Below the pieces are notes generated by a model. It did no database searches. It saw only the letters and a program-made list of their open reading frames with translations, and had not been told where the DNA came from. The translations under genes were made by a program, and so were the position numbers. DNA of 62,578 nt, counting the filler, from Globobulimina sp. (Eukaryota), in NCBI GenBank assembly GCA_003354225.1. It is 40 parts of 40 records of this genome, joined end to end, with 100 filler letters (N's around TTAATTAATTAA, not from the genome) between each part and the next. Parts side by side here need not be neighbours in the genome. Positions count along the whole stretch, not along the records: positions 28,220 to 29,686 come from PIVH01016216.1; 39 more parts are not named here. One strand, given 5' to 3'. Shown one piece after another: positions 1-62,578 of the stretch. Within the stretch, counting starts at the first letter, position 1, and each line of letters begins with the position of its first letter.

Positions 1-1468
1 GCACTGCTGCTAAAAACCAATGCGTCAGAAACCCTAAAAATACAGTTTTCAATGTAATGAGATTAATTGGCAGAAAGTTATGCATCTATATACCTTCAAA
101 TTTATCCATATCATCATATGACAATAAATAGATTTGATGATCCAATGTTGCAGTCTGATATTAAATTATGGCCATTTAAAGTTGTCAAAGAATCCCGTAA
201 CAGGCCAGCAGTTGAAATCCAATATAAAGCACACAAAAAAATACTTTTCCCACAAGAAATATTAGCAATGCTTCTCGTGTATCTTCAAAAAATAGCTCAC
301 GATTATATTGGCACAAAACCTGCCAACACCGTCCTTTCCGTTCCTGCCTATTACAATACGACGCAACGCCAAGCTGTCAAGGATGCAGCGAAAATTGCCG
401 GATTAAATGTGCTACGAATAGTGTCTTCCCCCACTTTAGCCGCCATTCCATATGGTTTGGCAGACAAAAAAAATAACAGTGACGAAAAACTGGTGCTCGT
501 ATTTGATTTTGGCGCTGGTACATTGAATATAGCGTTGGTCTCAATGGATGACGGCGTGTTTGAAGTGAAAGCTGTTGCCGGCAATGCAAACTTAGGCGGC
601 AAAGATTTTGACGACATTTTGGTGAATTATTGTGTTGGACAATTCTCTGAGAAGCATAAGTTGGATTGTACTCAATCGGAAAGAGCAATGTCGAGACTAC
701 GCAAACAATGCGAAAGAGCGAAGCGTACGCTTTCAAGTGCGATTCGAGCTAACATTGAAATTAAATCGATTGTTTCTATGATGGTATTGATTTGTTTACG
801 ACAATTGGCCGGGAGCTATTTGAGGAATTATGTGCTGATGGTTTTGATAAATGTGTGGGATTAATAGCAAATATGTTGGCTAATGTGGGCGCAGATTGTT
901 ATAGAACGACTGTTGCGAAAACTGATATTGATGAGATTTTATTAGTTGGTGGTTCCAGCAGAATACCAAAAATCCAACAACTGCTTAAAACGTATTTCAA
1001 TGGAAAAGCAAGTTGTAAGTCAATTAATTCTGATGAAGCTGTTGCGTATGGCGCTGCTGTTCAAGCAGGTAAAATGTATAAATACCGGTGATAAATATAT
1101 TATAATTATAATTATACATAGCTATATTATCCGGATTTGAGATGGGCGATGCTGGGGATGTTTTATTGCTGGATGTTGTTCCATTTGCATTTGGTATTGG
1201 TAGCAGTGGCAAAATCAATCTTGATATGTACACTAAAACCGGCAGTGATGCTGATGATGACAGTAAAGGAGACAAAGGAGAGAGTCAAACAAGAGATGGT
1301 GTTTCAGCGAATGGGGGAGATATTTTTTTAGAAATGATTCGATCAAACCAAACTATCCCATGTAAAGCTAATGGTCTTATAACAACACAGGAAGATAATC
1401 AGAGCAGTGTATTGATTGAGGTTTATGAGGGCGCTCAAGCATTGACAAAGGATAATCATTTTTTGGCT
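1..1468 (+). pseudogene. HSP70: Divergent, frameshifted Hsp70 (partial at both ends)
   Basis: Hsp70 motifs [80 protein letters not shown] introns 77-131 and 1069-1121. A 5-nt duplication (aaatt/aaatc, ~759-770) shifts the frame. Confidence 0.88.
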
Positions 1469-1568
1469 NNNNNNNNNNNNNNNNNNNNNNNNNNNNNNNN
1501 NNNNNNNNNNNNTTAATTAATTAANNNNNNNNNNNNNNNNNNNNNNNNNNNNNNNNNNNNNNNNNNNN
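1469..1568. other. Artificial contig spacer (first of 39): N44-TTAATTAATTAA-N44
   Basis: An identical 100-nt spacer recurs about every 1.57 kb. The 12-mer gives stops in all six frames, and contig lengths fall 1468>1467>1466, as in a length-sorted concatenation. Confidence 0.99.
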
Positions 1569-2829
1569 CGAGGCCATCATCAATGTAAATAAAATGTATG
1601 TATCCTTTGGCCCGCCAGTGTGCCAAAACAGGTTTAAGCAACTTAGTAACTAACCGGGGAACTGGGGACAAGCCAAATGGACAAACCATAAATTGCGCGT
1701 AAATTTTTTGTCCCTGTAAATCGAAAGAGAAACCTAAATATTTTTGAAATTCAGGGGCTATTGGAACATGGTGGAACCAGCTCTTTAAATCGTATGTAAA
1801 CGCAAACCCATTCACTGGAAAATAGGGGGCGGCCGTTTGCAAAGTATCCATACGAAAAGACTGCTTATAAATATAAGTATTGACAGTCGACAAGTCCAAA
1901 ATTAGGCGCTTCTTACCCGAGCGCTGCTGCACAGCAACCTGCAGTGGACTAACACAATGAGGCACATAAGGGACAATTTTTGCAAATCCATTACGTAAAA
2001 GTCCCGCGATTTCGTGGAGCACAAAATCGGGGTGAGCATTAGCGGTACCATTATTTTTCCGAAATAAATTTGGTGGGTTAGAAATAAAAGGAATACGATA
2101 ACCCGAAGTAATAACATCTTGCACAAATTTAGGAGCCCCAATACGCTGCCAAGCTTTAATAGAACGGGCTAAAGACCCATCAATTGGTAAAAAAGGGATC
2201 TGATCCCATTGCGGTTGCAACCAACTTAGCAACACATCACTCGTGCACCTCGGCAAATCCCGACTCCGACTGTCAGAGCCACAAACACAACTCAAAATAT
2301 CACACCCATCAGAAACAACAGACTTACTTGAAAGTACACTAATATGGTCGTTTGGTATCCCGACCTCTGGCATAGGGATATTGTCGGTTTTGCGGACAGT
2401 CTCTTGCATAATGATCGGTTTGGGAGCATTTGAAACAGCCAGACTGGGCTTTTCCCCCAATTTGGGAACGGTTGTCATAGCGGTCGCCTCTGCGCTCATC
2501 GCGCCTGCCAGATGAGAAACGTTGCTGATTCCAGCGCTGATTGGAACGACGCTTTTTGTCGGTTTCTTGTTGTTGATCGGCGAGGAGCTCCTTGTGAAGC
2601 TTGGTGTACTTCTTTTTCTCGGATTCATTTTCGAAGGCTGGTGGGATTCGCGCAGCCGCGACCACCTTGAATCCAAGTTGAAATTCGTCCGCCATTCGGA
2701 TTTCTTTGAGGAGGGTGGCAACTGTCCGAGCGGCCGACATGGTTTCTTTCGCGAAATCTTCGGAGGTGCCATCCAGAATCGATAATAAAGGAAGCAAAAC
2801 AGGGTACAGCTCTTCGTATCTGGCAGCAC
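1569..2829 (-). CDS. pol: Reverse transcriptase, DIRS/PAT-like (3' partial)
   Basis: GYRIPF, VSPLQV, GKKRLILDLSTVN, YDLKSWFHHV, KYLGFSF, PFGLSPVPRLVTKLLKP and catalytic YIDD. Confidence 0.93.
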
Positions 2830-3036
2830 AGACAGGTTTCTTGAATTTGAGCTGATCCGGCGATATACAAAGCTTTTTCAAACGTTCGGCAAGAGTAAAG
2901 GCGGTTTCTTCAGGATGGTCGAAGACCGCAGAATCGGGGGAACTAGAACGGTTAAGCTGCGATTTGACGACAGAGAGTTCTTCACGTAAAGCGACGACTT
3001 CTTCTTCAAGAGTCAGAGTAGCTGATGAAGTAGGAA
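2339..3036 (-). CDS. gag: Gag-like protein with CCHC zinc knuckle (5' partial)
   Basis: The frame is open to the contig end. CFKCSQTDHYARDC fits CX2CX4HX4C. KEIRMADEFQLGFKVV..ESEKKKY resembles gags of animal DIRS/Ngaro-like elements. Confidence 0.82.
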
Positions 3037-3136
3037 NNNNNNNNNNNNNNNNNNNNNNNNNNNNNNNNNNNNNNNNNNNNTTAATTAATTAANNNNNNNN
3101 NNNNNNNNNNNNNNNNNNNNNNNNNNNNNNNNNNNN

Positions 3137-4078
3137 GAGCAGGATACGATAATAAAAAATGGAAATAATACATTGGTAACGACAAACAATGGATTTCGTG
3201 CAACTCGCAACCGAATCATTGAATATCTGCCATTGAATTCTTTTTTGCTCCGAAAATCGCACCAAACTGGAAATAGCACCACTTCATTCATCAAAGACTC
3301 TTTTAATCCAATTTTAATCGGCTTAGTATGATGTTGCTCAATGCCTCGGTTTGATGTTTTGCTGCCTTTATTCCCCCAAAAGTTATCTATATAATAAGTT
3401 ATTTATATGTACAACAACAAAATTGCTATTAAAATATACACATATACGTTGAAGAGGATATTTTTCCTCGTCAATATAATCTAAAATACAAAAGTAATCC
3501 ACATTAAATCTGATCTTTAGATTAAGAAACTGCGAATCGAATGGAAAATAGAATAGCTCCAAACACTCATTTAATTCGGCTGTTATGTAATACTCTGAAT
3601 GCGCCATTTTCGTGCTTTGATTGTAGCTTAATTTGGGAGCTTCGATATGAGTTATTTTGATCAATGATGGTTGAAATAATATTTTATTCGCATCGATTGG
3701 AAGATAATATGATAACGAAGATTGACGCAAATCCGCGATATGCACAATACGTTGACCTTCATCATTAGTATATACATACATTAATTTAGCTTGTGTTGGA
3801 CGAATAGGATCTGGCTTATCGTCGGCGGTATCCTTGACATCGAGATCCAGACTCTCAAAACTATCCATTCTGTCGAAAGTATGCAGCTTCTTCGGTGCTT
3901 TGGGCCATTTCCAAAAAGCATCGATCCATCCTGTAATTGAAAATGATTCCTTTTTTATGCTAAAATCATCGAGGCGGAGATCGCACGATAACCAGACACG
4001 TGGTTTACTATATTTTTCATTTTGCAATGGACTTAATTCCACTATTTCTGCCAACTTTTGCTCTCCATCAGTTTGCAT
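3137..4078 (-). CDS. Cys-less (Pro-loop) pentameric ligand-gated ion channel subunit (3' partial)
   Basis: Pro-loop motif LFYFPFDSQFL. Intron 3447-3387 joins it to RVARNPLFVVTNVLFPFFII (pre-M1/M1). Confidence 0.7.
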
Positions 4079-4255
4079 TTTTTTGTTTATGATTTTAATT
4101 GTTTTTTACTTAAAACCTTTTGCAAAAGTAATACATAGTAATACTTATAAAAATAAAACCGTGGAATTGACATTATTTATACACAAACGTAAACTACAAG
4201 TCCGTAACTATAAATTGAGACATTCATCATTCTGCCAAGAACACACAAACAAATA

Positions 4256-4604
4256 TCAGTAACAAACAGCCTCCTTACTTTTGACATCGGCGTCCACCTC
4301 GCACACAATCGCAGTGCCATTGCAAAACGTGCCCAGCCGCACCACCGTATAAACCTCAGTGCCCGACTGCAGCGCGCACGACAACTCCGCAGTCACTCTC
4401 AACTCCAAAATGAAATGTCCCGGCGGATCCGCCCCATTATGCCGCAACTTGCAACTTTGCTGCCATTCGCAAAAAGTGCCGTTGGGCGGACTCAAGGTAC
4501 AGCCGCCTAACTTGAACCGCTTAGTATCATTCACTTTGGCATTGCCCTTTTCTGTGCGCGGCACCTCAGTGCGCCCATCCATGTAAGTCATGCGAGTGCC
4601 AAAC
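4256..4604 (-). CDS. Hypothetical protein, C-terminal part
   Basis: GC-rich open frame from the contig edge to a stop; no recognisable domain. Confidence 0.45.
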
Positions 4605-4704
4605 NNNNNNNNNNNNNNNNNNNNNNNNNNNNNNNNNNNNNNNNNNNNTTAATTAATTAANNNNNNNNNNNNNNNNNNNNNNNNNNNNNNNNNNNNNNNN
4701 NNNN

Positions 4705-6150
4705 CAAATAATGAAATACTTTTATACATTTTTAATAAATTATAAATAATTTCATTTGTATTTGCTGCGAAATAATATGTTGAATGATCATATGAAACAG
4801 TGATAATCTTTGACATAACGTTAATTTTTCTATTATTTTTATTATCAGCATACAGTTTTAATTTTATTCCCATTCTATCCGTATTTTTCGGTAATGCACA
4901 AATTTGAAAGCTATATGTATTAACACCGCGGCATTGAAGTTGGAATAAACCATAAAATATATCACTATGAATCTGTTTATATTCAATGGATGGCACAGAT
5001 GAATGACGTAAATGTTGATTCCATGAAAAACTGTCAATTTTAAAAATTACTGTAATTGCATAAACAAACAACACAAAAGCACATTCAACATAACTTTAAT
5101 TTATTTGATTTTGAATAATTTATATATTGATAGCTGTAATCAAACGCGGTGCGATTATTTGGATGGTGCCGAACTTTTAAAATGTTGATACAAACAGTAA
5201 ATGATAATTGATTCAAACGTCGAACATATTTATTTTCACATATTATCCAATCAAATGGCACATAGTTATTATCATTGTTATACTCAATCTTTCCATCATC
5301 ATCACGTGGACCTCGCCCATATAAATCAGCATTGGTATTCGTATCATTTTGGTCTAATTTGTAAATTGTTGAATATTGAGCATTATCCATTTCATCACAA
5401 TCAAACTCAGCATGAAATATCACAGAAGCATACATTTTCGATAAGGGAAATGCCTGAATTGCAAATAATTAATTTAGAAAAACAAAAATAAATTGACAAT
5501 ATATACAAAATACCATTAAACTCAATACAAAATTCGCATTTGTTGCTGATTCTACCTCTGATAATCTCGAATTATTTCGGTTATATACACCTCCTCTTCG
5601 TGGCGGGCCTGGCGGCGGCAATGCAGCGGGGACCTCGGCGACATGTTGCATGTGTTTCGGTGTATTTTTATCAATATATGAATATGGACGCAATTTCAAG
5701 AAAAAAATCAATATTTTGTCTATACCAATATCAAATACATCTGATTCAAATGATAATATTTCTTTTTTTTGCCGGGTTCTACTTCGATGGCTATCTCCAT
5801 CTCCATCTCTACGACCTCGACCTCTGCCTCTACCTCTACCTCTACCTGTACCTCCACCTCTACCTCCACCTCGATAACCTCCTCTGCCTCGATAATAAGT
5901 ATAACCACGATCTCGCTCTCTCTCTCTGCCTCTGCCTGCACCTCTTGCGGGTACCGGTGAGTTAGTGTCGACTTGTTGTTGTTGGGTAGTTATCCGATTC
6001 AAAATATCTTTGTCTGTGATAGTCCACGTGAATTTACTACCATTCATCTTGGGATAATAATACAAAATGACTTCAATGATAGTAGTTGGAACATGTTTGG
6101 CTTTATTGTGAGTTCGGGAATAACCAACAATTAATTTTTCGAAGTTTATA
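4705..6150 (-). CDS. Multi-exon protein: LxxGYxR..PxxI..YY motif, MATH-like segments and an RG-rich insert
   Basis: Three consecutive minus-strand ORFs separated by short AT-rich gaps with GT/AG ends. FTWTI/FESDVF/FTVCINIL strands; RGRGRG tract at ~5810-5950. Confidence 0.55.
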
Positions 6151-6328
6151 TTGTACAGGTATAGGAATATATNNNNNNNNNNNNNNNNNNNNNNNNNNNN
6201 NNNNNNNNNNNNNNNNTTAATTAATTAANNNNNNNNNNNNNNNNNNNNNNNNNNNNNNNNNNNNNNNNNNNNCTAATATTGAGCCCAGCCACGATAAAAG
6301 CATATGCCGGCCGGGTTGAGGAGACGCT

Positions 6329-6943
6329 AAAGGAACACAAGCGCCACGGTTGGAAAATAAGTTTGTAATTCCTCACTTAGCCACAGGTGATATGTTAAGA
6401 GCAGCCGTTGTGGCTAAAACTGAGTTTGGTAAACAGGCAGAAATATTAATGAATAAAGGCGAGTCAGTTTCGGATGATATTGTCAACGGAATTATTGCTC
6501 AGGTTATAACCTCGGATAAATGTAAAAGAGGGTTTATTTTGGATGGTTATCCACGAACTGTCCCTCAAGCAATATTTTTGAATGACACATTAAAAGCGAA
6601 TGGAAGAAAGATCACTCATTTGATAGCCATAAATGTTCCATTTGAAGAGTTGGAAGTTCGTATTTTAGGGAGATGGATCCATAACAAATCGGGAAGATCA
6701 TATCATAGCGTTTTCAATCCGCCGCAGGTGGAAAGGAAAGATGATTTGACTGGAGAGGATTTAATGAAAAGGAAGGACGACAATCAAGAATCATTAAGAA
6801 TGAGATGGAATGCGTTTCAAAAAGAGACTCTTCCGGTGGTTGAATATTATAAAAATAGTGCGATTAAGGAATGTGTATTTGAAATTGATGGTAATTGTAA
6901 ACCGTCACAAGTTTCGCAAAAAATTGACGAATATTTGGAATGA
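6329..6943 (+). CDS. adk: Adenylate kinase (first half of P-loop missing)
   Basis: KGTQA, HLATGDMLRAAV, GFILDGYPRTVPQA, RWIHNKSGRSYH LID region, RKDDN. Confidence 0.9.
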   Translation, partial: KGTQAPRLENKFVIPHLATGDMLRAAVVAKTEFGKQAEILMNKGESVSDDIVNGIIAQVITSDKCKRGFILDGYPRTVPQAIFLNDTLKANGRKITHLIAINVPFEELEVRILGRWIHNKSGRSYHSVFNPPQVERKDDLTGEDLMKRKDDNQESLRMRWNAFQKETLPVVEYYKNSAIKECVFEIDGNCKPSQVSQKIDEYLE

Positions 6944-6994
6944 TTTTGTTAATAAATTTGATATTCTGACCTTAAATAACAGTTAATTTGCAAT

Positions 6995-7740
6995 CTAAAT
7001 CATATCAGATAATCTTTGGCTGAGTGTGCACATATCATGATCAATATTGTCACCATAAACTGATGTATCGAGGCTAAGTGAGCATGTTTGCATTATTGAT
7101 GATAATCTCCAAACTCTTTGTTTGTCGTCGAATACATTATTTACTGTTTCATCTTCATTCACTGTGGCACTTTCAGTGAAATGTTCCATTTGCGATGGAA
7201 ATATGGCAAACATAATACCCTCAGATTTTAATCTTAATAAAAAATTTATTTTGTGAGCATGTGTTACAAAATACATTCCCTGATTATAGTTTGTTTGATT
7301 GTAACCATCATAGTTATCACTTGTTAAAAATAATGTAAATGTCAATTCATATCCGGTATCCTGGTGAATTGCATCTGAATTAATTACTTCTTTGATTTGT
7401 GATACAGTTAAATTACTAACCTGTGTATAAATATTGCGTATCAACCATTTGTTTTGTGTAATATCTAACCAATTTGTCAAATATCTATTTGTTTTGTTCA
7501 CTGCTTTCCCAAATAATAATTTGTATACATTATCAAGCACATTTTGCTGTGCTTTGATTAAATCATAGTTATTCCTCATCAAATTAATATCAGTATTCCC
7601 AGTCTTGGATTGTAAATACACAGTATTCAAATATGGATCATAATGTGGTGAAGATTGAATTTGTTTTCCATGAAAACTTGCGTTTCGTGGAAATGTTGAT
7701 CGGATTTGTTCTACGGATTGTTTTATTATTTCATTGTTAA
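6995..7740 (-). CDS. Hypothetical protein (5' partial)
   Basis: Open frame of more than 210 codons in AT-rich DNA, convergent with adk. Confidence 0.55.
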
Positions 7741-7840
7741 NNNNNNNNNNNNNNNNNNNNNNNNNNNNNNNNNNNNNNNNNNNNTTAATTAATTAANNNN
7801 NNNNNNNNNNNNNNNNNNNNNNNNNNNNNNNNNNNNNNNN

Positions 7841-8376
7841 ATTGCCAGCAATTGACCTGAAAAATCTTTTAAGATCCAATTGAATGTTGCTGCCAAAGGT
7901 ATGCTGCCGTATCCTAAGCCGAGGGCATAAAGTAAGGATTGAGTGGCCAACACAGCATTGGCTGCACCAAATATTGATCCTAAATTAGTTCGTAATGTAT
8001 ATGGCAAATAATTTGGAGTTACAGAATGCGGGAAATCATGTGGCAGATAATGACGTGCTATTTTTCGAAATTTTGCATTTTTACATAGGATTGTTGGTAT
8101 ATGCAGTGATTGTAATGATGTTTCTAACTGTTTGGTGTCATCAGCTACATCAAATCGTATTGTTTCTGTTGAGTCCAAGTTAAAAGTATATCTATTACCA
8201 TTGTATTGTTGTGATATTGAATTGTAAACAGAGTTTGATGATTTTAATTTGCTTGAATCGGAAAAATATCTGTTCAATCTAACAAACTGTGCTCTTTTGA
8301 ATGGTCGGTAATAAATATCAGAACAACAACAGATTGTGCATGGTTTTAACTGCTTTGTTACATGCAACGAAAGCAT
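7841..8376 (-). CDS. RUS1/ROOT UVB SENSITIVE (DUF647) family protein (3' partial)
   Basis: LPHDFPHSVTPNYLPY, VLATQSLLYALGLG, AATFNWILKD..GQL; basic N-terminus resembling an organellar presequence. Confidence 0.85.
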
Positions 8377-8432
8377 GGTTTACAAAAACAGATTAAATAA
8401 AAAGTGCGAGCAACACTGGCACCGACAACGGA

Positions 8433-8879
8433 TTATTTTGTAACTTTTTGGACAATTTTGCGAAATCTTTTTATTATTTTATGCTTAGATTGCTTATCTA
8501 ATGAATATTTCTTATTCTTTGCATTCAAAACAAATTTGACTCCCTCTTTTTTCAATAATAACATTTTTCTATTGATTTGGACTCCGTTTCTTTTTCCACT
8601 AAATCCGCCAATAAATCCATTATGACCAATGATTCTATGACATGGAACCATTAATTTTGAATCAACATTTTTTAAATCAATTGGCCATGGATTACGTTTT
8701 AATGCTTGACCAACTGCTTGAGCAGATTTGCAATTTATTAATTTTGCGATTGAACCGTATGTTGCTACAGAACCTGATGGGATTAATCTGGTTGCTCCAT
8801 ACACTTTCTTTTGAAATTCTGTTATTTTATCACTGCTTGGCATTAACAGGTGTACATAATCCAATGGTTGATCATCCAT
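8433..8879 (-). CDS. MGMT: O6-methylguanine-DNA methyltransferase (C-terminal domain only)
   Basis: TEFQKKVY..IPSG.V.TYG.IA, AQAVGQALKRNP, active-site VPCHRII, K..LL..EGV. Confidence 0.92.
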   Translation of the reverse strand: MDDQPLDYVHLLMPSSDKITEFQKKVYGATRLIPSGSVATYGSIAKLINCKSAQAVGQALKRNPWPIDLKNVDSKLMVPCHRIIGHNGFIGGFSGKRNGVQINRKMLLLKKEGVKFVLNAKNKKYSLDKQSKHKIIKRFRKIVQKVTK

Positions 8880-8943
8880 TTCGAGAAGTACAGAATAAAA
8901 TAAATAAATAACAGCTTTTTAGTTAAAACCATAGCTTTACACA

Positions 8944-9297
8944 ATGGGTAACCAAGTCTCTAAAACAAAACTATCAATCGATTTAAATGCAAAAGATATT
9001 GTATCACAATCATCTAAACGCGTTAGTTCCCCATCAGAATCATTTTCAACCATAACAGCCAGATTATCATCCAATTTATCTAAATTAACCCCAATATCCG
9101 GAACACCAATATTCCATTCACCATTTCCCTCGGCACAGCAACATATAAATAATGGCGTTACCGGTACATTTATTTCGTATAAAATAACTAAAATAGCCGC
9201 CAAATTCTGGCAACAAAACATCCAAAACTTACCAGCCAATCAACGATTAGTTTTGTCATACTTATTTAGCTATTTTTCATTGGTTTTTTGTATCTAA
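8944..9297 (+). CDS. Hypothetical protein with MG(N)xxS myristoylation-type start (probably continues after an intron)
   Basis: MGNQVSK start, 64 bp from the divergent MGMT start. Confidence 0.45.
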   Translation: MGNQVSKTKLSIDLNAKDIVSQSSKRVSSPSESFSTITARLSSNLSKLTPISGTPIFHSPFPSAQQHINNGVTGTFISYKITKIAAKFWQQNIQNLPANQRLVLSYLFSYFSLVFCI

Positions 9298-9550
9298 TCA
9301 ACATACAANNNNNNNNNNNNNNNNNNNNNNNNNNNNNNNNNNNNNNNNNNNNTTAATTAATTAANNNNNNNNNNNNNNNNNNNNNNNNNNNNNNNNNNNN
9401 NNNNNNNNGGTAATTTCTCGTCTTTAAGAGGCAAATAAAGAATCTTTGTTTCTTCTGTTTTCAAATTTAACGACATGTTAAGTACGTATGGTCGAAACCT
9501 CTCAAAAAAAACACGCAAGCTAGTTCAGTGGCCTTGGTATTACCATCTTA

Positions 9551-10876
9551 ATGTTGCTTTTGTTGCTTTCTGTCATTATTGGTTTTGCATTCGCATACTT
9601 TCAAGATTGCGATGAAAACAGTAGTTGTGATTTCTGTTTAATAAACAACGATTTCCTGGTCGGAACATTGCGGATTCGTGAATCAGGAATATTTTGTTTA
9701 AATGAAAATATTTATTTTAATCCATCCCCAGGAAATATAGAAACGCCAAATGCTTTTGGTTCATGGTTTCCATCTTCAAATGATAACTATCCCGGTTCTG
9801 GTTCTTTAACTCAATCAAATGGCGCATTTGCTTTAGGATATTTTGCTGCCATATCTATTGAAACAAATAATGTTGAATTGGATTTAAATGGTTACACAAT
9901 ACAAATGCATTGGCATTTTTATTTACAACAAAGATTTTTTAGTGTGATTGGAATAGCGTCAGCTCCGAATACGAATACGATTATCAATAATGTAACTATT
10001 CATAATGGTGGAATTGGGTTGTCATCACAGCATGGAATACATGCAAACAATGCGATTAATGTCGTCATTAAAAACCTAAAAATAACTGAATTTCAAGTGG
10101 CCGGTATTGATTTAATTGCATTTTCAAATGTTTTATTACAAAACATAGAGATTGGTCCATCATTCAACAGAGTTCCATTGACAAGTTTGGTTTAATTTGT
10201 TTTTTTTTTCATATTTTTAACGGATTTGATCGGATTCAATGATATATATTTAACAAAATAGGATATTATTCCGATGCGAGAAATTTAATTCATGCATTTC
10301 GAAGGTTATTAACAGCGATTCATAGTAAGAACAAGCCAATGCCATACATATCATTTGCTTATTTAAACGATGCTGAATCTATATCATTAGAGCATATTTA
10401 TGAGAATTTAATGGAATCAATGGATATCGCATTCCGCTACGCTGCATATAAGACAACAGAATTCGATGAGCTCCATCCATTGTATACCAAAGCAATAGAT
10501 TTATTTATTAGTAATAGTGATAATGATGGATTACCAGATGGGGATCAAATGTATGGCATATCGTTAAGATATGGAGATGTCATAAGTATAGAATCTGTGA
10601 GTATTCATGACTTACAACTTAAAGCATTTGAAATTGAAGCAATGTATTTTGATAAATGTGCAGATGAAAAATCATCACAGATTACAATATTAAAAGGTCC
10701 ATTTGATGATATTATGGATTTAACAAAAATGGTAAATGCTGAATCTGATATCAATGAATATTTTGGAAATGTATTATCCGACGAACAAATCGCATTATAT
10801 TTATATAGATATCATATTATTGATTATGAGAATTATGCATTTACATCATACATAAATCCATATTTTATAAGATGGG
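9551..10876 (+). CDS. Secreted right-handed beta-helix repeat protein (3' partial)
   Basis: Hydrophobic signal peptide; NVELDLNG, NVTIHNG.IG, HGIHANNA.NVVIKNLKI repeats. Intron 10185-10261 restores the frame to ORF 10339. Confidence 0.7.
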
Positions 10877-11023
10877 NNNNNNNNNNNNNNNNNNNNNNNN
10901 NNNNNNNNNNNNNNNNNNNNTTAATTAATTAANNNNNNNNNNNNNNNNNNNNNNNNNNNNNNNNNNNNNNNNNNNNGACATCCTTCAACAAGCACGACTC
11001 GAGTAAGTGAACAACATTTGTTT

Positions 11024-12372
11024 TTATCCGTACGTACTAGCTTCCAGCAAGACTAAAACTTTTGATTTTTCTGTAATGTTAAGCAAATCTCCATAATTTC
11101 CTGATGCAGATCTTTTTTCATGATCATAAATTACGTTGTACCATTCATCAGCATCCATCGTTTGACTGCATGCAAATGTATATCCAACACAGTATTCAAC
11201 AATCATTTCTTTCATCCACTTAATATCTTTACTAATATCCATAGTCTCCACAATATATTCATCTATTCTGTCCCCAACAATATTCCACCATAATATTTGA
11301 TGAATTAATTCCCAGCATCCTTTTGCATTGAAGCCATGAACATAACTTCGGTACCGGTTACAATAAGTGGACAATACAGAATGAACCAGTGTAGTTTCGT
11401 ATTTCCAACAATATCTATATTTAATTTCACTTTTAATTCGTTGCAAATACAACCAACTGACCACTATCAATAATATTAAATGTAAAAAATCTCGAATGAC
11501 CCATGTTGATATTAGGACCACCGGCAATCTATTTATATTATAAAAATCATTGGATGTGAATTGAATAAATGTCCAAAATAAGGTAGATTCCGCTACAAAT
11601 ACAGCTATTAACACAAAAATATATTGCAATGCATAGGAATTATATCCAAGAAATGGTGCCTGATTATAATATGTATCAAAACATGGTTCACAAAAATATT
11701 TATTCCATATAGTATTAAGTTTATTTTTTAATGCTCGATTCATGACATAATTGTCAGTGTATTTATTTAACGCAACAATATCCACTAAAGCATTGACAAA
11801 AAACTTCCGAATCTCTTTTTCTTGCAACGAATTTAAATGATGCATTGTAATATATATAAACACCGTAAATAGCTTGGATTATGCCATAATAAATTTGTTT
11901 TTGGCAGCAATAATAAGAATTGTTCAAATGCATTATTTATATCTCTCATAATTACAACACTGTGTTTGTTGTCACCAATGTAAGGAATTTGTAACATTTT
12001 ATTTTTTGCACGTTTTTCAAATTCACGTATAATAATTGGTAGGCCGAGTAATGGTGATAAAGCAAATAAAATCGCAGCAATACATGCTTCAAACATTGAT
12101 AAAAGCAAAATAGAGCACCTACAGTCAAAATGGCTGTAATCAATTACAACAGAATTAAACGTTAGAAATGAAAGCAATGCTATCATATAATAAGCACATA
12201 TGGATGGAAAGCCGGTCAGTAATAAATAAAAACCAAACAATGGTTTTGTGCTATAAATATTAGTAATTATTACATCAACTAAACCAATGATAACCCAAAT
12301 CACCAAAGATGTAGTAATAAGTTTCGTGACCTGCATGTGCATATTGATCATAATTTTTATTATTACCAACAA
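11024..12372 (-). pseudogene. Multi-pass membrane protein split by a 2-nt frameshift in an (AT)n run
   Basis: Two hydrophobic ORFs overlap at 11833-11863. Removing one AT unit at ~11850-11858 gives a continuous RCLYITMHH reading. Confidence 0.55.
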
Positions 12373-12544
12373 TCAATAAATAAATAGAAAAAAAGTTAAC
12401 GAGGTTCAGAGCTAGAATCATTTTTTGAGAGAAAAGTACTGCAGNNNNNNNNNNNNNNNNNNNNNNNNNNNNNNNNNNNNNNNNNNNNTTAATTAATTAA
12501 NNNNNNNNNNNNNNNNNNNNNNNNNNNNNNNNNNNNNNNNNNNN

Positions 12545-13209
12545 AACCATACAGAAACTCTTTCACTTTGTTTGACAACATACCCACTTAAATCAACATC
12601 CTCCGTATCATTCATTTTGCCCACCATTATCACAAACACTGTGGATGTTAATTTATAATTCCATTTGTCTTTCTCCTTTGCACTGTGCACTTCAAAAACA
12701 TGTGTTGATGACCAACTCCCTTTCACTTTAATCAAACCATCAATAACAACCTCTTTCCAAATACAAAAACAAACACCAAATGTACATGTTCCATTATTGA
12801 TATCCCAACAATAAACTGAAGAAACGGCATCCTCATGATCAAAATATTGATTTTTATAAGCTTCAAACACTACATTTGATTCAATTTCGAGCGCTCTTAT
12901 TTCCTTTGAGGGCTTAAATCCATCCTCATCATCTTCAATAGCTGGAACATATTGGTTACTCCATGGCGATCGAAATGAATCACCGTCGCGATTGTAATCA
13001 CATAAAACAAATATCTGCCCGGTGGTGGGATCTTTATCAGTTTGAAATGGAAGATCCACTCTTTGGCATAATTCTTCCTCTAAGTCAGGTCGAAGTGCAA
13101 TGATTCGTTCTAAATTATCTTGCATATCAGAGGGTGGTGCCCTGCTTAAGATATTCAAACAATGAAGAATTTTCGGTTGGGTGCCATGATGATCGATCAC
13201 ATTTTGCAT
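12545..13209 (-). CDS. CAPZB: F-actin capping protein beta subunit, divergent (3' partial)
   Basis: QRVDLP, FVLCDYNRDGDSFRSPWSNQY, RALEIESN..FEAYKNQYF, VSSVYCWD, GSWSSTHVFEV, YKLTSTV, DLSG. Confidence 0.92.
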
Positions 13210-13496
13210 ACATTATAATTACAGGGATAACTACGTTCAATGAATACATGAGGTTAGTTGTCAATGATAATCGTATCCAATGTTGGATTATTACATGACG
13301 CTGTGCAACCACTTGTGCTTCGTCCATATACCACCATTGGAATGAATTTTCTTCGATTAAATGATGTAATTTTACAACTGAAAGCCAATTCATTTTTTCA
13401 ACGAGTTAATTCCATATATATATATATATCCATGCGAAAAATCAAAAATACAAATTGATAAACTGTGAGGTTTTCTAGTCACAAAATAATGTAATC

Positions 13497-14012
13497 ATGG
13501 TCTCGTTTTTCATTTTATGCATGTTTATAAAAGCTATGGGTGCTCAAAGTTCAGTCTATATGTAGCATAACATGGTATATGATCAAACACATAATAATAA
13601 TATTTAGATACTAGCATATGTGTCTGGGGAATAACTGTGCCGTCTCCCTCAAATCCCAAAATAAATGGTGAATATTTATATTCTGGAATACATAATAACT
13701 ATCCATATTACACTATGGCAGTCTATACAACATGTTCCGATACTGGTGAATTTGTTCTATATTATAGTGCTTTTTGGGATCAATGGTGGATTACAAAGGA
13801 ATTAGATTCGATTGTAGTTCTTGAAGAATGTGACTCTCCATCCCCTAATGACCCATTAACCACTGGTGGCTGTCAGAATAAATGGATTGATGCAAATATG
13901 CAAGTCACATATGGTTCATGTCCAGAATGGGATTGCGATGAGATCACAACGTCATGGCCAAATACTCACAATTGTGGAGCCACTTTTGATATCCATGTTG
14001 CACCCAATGTAT
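13497..14012 (+). CDS. Secreted Cys/Trp-rich protein (3' partial, one short intron)
   Basis: Hydrophobic MVSFFILCMF start, a short GT-AG gap, then a Cys-rich ORF (INGEY.Y.G..N.YPYY). Confidence 0.5.
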
Positions 14013-14112
14013 NNNNNNNNNNNNNNNNNNNNNNNNNNNNNNNNNNNNNNNNNNNNTTAATTAATTAANNNNNNNNNNNNNNNNNNNNNNNNNNNNNNNN
14101 NNNNNNNNNNNN

Positions 14113-15580
14113 CAAAATCAAGTTCTAATCCAATCATTTGACCAACAGACGAAATTGCTGACATATCATGTTTCTTACTGTCACCCAAAAACACATCACC
14201 TTTAAATTTCCAATGATACCCAGGATTTGTTTTTCCACCTAACCACCATGCTGACTCTGTATTCCATCGTTGTTTGGTTATTACTCCAAATCCATATATC
14301 TTATATTGACCAATGTTCACACCACTAAGTTGATCCACGCTCACATATAATTTCAACACCTGTCCATTATGAGCTTTCTTGGATAGCCATGGATTCATCC
14401 GAACAATATCAATGCTTCCAAAATTTCTTGCTTTTTGTAATGTATTCCCATTATTTGATACATCGTACCAACACTTATAATTTCTATGAGGTGATATTTC
14501 CGCCACCCATTTCCATTTAATTCCGTCAGATGTTTTAAAGGAAATTTTGTGTGGTTTGAAATCTGTTCGTTGTTGGGATTGTTTCGGATCGCTTTGTAAC
14601 GATTTACTTTCAAATATCTTTAAAATCATATTATATTTGGACCGTGCTCTTAAATTCTTCTAACAATAAGCGTAATTTTGTTTATTTTTATCAAATTCAA
14701 TAAACTCTGAACCTAAAACTTCTTTTTCTTTTTCATCAAATTCGTTATTGACACACTCCACTTTGACAAATAATTTGCTGTCAATTCTTTTCTTTTCATT
14801 CTTTTTGGATAGTTTCGCATTCCATGATATCTATGATAACAAATATTTGTGTTTTTCTTTCAAAACTATATATTACAAAACTAACCGTCGCTGTTTTGGA
14901 TCCAATCGATTGGACTTTAACACCGCGAACAACCGGAAGAGGATGGCGTTCTTTGCCATAAATACAGCATAAAGACGAAAAAAACTGTATATTAAATCAA
15001 TACGTATATGCAATATAATATTATGTGACATATATTTGTTTCGTTGAACCTGCGAAGCAGATTCTTCATTGAATTCCAACCCAATCTGTGTATCAATGCC
15101 ATCATCGTTTGATATTTGTTGGTTAATAGCATCATTACACAACGCCAATATTTTTTGCTTCCGTTTGAATCGATCAATATTACAGTTTTGGATGAGTTGA
15201 TTGCATGAATTCAACACCGCGTCATATTTCATCTTTGTATCTTGCACACTTTGCGATTTTGCGACAATTTCCGATTTTTTCTGCTGAGAAATATTATATA
15301 ATGCATTGGTTACATTTTGTTTTTCGCGCTCTAAGCTAATAAATATATTTTTGAATTTCTTATCAATTTCATTCTTGCGGTTTGCAGTGTTTTCGTCGAG
15401 TTCGGTTTGATATTTTTTGAATTTATCAATCAATGATATTACAGTTTGTGTCTGTTGATTTAATTTATGCATCGCAACTTCTTCCTGGTCACTAATCAAA
15501 ACAGTGACCACTTTCACTTTTTGTGTATCATTACGCTGTGGTTTGTGCATCAAACGAACGGCCCGTTTAATTCTGATTTT
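14113..15580 (-). pseudogene. Coiled-coil + FN3-like + SPRY-like (TRIM-like) gene with an in-frame TAG
   Basis: Coiled-coil exon; two short GT-AG introns (~15049-14985, ~14885-14830) give V.VQSIGSKTATISW; TAG at 14660-14662; SPRY-like end (GQMIGLELDF). Confidence 0.55.
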
Positions 15581-15680
15581 NNNNNNNNNNNNNNNNNNNN
15601 NNNNNNNNNNNNNNNNNNNNNNNNTTAATTAATTAANNNNNNNNNNNNNNNNNNNNNNNNNNNNNNNNNNNNNNNNNNNN

Positions 15681-16198
15681 TTACGGGATTTAGTTTTGGT
15701 GAAAATACAGAGTGGGCAGAATATTATGCCTTTAAAAATTTATATGATAAATTGGTGATTAATCCAAATTGGATTGATTGGAAAACATTTAATGGACTTA
15801 TTAAAAAATATCAATTTACAAATTTAAGTAAAAAAAGAATTCGAATTGGCAGTTATGACAATTTATGGCTATATTTTTATGGTTTTAAACAATTTAAAAA
15901 TAGTTCACAATTTGAAAAAGCGAAATATTTTTATAATAAAAATGTTGCAGATGCAATTGGTAGAAAAAGACAATGGATAAATGCGCGAATTCAAAAACAA
16001 GTGATTTGGTTTAATGGTTTTTATTATTTATTTTGCGATGAAATTGAATCAAATGAAGATATTTATAATATGATTGTTATTGAAAATAAAGATTTAATAT
16101 TTATTTGGATGAAAAGTTATAATGCAAGAAAAGAATTTTTTCGTTTTGTTATTAAATATGGATTGTTAACAGCTTTAAATATATTGAAAATTAATTGA
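15681..16198 (+). CDS. Hypothetical protein, very AT-rich (5' partial)
   Basis: Open from the contig edge for about 170 codons despite extreme AT content. Confidence 0.5.
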
Positions 16199-16462
16199 AC
16201 ATCATTGATTACATGTTGATTTTTTTCTTTTTTTTTCTTTTTATGTGCGTGTATGGGTGGGTTTTTTATATAATATAAACATTATCAATTCGGGTATATT
16301 TACCATATATACGTGATTTTTTTTATCTGATTTAGGATGTATTGATCAAAGATGATGATTTAAGTGGTATATTTTATATATAGTCGTAGTTGCGAGTATT
16401 TACTTCATTGCGTTTAAATAGTTAAATATAAACCTCAATTCGAATTAGATGAGTGAGAGGAG

Positions 16463-17148
16463 TCAAGTATGGAGCTCTAGATCTACATATTGCGCGATAT
16501 CCAAATGTATCTTGTTAGGATTACGCCTTTCTAATTTATTGTTTAGATTTGTAAATATCGAATGTTTCCCTTTGATTGAATTGTTTTTTATTTCATATGG
16601 ACCAAATCTTTGATGCATGATCGGACCAAATCTTTTTATTTCGTGTTGATCGGCCCAATATACAATCCAGTCCCCATTTTCATCATCAACCACTTCATTG
16701 CCAATAATTCTAATTTTGGTGTTAAAAATCTTTGATTCGCCCTCAAGTGTTTCTAGAGAAATAGTTGGATTCTTCTCTTCATCTGTCATGTATCCACAAT
16801 TTGTAAATTTGCATCCCAAGATAGTTGCGCTAGTTCCTGACGCAGATATATACACTGCACAGTCGACATTCTCAAACTCACAGTGTGCTAAATATATGGA
16901 CGAGTTTACCCCCTCCATTATAATTCCATTATAATCCCCTGTAGTCATTTTACAATGTTCCATCCAAATGTTGCCGTTTTCTAATACACAGATTGCGCCA
17001 TAATGTTGAGAATCAAAACAAATGTTTTTGAAATATACATCATTTCTCACAAAAATACGATCATTAAATTGTTTAAAAATAACATTTTCTCCTAGTCCAA
17101 TAAATGATATTTTATTATATTCACCGAGTTCAGCATTAATTTAATATT
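16463..17148 (-). CDS. Right-handed beta-helix (pectin-lyase-like) protein (5' partial)
   Basis: Repeats IWMEHCKM, IYLAHCEFEN, ATILGCKFTNCG, IRIIGNE. Confidence 0.6.
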
Positions 17149-17948
17149 NNNNNNNNNNNNNNNNNNNNNNNNNNNNNNNNNNNNNNNNNNNNTTAATTAA
17201 TTAANNNNNNNNNNNNNNNNNNNNNNNNNNNNNNNNNNNNNNNNNNNNTCATTAATTGATATTGTAAGTTTGTAACGTGCGTAAGTAAAATATCGATATC
17301 ACATTCTTGTACAGTTGTATTTGTATGACTGGATCGTTACAGACTTACAGCTCTAATTTATTAACATTTTATTATTATTAACTGTTTCTGGGTTTGGGGT
17401 TTTATCTTTTTTTTTTCTTTTTTTAGGTTTCGGCCTGTTTTCTCGCATTTTGTATTTTTTCAATTTTCTCGCAGAACTACAGCTACGTACTAACGTACAT
17501 AAATAAGTAAAATAACATAATAATGATCAATGATGTTATTATCTGTACAATTTAATGATTTATTTTTTGTTTAAATTGGTATACAACATCATCGACCAAA
17601 AATTGTTTATTTTTGAAGAAACATGACAATTATTGTACGTGTTGCCTTTGTCGTCTATGAGGTGAGAACCTGTTCAATTAAACTTTAACGATGACATAAA
17701 AAAGATACCCCTCCCTCTGGTAGATATTTTGTATATGACCAGATGGAGGGTTGCAATATGTATACGATTACATTGGGTTGCAATATGTATACAAAGGGGG
17801 CGGGTTATCTAAGAAACTCATCGTTTACAGAGTACTTGTCGTCACATACACGAAAGACGGAAACGTAATATATAATGTAATGTAAAAATCACATTAACAA
17901 AAAAATGGTATCACAGCCACACTAAAAATATATATTATTCACACAATA

Positions 17949-18608
17949 TTAAAATGTCTGCGTGACAGCATCTTTTATCTTTTTCCTATCCAATGGACAC
18001 GAGGCATGTCTGCCTTTACCATTTTGCCATTTAAACCATTTATCAATGCATTTGGTATGAAATAAATGAAAACAAGGCAACTGACGTGTTTTGTCGCGAT
18101 TTTTCCAATCTGCCATACATATGGCACAGGTTTTATTTTCTTCAGATTTATGCAATAAGTTAACGTCATTTGCCTTCAATACTTTTATTGGCAATCTTTG
18201 CCACGAAAAATAATTTATTTGTGTTGGTACTCCAATCACATTCATTAAACGTTGGCCAATGAGAGCCATCAATGATGCATTTCTGTTTTGGCGCATATGC
18301 GTTTCTTCAATTTGTAATTCCAGAGCTAATTTTTCATCGCTCATAGCCATATATTCTTGTTGTAATTTTAAAGCAAATTCGAAATCTGGATCTGGATCGG
18401 TTTGCTCTTCCTTTATTGCAATTACTTCCTGCTTTAATTCATCATCATTACTTAAGACATTTTCATCGTCTTTTGAATCTAGATCGCGATCTAGCTCTTC
18501 ATTTTTATTTTGTTTTTTTTTTAGTTGCTGCACAAAATTTGAATATCTCCGTTTTAAAATATCAATGGCCTTATTATGTGACTGCTCTTTTCCAGCAATT
18601 TCCGCCAT
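17949..18608 (-). CDS. RING-H2 E3 ubiquitin ligase with MIU-like ubiquitin-binding motifs
   Basis: CAICMADW..RQLPCFHLFHTKCIDKWF..CPLDR; DFEFALKLQQE and DEKLALELQIEE. Confidence 0.88.
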   Translation of the reverse strand: MAEIAGKEQSHNKAIDILKRRYSNFVQQLKKKQNKNEELDRDLDSKDDENVLSNDDELKQEVIAIKEEQTDPDPDFEFALKLQQEYMAMSDEKLALELQIEETHMRQNRNASLMALIGQRLMNVIGVPTQINYFSWQRLPIKVLKANDVNLLHKSEENKTCAICMADWKNRDKTRQLPCFHLFHTKCIDKWFKWQNGKGRHASCPLDRKKIKDAVTQTF

Positions 18609-19220
18609 GGTTTAGCAACTAGCGAAAATCGTCACAATTGTTTTTTGCAAAATCATCAATAATCATGAGTGTCAAACGCAAATCAACGCCTTTTTTAATC
18701 AGTGCAGTTTTATTTTNNNNNNNNNNNNNNNNNNNNNNNNNNNNNNNNNNNNNNNNNNNNTTAATTAATTAANNNNNNNNNNNNNNNNNNNNNNNNNNNN
18801 NNNNNNNNNNNNNNNNTTTGTTGCTGGATTCTCCTGTTTGTACGTCTTTGAATTTGTATTTATGACTGTTTCTTGTTTTTTATCTGATATTAACAAGTCT
18901 GAGCTCGACATGTAAACGCGATTAATATTGTTCCTTTTTGTATTGCATGTTTTCCTACGTTTGAATGCTTCAATAAACACCTCTTCTGGACAAGGCAAAT
19001 GAATTAGACTATCTTCCATCCTATCACTACTAAGACTTACTGCAACTAAAAAAAAACATTTTAATATACAATATTCAAAATATAAACATTTTCATTTGCC
19101 ATCCAACTTGCGTTTAAAAATGGCAAATACACAAATTATAGTCATTCCATAAAAGAAACATTTAATAGCCAACATTACAAGATGAAAATAATCAAAGTTA
19201 AAGTGTTTGACTAGCTAAGC

Positions 19221-20284
19221 ATGTCAGCAACAGCAACAAGTCAACACTCCCAATTAAGTCAAGCAACAAATAGTGATTACATCAACAAAAGTGTCAATAC
19301 AACGCAAACTAGCATTCAATACAGAGATGAGTCTGAATTATGGGAACATGACAGTGATTTAAGCGAGTTTAGCGATGCCGACTCAATATCGACCATCGCC
19401 TCGTCCGCCGCAATGGCCACCACCTTCGACTACAGCTTAGAAGACGCCATCTCATATCTGGGATTAGGCAAATTCCAATGGTTTGTGATGAGCTTGGCCG
19501 GACTCGTTTGGTTTTCGGCAGCCATCCAATTGATGTGTACCTCCATTCTAATACTAAACCTTCGCAGCGCGCAATCCCTCACCAACTACGAAGAGGGCAT
19601 CCTGGCCTCTGTGCCCTTTCTAGGCGAAATATTTGGCGCATCCTTGTTGTCAATGTTCAGCGACAAATACGGACGCAAGAAAGCAATCTTTGTGGCTGCT
19701 TTGTGCCTCTCTTTTTTTGGCACATTGTCGGCCATTTCGTACGATTTTTATATGCTGATCGTGTGCCGCTTAATGACGGGCTGCGCTGTGGGCGGCTCGC
19801 TGAACTGCCTCTCTTTGGTGGCGGAGTTCATTCCGTCTGCGCACCGCGGCGAGATGACCTACGTCGAGGTTTCCTTCTGGTCCTTCGGCGCCATCTACGC
19901 CATTTCAATCGGTATGCTTTGTATATATCGCAAAATCGCAAAAATATAATATTGGATAACAAAGGGTGGTTGATCTGGTACGCGGGCCTGGATTGGAGAT
20001 GGTACTTAGCGGCTTGCGCTGCGCCGTCGTGGCTCTGCGTGGTGGCCACCTTTTTTGTGCCGGAGTCGGCGCGTTGGCTCCTCAACAATGGCGACTATGA
20101 GGAGGTGCGCACGCAGTTAGTTGGCATTGCAGAGTGGAATAATGTGGACATTGCCATTTTGAAGGGGAAACTGATTGAGATGGCAGCAGTGGACAATGAC
20201 AAGAAAGGTGCGGTGGGCGCACTGTTCAACAAACAACACCGGCAGACTTCGGCGCAGATATTGGCGACAACGTTTTGTGCCACG
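19221..20284 (+). CDS. MFS transporter, SV2/SVOP-like (3' partial)
   Basis: LGLGKFQW, motif A SDKYGRK, AEFIPSAHRG, WRWYL, VPESARWL; intron 19912-19964. Confidence 0.9.
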
Positions 20285-20432
20285 NNNNNNNNNNNNNNNN
20301 NNNNNNNNNNNNNNNNNNNNNNNNNNNNTTAATTAATTAANNNNNNNNNNNNNNNNNNNNNNNNNNNNNNNNNNNNNNNNNNNNTGCGCCATTTATGATA
20401 TTCCGTGTGTTGTAAAAATACCAGACTTAGTA

Positions 20433-20927
20433 ATGGAGGCATTAAATAATAAATTAATAAATTTGAATGATATTATAATTGCATTAGCAGTTATAATAAA
20501 AACCGGACTTATTCTAAAATGTATAACAATCTATGAATTGGATAAACAAATTAGAAATGAATTTAAATCATATGAATCCTCGAAATCGCCGAATGAGAAA
20601 CAAGTAAATGAGATAAAAAGATATCTGTCATTATTAATTGAATTAAGAGGAGGTATTGGCAGAGACAAAGACGGAGTGATAATATTAAGAGAATTATTGA
20701 GTTTACTAAACTACGGCAAACAAATCAAAAATTATGAGACCGTAAGTAGTATTTACCAAATTGAATATGACTCCGAAAATAAAAAAAACAAAGGACAAAG
20801 AAAGAACAACAATGATTTATCAAGTGTAGTTCCAGAGAAAGTCGTTGCACTAATTCTCAAGGGCGGTGGCCGGAGGGGGAAATTACTTCCTCTGCATTTT
20901 GCGAGAGATATGAGCAAGAGACCCTGA
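20433..20927 (+). CDS. Hypothetical ORF, possibly a transposon remnant
   Basis: 164-codon ORF immediately followed by GC-rich tandem repeats. Confidence 0.3.
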   Translation: MEALNNKLINLNDIIIALAVIIKTGLILKCITIYELDKQIRNEFKSYESSKSPNEKQVNEIKRYLSLLIELRGGIGRDKDGVIILRELLSLLNYGKQIKNYETVSSIYQIEYDSENKKNKGQRKNNNDLSSVVPEKVVALILKGGGRRGKLLPLHFARDMSKRP

Positions 20928-20972
20928 CGAAAGAGGCCCGGGTGAAAGAGGCCCGGGTGAAAGAGGCCAGGG
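20928..20972 (+). repeat. Three tandem copies of 15-bp GAAAGAGGCC(C/A)GGGT
   Basis: Directly visible. Confidence 0.9.
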
Positions 20973-21317
20973 TGCAAGAAATACGGTTACCAAGTCATCA
21001 TATTTTTCTGGTATACAAGTCTTTAAGTAATGGATTAAAATGCAACAAAACTAGAGGTTTGCTAAAACAGATGTTTCATATTTGTTTTGAGATTTTTCTG
21101 AACTCAAATTATGAAAATCTCTACGCAACTTTGTACATTTTATGGATAAAATTTTGTACATTAGTTATATGATATACTGGAGTTCGAAAAAATCTGTGGA
21201 CTGACATAAAAAATTAATTTTTATTAAAGCAAGAAAAACACACATGTCATTCAAAACAAATGTCTTATATATTTTTCTTTACTTCAATATATTACGTTTT
21301 CTGGAAACGCATTTTTT

Positions 21318-21851
21318 TTATTTAGTAGTCTGTGATGTCAAATCCCAAATTTCTTCCTCATCGATATCCATAATATCTGAATCACTTTTACCATTACATG
21401 TCATAACTACTTCATTCTCAAAGGTAAAGTTTTTTGATTTCTCTGTAGTTTTTTTTGCACGTTGTTGAACTAATAATTCATGAAAAAGTGATCGTACACG
21501 TTTTTGTTCTTCTTTTCTTAATCTGATGACAGACGATTTTTGCAAACGAGTTAAAAAGTCATATGCAAAGGGGTCAATTACTAAATCTTTTAATTTCTTT
21601 ACTCTGGATATGGCAACATATGCTAATCCTGGCGCCCATCTAGCATTTTCAAGATGAATCCAAACCTTGCTCAAGGTTTGGCCTTGGCTTTTATGTATAG
21701 TTATTCCCCATCCTAATTTCAAAGGTATTTGTTGTCTTGTAAATGTTTTACCTCTGCTACTAGTCCATTCACTGATTGTAGGTGTAATGGCAACACAACC
21801 TGGTATCTCAGGAATGCAACTTAGTCCTTCATATTTATCAAATTTCACAAT
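21318..21851 (-). CDS. Pif1-family helicase C-terminus, probably from a Helitron2/Helentron-type element (5' partial)
   Basis: RQQIPLKLGWGITIHKSQGQTL, GLAYVAISRV, terminal R..EE.R helix; no intron in this segment. Confidence 0.85.
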   Translation of the reverse strand: MVKFDKYEGLSCIPEIPGCVAITPTISEWTSSRGKTFTRQQIPLKLGWGITIHKSQGQTLSKVWIHLENARWAPGLAYVAISRVKKLKDLVIDPFAYDFLTRLQKSSVIRLRKEEQKRVRSLFHELLVQQRAKKTTEKSKNFTFENEVVMTCNGKSDSDIMDIDEEEIWDLTSQTTK

Positions 21852-21951
21852 NNNNNNNNNNNNNNNNNNNNNNNNNNNNNNNNNNNNNNNNNNNNTTAAT
21901 TAATTAANNNNNNNNNNNNNNNNNNNNNNNNNNNNNNNNNNNNNNNNNNNN

Positions 21952-22452
21952 GAATCCTAAGGGAAACTTCGCAGTCTAATATATATATTAGCTGTATAAT
22001 ATATAATATTAGTACTAATATGCGTACCTCTTATCGGGAACACTACTGTAGCCGTAATTGTCTGCAACAAATGTAAATGATGAACTTGTCTTTTTTACCC
22101 ATGATTTGGGAACAATTCCAATAACAAGTTTCCATGAATTGCATATTTTTGTTGGCTGTTCAGTCACTTTAAACTTCCAGAAATATTTCTCACCCTTTTT
22201 AATAATACTTTTGCCAAAAATTGTAGCCCATTCACCTCCACTAGACATACTTTTTTGTATTATTGTATTATCTTCGCGGTCCATCTCCATATCATGCATT
22301 TTACTCTTTGGATCAAATGCATCAAATTCATAATAATATACAATGCATAGTTGTACTATTTCTTTAACAAATACAATTGTAGATATATCACGATAATAAC
22401 CAGATACTAAATCCTTAATTTTGGGTTCAATTCTTGCTATAACAGAAAGCAT
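21952..22452 (-). CDS. LxxGYxR motif + SPRY/B30.2-like protein (3' partial)
   Basis: DLVSGYYR..VKEIVQLCIVYY followed by WATIFGKSII..GEKYFWKFKV..IGIV. Confidence 0.6.
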
Positions 22453-22513
22453 GATTGGCACTTAAAATTCTTAAAATGTCAACTTGCTAAAACGGTAAAA
22501 TAAGACTAAATTA

Positions 22514-23313
22514 ATGTTACGGTCTTTGAATTGCTTGTTTCTGAAACAGTATTCAAAGCCGGTATTATCATTAACTGTAACTCCATCATATTTAACGTCA
22601 TATCAACATATGAATAAAAGAAAAATAAAAGTTTACACCAAAACTGGTGACAAAGGAACCTCAGCAGTTAATAAAATAAAAATAAATCCATCATATCGAC
22701 ATATTGACCTATAATACAACAAAAATAAAAGTTATATAACCTTGAGCGCCGCTCAAAGGATGATCCAATATTTGAAGCGTTGGGTGACTCTGATGAACTA
22801 AACGCCGCTGTTGGCATAGCCAGAGAATATTGTGTCCAGTCAAATAATGGATTGGACCAAAAATTAAGTGAAATACAATCACGTTTAATAGATATTGGCT
22901 CAGCCATAGCAACCCCAATCTCCTCAGATAGGTCAAACCAAGCAAAGAAAAAACATGTTGAATTTGATGCAGACAATATCACAAATTTGGAATTATGGAT
23001 TGATGAATTGGATGAATCATTGCCTCCATTGAGACATTTCATTTTGCCCTCCGGTGGCTTATCATCATCGCATTTACATTTAGCAAGAACTATTTGCAGG
23101 AGATGTGAAAGACATATCATACCATTGAAAAATAACAATGATATAACGGACTCTGTGTCGATTTATTTGAATCGATTGTCGGATTTCTTATTCGTTGCTG
23201 CGAGATATGCAGCGCAACATGATAAAAAATCGGAAATTGTATATCAGAAAGAGCGGAAAAACATAAATAAGAAAACGGAGGATCCAAACGAGAATAAAGA
23301 CCAAGTTGACTGA
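22514..23313 (+). CDS. MMAB: ATP:cob(I)alamin adenosyltransferase (PduO/MMAB type), mitochondrial
   Basis: KVYTKTGDKGTSA|LYN across intron 22667-22731, EALGDSDELNA, FILPSGG, HLARTICRRCER, YLNRLSDFLFVAARY; presequence-like N-terminus. Confidence 0.95.
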
Positions 23314-23518
23314 AAATTAACTTTGTCAATGAAAAGTTGGGGGAAATACATTTGAATAGGAGTGAACTGAAACAGGCTCAATCAGCCTATCAGGCCTCGT
23401 TAAAAATCCGTGAGCAAANNNNNNNNNNNNNNNNNNNNNNNNNNNNNNNNNNNNNNNNNNNNTTAATTAATTAANNNNNNNNNNNNNNNNNNNNNNNNNN
23501 NNNNNNNNNNNNNNNNNN

Positions 23519-24663
23519 AACCAAATTGAATGTCCAACCACAATGATTGTAGATTCTTGCCGTTTAAAAACATACCGACAAAACTCTAACATATCTACAA
23601 ATCTTGATGTGTTGTCATCTTTTTTCGGTCCAAAATTGCACGAAGCATCGATTCGTACTGAATAGAATTCTTCCAATGCGGTTAAATTAATTCGTTTATT
23701 TTGCTGGGTATATTGAGCTATTTTTGGTATATCATTTGCTTTCGTCTTAGAATACGAATCTGGTGCTTTGCCAAACATGTTTCCAAACTCTTGTAAGCAG
23801 GATAAAATGTGCATATTTTCGAGAGGAAATGTTCTCCATCGAATAGATAGTCCAATAACAGCGGTGTCAATGGCACGCCTTAGATTTGATGCTAATACGC
23901 AGGAACTACCCTTAATATTAATGCCCATTAAACTCATTAGATCCTTTTCAATTAATTTGTCGCGAAGTTCATCGTCTTTATCTTCTTTGTTATCGTCAAT
24001 ATCAATGTGGTTAAATACAAATGTGTTGGAAGTATTTTGTGCGTTTAAACATGACAAATTGTGCAATTTTTGGAAACTTTTTCGTATTTTTGATTTTTGC
24101 GATAACGTTTCTAATTCGTCGCAAATGTTTTTCCGGCCATGATTTTGTTTTTGTTCTTGATTAGTTTCAGATGTTTTGGATTTGTCGCATTTTTTTGTAA
24201 ATGCAGTTTTTATAATATTTTTCAACTTCCACTGAGTATAATTATTTTGAATAAAGGTATTTAAATCCATTGCTTGCAATATTCCTAAATCAGATAACGG
24301 CGCATCGATATATTTGCCACCATCTTTGATGGATTTAGAATTTGACATTGATTCCAATATTCCCTTTGTTAATCTTGATACGCGGCCAACATTCGATTTT
24401 TCAGTCGCTTCATTCCACGTTGATTGAGCATGCCTGATAAATATTATTCTTTTTTTATTTAGATTTGTTGATTTGGATCTTGGTTTTGAATAATCATCAT
24501 TTTCAAGTGTTGATTCAGTTGTATTTGGATCTAGAAATTCAGCATAATTACTAATTAGATCAATAGATTGTTGTCTCAATGAAGCTGATGGATCATTTGC
24601 TTCGTTATCACAGTATTCAGATAATGTGGATTCAGCGTCAATAAATTCAACTGGTGATGTCAT
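23519..24663 (-). CDS. Histidine phosphatase (phosphoglycerate mutase-like) protein (3' partial)
   Basis: IFIRHAQSTWN, DAPLSDLG..QA, SNLRRAIDT, LQE, VVGHS. Confidence 0.85.
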
Positions 24664-25296
24664 AACGTACAGGAATATTGTCTGTTGAACGGATATTTAA
24701 TTATGATCATGAGCGTTGTTTTGCTCATAATAATTATCAATGTTATTATAAGACAACAAAGTGGCTATTTGTTAATGACAGACTTTAATTAATAATGTTA
24801 GATTGTAATTGGCTGGTCTTAAAATATGATCTACCGACTACCAATGGCCAGTGTTTGAATATATTGCATGGTGAATTACTTGGAGTGACATGGTGACCAA
24901 ACTGATGATGAGTTCACTACTAACAAATGTTAGCACGTGATAAAATATTTACGATTATTACAAGAAAAGAGGAAAATGAAAGAAANNNNNNNNNNNNNNN
25001 NNNNNNNNNNNNNNNNNNNNNNNNNNNNNTTAATTAATTAANNNNNNNNNNNNNNNNNNNNNNNNNNNNNNNNNNNNNNNNNNNNTAACCGTGTGCCAGG
25101 ATATAAAATCAAAGTTAAAGTTAAACCACTCTGTAAAAAATGGAAAGATAAAAAGTTGTATACAAAAAAGAAAATAAGAAAGATGGATAGAAAATCTATA
25201 ATGTCACACAATCAAACAAGATTAAAAACACTATAACACAAAATAAAATAAAGCAAATCAGAAAATGATTTTGAAATCACACAAATAGTTTTTTTG

Positions 25297-26304
25297 TCAT
25301 TCATTCATATGTTGATAATACTTACTCCGATCTGCTGTCCGTCCCTTCATTTTACAATCTTTATTGCTTACAATCACCGATAGTGTTTGAGCAGAAACGT
25401 TTGTAAACAGTAAATAATCTTCGTTTAATTTTTTTATTATCGCCTTTTCCGTCCTTTTATCCATTTTATTAATATTTCCTTCAAAATAAAATAAAACCAT
25501 AAAATCATTTGTGTTCAACTTATCCATTGTGTTGGCAAATTGTAATGTCATTGCAATCACTGTTTCCATATCAATATCACATTCATTTACACGGAAACAA
25601 ATTTGAAGTGCTTTTCGCTCATATTTTTTCGATAAAAATAATGATATTTGGGCGGAGTTGATTATTTTTTCAAATTGTTTGTAAGGTAAACGAAGTTCCA
25701 TATATTTGAGTTGCTTGCATTTAGTGAATATTTTATTGATTATATGTTTAGTTTCCGCCTCACTCCATCCACCGGCACCTATTGCTTGCGTTTGAAGCCC
25801 AATGCATATTCGTTGTAAATTTGATCTATGAATCAGATTATTTAATGTATCCACATTTGGATTTTCAACCACTATTTCACTTAATTTTGCAACTTTTGCT
25901 GAATCTGAATACATCTCAATGGGATTAACGCGTTCGTCATAGGCCAATGAAACAATTTGCGATGAATACAAACTAAGTAATTTGCTTCGAAACAAACAAA
26001 CCGATTCCCGCTTATTAAATATTTGCAAGATTTGTAACTTGGGAAACAATTTGGATAAATTTGTATTTTCAGCATTATACGACGATAAATGCACATTGTT
26101 GCATATTCGCAATGCTTTGAGATTTGTAAATTTTGAAAGAAATTCACAAAAAGTATCAAAATCAAATGGCGTATGTATCCTTCCAAGTTTTTTGAATTCT
26201 AATAATTGAATATTATCAAAGTTAATACATTGTAAATCCATAAGTTGTTTAATGGGTCGCTTGGTTGAACTGTGTGAAATACATAGAGCTTCTAAATGGG
26301 ACAA
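25297..26304 (-). CDS. LRR/RNI-like protein (true start unclear)
   Basis: 335-codon ORF with FTNLKALRI, FPKLQILQI, NLQRICI, CKQLKYMEL repeats. Confidence 0.55.
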   Translation of the reverse strand: MSHLEALCISHSSTKRPIKQLMDLQCINFDNIQLLEFKKLGRIHTPFDFDTFCEFLSKFTNLKALRICNNVHLSSYNAENTNLSKLFPKLQILQIFNKRESVCLFRSKLLSLYSSQIVSLAYDERVNPIEMYSDSAKVAKLSEIVVENPNVDTLNNLIHRSNLQRICIGLQTQAIGAGGWSEAETKHIINKIFTKCKQLKYMELRLPYKQFEKIINSAQISLFLSKKYERKALQICFRVNECDIDMETVIAMTLQFANTMDKLNTNDFMVLFYFEGNINKMDKRTEKAIIKKLNEDYLLFTNVSAQTLSVIVSNKDCKMKGRTADRSKYYQHMNE

Positions 26305-26743
26305 ATTATTAATATGCTCGCCATTGGAATTTATGTTATGTTAGCTTACACTTTATGTTATGACAAATTATTAACAAGAATCACTTTTTGGAATATGTTA
26401 TGTTAGCTTACAGTAGTGTTCCGGATAAGATATACGCATATGATCTAATCATATATATATAGTAGCTTCGATCATATATAAATAAATGGTGGACCTGTCA
26501 AGGGATCATATATGATCATATACTAATATATATAGTATCATATGATGTTTAANNNNNNNNNNNNNNNNNNNNNNNNNNNNNNNNNNNNNNNNNNNNTTAA
26601 TTAATTAANNNNNNNNNNNNNNNNNNNNNNNNNNNNNNNNNNNNNNNNNNNNAGTTTTTTCTGCTTGCGAGCATGTTTTTTTTAGCAATCTAAGCGAGTA
26701 AACAAAAGTTTCGTTTGACTTTAGACTAGTTTTTCGTTTGACA

Positions 26744-27622
26744 ATGGTGCCTTCTGCTTGTTATGGTCTAATTTTCGCATTTGTTATGATTAATTTGGTT
26801 GTAATTAACTCAGACCTCGAGATTGAACAAACATATGCATCCGGATTGGACGAATTGTTAACATTAAATTCAACATATTCAGATTTTGTTAATCGTTTGT
26901 TTCACAAACGAAATTTATGTAATATCGAAACAATATCATGGAAAAATATGAGTGTATCTTTGTTTTATTCAAAATATTATGAAAATTTACCGTTCATTGT
27001 GGACTATGAAGAGAATAAAATAAGGAATGCTCAAATCCGAAAAGAATGTGAAATAAAAAACTTGTTATCGAATTTTGGTGATGGCGAAGTAACATTGTCC
27101 TCTTCGAATACTTATAGCTACGATAAGCAACAAATATACTTCGCAGACTATGTTCGTGATTATTATGAAAATACATTTTATAATTTAAATCCGTATAAAC
27201 CCTCCAATGAAACCTGGTATTTCTTTGGTGATAATGACTGGAATGACAATGAATGGAAGAAGTTAATTCATGACACATATGAAGTGCCTTTATTTGCTAA
27301 GTATAATAATGATATTGCCATTGCATTTGGTTTAGGCGGCATTGGTTCGGGTGTTCCATTTCATATTCATGGACATGGATTTAGTGAAGTTATTTACGGT
27401 GAAAAAAGATGGTTTTTATTTCATCCGGATATCACACCAACGTTTGAACCTAATATGACCACATTTTACTGGTTCATTCACGAGTATCCACGGATAGATT
27501 TAACGCAAAACAATTTTTATGAATGTGTGATTAAGCCGGGTCAAGCCTTATATTTCCCTGCTTATTGGTACCATGCGACATTAAATTATGCGCGATCTAT
27601 ATTTGTAACTGCTTTCATTTAG
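26744..27622 (+). CDS. JmjC-domain protein, JMJD8-like, with signal peptide
   Basis: LSSSNTYSY, ETWYFFGDN, GSGVPFHIHG.GFSEVIYG.KRWFL, PGQALYFPAYWYHATLN. Confidence 0.88.
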   Translation: MVPSACYGLIFAFVMINLVVINSDLEIEQTYASGLDELLTLNSTYSDFVNRLFHKRNLCNIETISWKNMSVSLFYSKYYENLPFIVDYEENKIRNAQIRKECEIKNLLSNFGDGEVTLSSSNTYSYDKQQIYFADYVRDYYENTFYNLNPYKPSNETWYFFGDNDWNDNEWKKLIHDTYEVPLFAKYNNDIAIAFGLGGIGSGVPFHIHGHGFSEVIYGEKRWFLFHPDITPTFEPNMTTFYWFIHEYPRIDLTQNNFYECVIKPGQALYFPAYWYHATLNYARSIFVTAFI

Positions 27623-27649
27623 CATCCTTGCACTCAATTGTAAAAACTA

Positions 27650-28119
27650 ATGTCGTCTGAAGCTGCTAGTATTTATCAACTATATGTTGATGAGAAAGGG
27701 ATAAAACCCAAGATCACCAATCATTTGACAGCTTTTGCAAAAACGAAAGGATTAAAAATCAAATATGTTGATGCCAAAAAAATAATCGCTTCCCCACCAT
27801 CAGTTGTGTTGCCTGATACATCTACACAGCAAAATGAACATAAGCATCAAAATAATTACATCAACTCGCCTCGCAATAATAAGTCAAATAACTATCCATC
27901 CGTATCAAAAACCACTTTAACATCAGTTGAGAAATGTACTGATTGTGGCAGATCAAAAAAAGGAAAAATATATGAGAGAGACGGATTATTTTATTGCCTC
28001 GAATGCTGGGATACGTATGATGAGGAATATGCATATAACGTACCTGAAAAACGGAAAGAACCAAACTCAAATACAACATTTAATCAATTAACTAAAATGT
28101 ATGATGAATATGTGACAGA
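27650..28119 (+). CDS. Hypothetical protein with CxxC..CxxC zinc ribbon (3' partial)
   Basis: CTDCG..GKIY..DGLFYCLECW; starts 27 bp after the JmjC stop. Confidence 0.55.
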
Positions 28120-28402
28120 NNNNNNNNNNNNNNNNNNNNNNNNNNNNNNNNNNNNNNNNNNNNTTAATTAATTAANNNNNNNNNNNNNNNNNNNNNNNNN
28201 NNNNNNNNNNNNNNNNNNNCTACCGTTTCCCCAACTAACGTCATTCAGGCCGTTTCCCTTGGGCCAGGTTTTGGTTTGGGCTCTGAGCTCTACAATTGCT
28301 ATACTTTTGTTATCCTTGGGTTTACATTCATATTGTATGAGCCCACCCTCCCCACCCCATTAATGCATGCCCATTGACGTAAAAACAATCTGTGTTTTTT
28401 AG

Positions 28403-29391
28403 ATATATTCTCTGTCGGTTTTTGGGCTTCTGAGCCTAGCAATTCTATGCAACGTTTGACTGCCCAGTTAAAAGTTACCCTTCTCACCAGCAAGGCTCCC
28501 CGGACTGTCAATACATATGCTCGGGCATTTGGACATTTTAAATCTTTTGCTGCTGCTCATTCCTTTTGTTGTATTCCGGTCGATCCTATCCAAGCAGCCT
28601 TATATCTACAACATGTGTTGAATTCAGCATCATCGGTATCTACTGTGTCTACTGCTCTTTATGGCATTGACTGGGCACACCGTTTGTGTGGTTTCACTGG
28701 TCCAGCTCAGCATGAGTTTTGTCGCGCTGTTTTGGAATCGGCGCGCCGGCGCTTTGGCTCTGCATCTAATGGCAAAACGGCTGCCAATGATCAGGTCTTA
28801 CAAGCGTTGTATGCTGACTGTTCTGGATCCTCCAGTCTCTTATCCTGGCGTACCTTTTTGGTCTCCCTAATAATGTTTGCTGGCTGCTTACGTTGGGATG
28901 AGATTAGTGGTTTAACTCCTGCCGATTTTACATGTACTGATCAATGTTTATTATTGTTCATTCACAAACGCAAAAACGATCAACATAAGCATGGTCAGCG
29001 AGTTCCCTTGGCTGCTACTGGTACCGTACTTTGCCCGGTCAGGAGTTTTCGGAAGTTCTGTGCATTGGCATCAATCGCCATTCCATCACCTGATTCCATA
29101 CATCCTTTCTTTTGTAATATATCTGGTCACTCCTTCAATACAAAACCACTGAGCTATTCGAACCATTTATCGCTGGTCCGCGACTGTATTGGCCGTCACT
29201 CATCGATCGATCCCAGAACAATTGGCACACATTCGTTTCGCAGTGGTGGTGCATCTGCTTTGATAGAAAATGGTGTGGATCCTAATGCCATCCGCGAATT
29301 TGGTGGATGGAAATCTGAACGCTCCATGGATCGCTATTTGCGCCGTTCCACCACCACTAAACTAGCTACATCAGCTCGAATGGGATTGTGA
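28403..29391 (+). CDS. Tyrosine recombinase of a DIRS/Ngaro/PAT-like retroelement (probable spliced 3' exon)
   Basis: T..TY..AF..F core-binding helix, catalytic R (GCLRWDE), K (KNDQ), HSFR, GGW and DRY. Confidence 0.92.
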
Positions 29392-30091
29392 TTCTATTTG
29401 TCTTCTTTTTGTATCATCATTATGTTTTTACATACCATGTTAACGTTATTACTGTTTTTTATACCAAAACCTGGCAGTTCCCCTGGCCCGTTCTTCACCT
29501 AATTCTCACCTATCATGCTTGTTAATAAAATGTGCTATTTTATTCCATTTCGTTTACACTCGTTGTGTAGTAGAGACACAAAGCGGTTTAGACCGTAGTT
29601 TACGAAGGTCTAATGGATGTTTGTGTTCTGCTATTTTCATATCTACTTTGATAGTTGAAATTGTCATTGTTCCTTTTCCAAAAACCNNNNNNNNNNNNNN
29701 NNNNNNNNNNNNNNNNNNNNNNNNNNNNNNTTAATTAATTAANNNNNNNNNNNNNNNNNNNNNNNNNNNNNNNNNNNNNNNNNNNNTGATAAAGAAAGTT
29801 GGAGGACAAAGTAAAAGTAGATTGAAAGTAAAAACTTGATTCAGAAGTTAATAAATGCGCAACACTATGAGTTTATAATGGAGAAGAAGAAGGCTAAGAC
29901 AAACACAGTAATGTTAATGATGAGTCTGACTCTGACTTTTCTGGTAATACAAATTTTGAAAAACCTAAATTTATTGAAACCTGGTCAACACACAATTCAT
30001 TCAAAACAAATCACACTTCATCGTATAGATAATACATATATAAATATAATATATAAGGACAGCAATATATACTCATCGAAAAACTATATAA

Positions 30092-31253
30092 TTACTCTCT
30101 ATTCTCTATTTGCAACAAATGCAACTCACTCATTCCTTTTCTTTCTTCAATCAACAATGATTTGCAACAATCCATTCTCGTCACAGATGCAATATTTTTT
30201 ACATCGTCATCCACGAATAAAATTTCCGTTTTATCATATTGTTCGGTCATAGCAATCATCGTAATCGCAGTGGCTTTATGTCCTTCTGCTTTTGCCATCA
30301 ATTCAGAATCTCTGCCAACAATTAAACCAAAATAATGCAACAAATTCACTCTCTCCAAAGCCCGCTCGATGACGCGCGAAAAACCAAAACTCAAAACACC
30401 AATTCTTATATTCCTCACTCGCAAGATACTAAAATGTTGATTCAATCGCTGGATTCTTTCATTTCCACCAAATATTTGAATCAATCTTTCGTCAGAAAGT
30501 GTGTCCAATTTATTCAAACCACCACCATGCAACTCGTGATACAAATGAATTGTTGTAATCGTCTGATCAAAGTCGTATAAAATCAATTTTAACGTTTCTG
30601 AGACGTCGACAAAGTTATCTTTGCTGTCAACAATACTTTCTTCATAATACGCCTTTTCATTTGCTATTACATCATCCAATATATTTTCTAACGTACCCAT
30701 TCTGGAGCGGGTGGTACATGTCATCCCTTCCGACATTGTGATACTATCATTTATTCGACGATCTTTAATGGCGAGACTATGCTCAAACATATGCATGTTC
30801 ATAACCATACTCTCGTCGTTATATTCGCCTTCCACGCCAACAGTCGTCAACGGTCGAAGCGTTTTAGTTGTCAGATTCGTCATTTTCGTATTCAATGCAT
30901 TTGCGTTTGTATGTGTCCCTATTTCTGTGTTTGTGTTGGTTTGCGTGTCATGACCATTTGTAACCGGAGCCATTTCAACATCGACATGTTCCCATTTATT
31001 GTGTACACGTTCTTCATTTTTCATTTCATGAACAGATAATTTGTCTTGTTTTGATTTCCGCCGTTTTTTATAGTAAATATATCCACAAATTAACAAAAAC
31101 GAAGAGAGTAAGAATAGGAAGAAATATAACATAATGTTAGTATTCATCCAATTGCCGACGTTGTTTGAACTTAATGCAGTCACAGTCGATAAAATTGTTT
31201 GCGATGCAGTTTGCGATGTAGTTATTGTTTGCGATGTAGTTATTGTTTGCGAT
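30092..31253 (-). CDS. Single-pass membrane protein with C-terminal HAD-superfamily phosphatase domain (5' partial)
   Basis: SQTITT repeats, TM IMLYFFLFLLSSFLLICGYIYY plus KKRRK, then HAD motifs LYDFDQT, VLSFG, K and FVDDD..N. Confidence 0.78.
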
Positions 31254-31549
31254 NNNNNNNNNNNNNNNNNNNNNNNNNNNNNNNNNNNNNNNNNNNNTTA
31301 ATTAATTAANNNNNNNNNNNNNNNNNNNNNNNNNNNNNNNNNNNNNNNNNNNNTCGATGTACAAGAGCAACATTATATTTTTATAACTAGTTATAAATCA
31401 AAGCAAACAAACAGAGTACAATTCAAAAAGGTAACGTTTTTACGAAAAGAGCCATGTGTTCAAAGAGATTATTTCGACAAAGTTTACATTCTCAATTGAA
31501 GATCTTCAAACATCGCCAATAACTTTTACATTGGATTTTTATTGCTGCG

Positions 31550-32590
31550 TCACACCTGACCTTGACAATGAACATCCGGTGTCGTCGCAGTAATATTAAT
31601 GTTTTTATTATTATACAATTCATTGCTATCCGAGCCTTCTTCGTTGAGGATATTATCATCAATGTCCTCAATGTTCCCAATCGTGTTCACAATCGTTGTA
31701 ACATTATTTACAGTGTATAAACCATCATCTGTCTCATCATCATCTTCTTGTTCAGCATTATTATCATTATCAAACTCAATCTCCCCAAAATCTGTGACAT
31801 TCGGATCATTCGTAATCATATCCATTGAGCCCGATTCTGCGCCATCAGCTATAATTTGTGCTGTTGTTTCTTGTGACATTGATATCATTTCTACATTCAA
31901 TACTTTATTATTTTTCCTTTTCTTTGATTTACGTATACATAAAATTAAAACCAAACAAACAAGGAAAATAAACAAAGCCAACAAAACAAACACTAAAATG
32001 CTTTGCAATGCATTGAGTGAACCAATTATTGTTACAGTTTTATTATTATTTGCTTTCCGTGAATGTGTTGCATTATAAATGGTTATTTCTGTCGTAGATT
32101 CAGTTGGTTTGTCTGTTGGGTAATTTATTAAAACATTAATTGTTGGATTTGGTGCCTTTGATGGCATAAATGTCGGAGATACAGTCGGATTTAATGATGG
32201 ATTATGTGTCGTTTTGGTGGGCGATATTGACGGATATAATGTTGGATTTATGGTTGGATATAATGTTGGATTTATGGTTGGATATAATGTTGGGTTTAAT
32301 GTTGGATTTGTCGTTGGGTCATTGGTTGGGTAATTGGTTGGATCATTGGTTGGGTCGTTTGTTGGATTTGTTGGATGTTTGGTTGGGTCGTTTGTTGGGC
32401 CACATGTGGCTGCAGTATTAATCACAAAGTTTGTGTATCCATTCCATGCAGAACTCGGTCCATATCCGTTTGGCGAATTCATATCAAAATATAACATTTG
32501 TTGTGGTGGACTGCAATCAGAACCAGCATTAACATCATTATCAACACATAATGCATTATAATGTGTATAATACGACATAATGTCACTCAC
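31550..32590 (-). CDS. PT-repeat (mucin-like stalk) type I membrane protein, last large exon
   Basis: 12-nt tandem units encode PTND/PTLY/PTIN; TM ILVFVLLALFIFLVCLVLILCI plus RKSKKRK; acidic tail. Confidence 0.75.
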   Translation of the reverse strand: MSDIMSYYTHYNALCVDNDVNAGSDCSPPQQMLYFDMNSPNGYGPSSAWNGYTNFVINTAATCGPTNDPTKHPTNPTNDPTNDPTNYPTNDPTTNPTLNPTLYPTINPTLYPTINPTLYPSISPTKTTHNPSLNPTVSPTFMPSKAPNPTINVLINYPTDKPTESTTEITIYNATHSRKANNNKTVTIIGSLNALQSILVFVLLALFIFLVCLVLILCIRKSKKRKNNKVLNVEMISMSQETTAQIIADGAESGSMDMITNDPNVTDFGEIEFDNDNNAEQEDDDETDDGLYTVNNVTTIVNTIGNIEDIDDNILNEEGSDSNELYNNKNINITATTPDVHCQGQV

Positions 32591-32920
32591 CTGAATATGT
32601 TCTCGGAAGCAAAAACCGACACTGTTCACATAGATTTGACAATTAACCCGTCTCTCATTCCACAAAACCAGTATGGGTGGCAACGATATTGATTTGCAAA
32701 TATTTGTTGTTGAATTCGTTCGCATCGCCCAAGATATAATACTGTATTATTTGGAAGAACACCTGTTCACATCTCATACTCAAAATATATTATTATACCG
32801 TTGAAAGGCTATGTTGTAAANNNNNNNNNNNNNNNNNNNNNNNNNNNNNNNNNNNNNNNNNNNNTTAATTAATTAANNNNNNNNNNNNNNNNNNNNNNNN
32901 NNNNNNNNNNNNNNNNNNNN

Positions 32921-34387
32921 TAACTTCTTCATCATAAATTTAAATGTTTTCTGATATTGCGATTTATCATTTTTACACATACTTTTCGCCGCTGTTTGAA
33001 CTTCCTCATGATTTGCTACATATACTTGTTCGATCGAGTTCTGTTTGCTTATTCCATTCAATTTCTTCTCCAAATCAGCAATGCTCAGATCAGTGCTATC
33101 ATTTTCTACAATAAATACATTCGCGCCCAATGCGCCTAATATTCTGTAATATGTTGTCGATGATGGCAACCAAATAAATATATTCTTCTCATAAAAACAA
33201 TTATTTTTAATATGCGTCCTTGTCCAAAACCGTATCGCTTGCAATAAATCAACTTTTGTTTTTAATTTCTGCTCACATTCATCATTGGAATTAACTTTTA
33301 ATTCGTTCCCATTGTCAGGCATTTTCCGTAATAATTCATCATCATTCATCCAACAGTATGGCTCGTACGGCAACCACTTCTTTGCTCGTTTGCATGCGTC
33401 CAAATATTCCCCTTTCATAATAATTTTCTTTCCAATAATTCCCACAATGATCTTTTCAGAACGCACTAACTTTCCCGCCACAATATATTTGAAATTGATC
33501 TCTTCATTGTCAGCACACTCTGTCTCTGCATACTGATCATCCATAACCACACCATTTAAATTATGAATAATCTCCTCATATTTGAGCTTTTTCTGACCGC
33601 CAATGCCTGTCAATAACACACCAATTTTGTGCGTCATGGTGATATGTTTGCGGATATCGCCGTTATTATTTATTTTCCTTCGTTTTTTGTTAGGTTTTAT
33701 GCTCTGTTTGGAAAAAATATCATTATCGTTGTCGAATCCGTCAATTTCATCAAATACATTTTCTTCCCCGTCGTAGTTTTCTTCCTTAAAATCTAAATCT
33801 TTGTACTTCCTTTTTCTGGCGCGCGTTATTGAATTTTTATAAATATTTTTGTTGTGCTTATTATCCGTCTCATCGCTGTTCATTTCTTTCAATTTCGAAT
33901 ATATCCATTTTGAATTTATAACTTCGATCAAATTATTTTTTTGCCGCTCTTTAACTTTCCTCATTTCCTTGGTTTTATCCGTTAATTCAATGTCAATCAT
34001 GTAATGTGTCACATTTTTATTGAACGATTTTGCTTTTTTGATATCTCTCTTTGTTGCTGTTATTAATTTAGATAACGAATTTTGTTTAGTTCTATCAATC
34101 GATCGATGGCAAAATATCACTATTTCTTTATTTCGAGTTGGTTTAATTGGTGAAATCGCGTCTATCCCTTCCATGCTTGGCTCTTTTTTCTCGTTTATTT
34201 TCCCGCATTTATCCCGCAAATTTTTTGTACTAAAATTGGTGATATCATCCATTGGATTGTCAAGTTCTATGAAATCGATAGTATCCTCCCCGTCATTCTC
34301 GATATCAATTTCAATGATACCCTGACTTTTCCTGCTGTGTTTTGGAGGCAATGTCGATGCCAAAGCAGGAGAACACAAATCATTGTT
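32921..34387 (-). CDS. Multi-BRCT domain protein (partial)
   Basis: FNKNVTHYMI..VINSKWI, VLLTGI..IIHNLNG, LVRSEK..GI.GKKIM..EYL.AC..AKKWL. Confidence 0.75.
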
Positions 34388-34487
34388 NNNNNNNNNNNNN
34401 NNNNNNNNNNNNNNNNNNNNNNNNNNNNNNNTTAATTAATTAANNNNNNNNNNNNNNNNNNNNNNNNNNNNNNNNNNNNNNNNNNNN

Positions 34488-34919
34488 ATACATAACTTTT
34501 TTCAAAATTATTTCTGGACCGTTTGATTGAAATAATTTATCATTGCATCGTGTGTCTGCCGCAATGATTGAGTGCAATAATAATGCTAATTGCTTAATGA
34601 CCAATGCTGAATTTGATGTTTTCAATGATAACAATAAATGAGATATTATTCCATTCTTTAAAATCCATTTGGCATTGTCTTTTGATTTGATATTTGTGAT
34701 CAAGTGTAAAGATGTTATTACTTTAAGTTGTATTTTGTAATTTGAATCGTTGAGATGCTTTAATAATGTTTTCAATATATATGGAATGGCGGTTTCTGTG
34801 CTATTGTATGTGCTTAAAACGTTGGCAATTTGGGTCAGAGCATCTAATTGTTTGCGCACTCCATTTGAATTGATGGAGTTTAACCATATTTGTATCTGTT
34901 GTTTTGACACAGAGGACAT
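34488..34919 (-). CDS. ARM/HEAT-repeat protein (3' partial)
   Basis: Helical repeats L..HLNDSNYKIQLK and GIISHLL.SL. Confidence 0.6.
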
Positions 34920-34997
34920 GATTAAAGACTACTATACTTTTCTTAACATGTACAAAAAATCAACGTTAATTATATTTAATCTAAAAGTACTATGTAT

Positions 34998-35954
34998 TTA
35001 CAGCAATTCGTTACTATGAGTAAGTGTCTCATCCAATAATTGCTCACTAACTTGAGCAAAATTTACTTTAGATATTCTTGGATTTGCTGAAACTGAAAAT
35101 CTCTTTTTCTCCATATCATCCCCAAAATTTGGTTCAAAAATATATCTAAATAATACACCAGCAATAATCCCAGCTATTGTTGTTCCCACCACATATATCC
35201 AAACATATTCAAAAGTTATTTTGTCCTTTTCCTTTGCACAAGTTACTGCAGACACAATGGTTCCAATATAAACTGCTGGATTTAAACAACAGCCACTAAT
35301 CTGTCCAATAGTATTAATACTCGCAAATAATGCAAATCCAATGGCCATTCCATAAAACCAATTACCAAATTGTTTAGTGCTGACATGGCATACTGTGGAA
35401 ACCAACAAAAATGTACAAATAATCTCTGCAGCAAAAGCCTGACCAATTGAATAACCATTCGAAGTATTCACGGAAGGAAATACATTTTCACATAAAACAT
35501 CATTTGTAATACTCCACGCGAAATATCCACCACATACTCCGCCTGCAATCTGCGCTAAAATATACCAACAAACATTTGCTATGTCAGCAGGAAAGTCCTT
35601 AAACCCATCCAATGAGCCTCTTGCCACTAAACCAATGGTGATTTCTGGATTAAAATGACCACCAGATATATATCCAAATCCATAAAAAAAGGAAACAAAA
35701 CAAAATACAACGGATAATGCTGTACTTACCGCATATAAATGTCCGCTTTCATTTATACCATTTATATCCATTAAATCAGGACCCCCGACAAAATTATGTC
35801 CAGCCGCTAATTTAATAACAGCCACCAACAAAAATGTACCAATGAATTCAAGCATATATTTCTGATATTTACCCTTTTTCTGTTGCTCTGCGGATAATGT
35901 AAATTTGTATAACAAAGCAGCAATTATCCCACCTAACAATTCAGGTACAATATA
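34998..35954 (-). CDS. Aquaporin/MIP, second domain of an apparently tandem-fused protein (5' partial)
   Basis: EFIGTFLLV, SGGHFNPE, AQIAGG, AEIICTFLLV, SGCCLNPA, WIYVVG; preceded in frame by YIVPELLGGIIAALLY, which looks like TM6 of a previous MIP domain. Confidence 0.9.
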   Translation of the reverse strand, partial: YIVPELLGGIIAALLYKFTLSAEQQKKGKYQKYMLEFIGTFLLVAVIKLAAGHNFVGGPDLMDINGINESGHLYAVSTALSVVFCFVSFFYGFGYISGGHFNPEITIGLVARGSLDGFKDFPADIANVCWYILAQIAGGVCGGYFAWSITNDVLCENVFPSVNTSNGYSIGQAFAAEIICTFLLVSTVCHVSTKQFGNWFYGMAIGFALFASINTIGQISGCCLNPAVYIGTIVSAVTCAKEKDKITFEYVWIYVVGTTIAGIIAGVLFRYIFEPNFGDDMEKKRFSVSANPRISKVNFAQVSEQLLDETLTHSNELL

Positions 35955-36054
35955 NNNNNNNNNNNNNNNNNNNNNNNNNNNNNNNNNNNNNNNNNNNNTT
36001 AATTAATTAANNNNNNNNNNNNNNNNNNNNNNNNNNNNNNNNNNNNNNNNNNNN

Positions 36055-37521
36055 ACTGATCTTGACAGTGAAAATAGAAAATATTTATCCATTGCACATG
36101 CGGTACGAAATACAACATTTGGCATTGAAATGCCCTCAAAAATCAGAGAAAGAGCGCAGAAAATAAGACAATCAAACAACAGAAACGAGAGCAATGCAGT
36201 TGAGAATGAATCAGAAGAGAAGAAAGAAGACATATTTTCGTGTGCGATGTGTGAAAAGCGCTGTTTGTCCCTAAATGAATTGCTTTCGCACGAAAAGAAA
36301 TTGCATACCAACCAATGTAAACAGTGCGCATTGCGATTCCGAACAGTTAACTTATTACAACAACACGTCTTTGATAAACATGACTTGTTCTCCGAGAACA
36401 TCAATGATAGTCTGATGCGAGTGGATGAGAATGGAAATTTTATGTTGAATCAAAGCATTTCGACCCAAAGATTTGTTTATCAAAACTCGCGATGGAAACA
36501 AACAGAAAGAGTGCAATATAAAATAAACCAGATTACTGACACAAAGGTTGTGGATGCCAATGTCGATAATAATAAGGAGAAAAGGCTGAAAACTCGTGTC
36601 ACTGCGCACTCATTTATAAAAAAGAAAAGGCATAATATCAGTAATACAGCTCAATGGAGTATGGCGGAAACGGAGAGGTTTTATCAAGTATTATCATATA
36701 CGGCATTGAATTTTGTGTTTATGGAGGTTTTGTATAATAAAGCCACCACAAAACAGGAGGATAAGGTTAAGATTGAGATTAAGGAGGATAAGGATGATAA
36801 GGATGACAAGGACGACAACGAGAGTGTGGTTGAGAGTGTCTGTGAGGATAAGAAAATATTGAAGTGGCGGTACAAAGATGCAAAAGCATTAAAGGCGAAA
36901 TATTATCGCGAGGAAAAGACAAATAAAGAGAGGATAACCAGTATTATACGGAATGTTAAGTTTGAAATGGATACAAGTGATGTGATTGAGGCATTGGTCA
37001 AGAAAAATGATTTTAAATTGAAGGATGAGGACTATTTTAAGGACAGTGATGTGGAGACAGTGGAGGATGTTGGTGATGTTGAGATCGTTGATGAGGATAT
37101 ATTTAATCCATTGATCGCATTTAAAGACGAGATTGAATGCGATAAAGAATCTGAACGAGAGGCAAAGAAGAAAAAGATGGAGAAATTGGAAGGGTTTAGG
37201 AAGGAAAGGGACGAGTCAATGGCCAATGCATTGGCTAAATTTAAGAAAGAACAACAAGAATATAAAAAATATAAAAAGATTAAGGAACAGAGTGTTACGC
37301 CAATTGCAACACCAACGCCCAGTATAAAGATGGATGAGAATGTTCCAAATAATATGGAAATAAATGCGGAGAATGGTGTTGATGAGGATGTTGATGGTGA
37401 TAGCAGTGATTTCGATCCATTTGGCATTTTGGCAGATAAGAATGATAGTGATTGTGGAGTAGATGGATATGAATCACATCATAGTGATAGGAGTGTCACA
37501 AAAAATAAAAAATATAACAAT
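36055..37521 (+). CDS. C2H2 zinc fingers + Bdp1-like SANT/Myb domain protein (partial)
   Basis: CAMCEK..HEKKLH and CKQC..HVFDKH fingers; VTAHSF..WSMAETERFYQVLS..NF..ME and LKAKYYREEKTN.ERI as in TFIIIB Bdp1. Confidence 0.65.
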
Positions 37522-39482
37522 NNNNNNNNNNNNNNNNNNNNNNNNNNNNNNNNNNNNNNNNNNNNTTAATTAATTAANNNNNNNNNNNNNNNNNNNNNNN
37601 NNNNNNNNNNNNNNNNNNNNNGCATACTTTGATAAAAAAGAAATAGACAGATAGTAGTAGAGGATTTTATATGTTTGTTAAACGGTACACAGAGAGTAAA
37701 ACACTCATTTTGCATATCCGTAAATATAAAATGGTCTCTGTCTACAAATCCAACATAAAAAGGAATAAAAAGAGGAGAATAGGTATTATTTATTAAGGGG
37801 TTAATAATTAAAAATGGCAAATAATTTCATAGTTAACGCAAGCTTTCGTTCGTTTAATATTCTTAATACGGTCCTCATTCTGCGCTTGTTTATCTTTCTG
37901 AATATTTTGGGGGGAATTCTTTTGATTTGATTGGTTCTTATTTCTTTTACTGATGACTGGCGGCGAGGGATACTGTGATAATTTGAGGGATTCTTTAAAC
38001 TTTTCAATTAATGGAGGGAAGTGGCCATCCGATTTTGTAAATGTATTGGAATGTTAGGGCGGAACAGCGCTTTTAAACTGTGGTTTATTGTCATTATTTG
38101 GAGGGGGATTAACTGTCATTTCCCAATCTAATTTATAAAAGAACATAGCGCGTAATCTGAATACTTTAATCACAAATTCTTTAAATGGGCTGTTCCAACT
38201 CGGATTTTGATTGATTTTACATAATTCGCCAATGAATCTAACTATAATATTACGATAAATCAATAAAGTCATTCGTATGGAATAATCGCTGCAAATCTTT
38301 CGGTACATTCATGCGTTGCTGCTGCGATGGTCTTAATTTAAGTTTGATATTATTCCTCATCTCGTTTCTATTGGCAGTGTTTGATTGGTTGGCTTGATTG
38401 CATGTGTTGGTTACGTTTGGTTTGCTCATTGAACTCTTTTGTGCCATGCGATAATGCGTATACGTATTTGTTGTGCGATAATGCGGCTCTGTATATTGTA
38501 CATTATTTATTATGGGCTTTGCTATAATAAGGGGAGGATTTATTGTTTTATTTTTATTATCATTATTTATATCATTTATTTGTTGGGTATATATTGCATT
38601 TATTTCCTTAGTTTCGTGTCTATAGTCTGTCTCTTTTGCCGAGGCAATTTCGAGTATCGACAGACTACCTTTTATTAGTTTCTTTGTTTTGGAAGTAAAC
38701 ACCGAAAGATGCGAAATAAAAATGCGAGAGTTATGGTCCTAGTGGGGAGTAGAAAATTGATTTCTTAAGTTTTGAAGATGCAATCAACTACCAACTCGAG
38801 TGTTTTTTTTTCATTGCCGCATTTCACGTACGTTATTAAAAAAAATATAACTGAATTATAAAACAAGAATTATCTCAAAAAAAAAAGAAAGAAAATTTAT
38901 AATACAACAAAACCAAAATAATACGTACATATAAATATAATTTACAAATTTTAATTCAACAAAACGATTTTACAAATTTTTTTTTAATTTTTTTGCCCCA
39001 ATACATATATCTTTCTTTTACATAATTAAACAATGATTATACAATACACTTTACTGAACACCTTCTAAGCTCGCACTTTTAACAGCACNNNNNNNNNNNN
39101 NNNNNNNNNNNNNNNNNNNNNNNNNNNNNNNNTTAATTAATTAANNNNNNNNNNNNNNNNNNNNNNNNNNNNNNNNNNNNNNNNNNNNGATTGGTATGAT
39201 TTTCTCTTCTCTAAACTCTTATAGTCTGTTCGAAATTGATTCGAAAACGACATCAAATCACTTTTAAGAGTTGTACATTATTATTTAGCATACATGCATT
39301 TACCTCTATTAATTTATGAAATGTTCAAAAGCATACAGTATGCATCTGAAGAACGATAACGGAATATATGTAATACATGAAAAATACAACAAACGGATAA
39401 GGAAAATCATAATTTTTTAACAAAATCGTAATAGTTCAATTCCGACTCCATGGCAGACCAGAATATGATTTCAGCCAACAGG

Positions 39483-40477
39483 CTACAGTCCCATACTGGC
39501 CGAAGTATTCAATTTAGTAGTAGCCGAACGACGTAAATAACAATCCATGGAACGCTCCGAACGCCAGCCACCAAATTCACGAATTGAATTAGGGTCCACT
39601 CCATGTTCAATGAGCGCGGTCGCACCACCAGAGCGAAACGAGTGTAATCCAAACATTTTAGGGTCCAGTGAGGTATGACGACCGATGGCAACACGGACCA
39701 AATGGAGGTGATTAGAATAGGTGAGAGGGCGATCATTGAGACGTTTTCCAGATATATTACGAAATAGAAGAGTGGGAGCAGCCACATTAGGTGTAAGCAT
39801 GATTGAGGCCAATTTACAATAATGACGAAGTGCCTGAACAGGGCACAAATCAGAGCCAGTAGCAGCCATAAAGACTTTCATGCCAACTTTGTGTTGATCG
39901 TTTTTTCGCTGTCGAATCAGTAACAGAACAGAGGTATCAGTGCACTCCACATCTCGAACAGATAATGCAGAGACCTCTGCCCAGCGTAGACAGCCAGCAA
40001 ACATCATAAGTGACACTACGAAAGTTCTCCATGGCAAAAGATCGGAAGAGACCTTGCAATCAGCATATAGGGCATGGAGAATGGAAGTATCTGCCGCCAC
40101 TTTAGCATGAGAAGCCGTTCCAAACTGGCGACGGGCAGATTCCACCACATTTTTGCATAAACCACTGGAAGCAGGACCCGGAAGTTCACACAAACGATGG
40201 GCCCAGTCAATACCGTACAGAGCGGCATTAACAGTTGCAACAGACGCAGCTGTATTGAGAACATTTTGAAGGTATAGAGCCACAGACAGGGAGTCAGCTG
40301 GAAGGGCCGAAAAACCATGGGAAGCTGCGAAAACTTTGAATAGGGAAAATGCCCGAGCATACATTTCGACAGTACGAGGTGCTTTACTGTACAATAAAGT
40401 AGTTTGCAGTTGGACACGAAGGTTCAATAGTGAAGGAGGGGTATTGGTAGACGCCCAAGTACCACAAGCAAAAACAT
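39483..40477 (-). CDS. Tyrosine recombinase, diverged paralogue of 28403-29391 (probable spliced 3' exon)
   Basis: SKAPRTV.MY.RAF, YGIDWAHRLC, GCLRWAE, KNDQ, HSFRSGGA, GGWRSERSMDCY; both proteins end MGL. Confidence 0.92.
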
Positions 40478-40945
40478 CTGAAATCAGAAAAACTGCATAC
40501 AGTATACAGAGTATGTAAAAAGGGTGGGAGGGCGGGCCCAAGCAAAATATAAAATTTGAGTATACAAAAACGTAAGAAAACTGTTTAGAAACCAAGCCCA
40601 AACCTGGCCGAAAGAGGGGAAAAGCCTGAATGACTAGAAGCGGCGAGAGCGCCGNNNNNNNNNNNNNNNNNNNNNNNNNNNNNNNNNNNNNNNNNNNNTT
40701 AATTAATTAANNNNNNNNNNNNNNNNNNNNNNNNNNNNNNNNNNNNNNNNNNNNAGCTCGTACACTTAGGCACTATACTCTTCATGTTCAGAAATGGTAA
40801 TAGCAATATATGCCAAATCGAAATTTCGAGTTTTTAATTTCAGGTCCGACCGATTATTAATGGTCGAGTTATGACTATTTCTATACTTTCTATACTTTCT
40901 ACGCATATTAACACATTTTCGTCTTTGTTTCGAATTTATGGTTAG

Positions 40946-40986
40946 GAATTCACGGTCCGGAATTTACGGTCCGGAATTTACGGTCA
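40946..40986 (+). repeat. Three tandem copies of 14-bp GGAATT(C/T)ACGGTC(C/A)
   Basis: Directly visible. Confidence 0.85.
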
Positions 40987-41123
40987 GAAAGTTATATAAC
41001 AATGATAAGTGATACCACAGGTAAAAGTTCCAATTTAAATATCAAATATACGCCTTAACCGTAATCTGCATGAACATATTGTACTCCGTGCTCTGAATGA
41101 TATCCGTTTCGATACATATCTAC

Positions 41124-41972
41124 GACTATTGGAAAACTGACTGACTATGACGATCGTTTGACTATGCCTTTGGACTTTGGCTATTGGAAAACTGTTTGAC
41201 TATGACTTTGAACATTGACTATTGGAAAAACTGGATGTTTGACCACGACTTCGGGCTATTGGAAAACTGTTTGACACTGACGATCGTTTGACTAGGACTT
41301 TGGACTTCGGCTATTGGAAAACAGCTTGACTATGGCGGCCGTTTGACTATGCCTTTGGACTTCGACTATTAAGGTTGAATGACTATGACTTTGGACTTTG
41401 ACTATTGAAAAACTGATCGTTTGATTATGACTTTGACTATTGGAAATCTATTTGACTATAACGATAGGTAGACTAGGACTTTGGACTTTGACTATTGGAA
41501 AAACTGTTTGATTCTGACGGTCGTTTGACTAGACTTTGGACTTTGACTATTGAAAAACTGTTTGACTATTACGGTTGTTTGACTATGACTTTGGACTTTA
41601 ACTATTGAAAAACTGTTCGTTTGACTATGACTTTAACTATTGGAAAACTGATTGACTATGACTTTGGACATTGACAATTGGAAAACTGTTTGACTATGAC
41701 TTTGGACACTGGCTATTGGAAAAAATGTCGTACGACTATGACTTTGGACTTTGACTATTGGAAAACTGTTTGACTCTGACGGTTGTTTGACTACGACTTT
41801 AAACTTTGACTATTGGAAAACTATTTGACTCTGGCGATCGTTTGACCACGACTTTGGACTTTGACTATTGAAAAAACTGTTTGATTATTACGATCGTTTG
41901 ACTATGCCTTTAGACTTTGGCTATTGGAAAACTACTCGTTCGACTACGACATCGACTATCGGAAAGCTGTTT
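41124..41972. repeat. Modular minisatellite built from GACTAT-initiated units (about 19 GACTATTGGAAAACTGTTT-type units plus interleaved variants)
   Basis: Parsed by eye into four related subunits; no ORF of 60 aa or more in the track. Confidence 0.93.
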
Positions 41973-42320
41973 TAAAACCATTTTACCAAAGGCCAGTGTA
42001 AATGTCATCTTTTTTCGACGTTTTTATGTAAAAATCTCTGAAATAATTGAGAATCTGAACATATTTTAACATAAATTAGTAATGTTCTTCAACAAATTAT
42101 GGGTAACAATTGAATTTTAGGAAAACTATGAGACTTTCTGTATAACCGATCAGTTATAGTATATTGCGATTAAATTACCTGAAAAGATACTATGATTTGG
42201 ATGAAGTTCAACCCAAAATANNNNNNNNNNNNNNNNNNNNNNNNNNNNNNNNNNNNNNNNNNNNTTAATTAATTAANNNNNNNNNNNNNNNNNNNNNNNN
42301 NNNNNNNNNNNNNNNNNNNN

Positions 42321-43667
42321 ATATTTGCATATTTGTTTTCTGTTTTTGATTTGTTGAAAACAAAATTTTCTGTCTTCACATTTCCCCCTTGGGTCAAAGA
42401 CAATTCCTGTTTGAAGGCATTGTTTATTTTTGGTGTTTTCGTCGTTGTTGGGGCCATGGATTATATGTCTTACCATATTGCTCAGATAGATTGCATCTGG
42501 TCTTACATATCTCATGCTAACATCTGGTAATTTAGCATCGCTCCATCCGACATATTTTAAAATAAGTCCGTGTGCGATACCGACTTGTGAGGCTCTGGTT
42601 GTACCTCCTATTCTTGTGCTATATGCTGCATAGCGCTTTGGTTCTAGGATATAATTGGAGTTTGCTGCTACCAATTCTTTGATTATTTTGTTTAAGTGAG
42701 TGGTGTTTACTGTTTTTCCTGACTGCCACACAAAAACATTATTTTCTAAGGCCAACGTTAAATGGCTTCTTTGTGGTCCTTTTTGGAGAGATTGTACCAA
42801 TTTTTGTCTACGTTGTAAGTATATTTTTAATAAACGCAGTGGGTTCAATAGTTTGCAAGGACAAGATACATTTGATTGTAGTACTTGTTTACAGTATGAA
42901 TGACCCACATATAATAATTTGGAATCATTCAAGGATTTCATTGATTTATGGGACACAATTTGGATGCGGACGAAATGTGTATGTGGTTTGGAAGGATTTG
43001 GTTTCATGAAAGTAATATGTTTGATTTTTATTCCTTTTTTTGTTTCAGAATATTTGGATAAGAGTAATTCTGAGGGTCTCGACATTGTAAAGAAGTACAT
43101 TTGGATTATTAGTACTTTTAACAATGTATCTAAGGGGATGGTGTTATAATTATTTATTGTACAATTTGATTGTAAGGTGTATCGGATTAGATGTTTAATG
43201 GTTATTGGTAATCTGGAATCCGATGGTTTATCAAATCTTTTTATTGCTGCGGATTTGAATGTGTTATATTCGAAATCCGTGTTAAAAATGGGAGTTATTC
43301 CTGCTGCTTTATGGAGCCATAACAACATTGCTTGGGATTGTCTTACGCTGTTTGTGTTATTGACCTGTTGGATTCTATCAGCAATCCAGAACAGGGCAAG
43401 TGACGGACTTGTTGGTAATTTGAACGGACTTTCTTTCAATGTTACACAGTAAAACACCCAATTTCTTAATTGTGAAATGTATTGGACTTTCGTCCCTGTT
43501 GTTTTGATTACATTGTTTGTTTCTGTTATAAAATCCGCTGTTTTTGGTCTTTTTGTCGATAGTGGGTGTGTTTGAAAAAAACGTTTTTTGTACCAAGCTA
43601 AATATTTGTAACAAACACAAAATTGAATGGCAACTTTAGTCGTACGGATAGAAACAATAAATATAAG
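42321..43667 (-). CDS. Tyrosine recombinase, distinct AT-rich family (3' partial)
   Basis: T..QY...LRNW..YC, catalytic R (TMSRPSEL), K (SHKS), YSTRIGGTT, VGW and MRY; frame open from 43667. Confidence 0.82.
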
Positions 43668-43886
43668 TCAGTTTTTAAAGGCTAAAGTTATTGGCATAAT
43701 TTGGATATGGTATTTTTGCTCTTAATTGTAATGGAATTTGTAGATATTCAATGAATTTATTATACTCAATTGTATCATAATCAATANNNNNNNNNNNNNN
43801 NNNNNNNNNNNNNNNNNNNNNNNNNNNNNNTTAATTAATTAANNNNNNNNNNNNNNNNNNNNNNNNNNNNNNNNNNNNNNNNNNNN

Positions 43887-44312
43887 GCCAATTTTCTGAT
43901 GGTGAAAGGGAATCTGAAATTGATTGATTTTGGCATTGCGAAGGAAATCGTGTCGAATGAGACGACGCGGATCTCGCGGGAGTCGCAAATAGGAACTTTG
44001 AACTATATATCGCCGGAAGCGTTGATTGCCAGCGATAATGGGCCAAATGGAGATAATCAATACAAATTGGGCCGGTCTGCAGATGTGTGGTCGTTGGGGT
44101 GCATTTTGCACCAAATGTTGTTTGGATTTACCCCGTTTACGCATTTAAAGTTTGCACCCAAATTGCAGGCAATTATTAGTCCTTCGTGTTGCAAACTGAT
44201 TAAGATCCACGAAAAGAAATATGTGAGCGAGATTATTAAGCATTGTTTGATGAGAGAACCAAAGAAAAGAATCGCTATTAATGAGTTGATAAATCATGCC
44301 TTTTTGGATTAA
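43887..44312 (+). CDS. MPS1: Mps1/TTK-like protein kinase C-lobe (5' partial)
   Basis: ANFLMVKGNLKLIDFGIAK.I..ETT.I.RESQIGTLNYISPEAL, GRSADVWSLGCIL.QM.FG.TPF. Confidence 0.88.
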   Translation, partial: ANFLMVKGNLKLIDFGIAKEIVSNETTRISRESQIGTLNYISPEALIASDNGPNGDNQYKLGRSADVWSLGCILHQMLFGFTPFTHLKFAPKLQAIISPSCCKLIKIHEKKYVSEIIKHCLMREPKKRIAINELINHAFLD

Positions 44313-44493
44313 TATTCTTTCTCAATTGTACTATTATTATTTACTACTTTTCATTGTGTTGATGACATAAAAGTCATCCTTTAAGTTGTAGTTGCTACAA
44401 ACGTATACGTACTGTGATCAACAAAAAATGTTTATCAATCAAAAAAAAATAATTTTTTTTTTCACGAGAATTAATTTGCTAACTAACGTTCAT

Positions 44494-45352
44494 TTAAATT
44501 TTTCCAATTATTAGTCGTGTTTCATTACATCCAGGATACATTTCAAGTATTTCTTCATCTTTATCAAAATAATTTGAATTAAATAATAATGGTTTCTTAA
44601 TATATTCTGGCGGATTGGCATCACGGACATATAAACATTGATTATATTCATTGAGTCCCCATAAATAATATTCATTATCCGCTGTTTTAACAATATTATG
44701 ATTCCCACCACATTTAATATCAATAATTGTTTCCTTTTTTAATGTTTCATTTGTTTGTGGAAAATATACAGTTTCATCTGAACCATTTCCGCATTGATAC
44801 GCCCAATTCCCTCCAAAACAATATATCTTATTTATTTATTAAAATATATTTGTATAAACACAACACAAAAAGATCAAAACTTTGTTATTTAATGATAATA
44901 ATATATTATGGCAAACACCACAGCATATTTTACCAATATTAATATTGTTTTGAATAAAATATTGTATTCTTGTTGGCAAATATCTATTATTACCATCTCC
45001 ATGACCTAAGCTGCCATGTTTACCCAATCCCCACGACCAAACACCATAATTATTATCAATTGCTAAGGTATGAGAACATCCACAAGATATATCCTTAAAT
45101 TTTGTGTTTATTGGAATTTCTTGAATATTTGGTGATGATTTAATACCTTTACCTAATCCTAAACCACCTCTACCTTCACCATAACCAGCAACATATATAT
45201 TACCATTATCACTTAAAAATGTTGTATGTCGCCCTGTTGTGGCTACTTTTTGAATCGATAATGATGTATTAACTGGTGTCCATTTATTATTATTTTCTGT
45301 CTTTGTTTGTATACCAAATTGATTCCCAGAATTTGACCCGACGGCATATAGT
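44494..45352 (-). CDS. RCC1-repeat protein (5' partial; only partly in the ORF track)
   Basis: Manual translation: ISCGCSHTLAID..VWSWGLGKHGSLGHGD, ICCGVCHN, IKCGGNHN..YLWGLNEYNQC; one short intron at ~44880-44828. Confidence 0.85.
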
Positions 45353-45492
45353 NNNNNNNNNNNNNNNNNNNNNNNNNNNNNNNNNNNNNNNNNNNNTTAA
45401 TTAATTAANNNNNNNNNNNNNNNNNNNNNNNNNNNNNNNNNNNNNNNNNNNNGTAAGTTGTATATCAGAGTTGAAAGAGGGCCATGGTTTTT

Positions 45493-45593
45493 GACCCGAA
45501 ACCAGACCCGAAACATCTTTTACTAACCCGAGCCCGGCCCGACCCGAAATTAGTCAATATTGACCCGACCCAGAGTGTCCAAAAACCGACCCG
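45493..45593 (+). repeat. Cluster of (G)ACCCG motifs, likely subterminal repeats of a truncated DNA transposon
   Basis: About eight ACCCG-like motifs in 100 bp, ending abruptly at the TIR element. Confidence 0.6.
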
Positions 45594-46277
45594 CACAGGG
45601 AAAACAAAAATCGTGATATGCATTGCTATGCAATTTCTCCATCCTTGATATGGCGTTCCACGCGATTGCTATGGTACATAGCAACAGTGATTGCTCTGGA
45701 ATGCAAGGCGATTGCTATGGTTTGGAGAGCAAGTGTATTGAAATCACATAGCAATTGCAAGTGCAACGCATGCATAGCAAGAAGTAGCAAGACAGAGCAA
45801 GATCGATTTCTATGTAGTCTACACACATTTAAAATGGTTTCTGAGCTGTTAAAATAGTATAGCAAGTACTTTAATGTAACCAAAACCTCTTCTGATACTA
45901 TGTTGAAAGCTAAAACAAAAATTTGAACAATTAAACCTAATTTTTAAGTATATTTACAACAGCGAAAATGCAATTCTTCAATTGGAACATTGGCAAGTGT
46001 TCCTGATTAGAAAATACAAGACATATATAGCAAAATATCAAGAAAATAAACTTTGGTTGCAGAGCAATTAGTTTTGCTCTGGTGGCGTAGCAATTGACCA
46101 ATTGCTATGGTGATTGCTATGCCTGATTGCTATGAATTGCTAAGCACTGCAACGTTGCAATCACATATCATGAACATAGCAATTGTATCTGATTTGGCAT
46201 AGCAATCGCGTAGAACGCCATCTCAAGGATAGAGAAATTGCATAGCAATGCATATCACGATTTTTGTTTTCCCTGTG
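45594..46277. mobile_element. Non-autonomous TIR element (MITE-like), 684 bp, CACAGGG termini
   Basis: About 80-bp terminal inverted repeats with 3 mismatches; internal TTGCTAT/ATAGCAA motifs; no coding capacity. Confidence 0.9.
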
Positions 46278-46918
46278 TTTTCCAATGCATGACCACCATG
46301 TATCACATGGTTACTATAAAATGACTTCCCATCGTGCTTATTGGATTTCAGTTTTATAATTGCACTTTTGACTTCGGCTACAGATACCAGACAGATATTA
46401 GCATCAGCTGTTTGAGCTCTTAACTGAATGTGATGCTCTAACATTTCTTTCTGTGCCCGATTCTCTCCATAAGAATTGTACAAAGAGGAATATTTGTCAC
46501 CAAAAAGATTGGCGATCGCTTCATCACTGGTTTCATTATCCATCTGAGCAGCACTCGACCCATCATGACCAGACAGCTTTTTAAGCTCCATGAAAAGATC
46601 ACGAGTGCTTTCAGTGGCTAGTTCACCCAGTCTGAGCCGCCTCAATTGTTTCTGATTTTTCAAACACTCTTTGCATTCTTTATGGTATTTTCGGCGAGTG
46701 AAACGCATAGTTTCTGCCACAACACCTTGGCCAGGTCGGCCATTCTCAATCCATAGATGGTGCCAAAAAAGGGATTGTTGTCTCAAGGGCTCAACCATTT
46801 CTTTCCACCCAGCGACCGCCTGCCGTTTCGGGGGTTTAGTTTGTGGAATTGTTTCCTTTTCAGCTTGAATACACATTGAAAGTAATTGTTCAGCAAACAC
46901 ATCAATATGCTGCAGGAT
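46278..46918 (-). mobile_element. Non-LTR retrotransposon ORF2 fragment (endonuclease-RT linker), truncated by the TIR element
   Basis: GWKE.V..LRQQSLFWH.LW..NGRP..G..AE.MR.TR..YH, IANLF..KYSSLYNS, VSVAEVKSAIIKLK..K.DG (region just before RT). Confidence 0.75.
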
Positions 46919-47018
46919 NNNNNNNNNNNNNNNNNNNNNNNNNNNNNNNNNNNNNNNNNNNNTTAATTAATTAANNNNNNNNNNNNNNNNNNNNNNNNNN
47001 NNNNNNNNNNNNNNNNNN

Positions 47019-47220
47019 ATGTTAATGGGAATTTATAATGTGTTACCGGTACAATATCGCCAGTACTATTTGGTGTTGGTATTTCTTCCTTTACTTCTTC
47101 CTGTATTGCATCAAAACCATTTTCTACAAATTGGGCAGAAAGTTCCTTGTCTAACATTTCACGAAGATCCAGCAAAGATTTGCTGAACAATATTTTCTTT
47201 GAACTCATTGTTCGACTCAT
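47019..47220 (-). CDS. Hypothetical protein N-terminus
   Basis: Open from an ATG to the contig edge; divergent from the DUF1152-like gene. Confidence 0.4.
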
Positions 47221-47262
47221 TGCGAAATTCAGTCAGTTGTTTTTGATTTTTTAATATAAATA

Positions 47263-48395
47263 ATGTCAGTTTCGGATTTGGTACAGGATTTAATAGATAA
47301 ACTGAATGAAACAGAAGAAAAATCAAAATCGTCAATTCCAATTGAACAAATTATAGAAAACACTCATTTCAATCTCGAATCCCAAATAAATTTAAACAAA
47401 TTCAAACGGATATTAATCATTGGGTATGCTGTACATATATAGCTTTTATATATTAATCGCGAAATATTAATGATATAAACAACAGAATGGGTGGTGGTTG
47501 TGATGTATTCTCTGCATTTTCTTATTATAAATATTTATCAAACCACTTTGCAAAACGTAAACAGTCAAAAACAAAAAAACAAGCATCGCCAGTCTTATTG
47601 TTTGGTAATTGTACCTCAATTCGGAATGATTTGAAAAAACATAAAAGTGTTTGTAATTATTTATATGAAGTACATACTCACCGACCCTTTGCAGAGAACG
47701 CTGACAATAAACATTATGGAACAACGAGATTGGAGCAAAGTATTCCAACTAAATATGATAAAGAAACAAATATATTCAATGGTCCATATTTGTTGGTTCC
47801 TCCAATTAAAGCATTTTCAGCGCAGATTAACAATATCAAACTAGCAACGTTTATAAATAACGAAGTGATGAGCGAATGTTACAAATATTTGGAGATTGAG
47901 TTAATAATTGGGATTGATAACGGCGGTGATTCATTGACGTGCGGCATTGACTTTAAAAATGATCCAGAATTAGCCAGAGATCGACAGGTTTTATATTCGA
48001 TGAAAAATAATAAGTACAATATCCCATATATACATTTTGTATTTGGGCCAGGCTGTGATGGCGAATCCACAATGGAACAGTTAACAAATTCAATTCAAAA
48101 GAAAGAAAATAGATTTTTAGGTTCGTTTCAGTTAAGTAAAGAGATTATGGATGTAATGAGGGACAGAGCTAAATTGTTAACTGATATGAGGACACCGAAT
48201 ATAATGTATTCTGCATTTAGTAAAAGTAATGATGCACAAAATGAGGAGAAAAGGGATGATAATAAGAATGAGATGGTTACAATTCCTCGTGGTCGCAAAC
48301 CAAGAATACAAATTCCAAGACACTGGTTATATGCATGTTGGGTTTTTTCCACCAAAATTGAAGAATTAAACAAAAATTGGTTGTCTTCACTTTAA
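47263..48395 (+). CDS. DUF1152-like protein
   Basis: ATG at 47263; intron 47424-47485 yields RILIIGMGGGCDV; IGIDNGGDSL and GPGCDGE motifs. Confidence 0.7.
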
Positions 48396-48633
48396 CCGAT
48401 TTATATGTTTCCATCTCGGATTTATGTGTCTGTTGTTTCAATACCAAACCAGTCATTATTAAGTTAATTTTATTTTCGTTAATTNNNNNNNNNNNNNNNN
48501 NNNNNNNNNNNNNNNNNNNNNNNNNNNNTTAATTAATTAANNNNNNNNNNNNNNNNNNNNNNNNNNNNNNNNNNNNNNNNNNNNGGGATTTCGAATCCTA
48601 CACTGTATACATTAATTATCGTAATTAATCGCA

Positions 48634-49870
48634 ATGGACCAAGGTAAAGGATCCGCAGTCTCATCCTATTACCGCACTAAAATCGACGACTTAACCATCC
48701 AAGTACGCAAAAAAGAAGCCAACGTACGTCGTCTAGAAGCGCAACGAAATGATTTAAATCAAAAAGTACGCCAATTAAAAGACGAATTGATCCAATTATG
48801 CCAACCCGGCTCCTCCGTGGGCGAAATCATCAAGAAAATGGGGCAAAACAAGGTCTTGGTCAAAATCCATCCCGATGGCAAATATATCGTCGACATCGAC
48901 AAAGACATCAAAATCCATGACTGCAAACCTGGTTTACGCGTCGCTTTGAAAAACGACTCTTATATGTTACATCGCATATTGCCCAGCAAAGTGGACCCGT
49001 TGGTCTCGTTGATGCGCGTCGAGAAAGTGCCCGACGCCAACTATGATATGGTGGGCGGCTTAGATAAGCAAATCAGGCAAATCAAAGAGGTACTTATCCA
49101 TCACTCTCATCCTTGCACACAACCCAACCCACCAACAGGTGATCGAATTACCCATCAAACATCCCGAGTTGTTCGAGGCTTTGGGTATCGCGCAGCCAAA
49201 AGGCGTGCTGCTATTCGGGCCTCCGGGCACCGGCAAGACGCTCTTAGCGCGCGCAGTGGCGCACCATACGGACTGTTGTTTTATCCGCGTGTCTGGCTCT
49301 GAGTTGGTGCAAAAGTATATTGGCGAAGGCGCGAGGATGGTGCGCGAATTGTTTGTGTTGGCCCGCGAACATGCGCCGAGCATCATTTTTATGGACGAGG
49401 TGGACAGCATTGGCGGTTCGCGCATCTCTGGAAACCGCGGCGGCGACTCTGAAGTGCAACGCACTATGCTCGAGTTATTGAACCAATTGGACGGCTTTGA
49501 GCCGGCGCAGAACATCAAAGTGTTGATGGCCACCAATCGCATTGATATTTTGGACGACGCGTTGTTGCGACCGGGCCGCATTGACCGCAAGATCGAGTTT
49601 CCAAATCCCAATCAGGAATCGCGGCAACAGATTTTGAAAATACATTCGCGGAAAATGAATTTAATGAGGAATATTAACTTGAAAAGTGTGTCAGAGAAAA
49701 TGCACGGTGCGTCCGGCGCGGAGTGTAAAGCGGTCTGTACTGAGGCGGGGATGTTTGCATTGCGGGAGCGGAGGATCCATATTACGCAGGTTGACTTTGA
49801 AATGGCTGTGACCAAAGTGATGAAGAAGGACTCTGATGGCGATATTTCCAAGAAGAAATTGTGGAAATGA
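48634..49870 (+). CDS. PSMC5: 26S proteasome AAA-ATPase Rpt6
   Basis: [72 protein letters not shown]; intron 49090-49138. Confidence 0.97.
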
Positions 49871-50342
49871 TATGTTTTGATTTCATATATTGTTTCTAAC
49901 ACACGACCACTGCGCACTTGCACTTGCTTCAATTCATTTAAATTGTCTTGTTACACTTTACAGCACTGACTGATTCATTCAATCATTTCAATGTCAACAT
50001 GTTTAACTATCTCCATCTTACTCTTGAGCCACTCGAATAATTCAACAATANNNNNNNNNNNNNNNNNNNNNNNNNNNNNNNNNNNNNNNNNNNNTTAATT
50101 AATTAANNNNNNNNNNNNNNNNNNNNNNNNNNNNNNNNNNNNNNNNNNNNAATATCCAAGGTGAAGCGTCTCTATTTTTTCTCGCTACACATATCAGTAT
50201 GTATAAAAATATTGGGGTTGTTATAAATACGGCCACACACGAACTGAATACTAACCATAACCACGCATCCGTTGTTGGCACTTTTTCAATTATATGAACC
50301 ATCTGTTGACGTGCTTTTACTTCAAAAAAAACTCTTTTAATA

Positions 50343-51616
50343 ATGGACGAGAAAGCGAACCCACCACCGACCAAACCATTCAATTTTAAACAATGGTTAA
50401 CCAAAAGCAAGCTAAACGCAGTGGAAAATGTCTTCCGCGAGAACAAAATGACGACAATGGAGACCCTCTCAATGCACAACACCAATTTAAGCAAACTATT
50501 ATCCGATCAACGAATATGTGGCAATTCCAAATTAGTGTCAAAGCTAATCCTCGCCCTCCAAACATTGACCAATCAAAACACAAAATGTTACCCAGCCCCA
50601 TATAGCAACCACAAATCCACGAAAAGCGAAAACAATCCAATCCCTGCCATCGAACACAAATTAAAAGACATCAATACGTTAGAAAAACACTTAAAAAAAA
50701 TGGAAATCAAATACGAAAAAGTAAAAAAAGGGCAATCAGAACATCTAAAAAAATGCAAACGAAAATGTCTCGCTGATTTAAACAAATCAAAGCAACAAAT
50801 CACACAAACATTTTGCACCATATTTCAAAATCTGAAACAAAAAGAACATTCTTTGCTAAATGAGTTAGAAAATTATAACATTCACCAATTAAATGACGAG
50901 AAAAGCACAGCGAACACCGATATTTTCGCAGAGAAATACCGCGCCAATCAGTTAATTATCGACGACTGCAAAACGTACATAAAACAACAGTTGAATATCT
51001 TGGTTGTGTTGGTGGAAAACGCAGATAATATTTGCAATTATTCCAGCAAAATGCAGCAAATTTGCGCGAATATTAACCATATTTACCAACTGCAAATGGC
51101 TCGTTTTGCGCAGAATGAGCGGAAAATGTTGGAAGAGATCAATTCAGTGCTAAGCAACCAATTTAATATAAACTCAGTGTCCTTCAAATTGAACGAGAGT
51201 CTCTTTGCAAATATGCTCGAATCCATAGACAAAGTCGGCGAGATTTTGGGTTATAAAAAATTAGAAATTGATATTAAAAAAGTGGAATGGACCGATATTG
51301 CACATATTGATATTTATTATGAGTTTGCAAATATAGTGACACCATCCGACAACAGCGCCAATTATAAAAATATCAATATACAGCAATATGAGATTCAGTA
51401 CAGATATTTCGACATAAATATGTCTGAAAATGACGCCAAATTCGAGTGGAAAAGTGTGCTTTTTCCATCGCGCAGTATTTCCAACAATAAAATGGTTGCA
51501 AACAACCCCATTTCTATTGGGATTGAAGCGATTTGCAACCACACACAAAATAAGTCGGATAACGAGACATTATTTTTCATCAAAATGCGTGTCAGACACA
51601 ATCCGTATTATTTATG
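50343..51616 (+). CDS. Coiled-coil protein with SAM-like N-terminus and FN3-like C-terminal part (3' partial)
   Basis: More than 420 open codons; FKQWL..KL..V..VF.E..M.TME.L start; QYEIQY, WKSV and IKMRV strands. Confidence 0.55.
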
Positions 51617-52134
51617 NNNNNNNNNNNNNNNNNNNNNNNNNNNNNNNNNNNNNNNNNNNNTTAATTAATTAANNNNNNNNNNNNNNNNNNNNNNNNNNNN
51701 NNNNNNNNNNNNNNNNACAGCATTAATTTTATGTATTTTGGTGAATGATCAATTTATGTCATTGAATTTAATACAAATGATACTATGTAAAGCACTTTAT
51801 GGTGGTGTTATTGCTTTTGTTTTATCCCCAATCATCACTTTGTTGCTGCTGATTTAAATCAAATGTTAAATTATATTTTTGTGTTCCACTTTTTTTGTAT
51901 ATGGTGTTGATGTGTTAATTTCAATATTTACCATAGTTTTACGTTTTTTTATTCGGGGTTATATTAATAAGTGAATGATCGTTGCTAAAAAAAAAACTTA
52001 ATATAATTGAATATTTGATGGGTGTACTTCGATTCGATATATAGTGTCAATTATAATGTGTTTTATCGTTTGTTGTCATGTTTGAATAAAAAAAAAACAT
52101 TTTAACAACCAAACACTTTAAATTATTTCTCATT

Positions 52135-53182
52135 ATGACTGAAGAAAAAAAAGAGAATGGCAATTATGGTTCTGAAGGTGGTTTAGTTGATTTCAAATTA
52201 AATAAAACGAACGTTGTTGTACAGTTTAATAAAAATACATTTAAATCTAATATGAATAATTTTATAAAAAATTATATTTTTTATAATCCTTTACGTGATG
52301 AAAGTAAATTAATTAATTACATTTCGAAACATAACTTTGATTATTATGAAAAAAATCCAACTTTACTTTGTTTATTTTGGAATATTGATATTATTGAAGA
52401 TCAGATTATTAGTAAAATTCCATTAAATGTGTTTAATATTGATCTTGAACAATGTGACGAAAAAGAACAATTACAATATTACAAAGAACAATATTTTCGT
52501 ATTACAAAAATAATTAAAATTAATGATTTGATGATAGATCAAATTAAACTCCGTGAATTTAATAAAAATTGTTGGTTTAAAATTTATTCATTTGACGAGT
52601 ATGTAAATTTTACTGCAAAACCATTGGTGCAGGTTAAAGATGTTGGTCATGCAGCTGCTAAACGGGATGTTTTAAATGCAATATATCAAGATTTAAGTCC
52701 ATATTATGCAAAAATAAATATGTATGGGAATGATTCCACTGATCTCTATCAATTATTGCAAAAACAAAATATTAAAAAGCATAATCCATTTTATTTTTTA
52801 CAAAAAAAACCATTTATTATTTCAATTAATTTTTACGAGGAGAAAATAATTATATCTGATTGTCATTTGCTTTTAAATGAAAATTTTGCAGATCCAGTTG
52901 AAATGAATGCGTTTGCTGATTATTTTACCAAAGATATCATTTTACATTCAAAACTTAAATATATTGACGGAATTTATAAAAGTAATAGTTTTATTATATT
53001 CAACTTGACTTTGAATGCTAATCAGCAAAAATCGGAAATAACACTATTTTATCAATTGGTTTATAAATCAAATAAATTGTATTTAAAATATTTAAAATGT
53101 GCCTATGTAGATGTATCGAGTAAAAAAGCAGTTTTTTATTCTCCAAACGACAAATTGTTTCTTCCTATTGCCGAGAAAAATA
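52135..53182 (+). CDS. Hypothetical protein, very AT-rich and intronless (3' partial)
   Basis: About 350 open codons; no recognised domain. Confidence 0.6.
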
Positions 53183-53282
53183 NNNNNNNNNNNNNNNNNN
53201 NNNNNNNNNNNNNNNNNNNNNNNNNNTTAATTAATTAANNNNNNNNNNNNNNNNNNNNNNNNNNNNNNNNNNNNNNNNNNNN

Positions 53283-54661
53283 TTGAGGCCAGAACCAATT
53301 GGGATAGAAAGAAGTGTGGCAATATTTATGTTACTATGAAAAATAAATGGAATGTAAAAAAGCCTCAAAGCCCTAAGTTAATTGCTCCAAAACAAGATAT
53401 TGATGATATTAAATCAGAAACTGAACCCATAACAAATGAGACAAAACAAACATTTATAGATTTATTTTGTACCAAAACATCTGCGGATGCAGCCAAAGCA
53501 GAGCCATTTCTGATTTATGCAAATTGGAAAATTGACGATGCTGTCAATAAATATTATGCATTGTCAGGCAATGTATCACATTTAGGTGCTAAATTTGAAA
53601 AATATCAGAGTGACACTAAAAAAACAAAACAGCAGCAACCGATTTATATATATAATGTAGGAATAAAATTTTGGTATTGGCCTCCAAAAAATAAACAAGA
53701 AGAAAAATGTTTTATTAAAAATAAATATACAGATTTAAAAGAAGAAATATTAAATGATAAAACATTAACGTATCAGCATTGGATATCATTGCAAGAAGAA
53801 TGTCAAGTTTTAATTAATTGTTGGAAGATTAAAAAAATAACGTCGAATGGGAAAAATAAAGATATTTATGGTTTTACTGACGGCGATTCATTGAATATTC
53901 AACATTTGATTGCTGTCAAATTATATACAGATTTTACAAAGTTAAATGGAATTTTTTGTGGTGCCTTTCGACTTAAAAAAATCGCAGAAAATGCATATGA
54001 AAGTATTGAATCGCTAAAAGATAGAAATCGTAATTTTGCCATTATGGCGAGATTATTGATTGAATCCGTACAAAGCTACGGAAAATTAGCATTGATGAAA
54101 AAAAAATATTATCGAGGAATAAATCAACAGTTTTTGTTTAAACGGTTTGTTGCTCGATATCATGTCCCATTAAGTACCACTACAAATGTATGAAATGTAT
54201 ACATATATAATATATAAATGCATAATTAGTATAAAAATATTATATATATTAATATATAGCTGATAATTGCAGCCGGTTTTGCAGGAACAAATGGTTTGGT
54301 GTTGGAATTGAAAAGATATAATCGAACAGTTTCAGGGTTTGATGTGTCAGTTATTTCTGCCTTTGAGCATGAAAAAGAAACATTGTTTTTTGCATTTGAT
54401 ACGATATTGAAAATGCATTCTGTGTATTCTATTTGTGATGAAAAATGGCAAAACTATAAACAACATATCAATGCAATTCAAGATGTATTAAAACTTGCAA
54501 ATGGAACACTTTCATGGTATCACAAAAATAATATAAAAGATATTGTTGGATATTTATTGCCAAATCTATACACTGTTAAAGTAACATTGCCTGTTTATAT
54601 ACAATGTTTATTACATTTTCATTTAAACCACTTACCAAATAATGTTATATATCAATTGTAG
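53283..54661 (+). CDS. UBA-like + ARTC-type (R-S-E) ADP-ribosyltransferase-like protein
   Basis: F..KTSAD..A..FL..ANWKIDDAVNKYY; AVKLYTD, YYRG, PLSTT, intron 54188-54259, IA..FA, SAFEHEKETLF. Confidence 0.7.
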
Positions 54662-54848
54662 GGTCAAAATCATGCTCTGACAGGATTTCAACAACCGGTG
54701 ACGCTAAATGACAATTTCTATTTTCAACAAAAAACTTTGAGGTACAATNNNNNNNNNNNNNNNNNNNNNNNNNNNNNNNNNNNNNNNNNNNNTTAATTAA
54801 TTAANNNNNNNNNNNNNNNNNNNNNNNNNNNNNNNNNNNNNNNNNNNN

Positions 54849-55429
54849 GAACTGACTGTATTTTTTAATGCATCAATTTCCTTTTGTTGTGAAGCTAACT
54901 GACCCAATAAATGTAATATCTGCGTATTTTGAGCATTTACGGACTCTAATAATGTTGATCGGAATTCTTCATTTTGTTTCTTTTCATTTTGTATTTCTTT
55001 AAAATAAATTTTAAATTTATCCAATAACATCATCAATGATGGACCATCCAAGGAACTCAATGCCGCATTGTTTGTTTTTGTGGTTTTGTCCTCAATTTCA
55101 TTATCACGCGGCATCGATATCACCTTTGATATTTCTTTGTTTTTTATTGCTGGTTCACTTAATTGTGGCGGTTGACAAATATCTCTATTTATGTTAATGC
55201 TTTCATGTTGACCAATATTTGGCATTTCAGGTAATTTTATATCCAATGTTTTTGCAGATTTCTTCTTGACTGCATTTAATGTGTTATTTATACGCTCCAT
55301 ATTTAATTTAATCCCGACGGCAGTATTTGTGTCTTCATTGTCATCGCTATTTTTATTGTTATGTAATTTCATTGTTTCTAAATCATTTTCCAATGTCGAT
55401 AATTTATCACTCAATGCTTGCAATGTCAT
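54849..55429 (-). CDS. Coiled-coil protein exon (partial)
   Basis: About 190 open codons with heptad character; probable upstream exons not resolved. Confidence 0.5.
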
Positions 55430-56414
55430 GTCTTTGTTGTGTTACATTCAAAATATATACATAGACATTATAAGTTGTGACTTGTGTAAACTGTAAAGTT
55501 ATATAGTTATAGTTTTACAAACCAGTTTTATCCGGCGATATATTCAGATTCGAATCGTTATCGTAACCATAATAATTATCAGATTCTTCGGTTTGAGACA
55601 TTGATTCTTCACTTTCTGTGTCTTCATAATCATTCCTTCCCGACGTGAATATGGGAAATGCACGTTTTATATTTGGCGCAGTGTGTTTTTTTAATAATAA
55701 TTGTTTTCGACGAATTAATTGTTTCTGTTCCTCATTAATTTCTTTCTCTTCTTGTTGTAACCGACGTTTCTCCGCTTAAAAAAATGGATATTATGTTTCG
55801 GTTCATTCTGCATTTCTTTTTCAACCAAGAAAAAAAAAAAGATTTTCAGATAAATATAAATATAATGAACTAACAATGCTTTCTCTTTTGTTCTTGAACT
55901 AAATCCTTTGCATAATGACGATGCTTTGAAACTACACTTAATTTCTTCTCCAACTATGACATTGCAATTATTTTGCATAAAATTAAGGTTGTAACGGAAA
56001 AAAAAATGCATGTTAATATAAAAAAAAAATTATTTAACGAACCTGTTTGGATGCGTCTAATTTGTACTCATTTAGATTTGATCTGGAACCCTTTTTGTAA
56101 TTTTATGATTTTTAATTGTTCAATTAAGCATATTTAAAATACCTACATCCCATTGCTGTGTTCTTTTTTTTTTCTTACGTCTTTTAATAGGTTTCTTTTT
56201 TTTCTGTCCAAGGGATTTAGATGAAGAGTGTTGATGCTTTGATCGTTTGTGATAAAGATGATTAAAATCCAGGTTCAAATCCATGGTGGTGTGTAATTCC
56301 GAATACACTCAAAANNNNNNNNNNNNNNNNNNNNNNNNNNNNNNNNNNNNNNNNNNNNTTAATTAATTAANNNNNNNNNNNNNNNNNNNNNNNNNNNNNN
56401 NNNNNNNNNNNNNN

Positions 56415-57730
56415 CATCGACAACAAAGTGGCCCGTTGTGAAAATATTATCTGTACCGCATTTGAAGAAATCTCGCATGCATTGCAGAGAAGAAAAAATA
56501 ATTTAATTGCTGAATTACATAAAACAGCCAGAAACAAAAAATTATCATTGTTAATACAACACAATGATCTAAACAGTAAATATCAAGAATCACAAAACCG
56601 AATCAATAAAATTGATGAATCTGTGCAAAACCATGAAAAACAACCAGAAAACGAGCAAAAAATGTCCGATATCTATATGAATAACAACGACAAAGAGATG
56701 ATAATGCTATCAAATAATTTCGATCTCCATTTTTGTAGTAGTTACAATAAACAATTAATTCAAATGATAAATCATTTTGGTTCAATCTCTGCCAATTCAA
56801 TCCCGATATTAGTATCGTTACGAAATAATTCAAAGAATTTTGTAGTGGAAATTGAATGGAAATTACCAACGCCATCCAATACGGCCATTGATATTAAAAA
56901 AACGCAAAAACTTCGTATTGAATGGAGCAACACCAAACAATTAAAATGGAATCATCGCGAATTTGTCATCTCGGACGATGATAAAAAACAAAATCAAACA
57001 GACGCGGGCTGTAAGGTATGACCCTAAAAAATATACATTTAATTAATATGTCAATACACACCAAACAACAAAGTATTTAATCAATGTCGGTGGGAATGGA
57101 ACGTATATGTTCAGAGTGAAACATTATTACTTAAACATTTGGAGTAAAAACAGTAACACAAAATCGATCTCAATCGCCGGAATATCGTTTGATTTCTGGA
57201 GCAAAATCTATCACGGCGACGATATATCAGTTGAGGGCAAATGCATTGTGTTAAAAAATAAGAGTGCGTATCAAACGGCATTTTTATCCAATGTTGCCAG
57301 TGTTGGCCGTATGGCGGAGAGTGAGGCGGATAATTTACATCATTGGACATTTAAAATTGAAGGTGGACATAAATGTGGATCATCGCGAATATTTGGTATA
57401 TGGCGGGATGAGGGGGATGGCGATGGAGATGGTGATGGGGCGGAGATGAAAGTGGATGTAAATGGAGTGTTAAACACATATTTTACAAATGAGAAGTTCG
57501 TTGATCCAAATAGTGATCAAGCGTACGGGAAACCATTTGGTGATAAATGTCATGAGGGCGATGAAATTGATATGTTTTTAGATTTAAATAAATTAAAATT
57601 ATTTTATAAATTGAATGGTATTATTTATGGTAAACCAATTGATGTTACACGTGCAAATTATAAGGCGGTTGTGTCTTTTTATTATATGGATGATCGAATC
57701 CGATTGCTTCGATATAGGAAAAATACTTAA
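56415..57730 (+). CDS. Coiled-coil + FN3-like + SPRY-like (TRIM-like) protein (5' partial)
   Basis: Intron 57016-57073 joins the two ORFs in frame; HHWTFKI, IFGIW, GDEIDMFLDLNKLKL.YKLNG, YKAVVS. Confidence 0.7.
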
Positions 57731-58018
57731 AATATAAATATATTCGACAATTGATATATTAATTTTGTTTTTTGTGTTTTTATGATTGATTATATATCTA
57801 GCTCACATCTACAATCGTTTAGTGAGTACCTCTGCTGCATCCTTTGGAGTGGCGCACATGAAATAATGTCTATGGGCAATNNNNNNNNNNNNNNNNNNNN
57901 NNNNNNNNNNNNNNNNNNNNNNNNTTAATTAATTAANNNNNNNNNNNNNNNNNNNNNNNNNNNNNNNNNNNNNNNNNNNNGAGAAGGCAGATCATTACTT
58001 TCCATTTGTATACGTCTG

Positions 58019-59446
58019 ACTATATTTTGCATACACAAATGGAAAACAATAACATAAACACACAGAAAACAGAAACAAACACACAGAAAATGAAATAAAA
58101 CCATATTGAAAATGCTAAACTGCACATATTGAATATTCTTCCGTCCCATAAAATCCATATATAAATACACAAAAAGAACCTTTCTTTGTTTATCATTAAA
58201 TACACAATCCATAATTTTTTTATCGTTTTGCGTAAAATAGCCGCATTTTCTGTGAATTCGAATTTATATACGATTTCCTATGATTTAACATGTTCAATTC
58301 GGCGCATTCTTCTTCAAATTGCGACAAAGGAATCTTTTCTGTTCCATTGCTTTGTGTTGTGTCGGATTGTTGTTGTAACGACCCCGTACGCGTTGTGACC
58401 AAATTATTAAACCCTTTTACAAAACTTTACCAGTGTCATTATGTGAAATACAATCAACGCCATAACCTAATTAACACACAAAACATAATTATTTACAAAT
58501 ATTATATTGAGTGAATTATATAATCACAACCAAGTTCTCATTCTTATTCGCTTCAAATCGATGCCATAATGCAATGATTGAGGTTGATGGCACGGCGCAA
58601 ATTACTGTAAACAATTATGCTGTCATTGGTCAGCACACAATTTATGGATAATAACCTCCTAATTCCAGCCTGAAATGTCACGTTTTTCATTTATATATGT
58701 TTTTAATTGTATCATTGTATACATTGATTGATTCGCGAAAATTGGTAGAATGAGTTCATATGTGATAGGAGGACTGGATAGGACATCTCATAGGCATTAA
58801 TTAATTAATCGATCCTTATGTTTAAATTGCTGCTTTATTTGCATTCAATCGATTTTGTGTTTTATTAATTAAATTTAGCATTTGTTTGTGCGGCAATATT
58901 TTTTATATTTTCTTTTCTTTGTTTCCTATCTCGATCAGAATTGTTTGAATCTGCTGATTTTATCATATTGTCATCAACGGAGTTATCTTTTTGATGAAGT
59001 ACCAACAAAAACAATATAAAAACAACATGTCACAATTGCATTTCTCATTGTCTCCACAATCAAGACCAGACAAAGAATTATTGACATTTGGTTATGTAAG
59101 GCTCAATTACATCGACTCAATGCCTATCGATATTGTTAAACTATGTCAATCATTCTATGATGAAGCATTAGTTTGGAATATAGATTGTATTCAACTGTCA
59201 ATATTTGCAAAAAAATCAACGGGTTCAACTATCAAATACAATGACAAATGGTTTTATTGTCAAGGAATAAAAATGCGGTTCAACTATATTTTGCATACAC
59301 AAATGGAAAACAATAAATGAAACACACAGAAAACAGAAACAAACACACAGAAAATGAAATAAAACCATATTGAAAATGCTAAACTACACATATTGAATAT
59401 GCTTCCGTCCCATAAAATCCATATATAAATACACAAAAAGAACCTT
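58019..59446 (+). repeat. Pair of 164-bp direct repeats (58019-58182 and 59283-59446)
   Basis: Near-identical with only a few substitutions; the second copy runs to the contig end. Confidence 0.93.
59027..59320 (+). pseudogene. LxxGYxR-motif gene truncated by the second repeat copy
   Basis: LLTFGYVR..MPIDIVKLCQSFY, then LVWNID..; the frame runs into the repeat at 59283 and stops. Confidence 0.55.
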
Positions 59447-59638
59447 NNNNNNNNNNNNNNNNNNNNNNNNNNNNNNNNNNNNNNNNNNNNTTAATTAATT
59501 AANNNNNNNNNNNNNNNNNNNNNNNNNNNNNNNNNNNNNNNNNNNNAGGTGTACGTGGTGAATATCCAAAGTGAGTAAAAACCATACATGCGCATCACCT
59601 CCCCGTACACAATAATTTATATCAATTGATACGAATCT

Positions 59639-60712
59639 ATGAGGCGTAATATTGTCTGCATCCGAGGATGTTTACCTTTCGTTATCCCCATAACCGCTGG
59701 ATATCTGTACACAAATAACAACCTCAAATCATTCCATGTAAAAGCCATTTCCGATGATGGAGGATATGGAGAATTAATATCAAATTGGAAGAAATGGAAA
59801 TATCCAGTGCGTCCGCACAAATCTGAAGTTGGAAAATTCTTGAATTTTTTGGAGATGCTACCAGATGCAAAGAATGTATTGATTTTAGGGTCAACGCCGG
59901 AATTACGAGATATTGCATTCATAACAAATAAAAATGTAACATGTGTTGATATAAATAGTAATACAATGCGAATATTAAGAAATAATATGAAATATTCCCA
60001 TTATATAACTGATGAAAATGAGCTATTGATAGAATGTGATTGGCTTAAAATGAATGAACATGAGATATTATCCTCAAATAAATATGATTTAATTTTAGCA
60101 GAAGAGAGTATAAACATGCTTCCATTTGAGATTTGGGACTTATTTTTAGATGAAATATTTGACAGATTGTCACATAGCGGTTATTTTATCATGAAAGCAA
60201 TGTGCAAAGCGCCAAATGGATATTTTGATGAAAACGATATCGATATAAACGGTGAAAATATTATTAATAATTGGATGAAATCAAAATATAATAATGATAT
60301 CTCATATTTATTTGTTCATTTGTTATCATATTTATATTCAATAAAAAATGAGAATGATAATGATTATATAAATTGGAATGAAGTTATTCAACTTGTTCAA
60401 GACGAACAAGATAATTTTAAATGGAGTGACAAACAGAAAACAGAGTTTTTTGACACATTTGGTAGTATAAAAGATGGTGATTTTATATTTTATTGTAAAA
60501 CAGAACAAGAACTAAGAGATATGATTGAAAAAAAACATTTTTATTTTCAAGATGTTTGTTATGGACATGATGACTTTGATAAGTTTAAATTTACACCAAT
60601 TTATGTTTTAGGCAAAGAATCATATCGCATTGGTGGAAAAGCAAGAAATTTAACGACTGGAGATCAGGAATTATCCACACAAAATAGACTTGCTAGTTTT
60701 AATATGATGTGA
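59639..60712 (+). CDS. Class I SAM-dependent methyltransferase
   Basis: NVLILGSTPELRD, VTCVDIN, IECDWLKM, YDLILAE, LSHSGYFI; intronless. Confidence 0.8.
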   Translation: MRRNIVCIRGCLPFVIPITAGYLYTNNNLKSFHVKAISDDGGYGELISNWKKWKYPVRPHKSEVGKFLNFLEMLPDAKNVLILGSTPELRDIAFITNKNVTCVDINSNTMRILRNNMKYSHYITDENELLIECDWLKMNEHEILSSNKYDLILAEESINMLPFEIWDLFLDEIFDRLSHSGYFIMKAMCKAPNGYFDENDIDINGENIINNWMKSKYNNDISYLFVHLLSYLYSIKNENDNDYINWNEVIQLVQDEQDNFKWSDKQKTEFFDTFGSIKDGDFIFYCKTEQELRDMIEKKHFYFQDVCYGHDDFDKFKFTPIYVLGKESYRIGGKARNLTTGDQELSTQNRLASFNMM

Positions 60713-60758
60713 TCTGTTCATTTTTGTTTAGTAGTGCTAGGACTTCAAAAACTGAACC

Positions 60759-61012
60759 ATGGTTTCTGTGACCGTTGAATCTATTGGGTGTACACTATTG
60801 GTTGGCGTTGCGTGTTTCTCTATTTTATCATTATTGATTTATTTTCTCCGAATGGTGAATAACTATGATACAGATACACCAGTGGCAGTGGATAAAATTA
60901 TAAAATATTGTTTCATTCTATCCATATCATGTAAGCACTGTACTTCGTACTAAAAATAAAAACAATCCACAAACTCAGCAACAGCCATTTCTAATTTTGT
61001 CAATGCATATTG
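60759..61012 (+). CDS. Membrane protein N-terminus (3' partial)
   Basis: Hydrophobic helices after an ATG; probable GTAAG..CAG intron. Confidence 0.4.
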
Positions 61013-61471
61013 NNNNNNNNNNNNNNNNNNNNNNNNNNNNNNNNNNNNNNNNNNNNTTAATTAATTAANNNNNNNNNNNNNNNNNNNNNNNNNNNNNNNN
61101 NNNNNNNNNNNNTCTTTGACACATTCAATATTAAATTAATATTGTTATCACATTAAAAAAAATCTGTTTTGGTAAGAAATGAATGTGATAATAATATCAA
61201 ATATACCTTAATTCTTTGATATATACGTCCTCGCCATCACTATATTTAGTAACATCTTCAAAAGTAAGTATTTCATTAAAAAATAATTTTATGCTTGTCG
61301 GAGAAGGTATCATTCAATCTCCACCATCCAAGGTATTTATTCTCACATTCTGTGTAGGAGAATGTTAATATAAATAACAATGTCATAATCAATGTAATTA
61401 TTATCTTCATTATCATTGACATAAATAAATCATGATAAACTTCTAGTACTCGCTTCCATCGTTTTTAGACA

Positions 61472-62533
61472 ATGGCAAAATACTGGATCTGTTACATCGT
61501 TGCAGGGCTATATGGAACATTATTGATAGGATGTTTGATTGGATTGAAAATAAACGAAGATAAAAGAAAGTATTTAATAATGACACTTGCATACGCTAAG
61601 AATTCAAAAGTGATAAAGTGGAAGAACTGTTTTTATGTATTTTTATTTTTAGCGACCATTTGCCGAATTACCTCAATAATCGTAGCCACAATCTATAAAA
61701 AGAAATTACTTTTAACCAAAGCCGAAAGTCAATCAGAATTTGCATGGCAAATAACTGCAGCCTTTGGTTCAATGTTATATTTCACCGCATTTTCATTAAT
61801 AATCTGGTTCTTTGCACAAATCGCGTATTATAAACACGACAGTAAACAGATGGTGACCTTAATGATCACAGTAATCAATGTGATATTATATTGCTCGAAT
61901 ATATTGTTGGGAGTAAGTGACTGTATTACGGGTGAATGGGATTTGATTTATGATGTACAATTACCGTTATTTTCTGTATGTAATTGGATATTATCCATAT
62001 TTTTTGTATTTTTCTCCTGCAAAATCGCGCATAGCATTGCTGATGAAAAGAAATCCACAGTCGACTATCATATCGAACATGCGCATTCTGGCGTTTCTGG
62101 CCAGGTTCCACGCTTAAAACAGAACAAATATTTAAATAATCCGCACTCCGGTCCTTCCGGTGATACTCAGTTTGTTGTCCCTCGCTTAGGTTTGTTTTAT
62201 AGTTTATACCTTGAAATATGTATAAATCCATATGTTTGTCCAGTGGCTTTATCCATTTTATGTGCATCGGTGTGGACAATGCGTGGTTGTTATACGGCAG
62301 CATTAAGGATTTGGGACTCAACCGATATGATACCATTTGGATTGGAACCATTGATATGGGAGTCAATATTTTACTGCGTTACAGAATATCCACCCTCTTT
62401 GGGCGCATTATTTTTGATGATACTAAAACCAAAAGGAAGGAGAAGTGCGTCGTTTAATGATTCAGTTCTCTCCGCACAAGGACAAGATGATAAATTTCCA
62501 AAAGCAGTTGATTATAACCAGATGTTTGATTAA
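61472..62533 (+). CDS. TOM1/THH1 (DUF1084)/GPR137-like seven-TM protein
   Basis: About 7 hydrophobic segments, LYFTAFSLIIWFFAQI, FYCVTEYPPS; probable in-frame 54-nt intron 62190-62243. Confidence 0.7.
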   Translation: MAKYWICYIVAGLYGTLLIGCLIGLKINEDKRKYLIMTLAYAKNSKVIKWKNCFYVFLFLATICRITSIIVATIYKKKLLLTKAESQSEFAWQITAAFGSMLYFTAFSLIIWFFAQIAYYKHDSKQMVTLMITVINVILYCSNILLGVSDCITGEWDLIYDVQLPLFSVCNWILSIFFVFFSCKIAHSIADEKKSTVDYHIEHAHSGVSGQVPRLKQNKYLNNPHSGPSGDTQFVVPRLGLFYSLYLEICINPYVCPVALSILCASVWTMRGCYTAALRIWDSTDMIPFGLEPLIWESIFYCVTEYPPSLGALFLMILKPKGRRSASFNDSVLSAQGQDDKFPKAVDYNQMFD

Positions 62534-62578
62534 ATAGTAATATGTATAATCATTAAATAATTATTATGTTCTTCAAAA

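Follow-up and report, generated by a model that had tools for sequence, protein, structure and literature searches.

Two homologous intervals, belonging to copies A and B of a tyrosine-recombinase gene in a 62,578-nucleotide stretch of the Globobulimina sp. assembly GCA_003354225.1 (hereafter the window), probably each represent the last ~160 nt of an intron, a 3' splice site and the first recombinase codons of a PAT-like element, preserved in two anciently diverged lineages. The recombinase open reading frame (ORF) would lack a start codon of its own; its translation would depend on a subgenomic mRNA made by splicing an upstream exon, in phase 1, to an acceptor of the form YAG|AT. Judging from complete relatives, exon 1 would consist of the first ~80-105 codons of gag and end in G|GTGAG, the intron would contain the remainder of gag and the whole of pol, and the last G of exon 1 would restore the conserved Asp codon of the recombinase.

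The window is composed of 40 unrelated contigs of 1466-1468 nt each, ordered by size and separated by N44-TTAATTAATTAA-N44 spacers; the two recombinase genes are therefore not neighbours. Their contigs are richer in G+C than most of the others in the window (~30-35%), and both start exactly 20 nt ahead of GTCATTCAGGC; the contig ends are reached 181 nt (copy A) and 175 nt (copy B) upstream of the recombinase exon (Table 1). Neither contig carries a reverse transcriptase (RT), a gag gene or a repeat, and the upstream exon would lie off both. Gag and part of an RT occur on a separate contig, whose RT shares 45% identity with that of the complete PAT-like relative L003; its gag, the only one in the window, could not be aligned with the L003 gag (E 7.8), and no good splice donor was found in the part that is present (best score 0.57). 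Other contigs of the window contain eukaryote-type ORFs, for example those of a proteasome-like AAA ATPase, a JmjC protein and a sugar transporter.

Table 1. Positions along the window of the two recombinase copies, their upstream elements and the separate gag-RT contig
Feature	Position	Strand	Remarks
Contig of copy A	28220-29686	+	G+C 0.43-0.44 for A and B contigs
Conserved non-coding block, copy A	28220-28338	+	Contig 5' end; no ATG
GTCATTCAGGC	28240-28250 (copy A); 40634-40624 (copy B)	+ (A); - (B)	Read directly
GGCCAGGTTT	28262-28271 (copy A); 40609-40600 (copy B)	+ (A); - (B)	Within the conserved block
C-run of copy A, CCCACCCTCCCCACCCC	28342-28358	+	Opposite strand reads GGGGTGGGGAGGGTGGG
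Polypyrimidine tract and TAG, copy A	28389-28402	+	Predicted 3' splice site, AG at 28401-28402; exon from 28403, phase 1
Tyrosine-recombinase exon, copy A	28403-29391	+	Pfam Phage_integrase, E 1.5e-10; ORF intact
3' block of copy A in several sequence contexts	29494-29640	+	From the source run; unlike the copy B 3' flank
Contig of copy B	39189-40654	-	G+C 0.43-0.44 for A and B contigs
Conserved non-coding block, copy B	40537-40654	-	No ATG
C-run of copy B, CCCGCCCTCCCACCC	40522-40536	-	+ strand reads GGGTGGGAGGGCGGG
Polypyrimidine tract and CAG, copy B	40478-40493	-	Predicted 3' splice site, AG at 40479-40478; exon from 40477, phase 1
Tyrosine-recombinase exon, copy B	39483-40477	-	Pfam Phage_integrase, E 1.7e-10
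Contig with gag (zinc knuckle) and N-terminal part of RT	1569-3036	-	Same element kind as PAT-like
Gag with zinc knuckle	2344-3034	-	zf-CCHC, E 3.9e-6
Reverse transcriptase, N-terminal part	1570-2877	-	RVT_1, E 7.8e-8

Both recombinase ORFs are intact over 329-331 codons and match the same Pfam family (PF00589), and their proteins are 62% identical over 332 residues (BLASTP). The residues R172, K199, H285, R288, W311 and Y320 were invariant in an alignment of five family members. Identity between the two copies amounts to 64%, 79% and 42% at codon positions 1, 2 and 3, and falls to 36% at fourfold sites, where 30% would be expected at random. The NG86 method gave a dN of 0.33 and a dS of 3.4 (ratio 0.10), and LWL85 a dN/dS of 0.19; dS was above 1.8. 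These low ratios, together with the saturation of synonymous sites, show that the two copies are old lineages and that both are under purifying selection at the protein level. The family to which they belong is large (7460 representatives at E up to 0.001); a scan of viral contigs returned two weak partial matches only, and a scan of prokaryote genomes returned five weak matches, in metagenome-assembled genomes. The DUF3504 profile matched neither ORF (E up to 0.1).

No in-frame ATG is found in either copy ahead of the conserved D-[IV]-F...G.W start, in agreement with the original prediction that the two genes share no ATG. In copy A, where the Asp codon is read from 28402 and the stop codon occupies 29389-29391, an in-frame TGA lies at 28375-28377, 8 codons ahead of this Asp, and in copy B the recombinase frame continues upstream without a stop for 58 codons, as far as the contig end.

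A metagenome scan for relatives of the recombinase yielded 80 loci, 24 of which cover the protein N-terminus. At 17 of these 24 loci homology begins at the motif D[IVA]F..G.W, and after collapsing they are represented by nine distinct upstream sequences (L001, L008, the L002 family, L007, L035, L041, L052, L020 and L043). Where homology starts, all nine, like copies A and B (11/11), have a YAG preceded by a pyrimidine tract and no in-frame ATG, the acceptor of L043 being displaced by 1 nt. The misfits among the 24 loci comprise five in which the ORF continues upstream without the D[IV]F motif (L019, L026, L028, L030 and L050), one with a stop codon in the aligned N-terminus (L054) and one without an AG (L006). 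In further relatives, the predicted proteins have a short stretch enriched in F, L, C and S immediately before the motif, which is how a translated pyrimidine tract would look. This comparison shows that the predicted 3' splice-site acceptor is conserved across relatives, and since copies A and B share this acceptor, it supports splicing to an exon further upstream. Transcription initiating at the AG was also considered and rejected, as it would leave the conserved D-I-F...W residues untranslated.

The complete relatives point to a donor for this acceptor within gag. In L003, a gag gene encoding a zinc knuckle is followed by RT/RNase H (weak Dam-like match) and, 275 nt further on, by the recombinase; the same pol-recombinase order is seen in L008, and split direct repeats of the form A1...B1-A2-B2 lie downstream of the recombinase in L002, L020 and L035. 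At codons 102/103 of the L003 gag, the sequence reads GATAAAG|GTGAGAGT, so that exon 1 counted from the gag ATG would measure 307 nt (3n+1) and the acceptor exon would open at the second base of the Asp codon, giving an in-frame conceptual join (...KESLDK|DVFQKGLW). At the homologous codon of gag, AAAG|GTGAG is found in L003/L035, L020 and L039/L041, GATG|GTGAG in L066 and GAAG|GTATGG in L036; the L045 gag has no GT at the aligned site, and a candidate phase-1 donor is thus present in five of six gag lineages, down to ~30% Gag identity. All four loci with an intact gag ATG (L003, L017, L035 and L020) gave an in-frame gag-recombinase join, with predicted introns of 2712-2889 nt. In the complete PAT-like relatives, the comparison therefore shows a conserved putative donor and matching reading phases.

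Two predicted RefSeq models from the hemichordate Saccoglossus kowalevskii, XP_077866782.1 and XP_077862362.1, place ~104 Gag-like residues before the motif DVFQIQ[ND]W. In the former, 104 Gag-like residues ending in ...DALEK are joined directly to DVFQIQNW, and the N-terminus aligns to residues 19-101 of the L003 gag; the latter has nine extra residues between the Gag-like part and the motif. Although they are gene predictions, these models independently support a fusion of the Gag N-terminus to the recombinase. Both are named "integrase/recombinase xerD homolog". The acceptors, the gag donor of relatives and these predicted fusions thus give good comparative support to the original prediction that splicing from an upstream exon underlies recombinase expression. 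For the organism that carries copies A and B we infer the splice itself, as well as the use by both copies of the same upstream exon as in their relatives, beyond the ends of their contigs. No RNA run was among those listed as containing the sequence.

The region upstream of the acceptor is itself conserved between the two copies. Within 180 nt upstream, 115 of 171 positions are identical (67%; z ~8 against shuffles), with an alignment score of 24.5 versus -27.7 ± 6.5 in shuffled sequences. Similarity of the proteins starts at the AG, as originally described, with the BLASTP alignment beginning at DIFSVGFW in copy A and DVFACGTW in copy B, whereas that of the nucleotides begins further upstream. 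Identity is distributed unevenly: 69/94 at contig positions 21-122, about 14 of 15 positions in the C-run, 8/20 in the first 20 nt of the contigs, and 14/44 (ungapped) between the C-run and the AG; the 3' flanks (295 nt past the stop codon) align no better than shuffled sequence. Mismatches in the upstream region are spread evenly over the codon phases (23/57, 21/58 and 23/57; p 0.87), and the block can be aligned through to the acceptor only with indels of 4 and 1 nt. This lack of codon periodicity and these indels indicate that an overlapping ORF does not account for the conservation. The same lack of periodicity, along with frames that differ between A and B, speaks against proline codons of an overlapping frame as the source of the C-run, an origin that the original prediction had named as contrary to its reading. 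With 67% identity against 36% at fourfold sites, the upstream ~160 nt are truly constrained, non-coding sequence.

This constraint appears to be confined to the lineage of copies A and B. None of 16 comparisons of the A/B upstream block with distant relatives stood clearly above shuffles, and the best, copy A versus L041, was equalled by 5 of 200 shuffles. We therefore regard GTCATTCAGGC, GGCCAGGTTT and the C-run as putative lineage-specific non-coding elements under purifying selection, located in what would be the pol-recombinase spacer. Most likely they act in cis; our guesses are that they influence how much of the RNA is spliced, or replication. Two more specific roles were rejected: GTCATTCAGGC is a poor match to a splice donor and its frames do not fit, and long-range pairing of the block with the 3' flank, suggested in copy A by a 13-nt perfect inverted repeat (found in 1/500 shuffles), has no counterpart in copy B.

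Several other readings of the missing start codon deserve consideration. Without splicing, the recombinase could be the tail of an upstream ORF reached by read-through or frameshift, or could begin at a non-AUG codon just upstream. An in-frame CTG stands 5 codons (copy A) and 3 codons (copy B) ahead of the Asp, the frame of copy B is open from the contig start, that of copy A is interrupted by its single TGA only, and tblastn extended the A/B alignment upstream in the same frame. We nevertheless consider this very unlikely, because the upstream mismatches have the even phase distribution and the indels described above, relatives have stops 7-25 codons upstream in the recombinase frame and no CTG common to them, and the conservation to the single nucleotide of the pyrimidine tract and YAG across lineages would be left unexplained. 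The absence of an ATG and the stop just upstream in copy A might also suggest dead relics, with upstream sequence shared merely through recent common descent. The intact ORFs, the dN/dS of 0.10-0.19 with dS above 1.8, and 3' flanks fully randomised next to a 67%-identical 5' block contradict this, and we give it almost no credence. It would also be conceivable that A and B are each a complete unit of ~1.47 kb that stems from PAT-like elements and encodes the recombinase alone, its acceptor capturing a host exon or a trans-spliced leader. Both contigs have the same homologous start and the same size, close relatives likewise occur on contigs of 1306-1451 nt, and both ends of the copy A contig are found in more sequence contexts than its ORF. 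However, equal size follows from the construction of the window, whose contigs are size-ordered; repeats are break points in short-read assemblies; the window also contains a gag-RT contig from this kind of element; and a leader would need to bring an ATG and one additional base in the right phase. Such units are in our view highly improbable, and a Gag-encoding first exon spliced to the recombinase remains the preferred reading.

The role of the C-run is a separate matter. In the original prediction, it was read as a template-strand G-quadruplex (G4), selected at a fixed distance of 44 nt from the acceptor and controlling splicing, transcription or reverse transcription. The coordinates of the motifs were all confirmed by direct reading, as was the spacing, which in both copies is 44 nt when counted from the final C of the run to the G of the acceptor AG. 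Four-run C3/G3 motifs are rare in this AT-rich sequence: the window contains three, at the two C-run sites and at 45527-45545, against a first-order Markov expectation of 0.08, and none of 300 runs produced a motif with 1-nt loops; on the A and B contigs, the two motifs occupy homologous sites, where 0.015 would be expected. The C-run has moreover been retained through saturated divergence. Four runs of at least three G with short loops are present on the antisense strand only, where a G4 is predicted in both copies, with G4Hunter scores of 2.5 (copy A) and 1.75 (copy B). Minimum free energies, predicted by ViennaRNA with RNA G4 parameters, were -37.4 with G4 allowed versus -14.4 without in copy A, and about -43 versus -12 in copy B. 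DIRS-1 is reported to amplify via single-stranded cDNA (PMC7192593). In an element of this kind the first-strand cDNA would be the G-rich strand.

Despite these points, we find the fixed-distance G4 an unlikely explanation. A four-run C or G motif was absent from the 260 nt upstream in all eight distinct distant relatives, which, as noted above, show no upstream similarity to the A/B block, and a third copy, on a contig of the source run, is shared up to 28338 and then turns into unrelated sequence, of which the first 30 nt contain no C-run. Because A and B are homologous, their equal spacing requires no more than a lack of net insertion or deletion and is predicted by descent alone, and only 14/44 positions between the C-run and the AG are identical. 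Furthermore, the pre-mRNA would be the C-rich strand, so a G4 could not act on splicing in RNA. Motif and spacing are thus conserved between copies A and B only, and a general G4-acceptor cassette is not supported by these comparisons as a feature of the family. As the C-run is among the best-kept pieces of the constrained block, it probably has some function in the A/B lineage, which may be tied to the acceptor. A broader account, in which the PAT-like DIRS group as a whole expresses a Gag-N-terminus fusion via a phase-1 splice and the C-rich element either tunes this splice or forms a cDNA G4 during replication, is in its entirety doubtful.

The ends of the copy A contig add a further aspect to the upstream block. 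In contigs of one DNA-like sample, summed Logan contig depth, which is not a copy number, reached 23-30 on 28220-28317 and 25-28 on 29494-29591, versus 6-11 over the ORF. Loose ends of copy A in the source run were located at 28338 (one) and between 29506 and 29622 (five). No repeats were found within contig A or within contig B. Such depth and loose ends would be in keeping with a recombinase lying between copies of split direct repeats, an arrangement that would also account for both contigs breaking at the same homologous base, and the blocks may then be an internal copy of the terminal split direct repeat. The depth pattern could equally reflect diverged subfamilies that share the conserved block. 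Internal repeats between pol and the recombinase are described for the nematode-form or Kangaroo layout (PMC4157794).

Among known systems, the closest are the PAT-like (Pat1-like, "echinoderm-form") DIRS elements. Copies A and B share 25-41% recombinase identity with the metagenome elements, which combine the order gag (zinc knuckle), RT/RNase H (weak Dam-like match) and recombinase with split direct repeats; this corresponds to the published PAT-like layout of the DIRS order (PMC4157794, PMC6681497). On this basis, copies A and B would belong to a DIRS-order tyrosine-recombinase retrotransposon of the PAT-like kind. They differ from their PAT-like relatives in the conserved upstream block, which has no counterpart there; if this block were an internal pol-recombinase repeat, a reading drawn from depth alone, the layout would instead resemble the "nematode-form" or Kangaroo elements (PMC4157794). 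Crypton DNA transposons are likewise eukaryotic, encode a tyrosine recombinase and sometimes have introns (PMC3212892, PMC13465315). An assignment to Crypton (CryptonA) was rejected, since the ORFs match Phage_integrase in place of DUF3504 and the nearest relatives with genomic context carry gag and RT.

The expression of DIRS-order recombinases is poorly known. The passages of open-access literature searched make no mention of a spliced recombinase in elements of this order, and neither "splic" nor "intron" occurs in a 2011 review of DIRS1-like elements; older papers on Pat, Ngaro or DIRS1 may have published the idea already. If our reading is correct, DIRS-order elements would use a retrovirus-like spliced subgenomic mRNA and produce a Gag-recombinase fusion. 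For annotators, this would provide a reason why such recombinase ORFs have no start codon, and it would account for many "xerD homolog" gene models of invertebrate genomes. The G4 part carries less weight, as it concerns a conserved non-coding element of one lineage. G-quadruplex motifs occur in retrotransposons, for example in the LINE-1 3' UTR and in plant LTRs. Copies A and B resemble those cases in that their G4-capable run falls within non-coding retroelement sequence, but here it is antisense, predicted, and limited to a single lineage. The proposed expression route has its closest parallel in retroviruses and env-bearing LTR elements, in which a start-less downstream ORF is reached by splicing out gag-pol, and which must regulate how much RNA is spliced and how much is left unspliced. 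In contrast to these elements, the downstream gene here is a recombinase and not env, and its predicted product would be a fusion with ~100 residues of Gag.

The window (1-62578) consists of 40 contigs of 1466-1468 nt each, ordered by length and separated by spacers of the form N44-TTAATTAATTAA-N44; any continuity of gene order that seems to span one of these spacers is an artefact. In both tyrosine-recombinase contigs (copies A and B), the conserved sequence GTCATTCAGGC starts exactly 20 nt inside the contig, from ends 28220 and 40654, and the close relatives of the two copies in public assemblies likewise lie on short contigs (1306-1451 nt). This shared 20-nt start, together with the length of the relatives' contigs, suggests a repeat boundary flanking the recombinase gene on either side, where assemblies break.

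Copy A also carries a perfect 13-nt inverted repeat, with one arm in the conserved GGCCAGGTTT block and the other in the 3' flank of the copy; it was matched by one of 500 shuffles, and a search for its counterpart in copy B found none. Besides those of copies A and B, the sole four-run C motif in the window was CCCGAGCCCGGCCCGACCC, on a contig with a G+C content of 0.40 and a 231-aa ORF without a Pfam match. The contig placed next to that of copy B in the window (40755-42220) has short tandem repeats at one end, with units including CCGTAAATTCCGGA-like and AGAAAGTATAG-like sequences, and its longest ORF reaches only 65 aa.

Positions of features in the window
Feature	Position	Strand	Content
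PAT-like element contig	1569-3036	-	gag with CCHC zinc knuckle and RT N-terminus
gag	2344-3034	-	CCHC zinc knuckle
RT N-terminus	1570-2877	-	overlaps gag in a different frame
Inverted repeat, copy A	28263-28275, 29463-29475		paired arms
Tandem repeats	40880-41000		
Four-run C motif	45527-45545		CCCGAGCCCGGCCCGACCC

The RT encoded on the PAT-like (DIRS-order) contig shares 45% identity with that of the metagenome element L003. Among the metagenome relatives of copies A and B, tandem repeats occupy the interval between pol and the predicted recombinase splice acceptor in loci L007 (909-1287) and L012 (2391-2644); the repeat unit is 54 nt long in L007 and 27 nt long in L012, and each array holds about six copies. 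In five other loci (L019, L026, L028, L030, and L050), the recombinase ORF remains open for at least 40 codons further upstream, and this extension contains a common VKGHKG stretch. Since these ORFs lack the D[IV]F start, their sequences indicate that the recombinase of this subgroup may be expressed in a different mode.

Predicted invertebrate proteins from Glandiceps talaboti (P0012, P0157) and Mytilus edulis (P0159) come from gene models in which the recombinase is fused to RT fragments or to fragments of both gag and RNase H; annotation pipelines render elements of the PAT-like type as multi-exon genes, in several ways.
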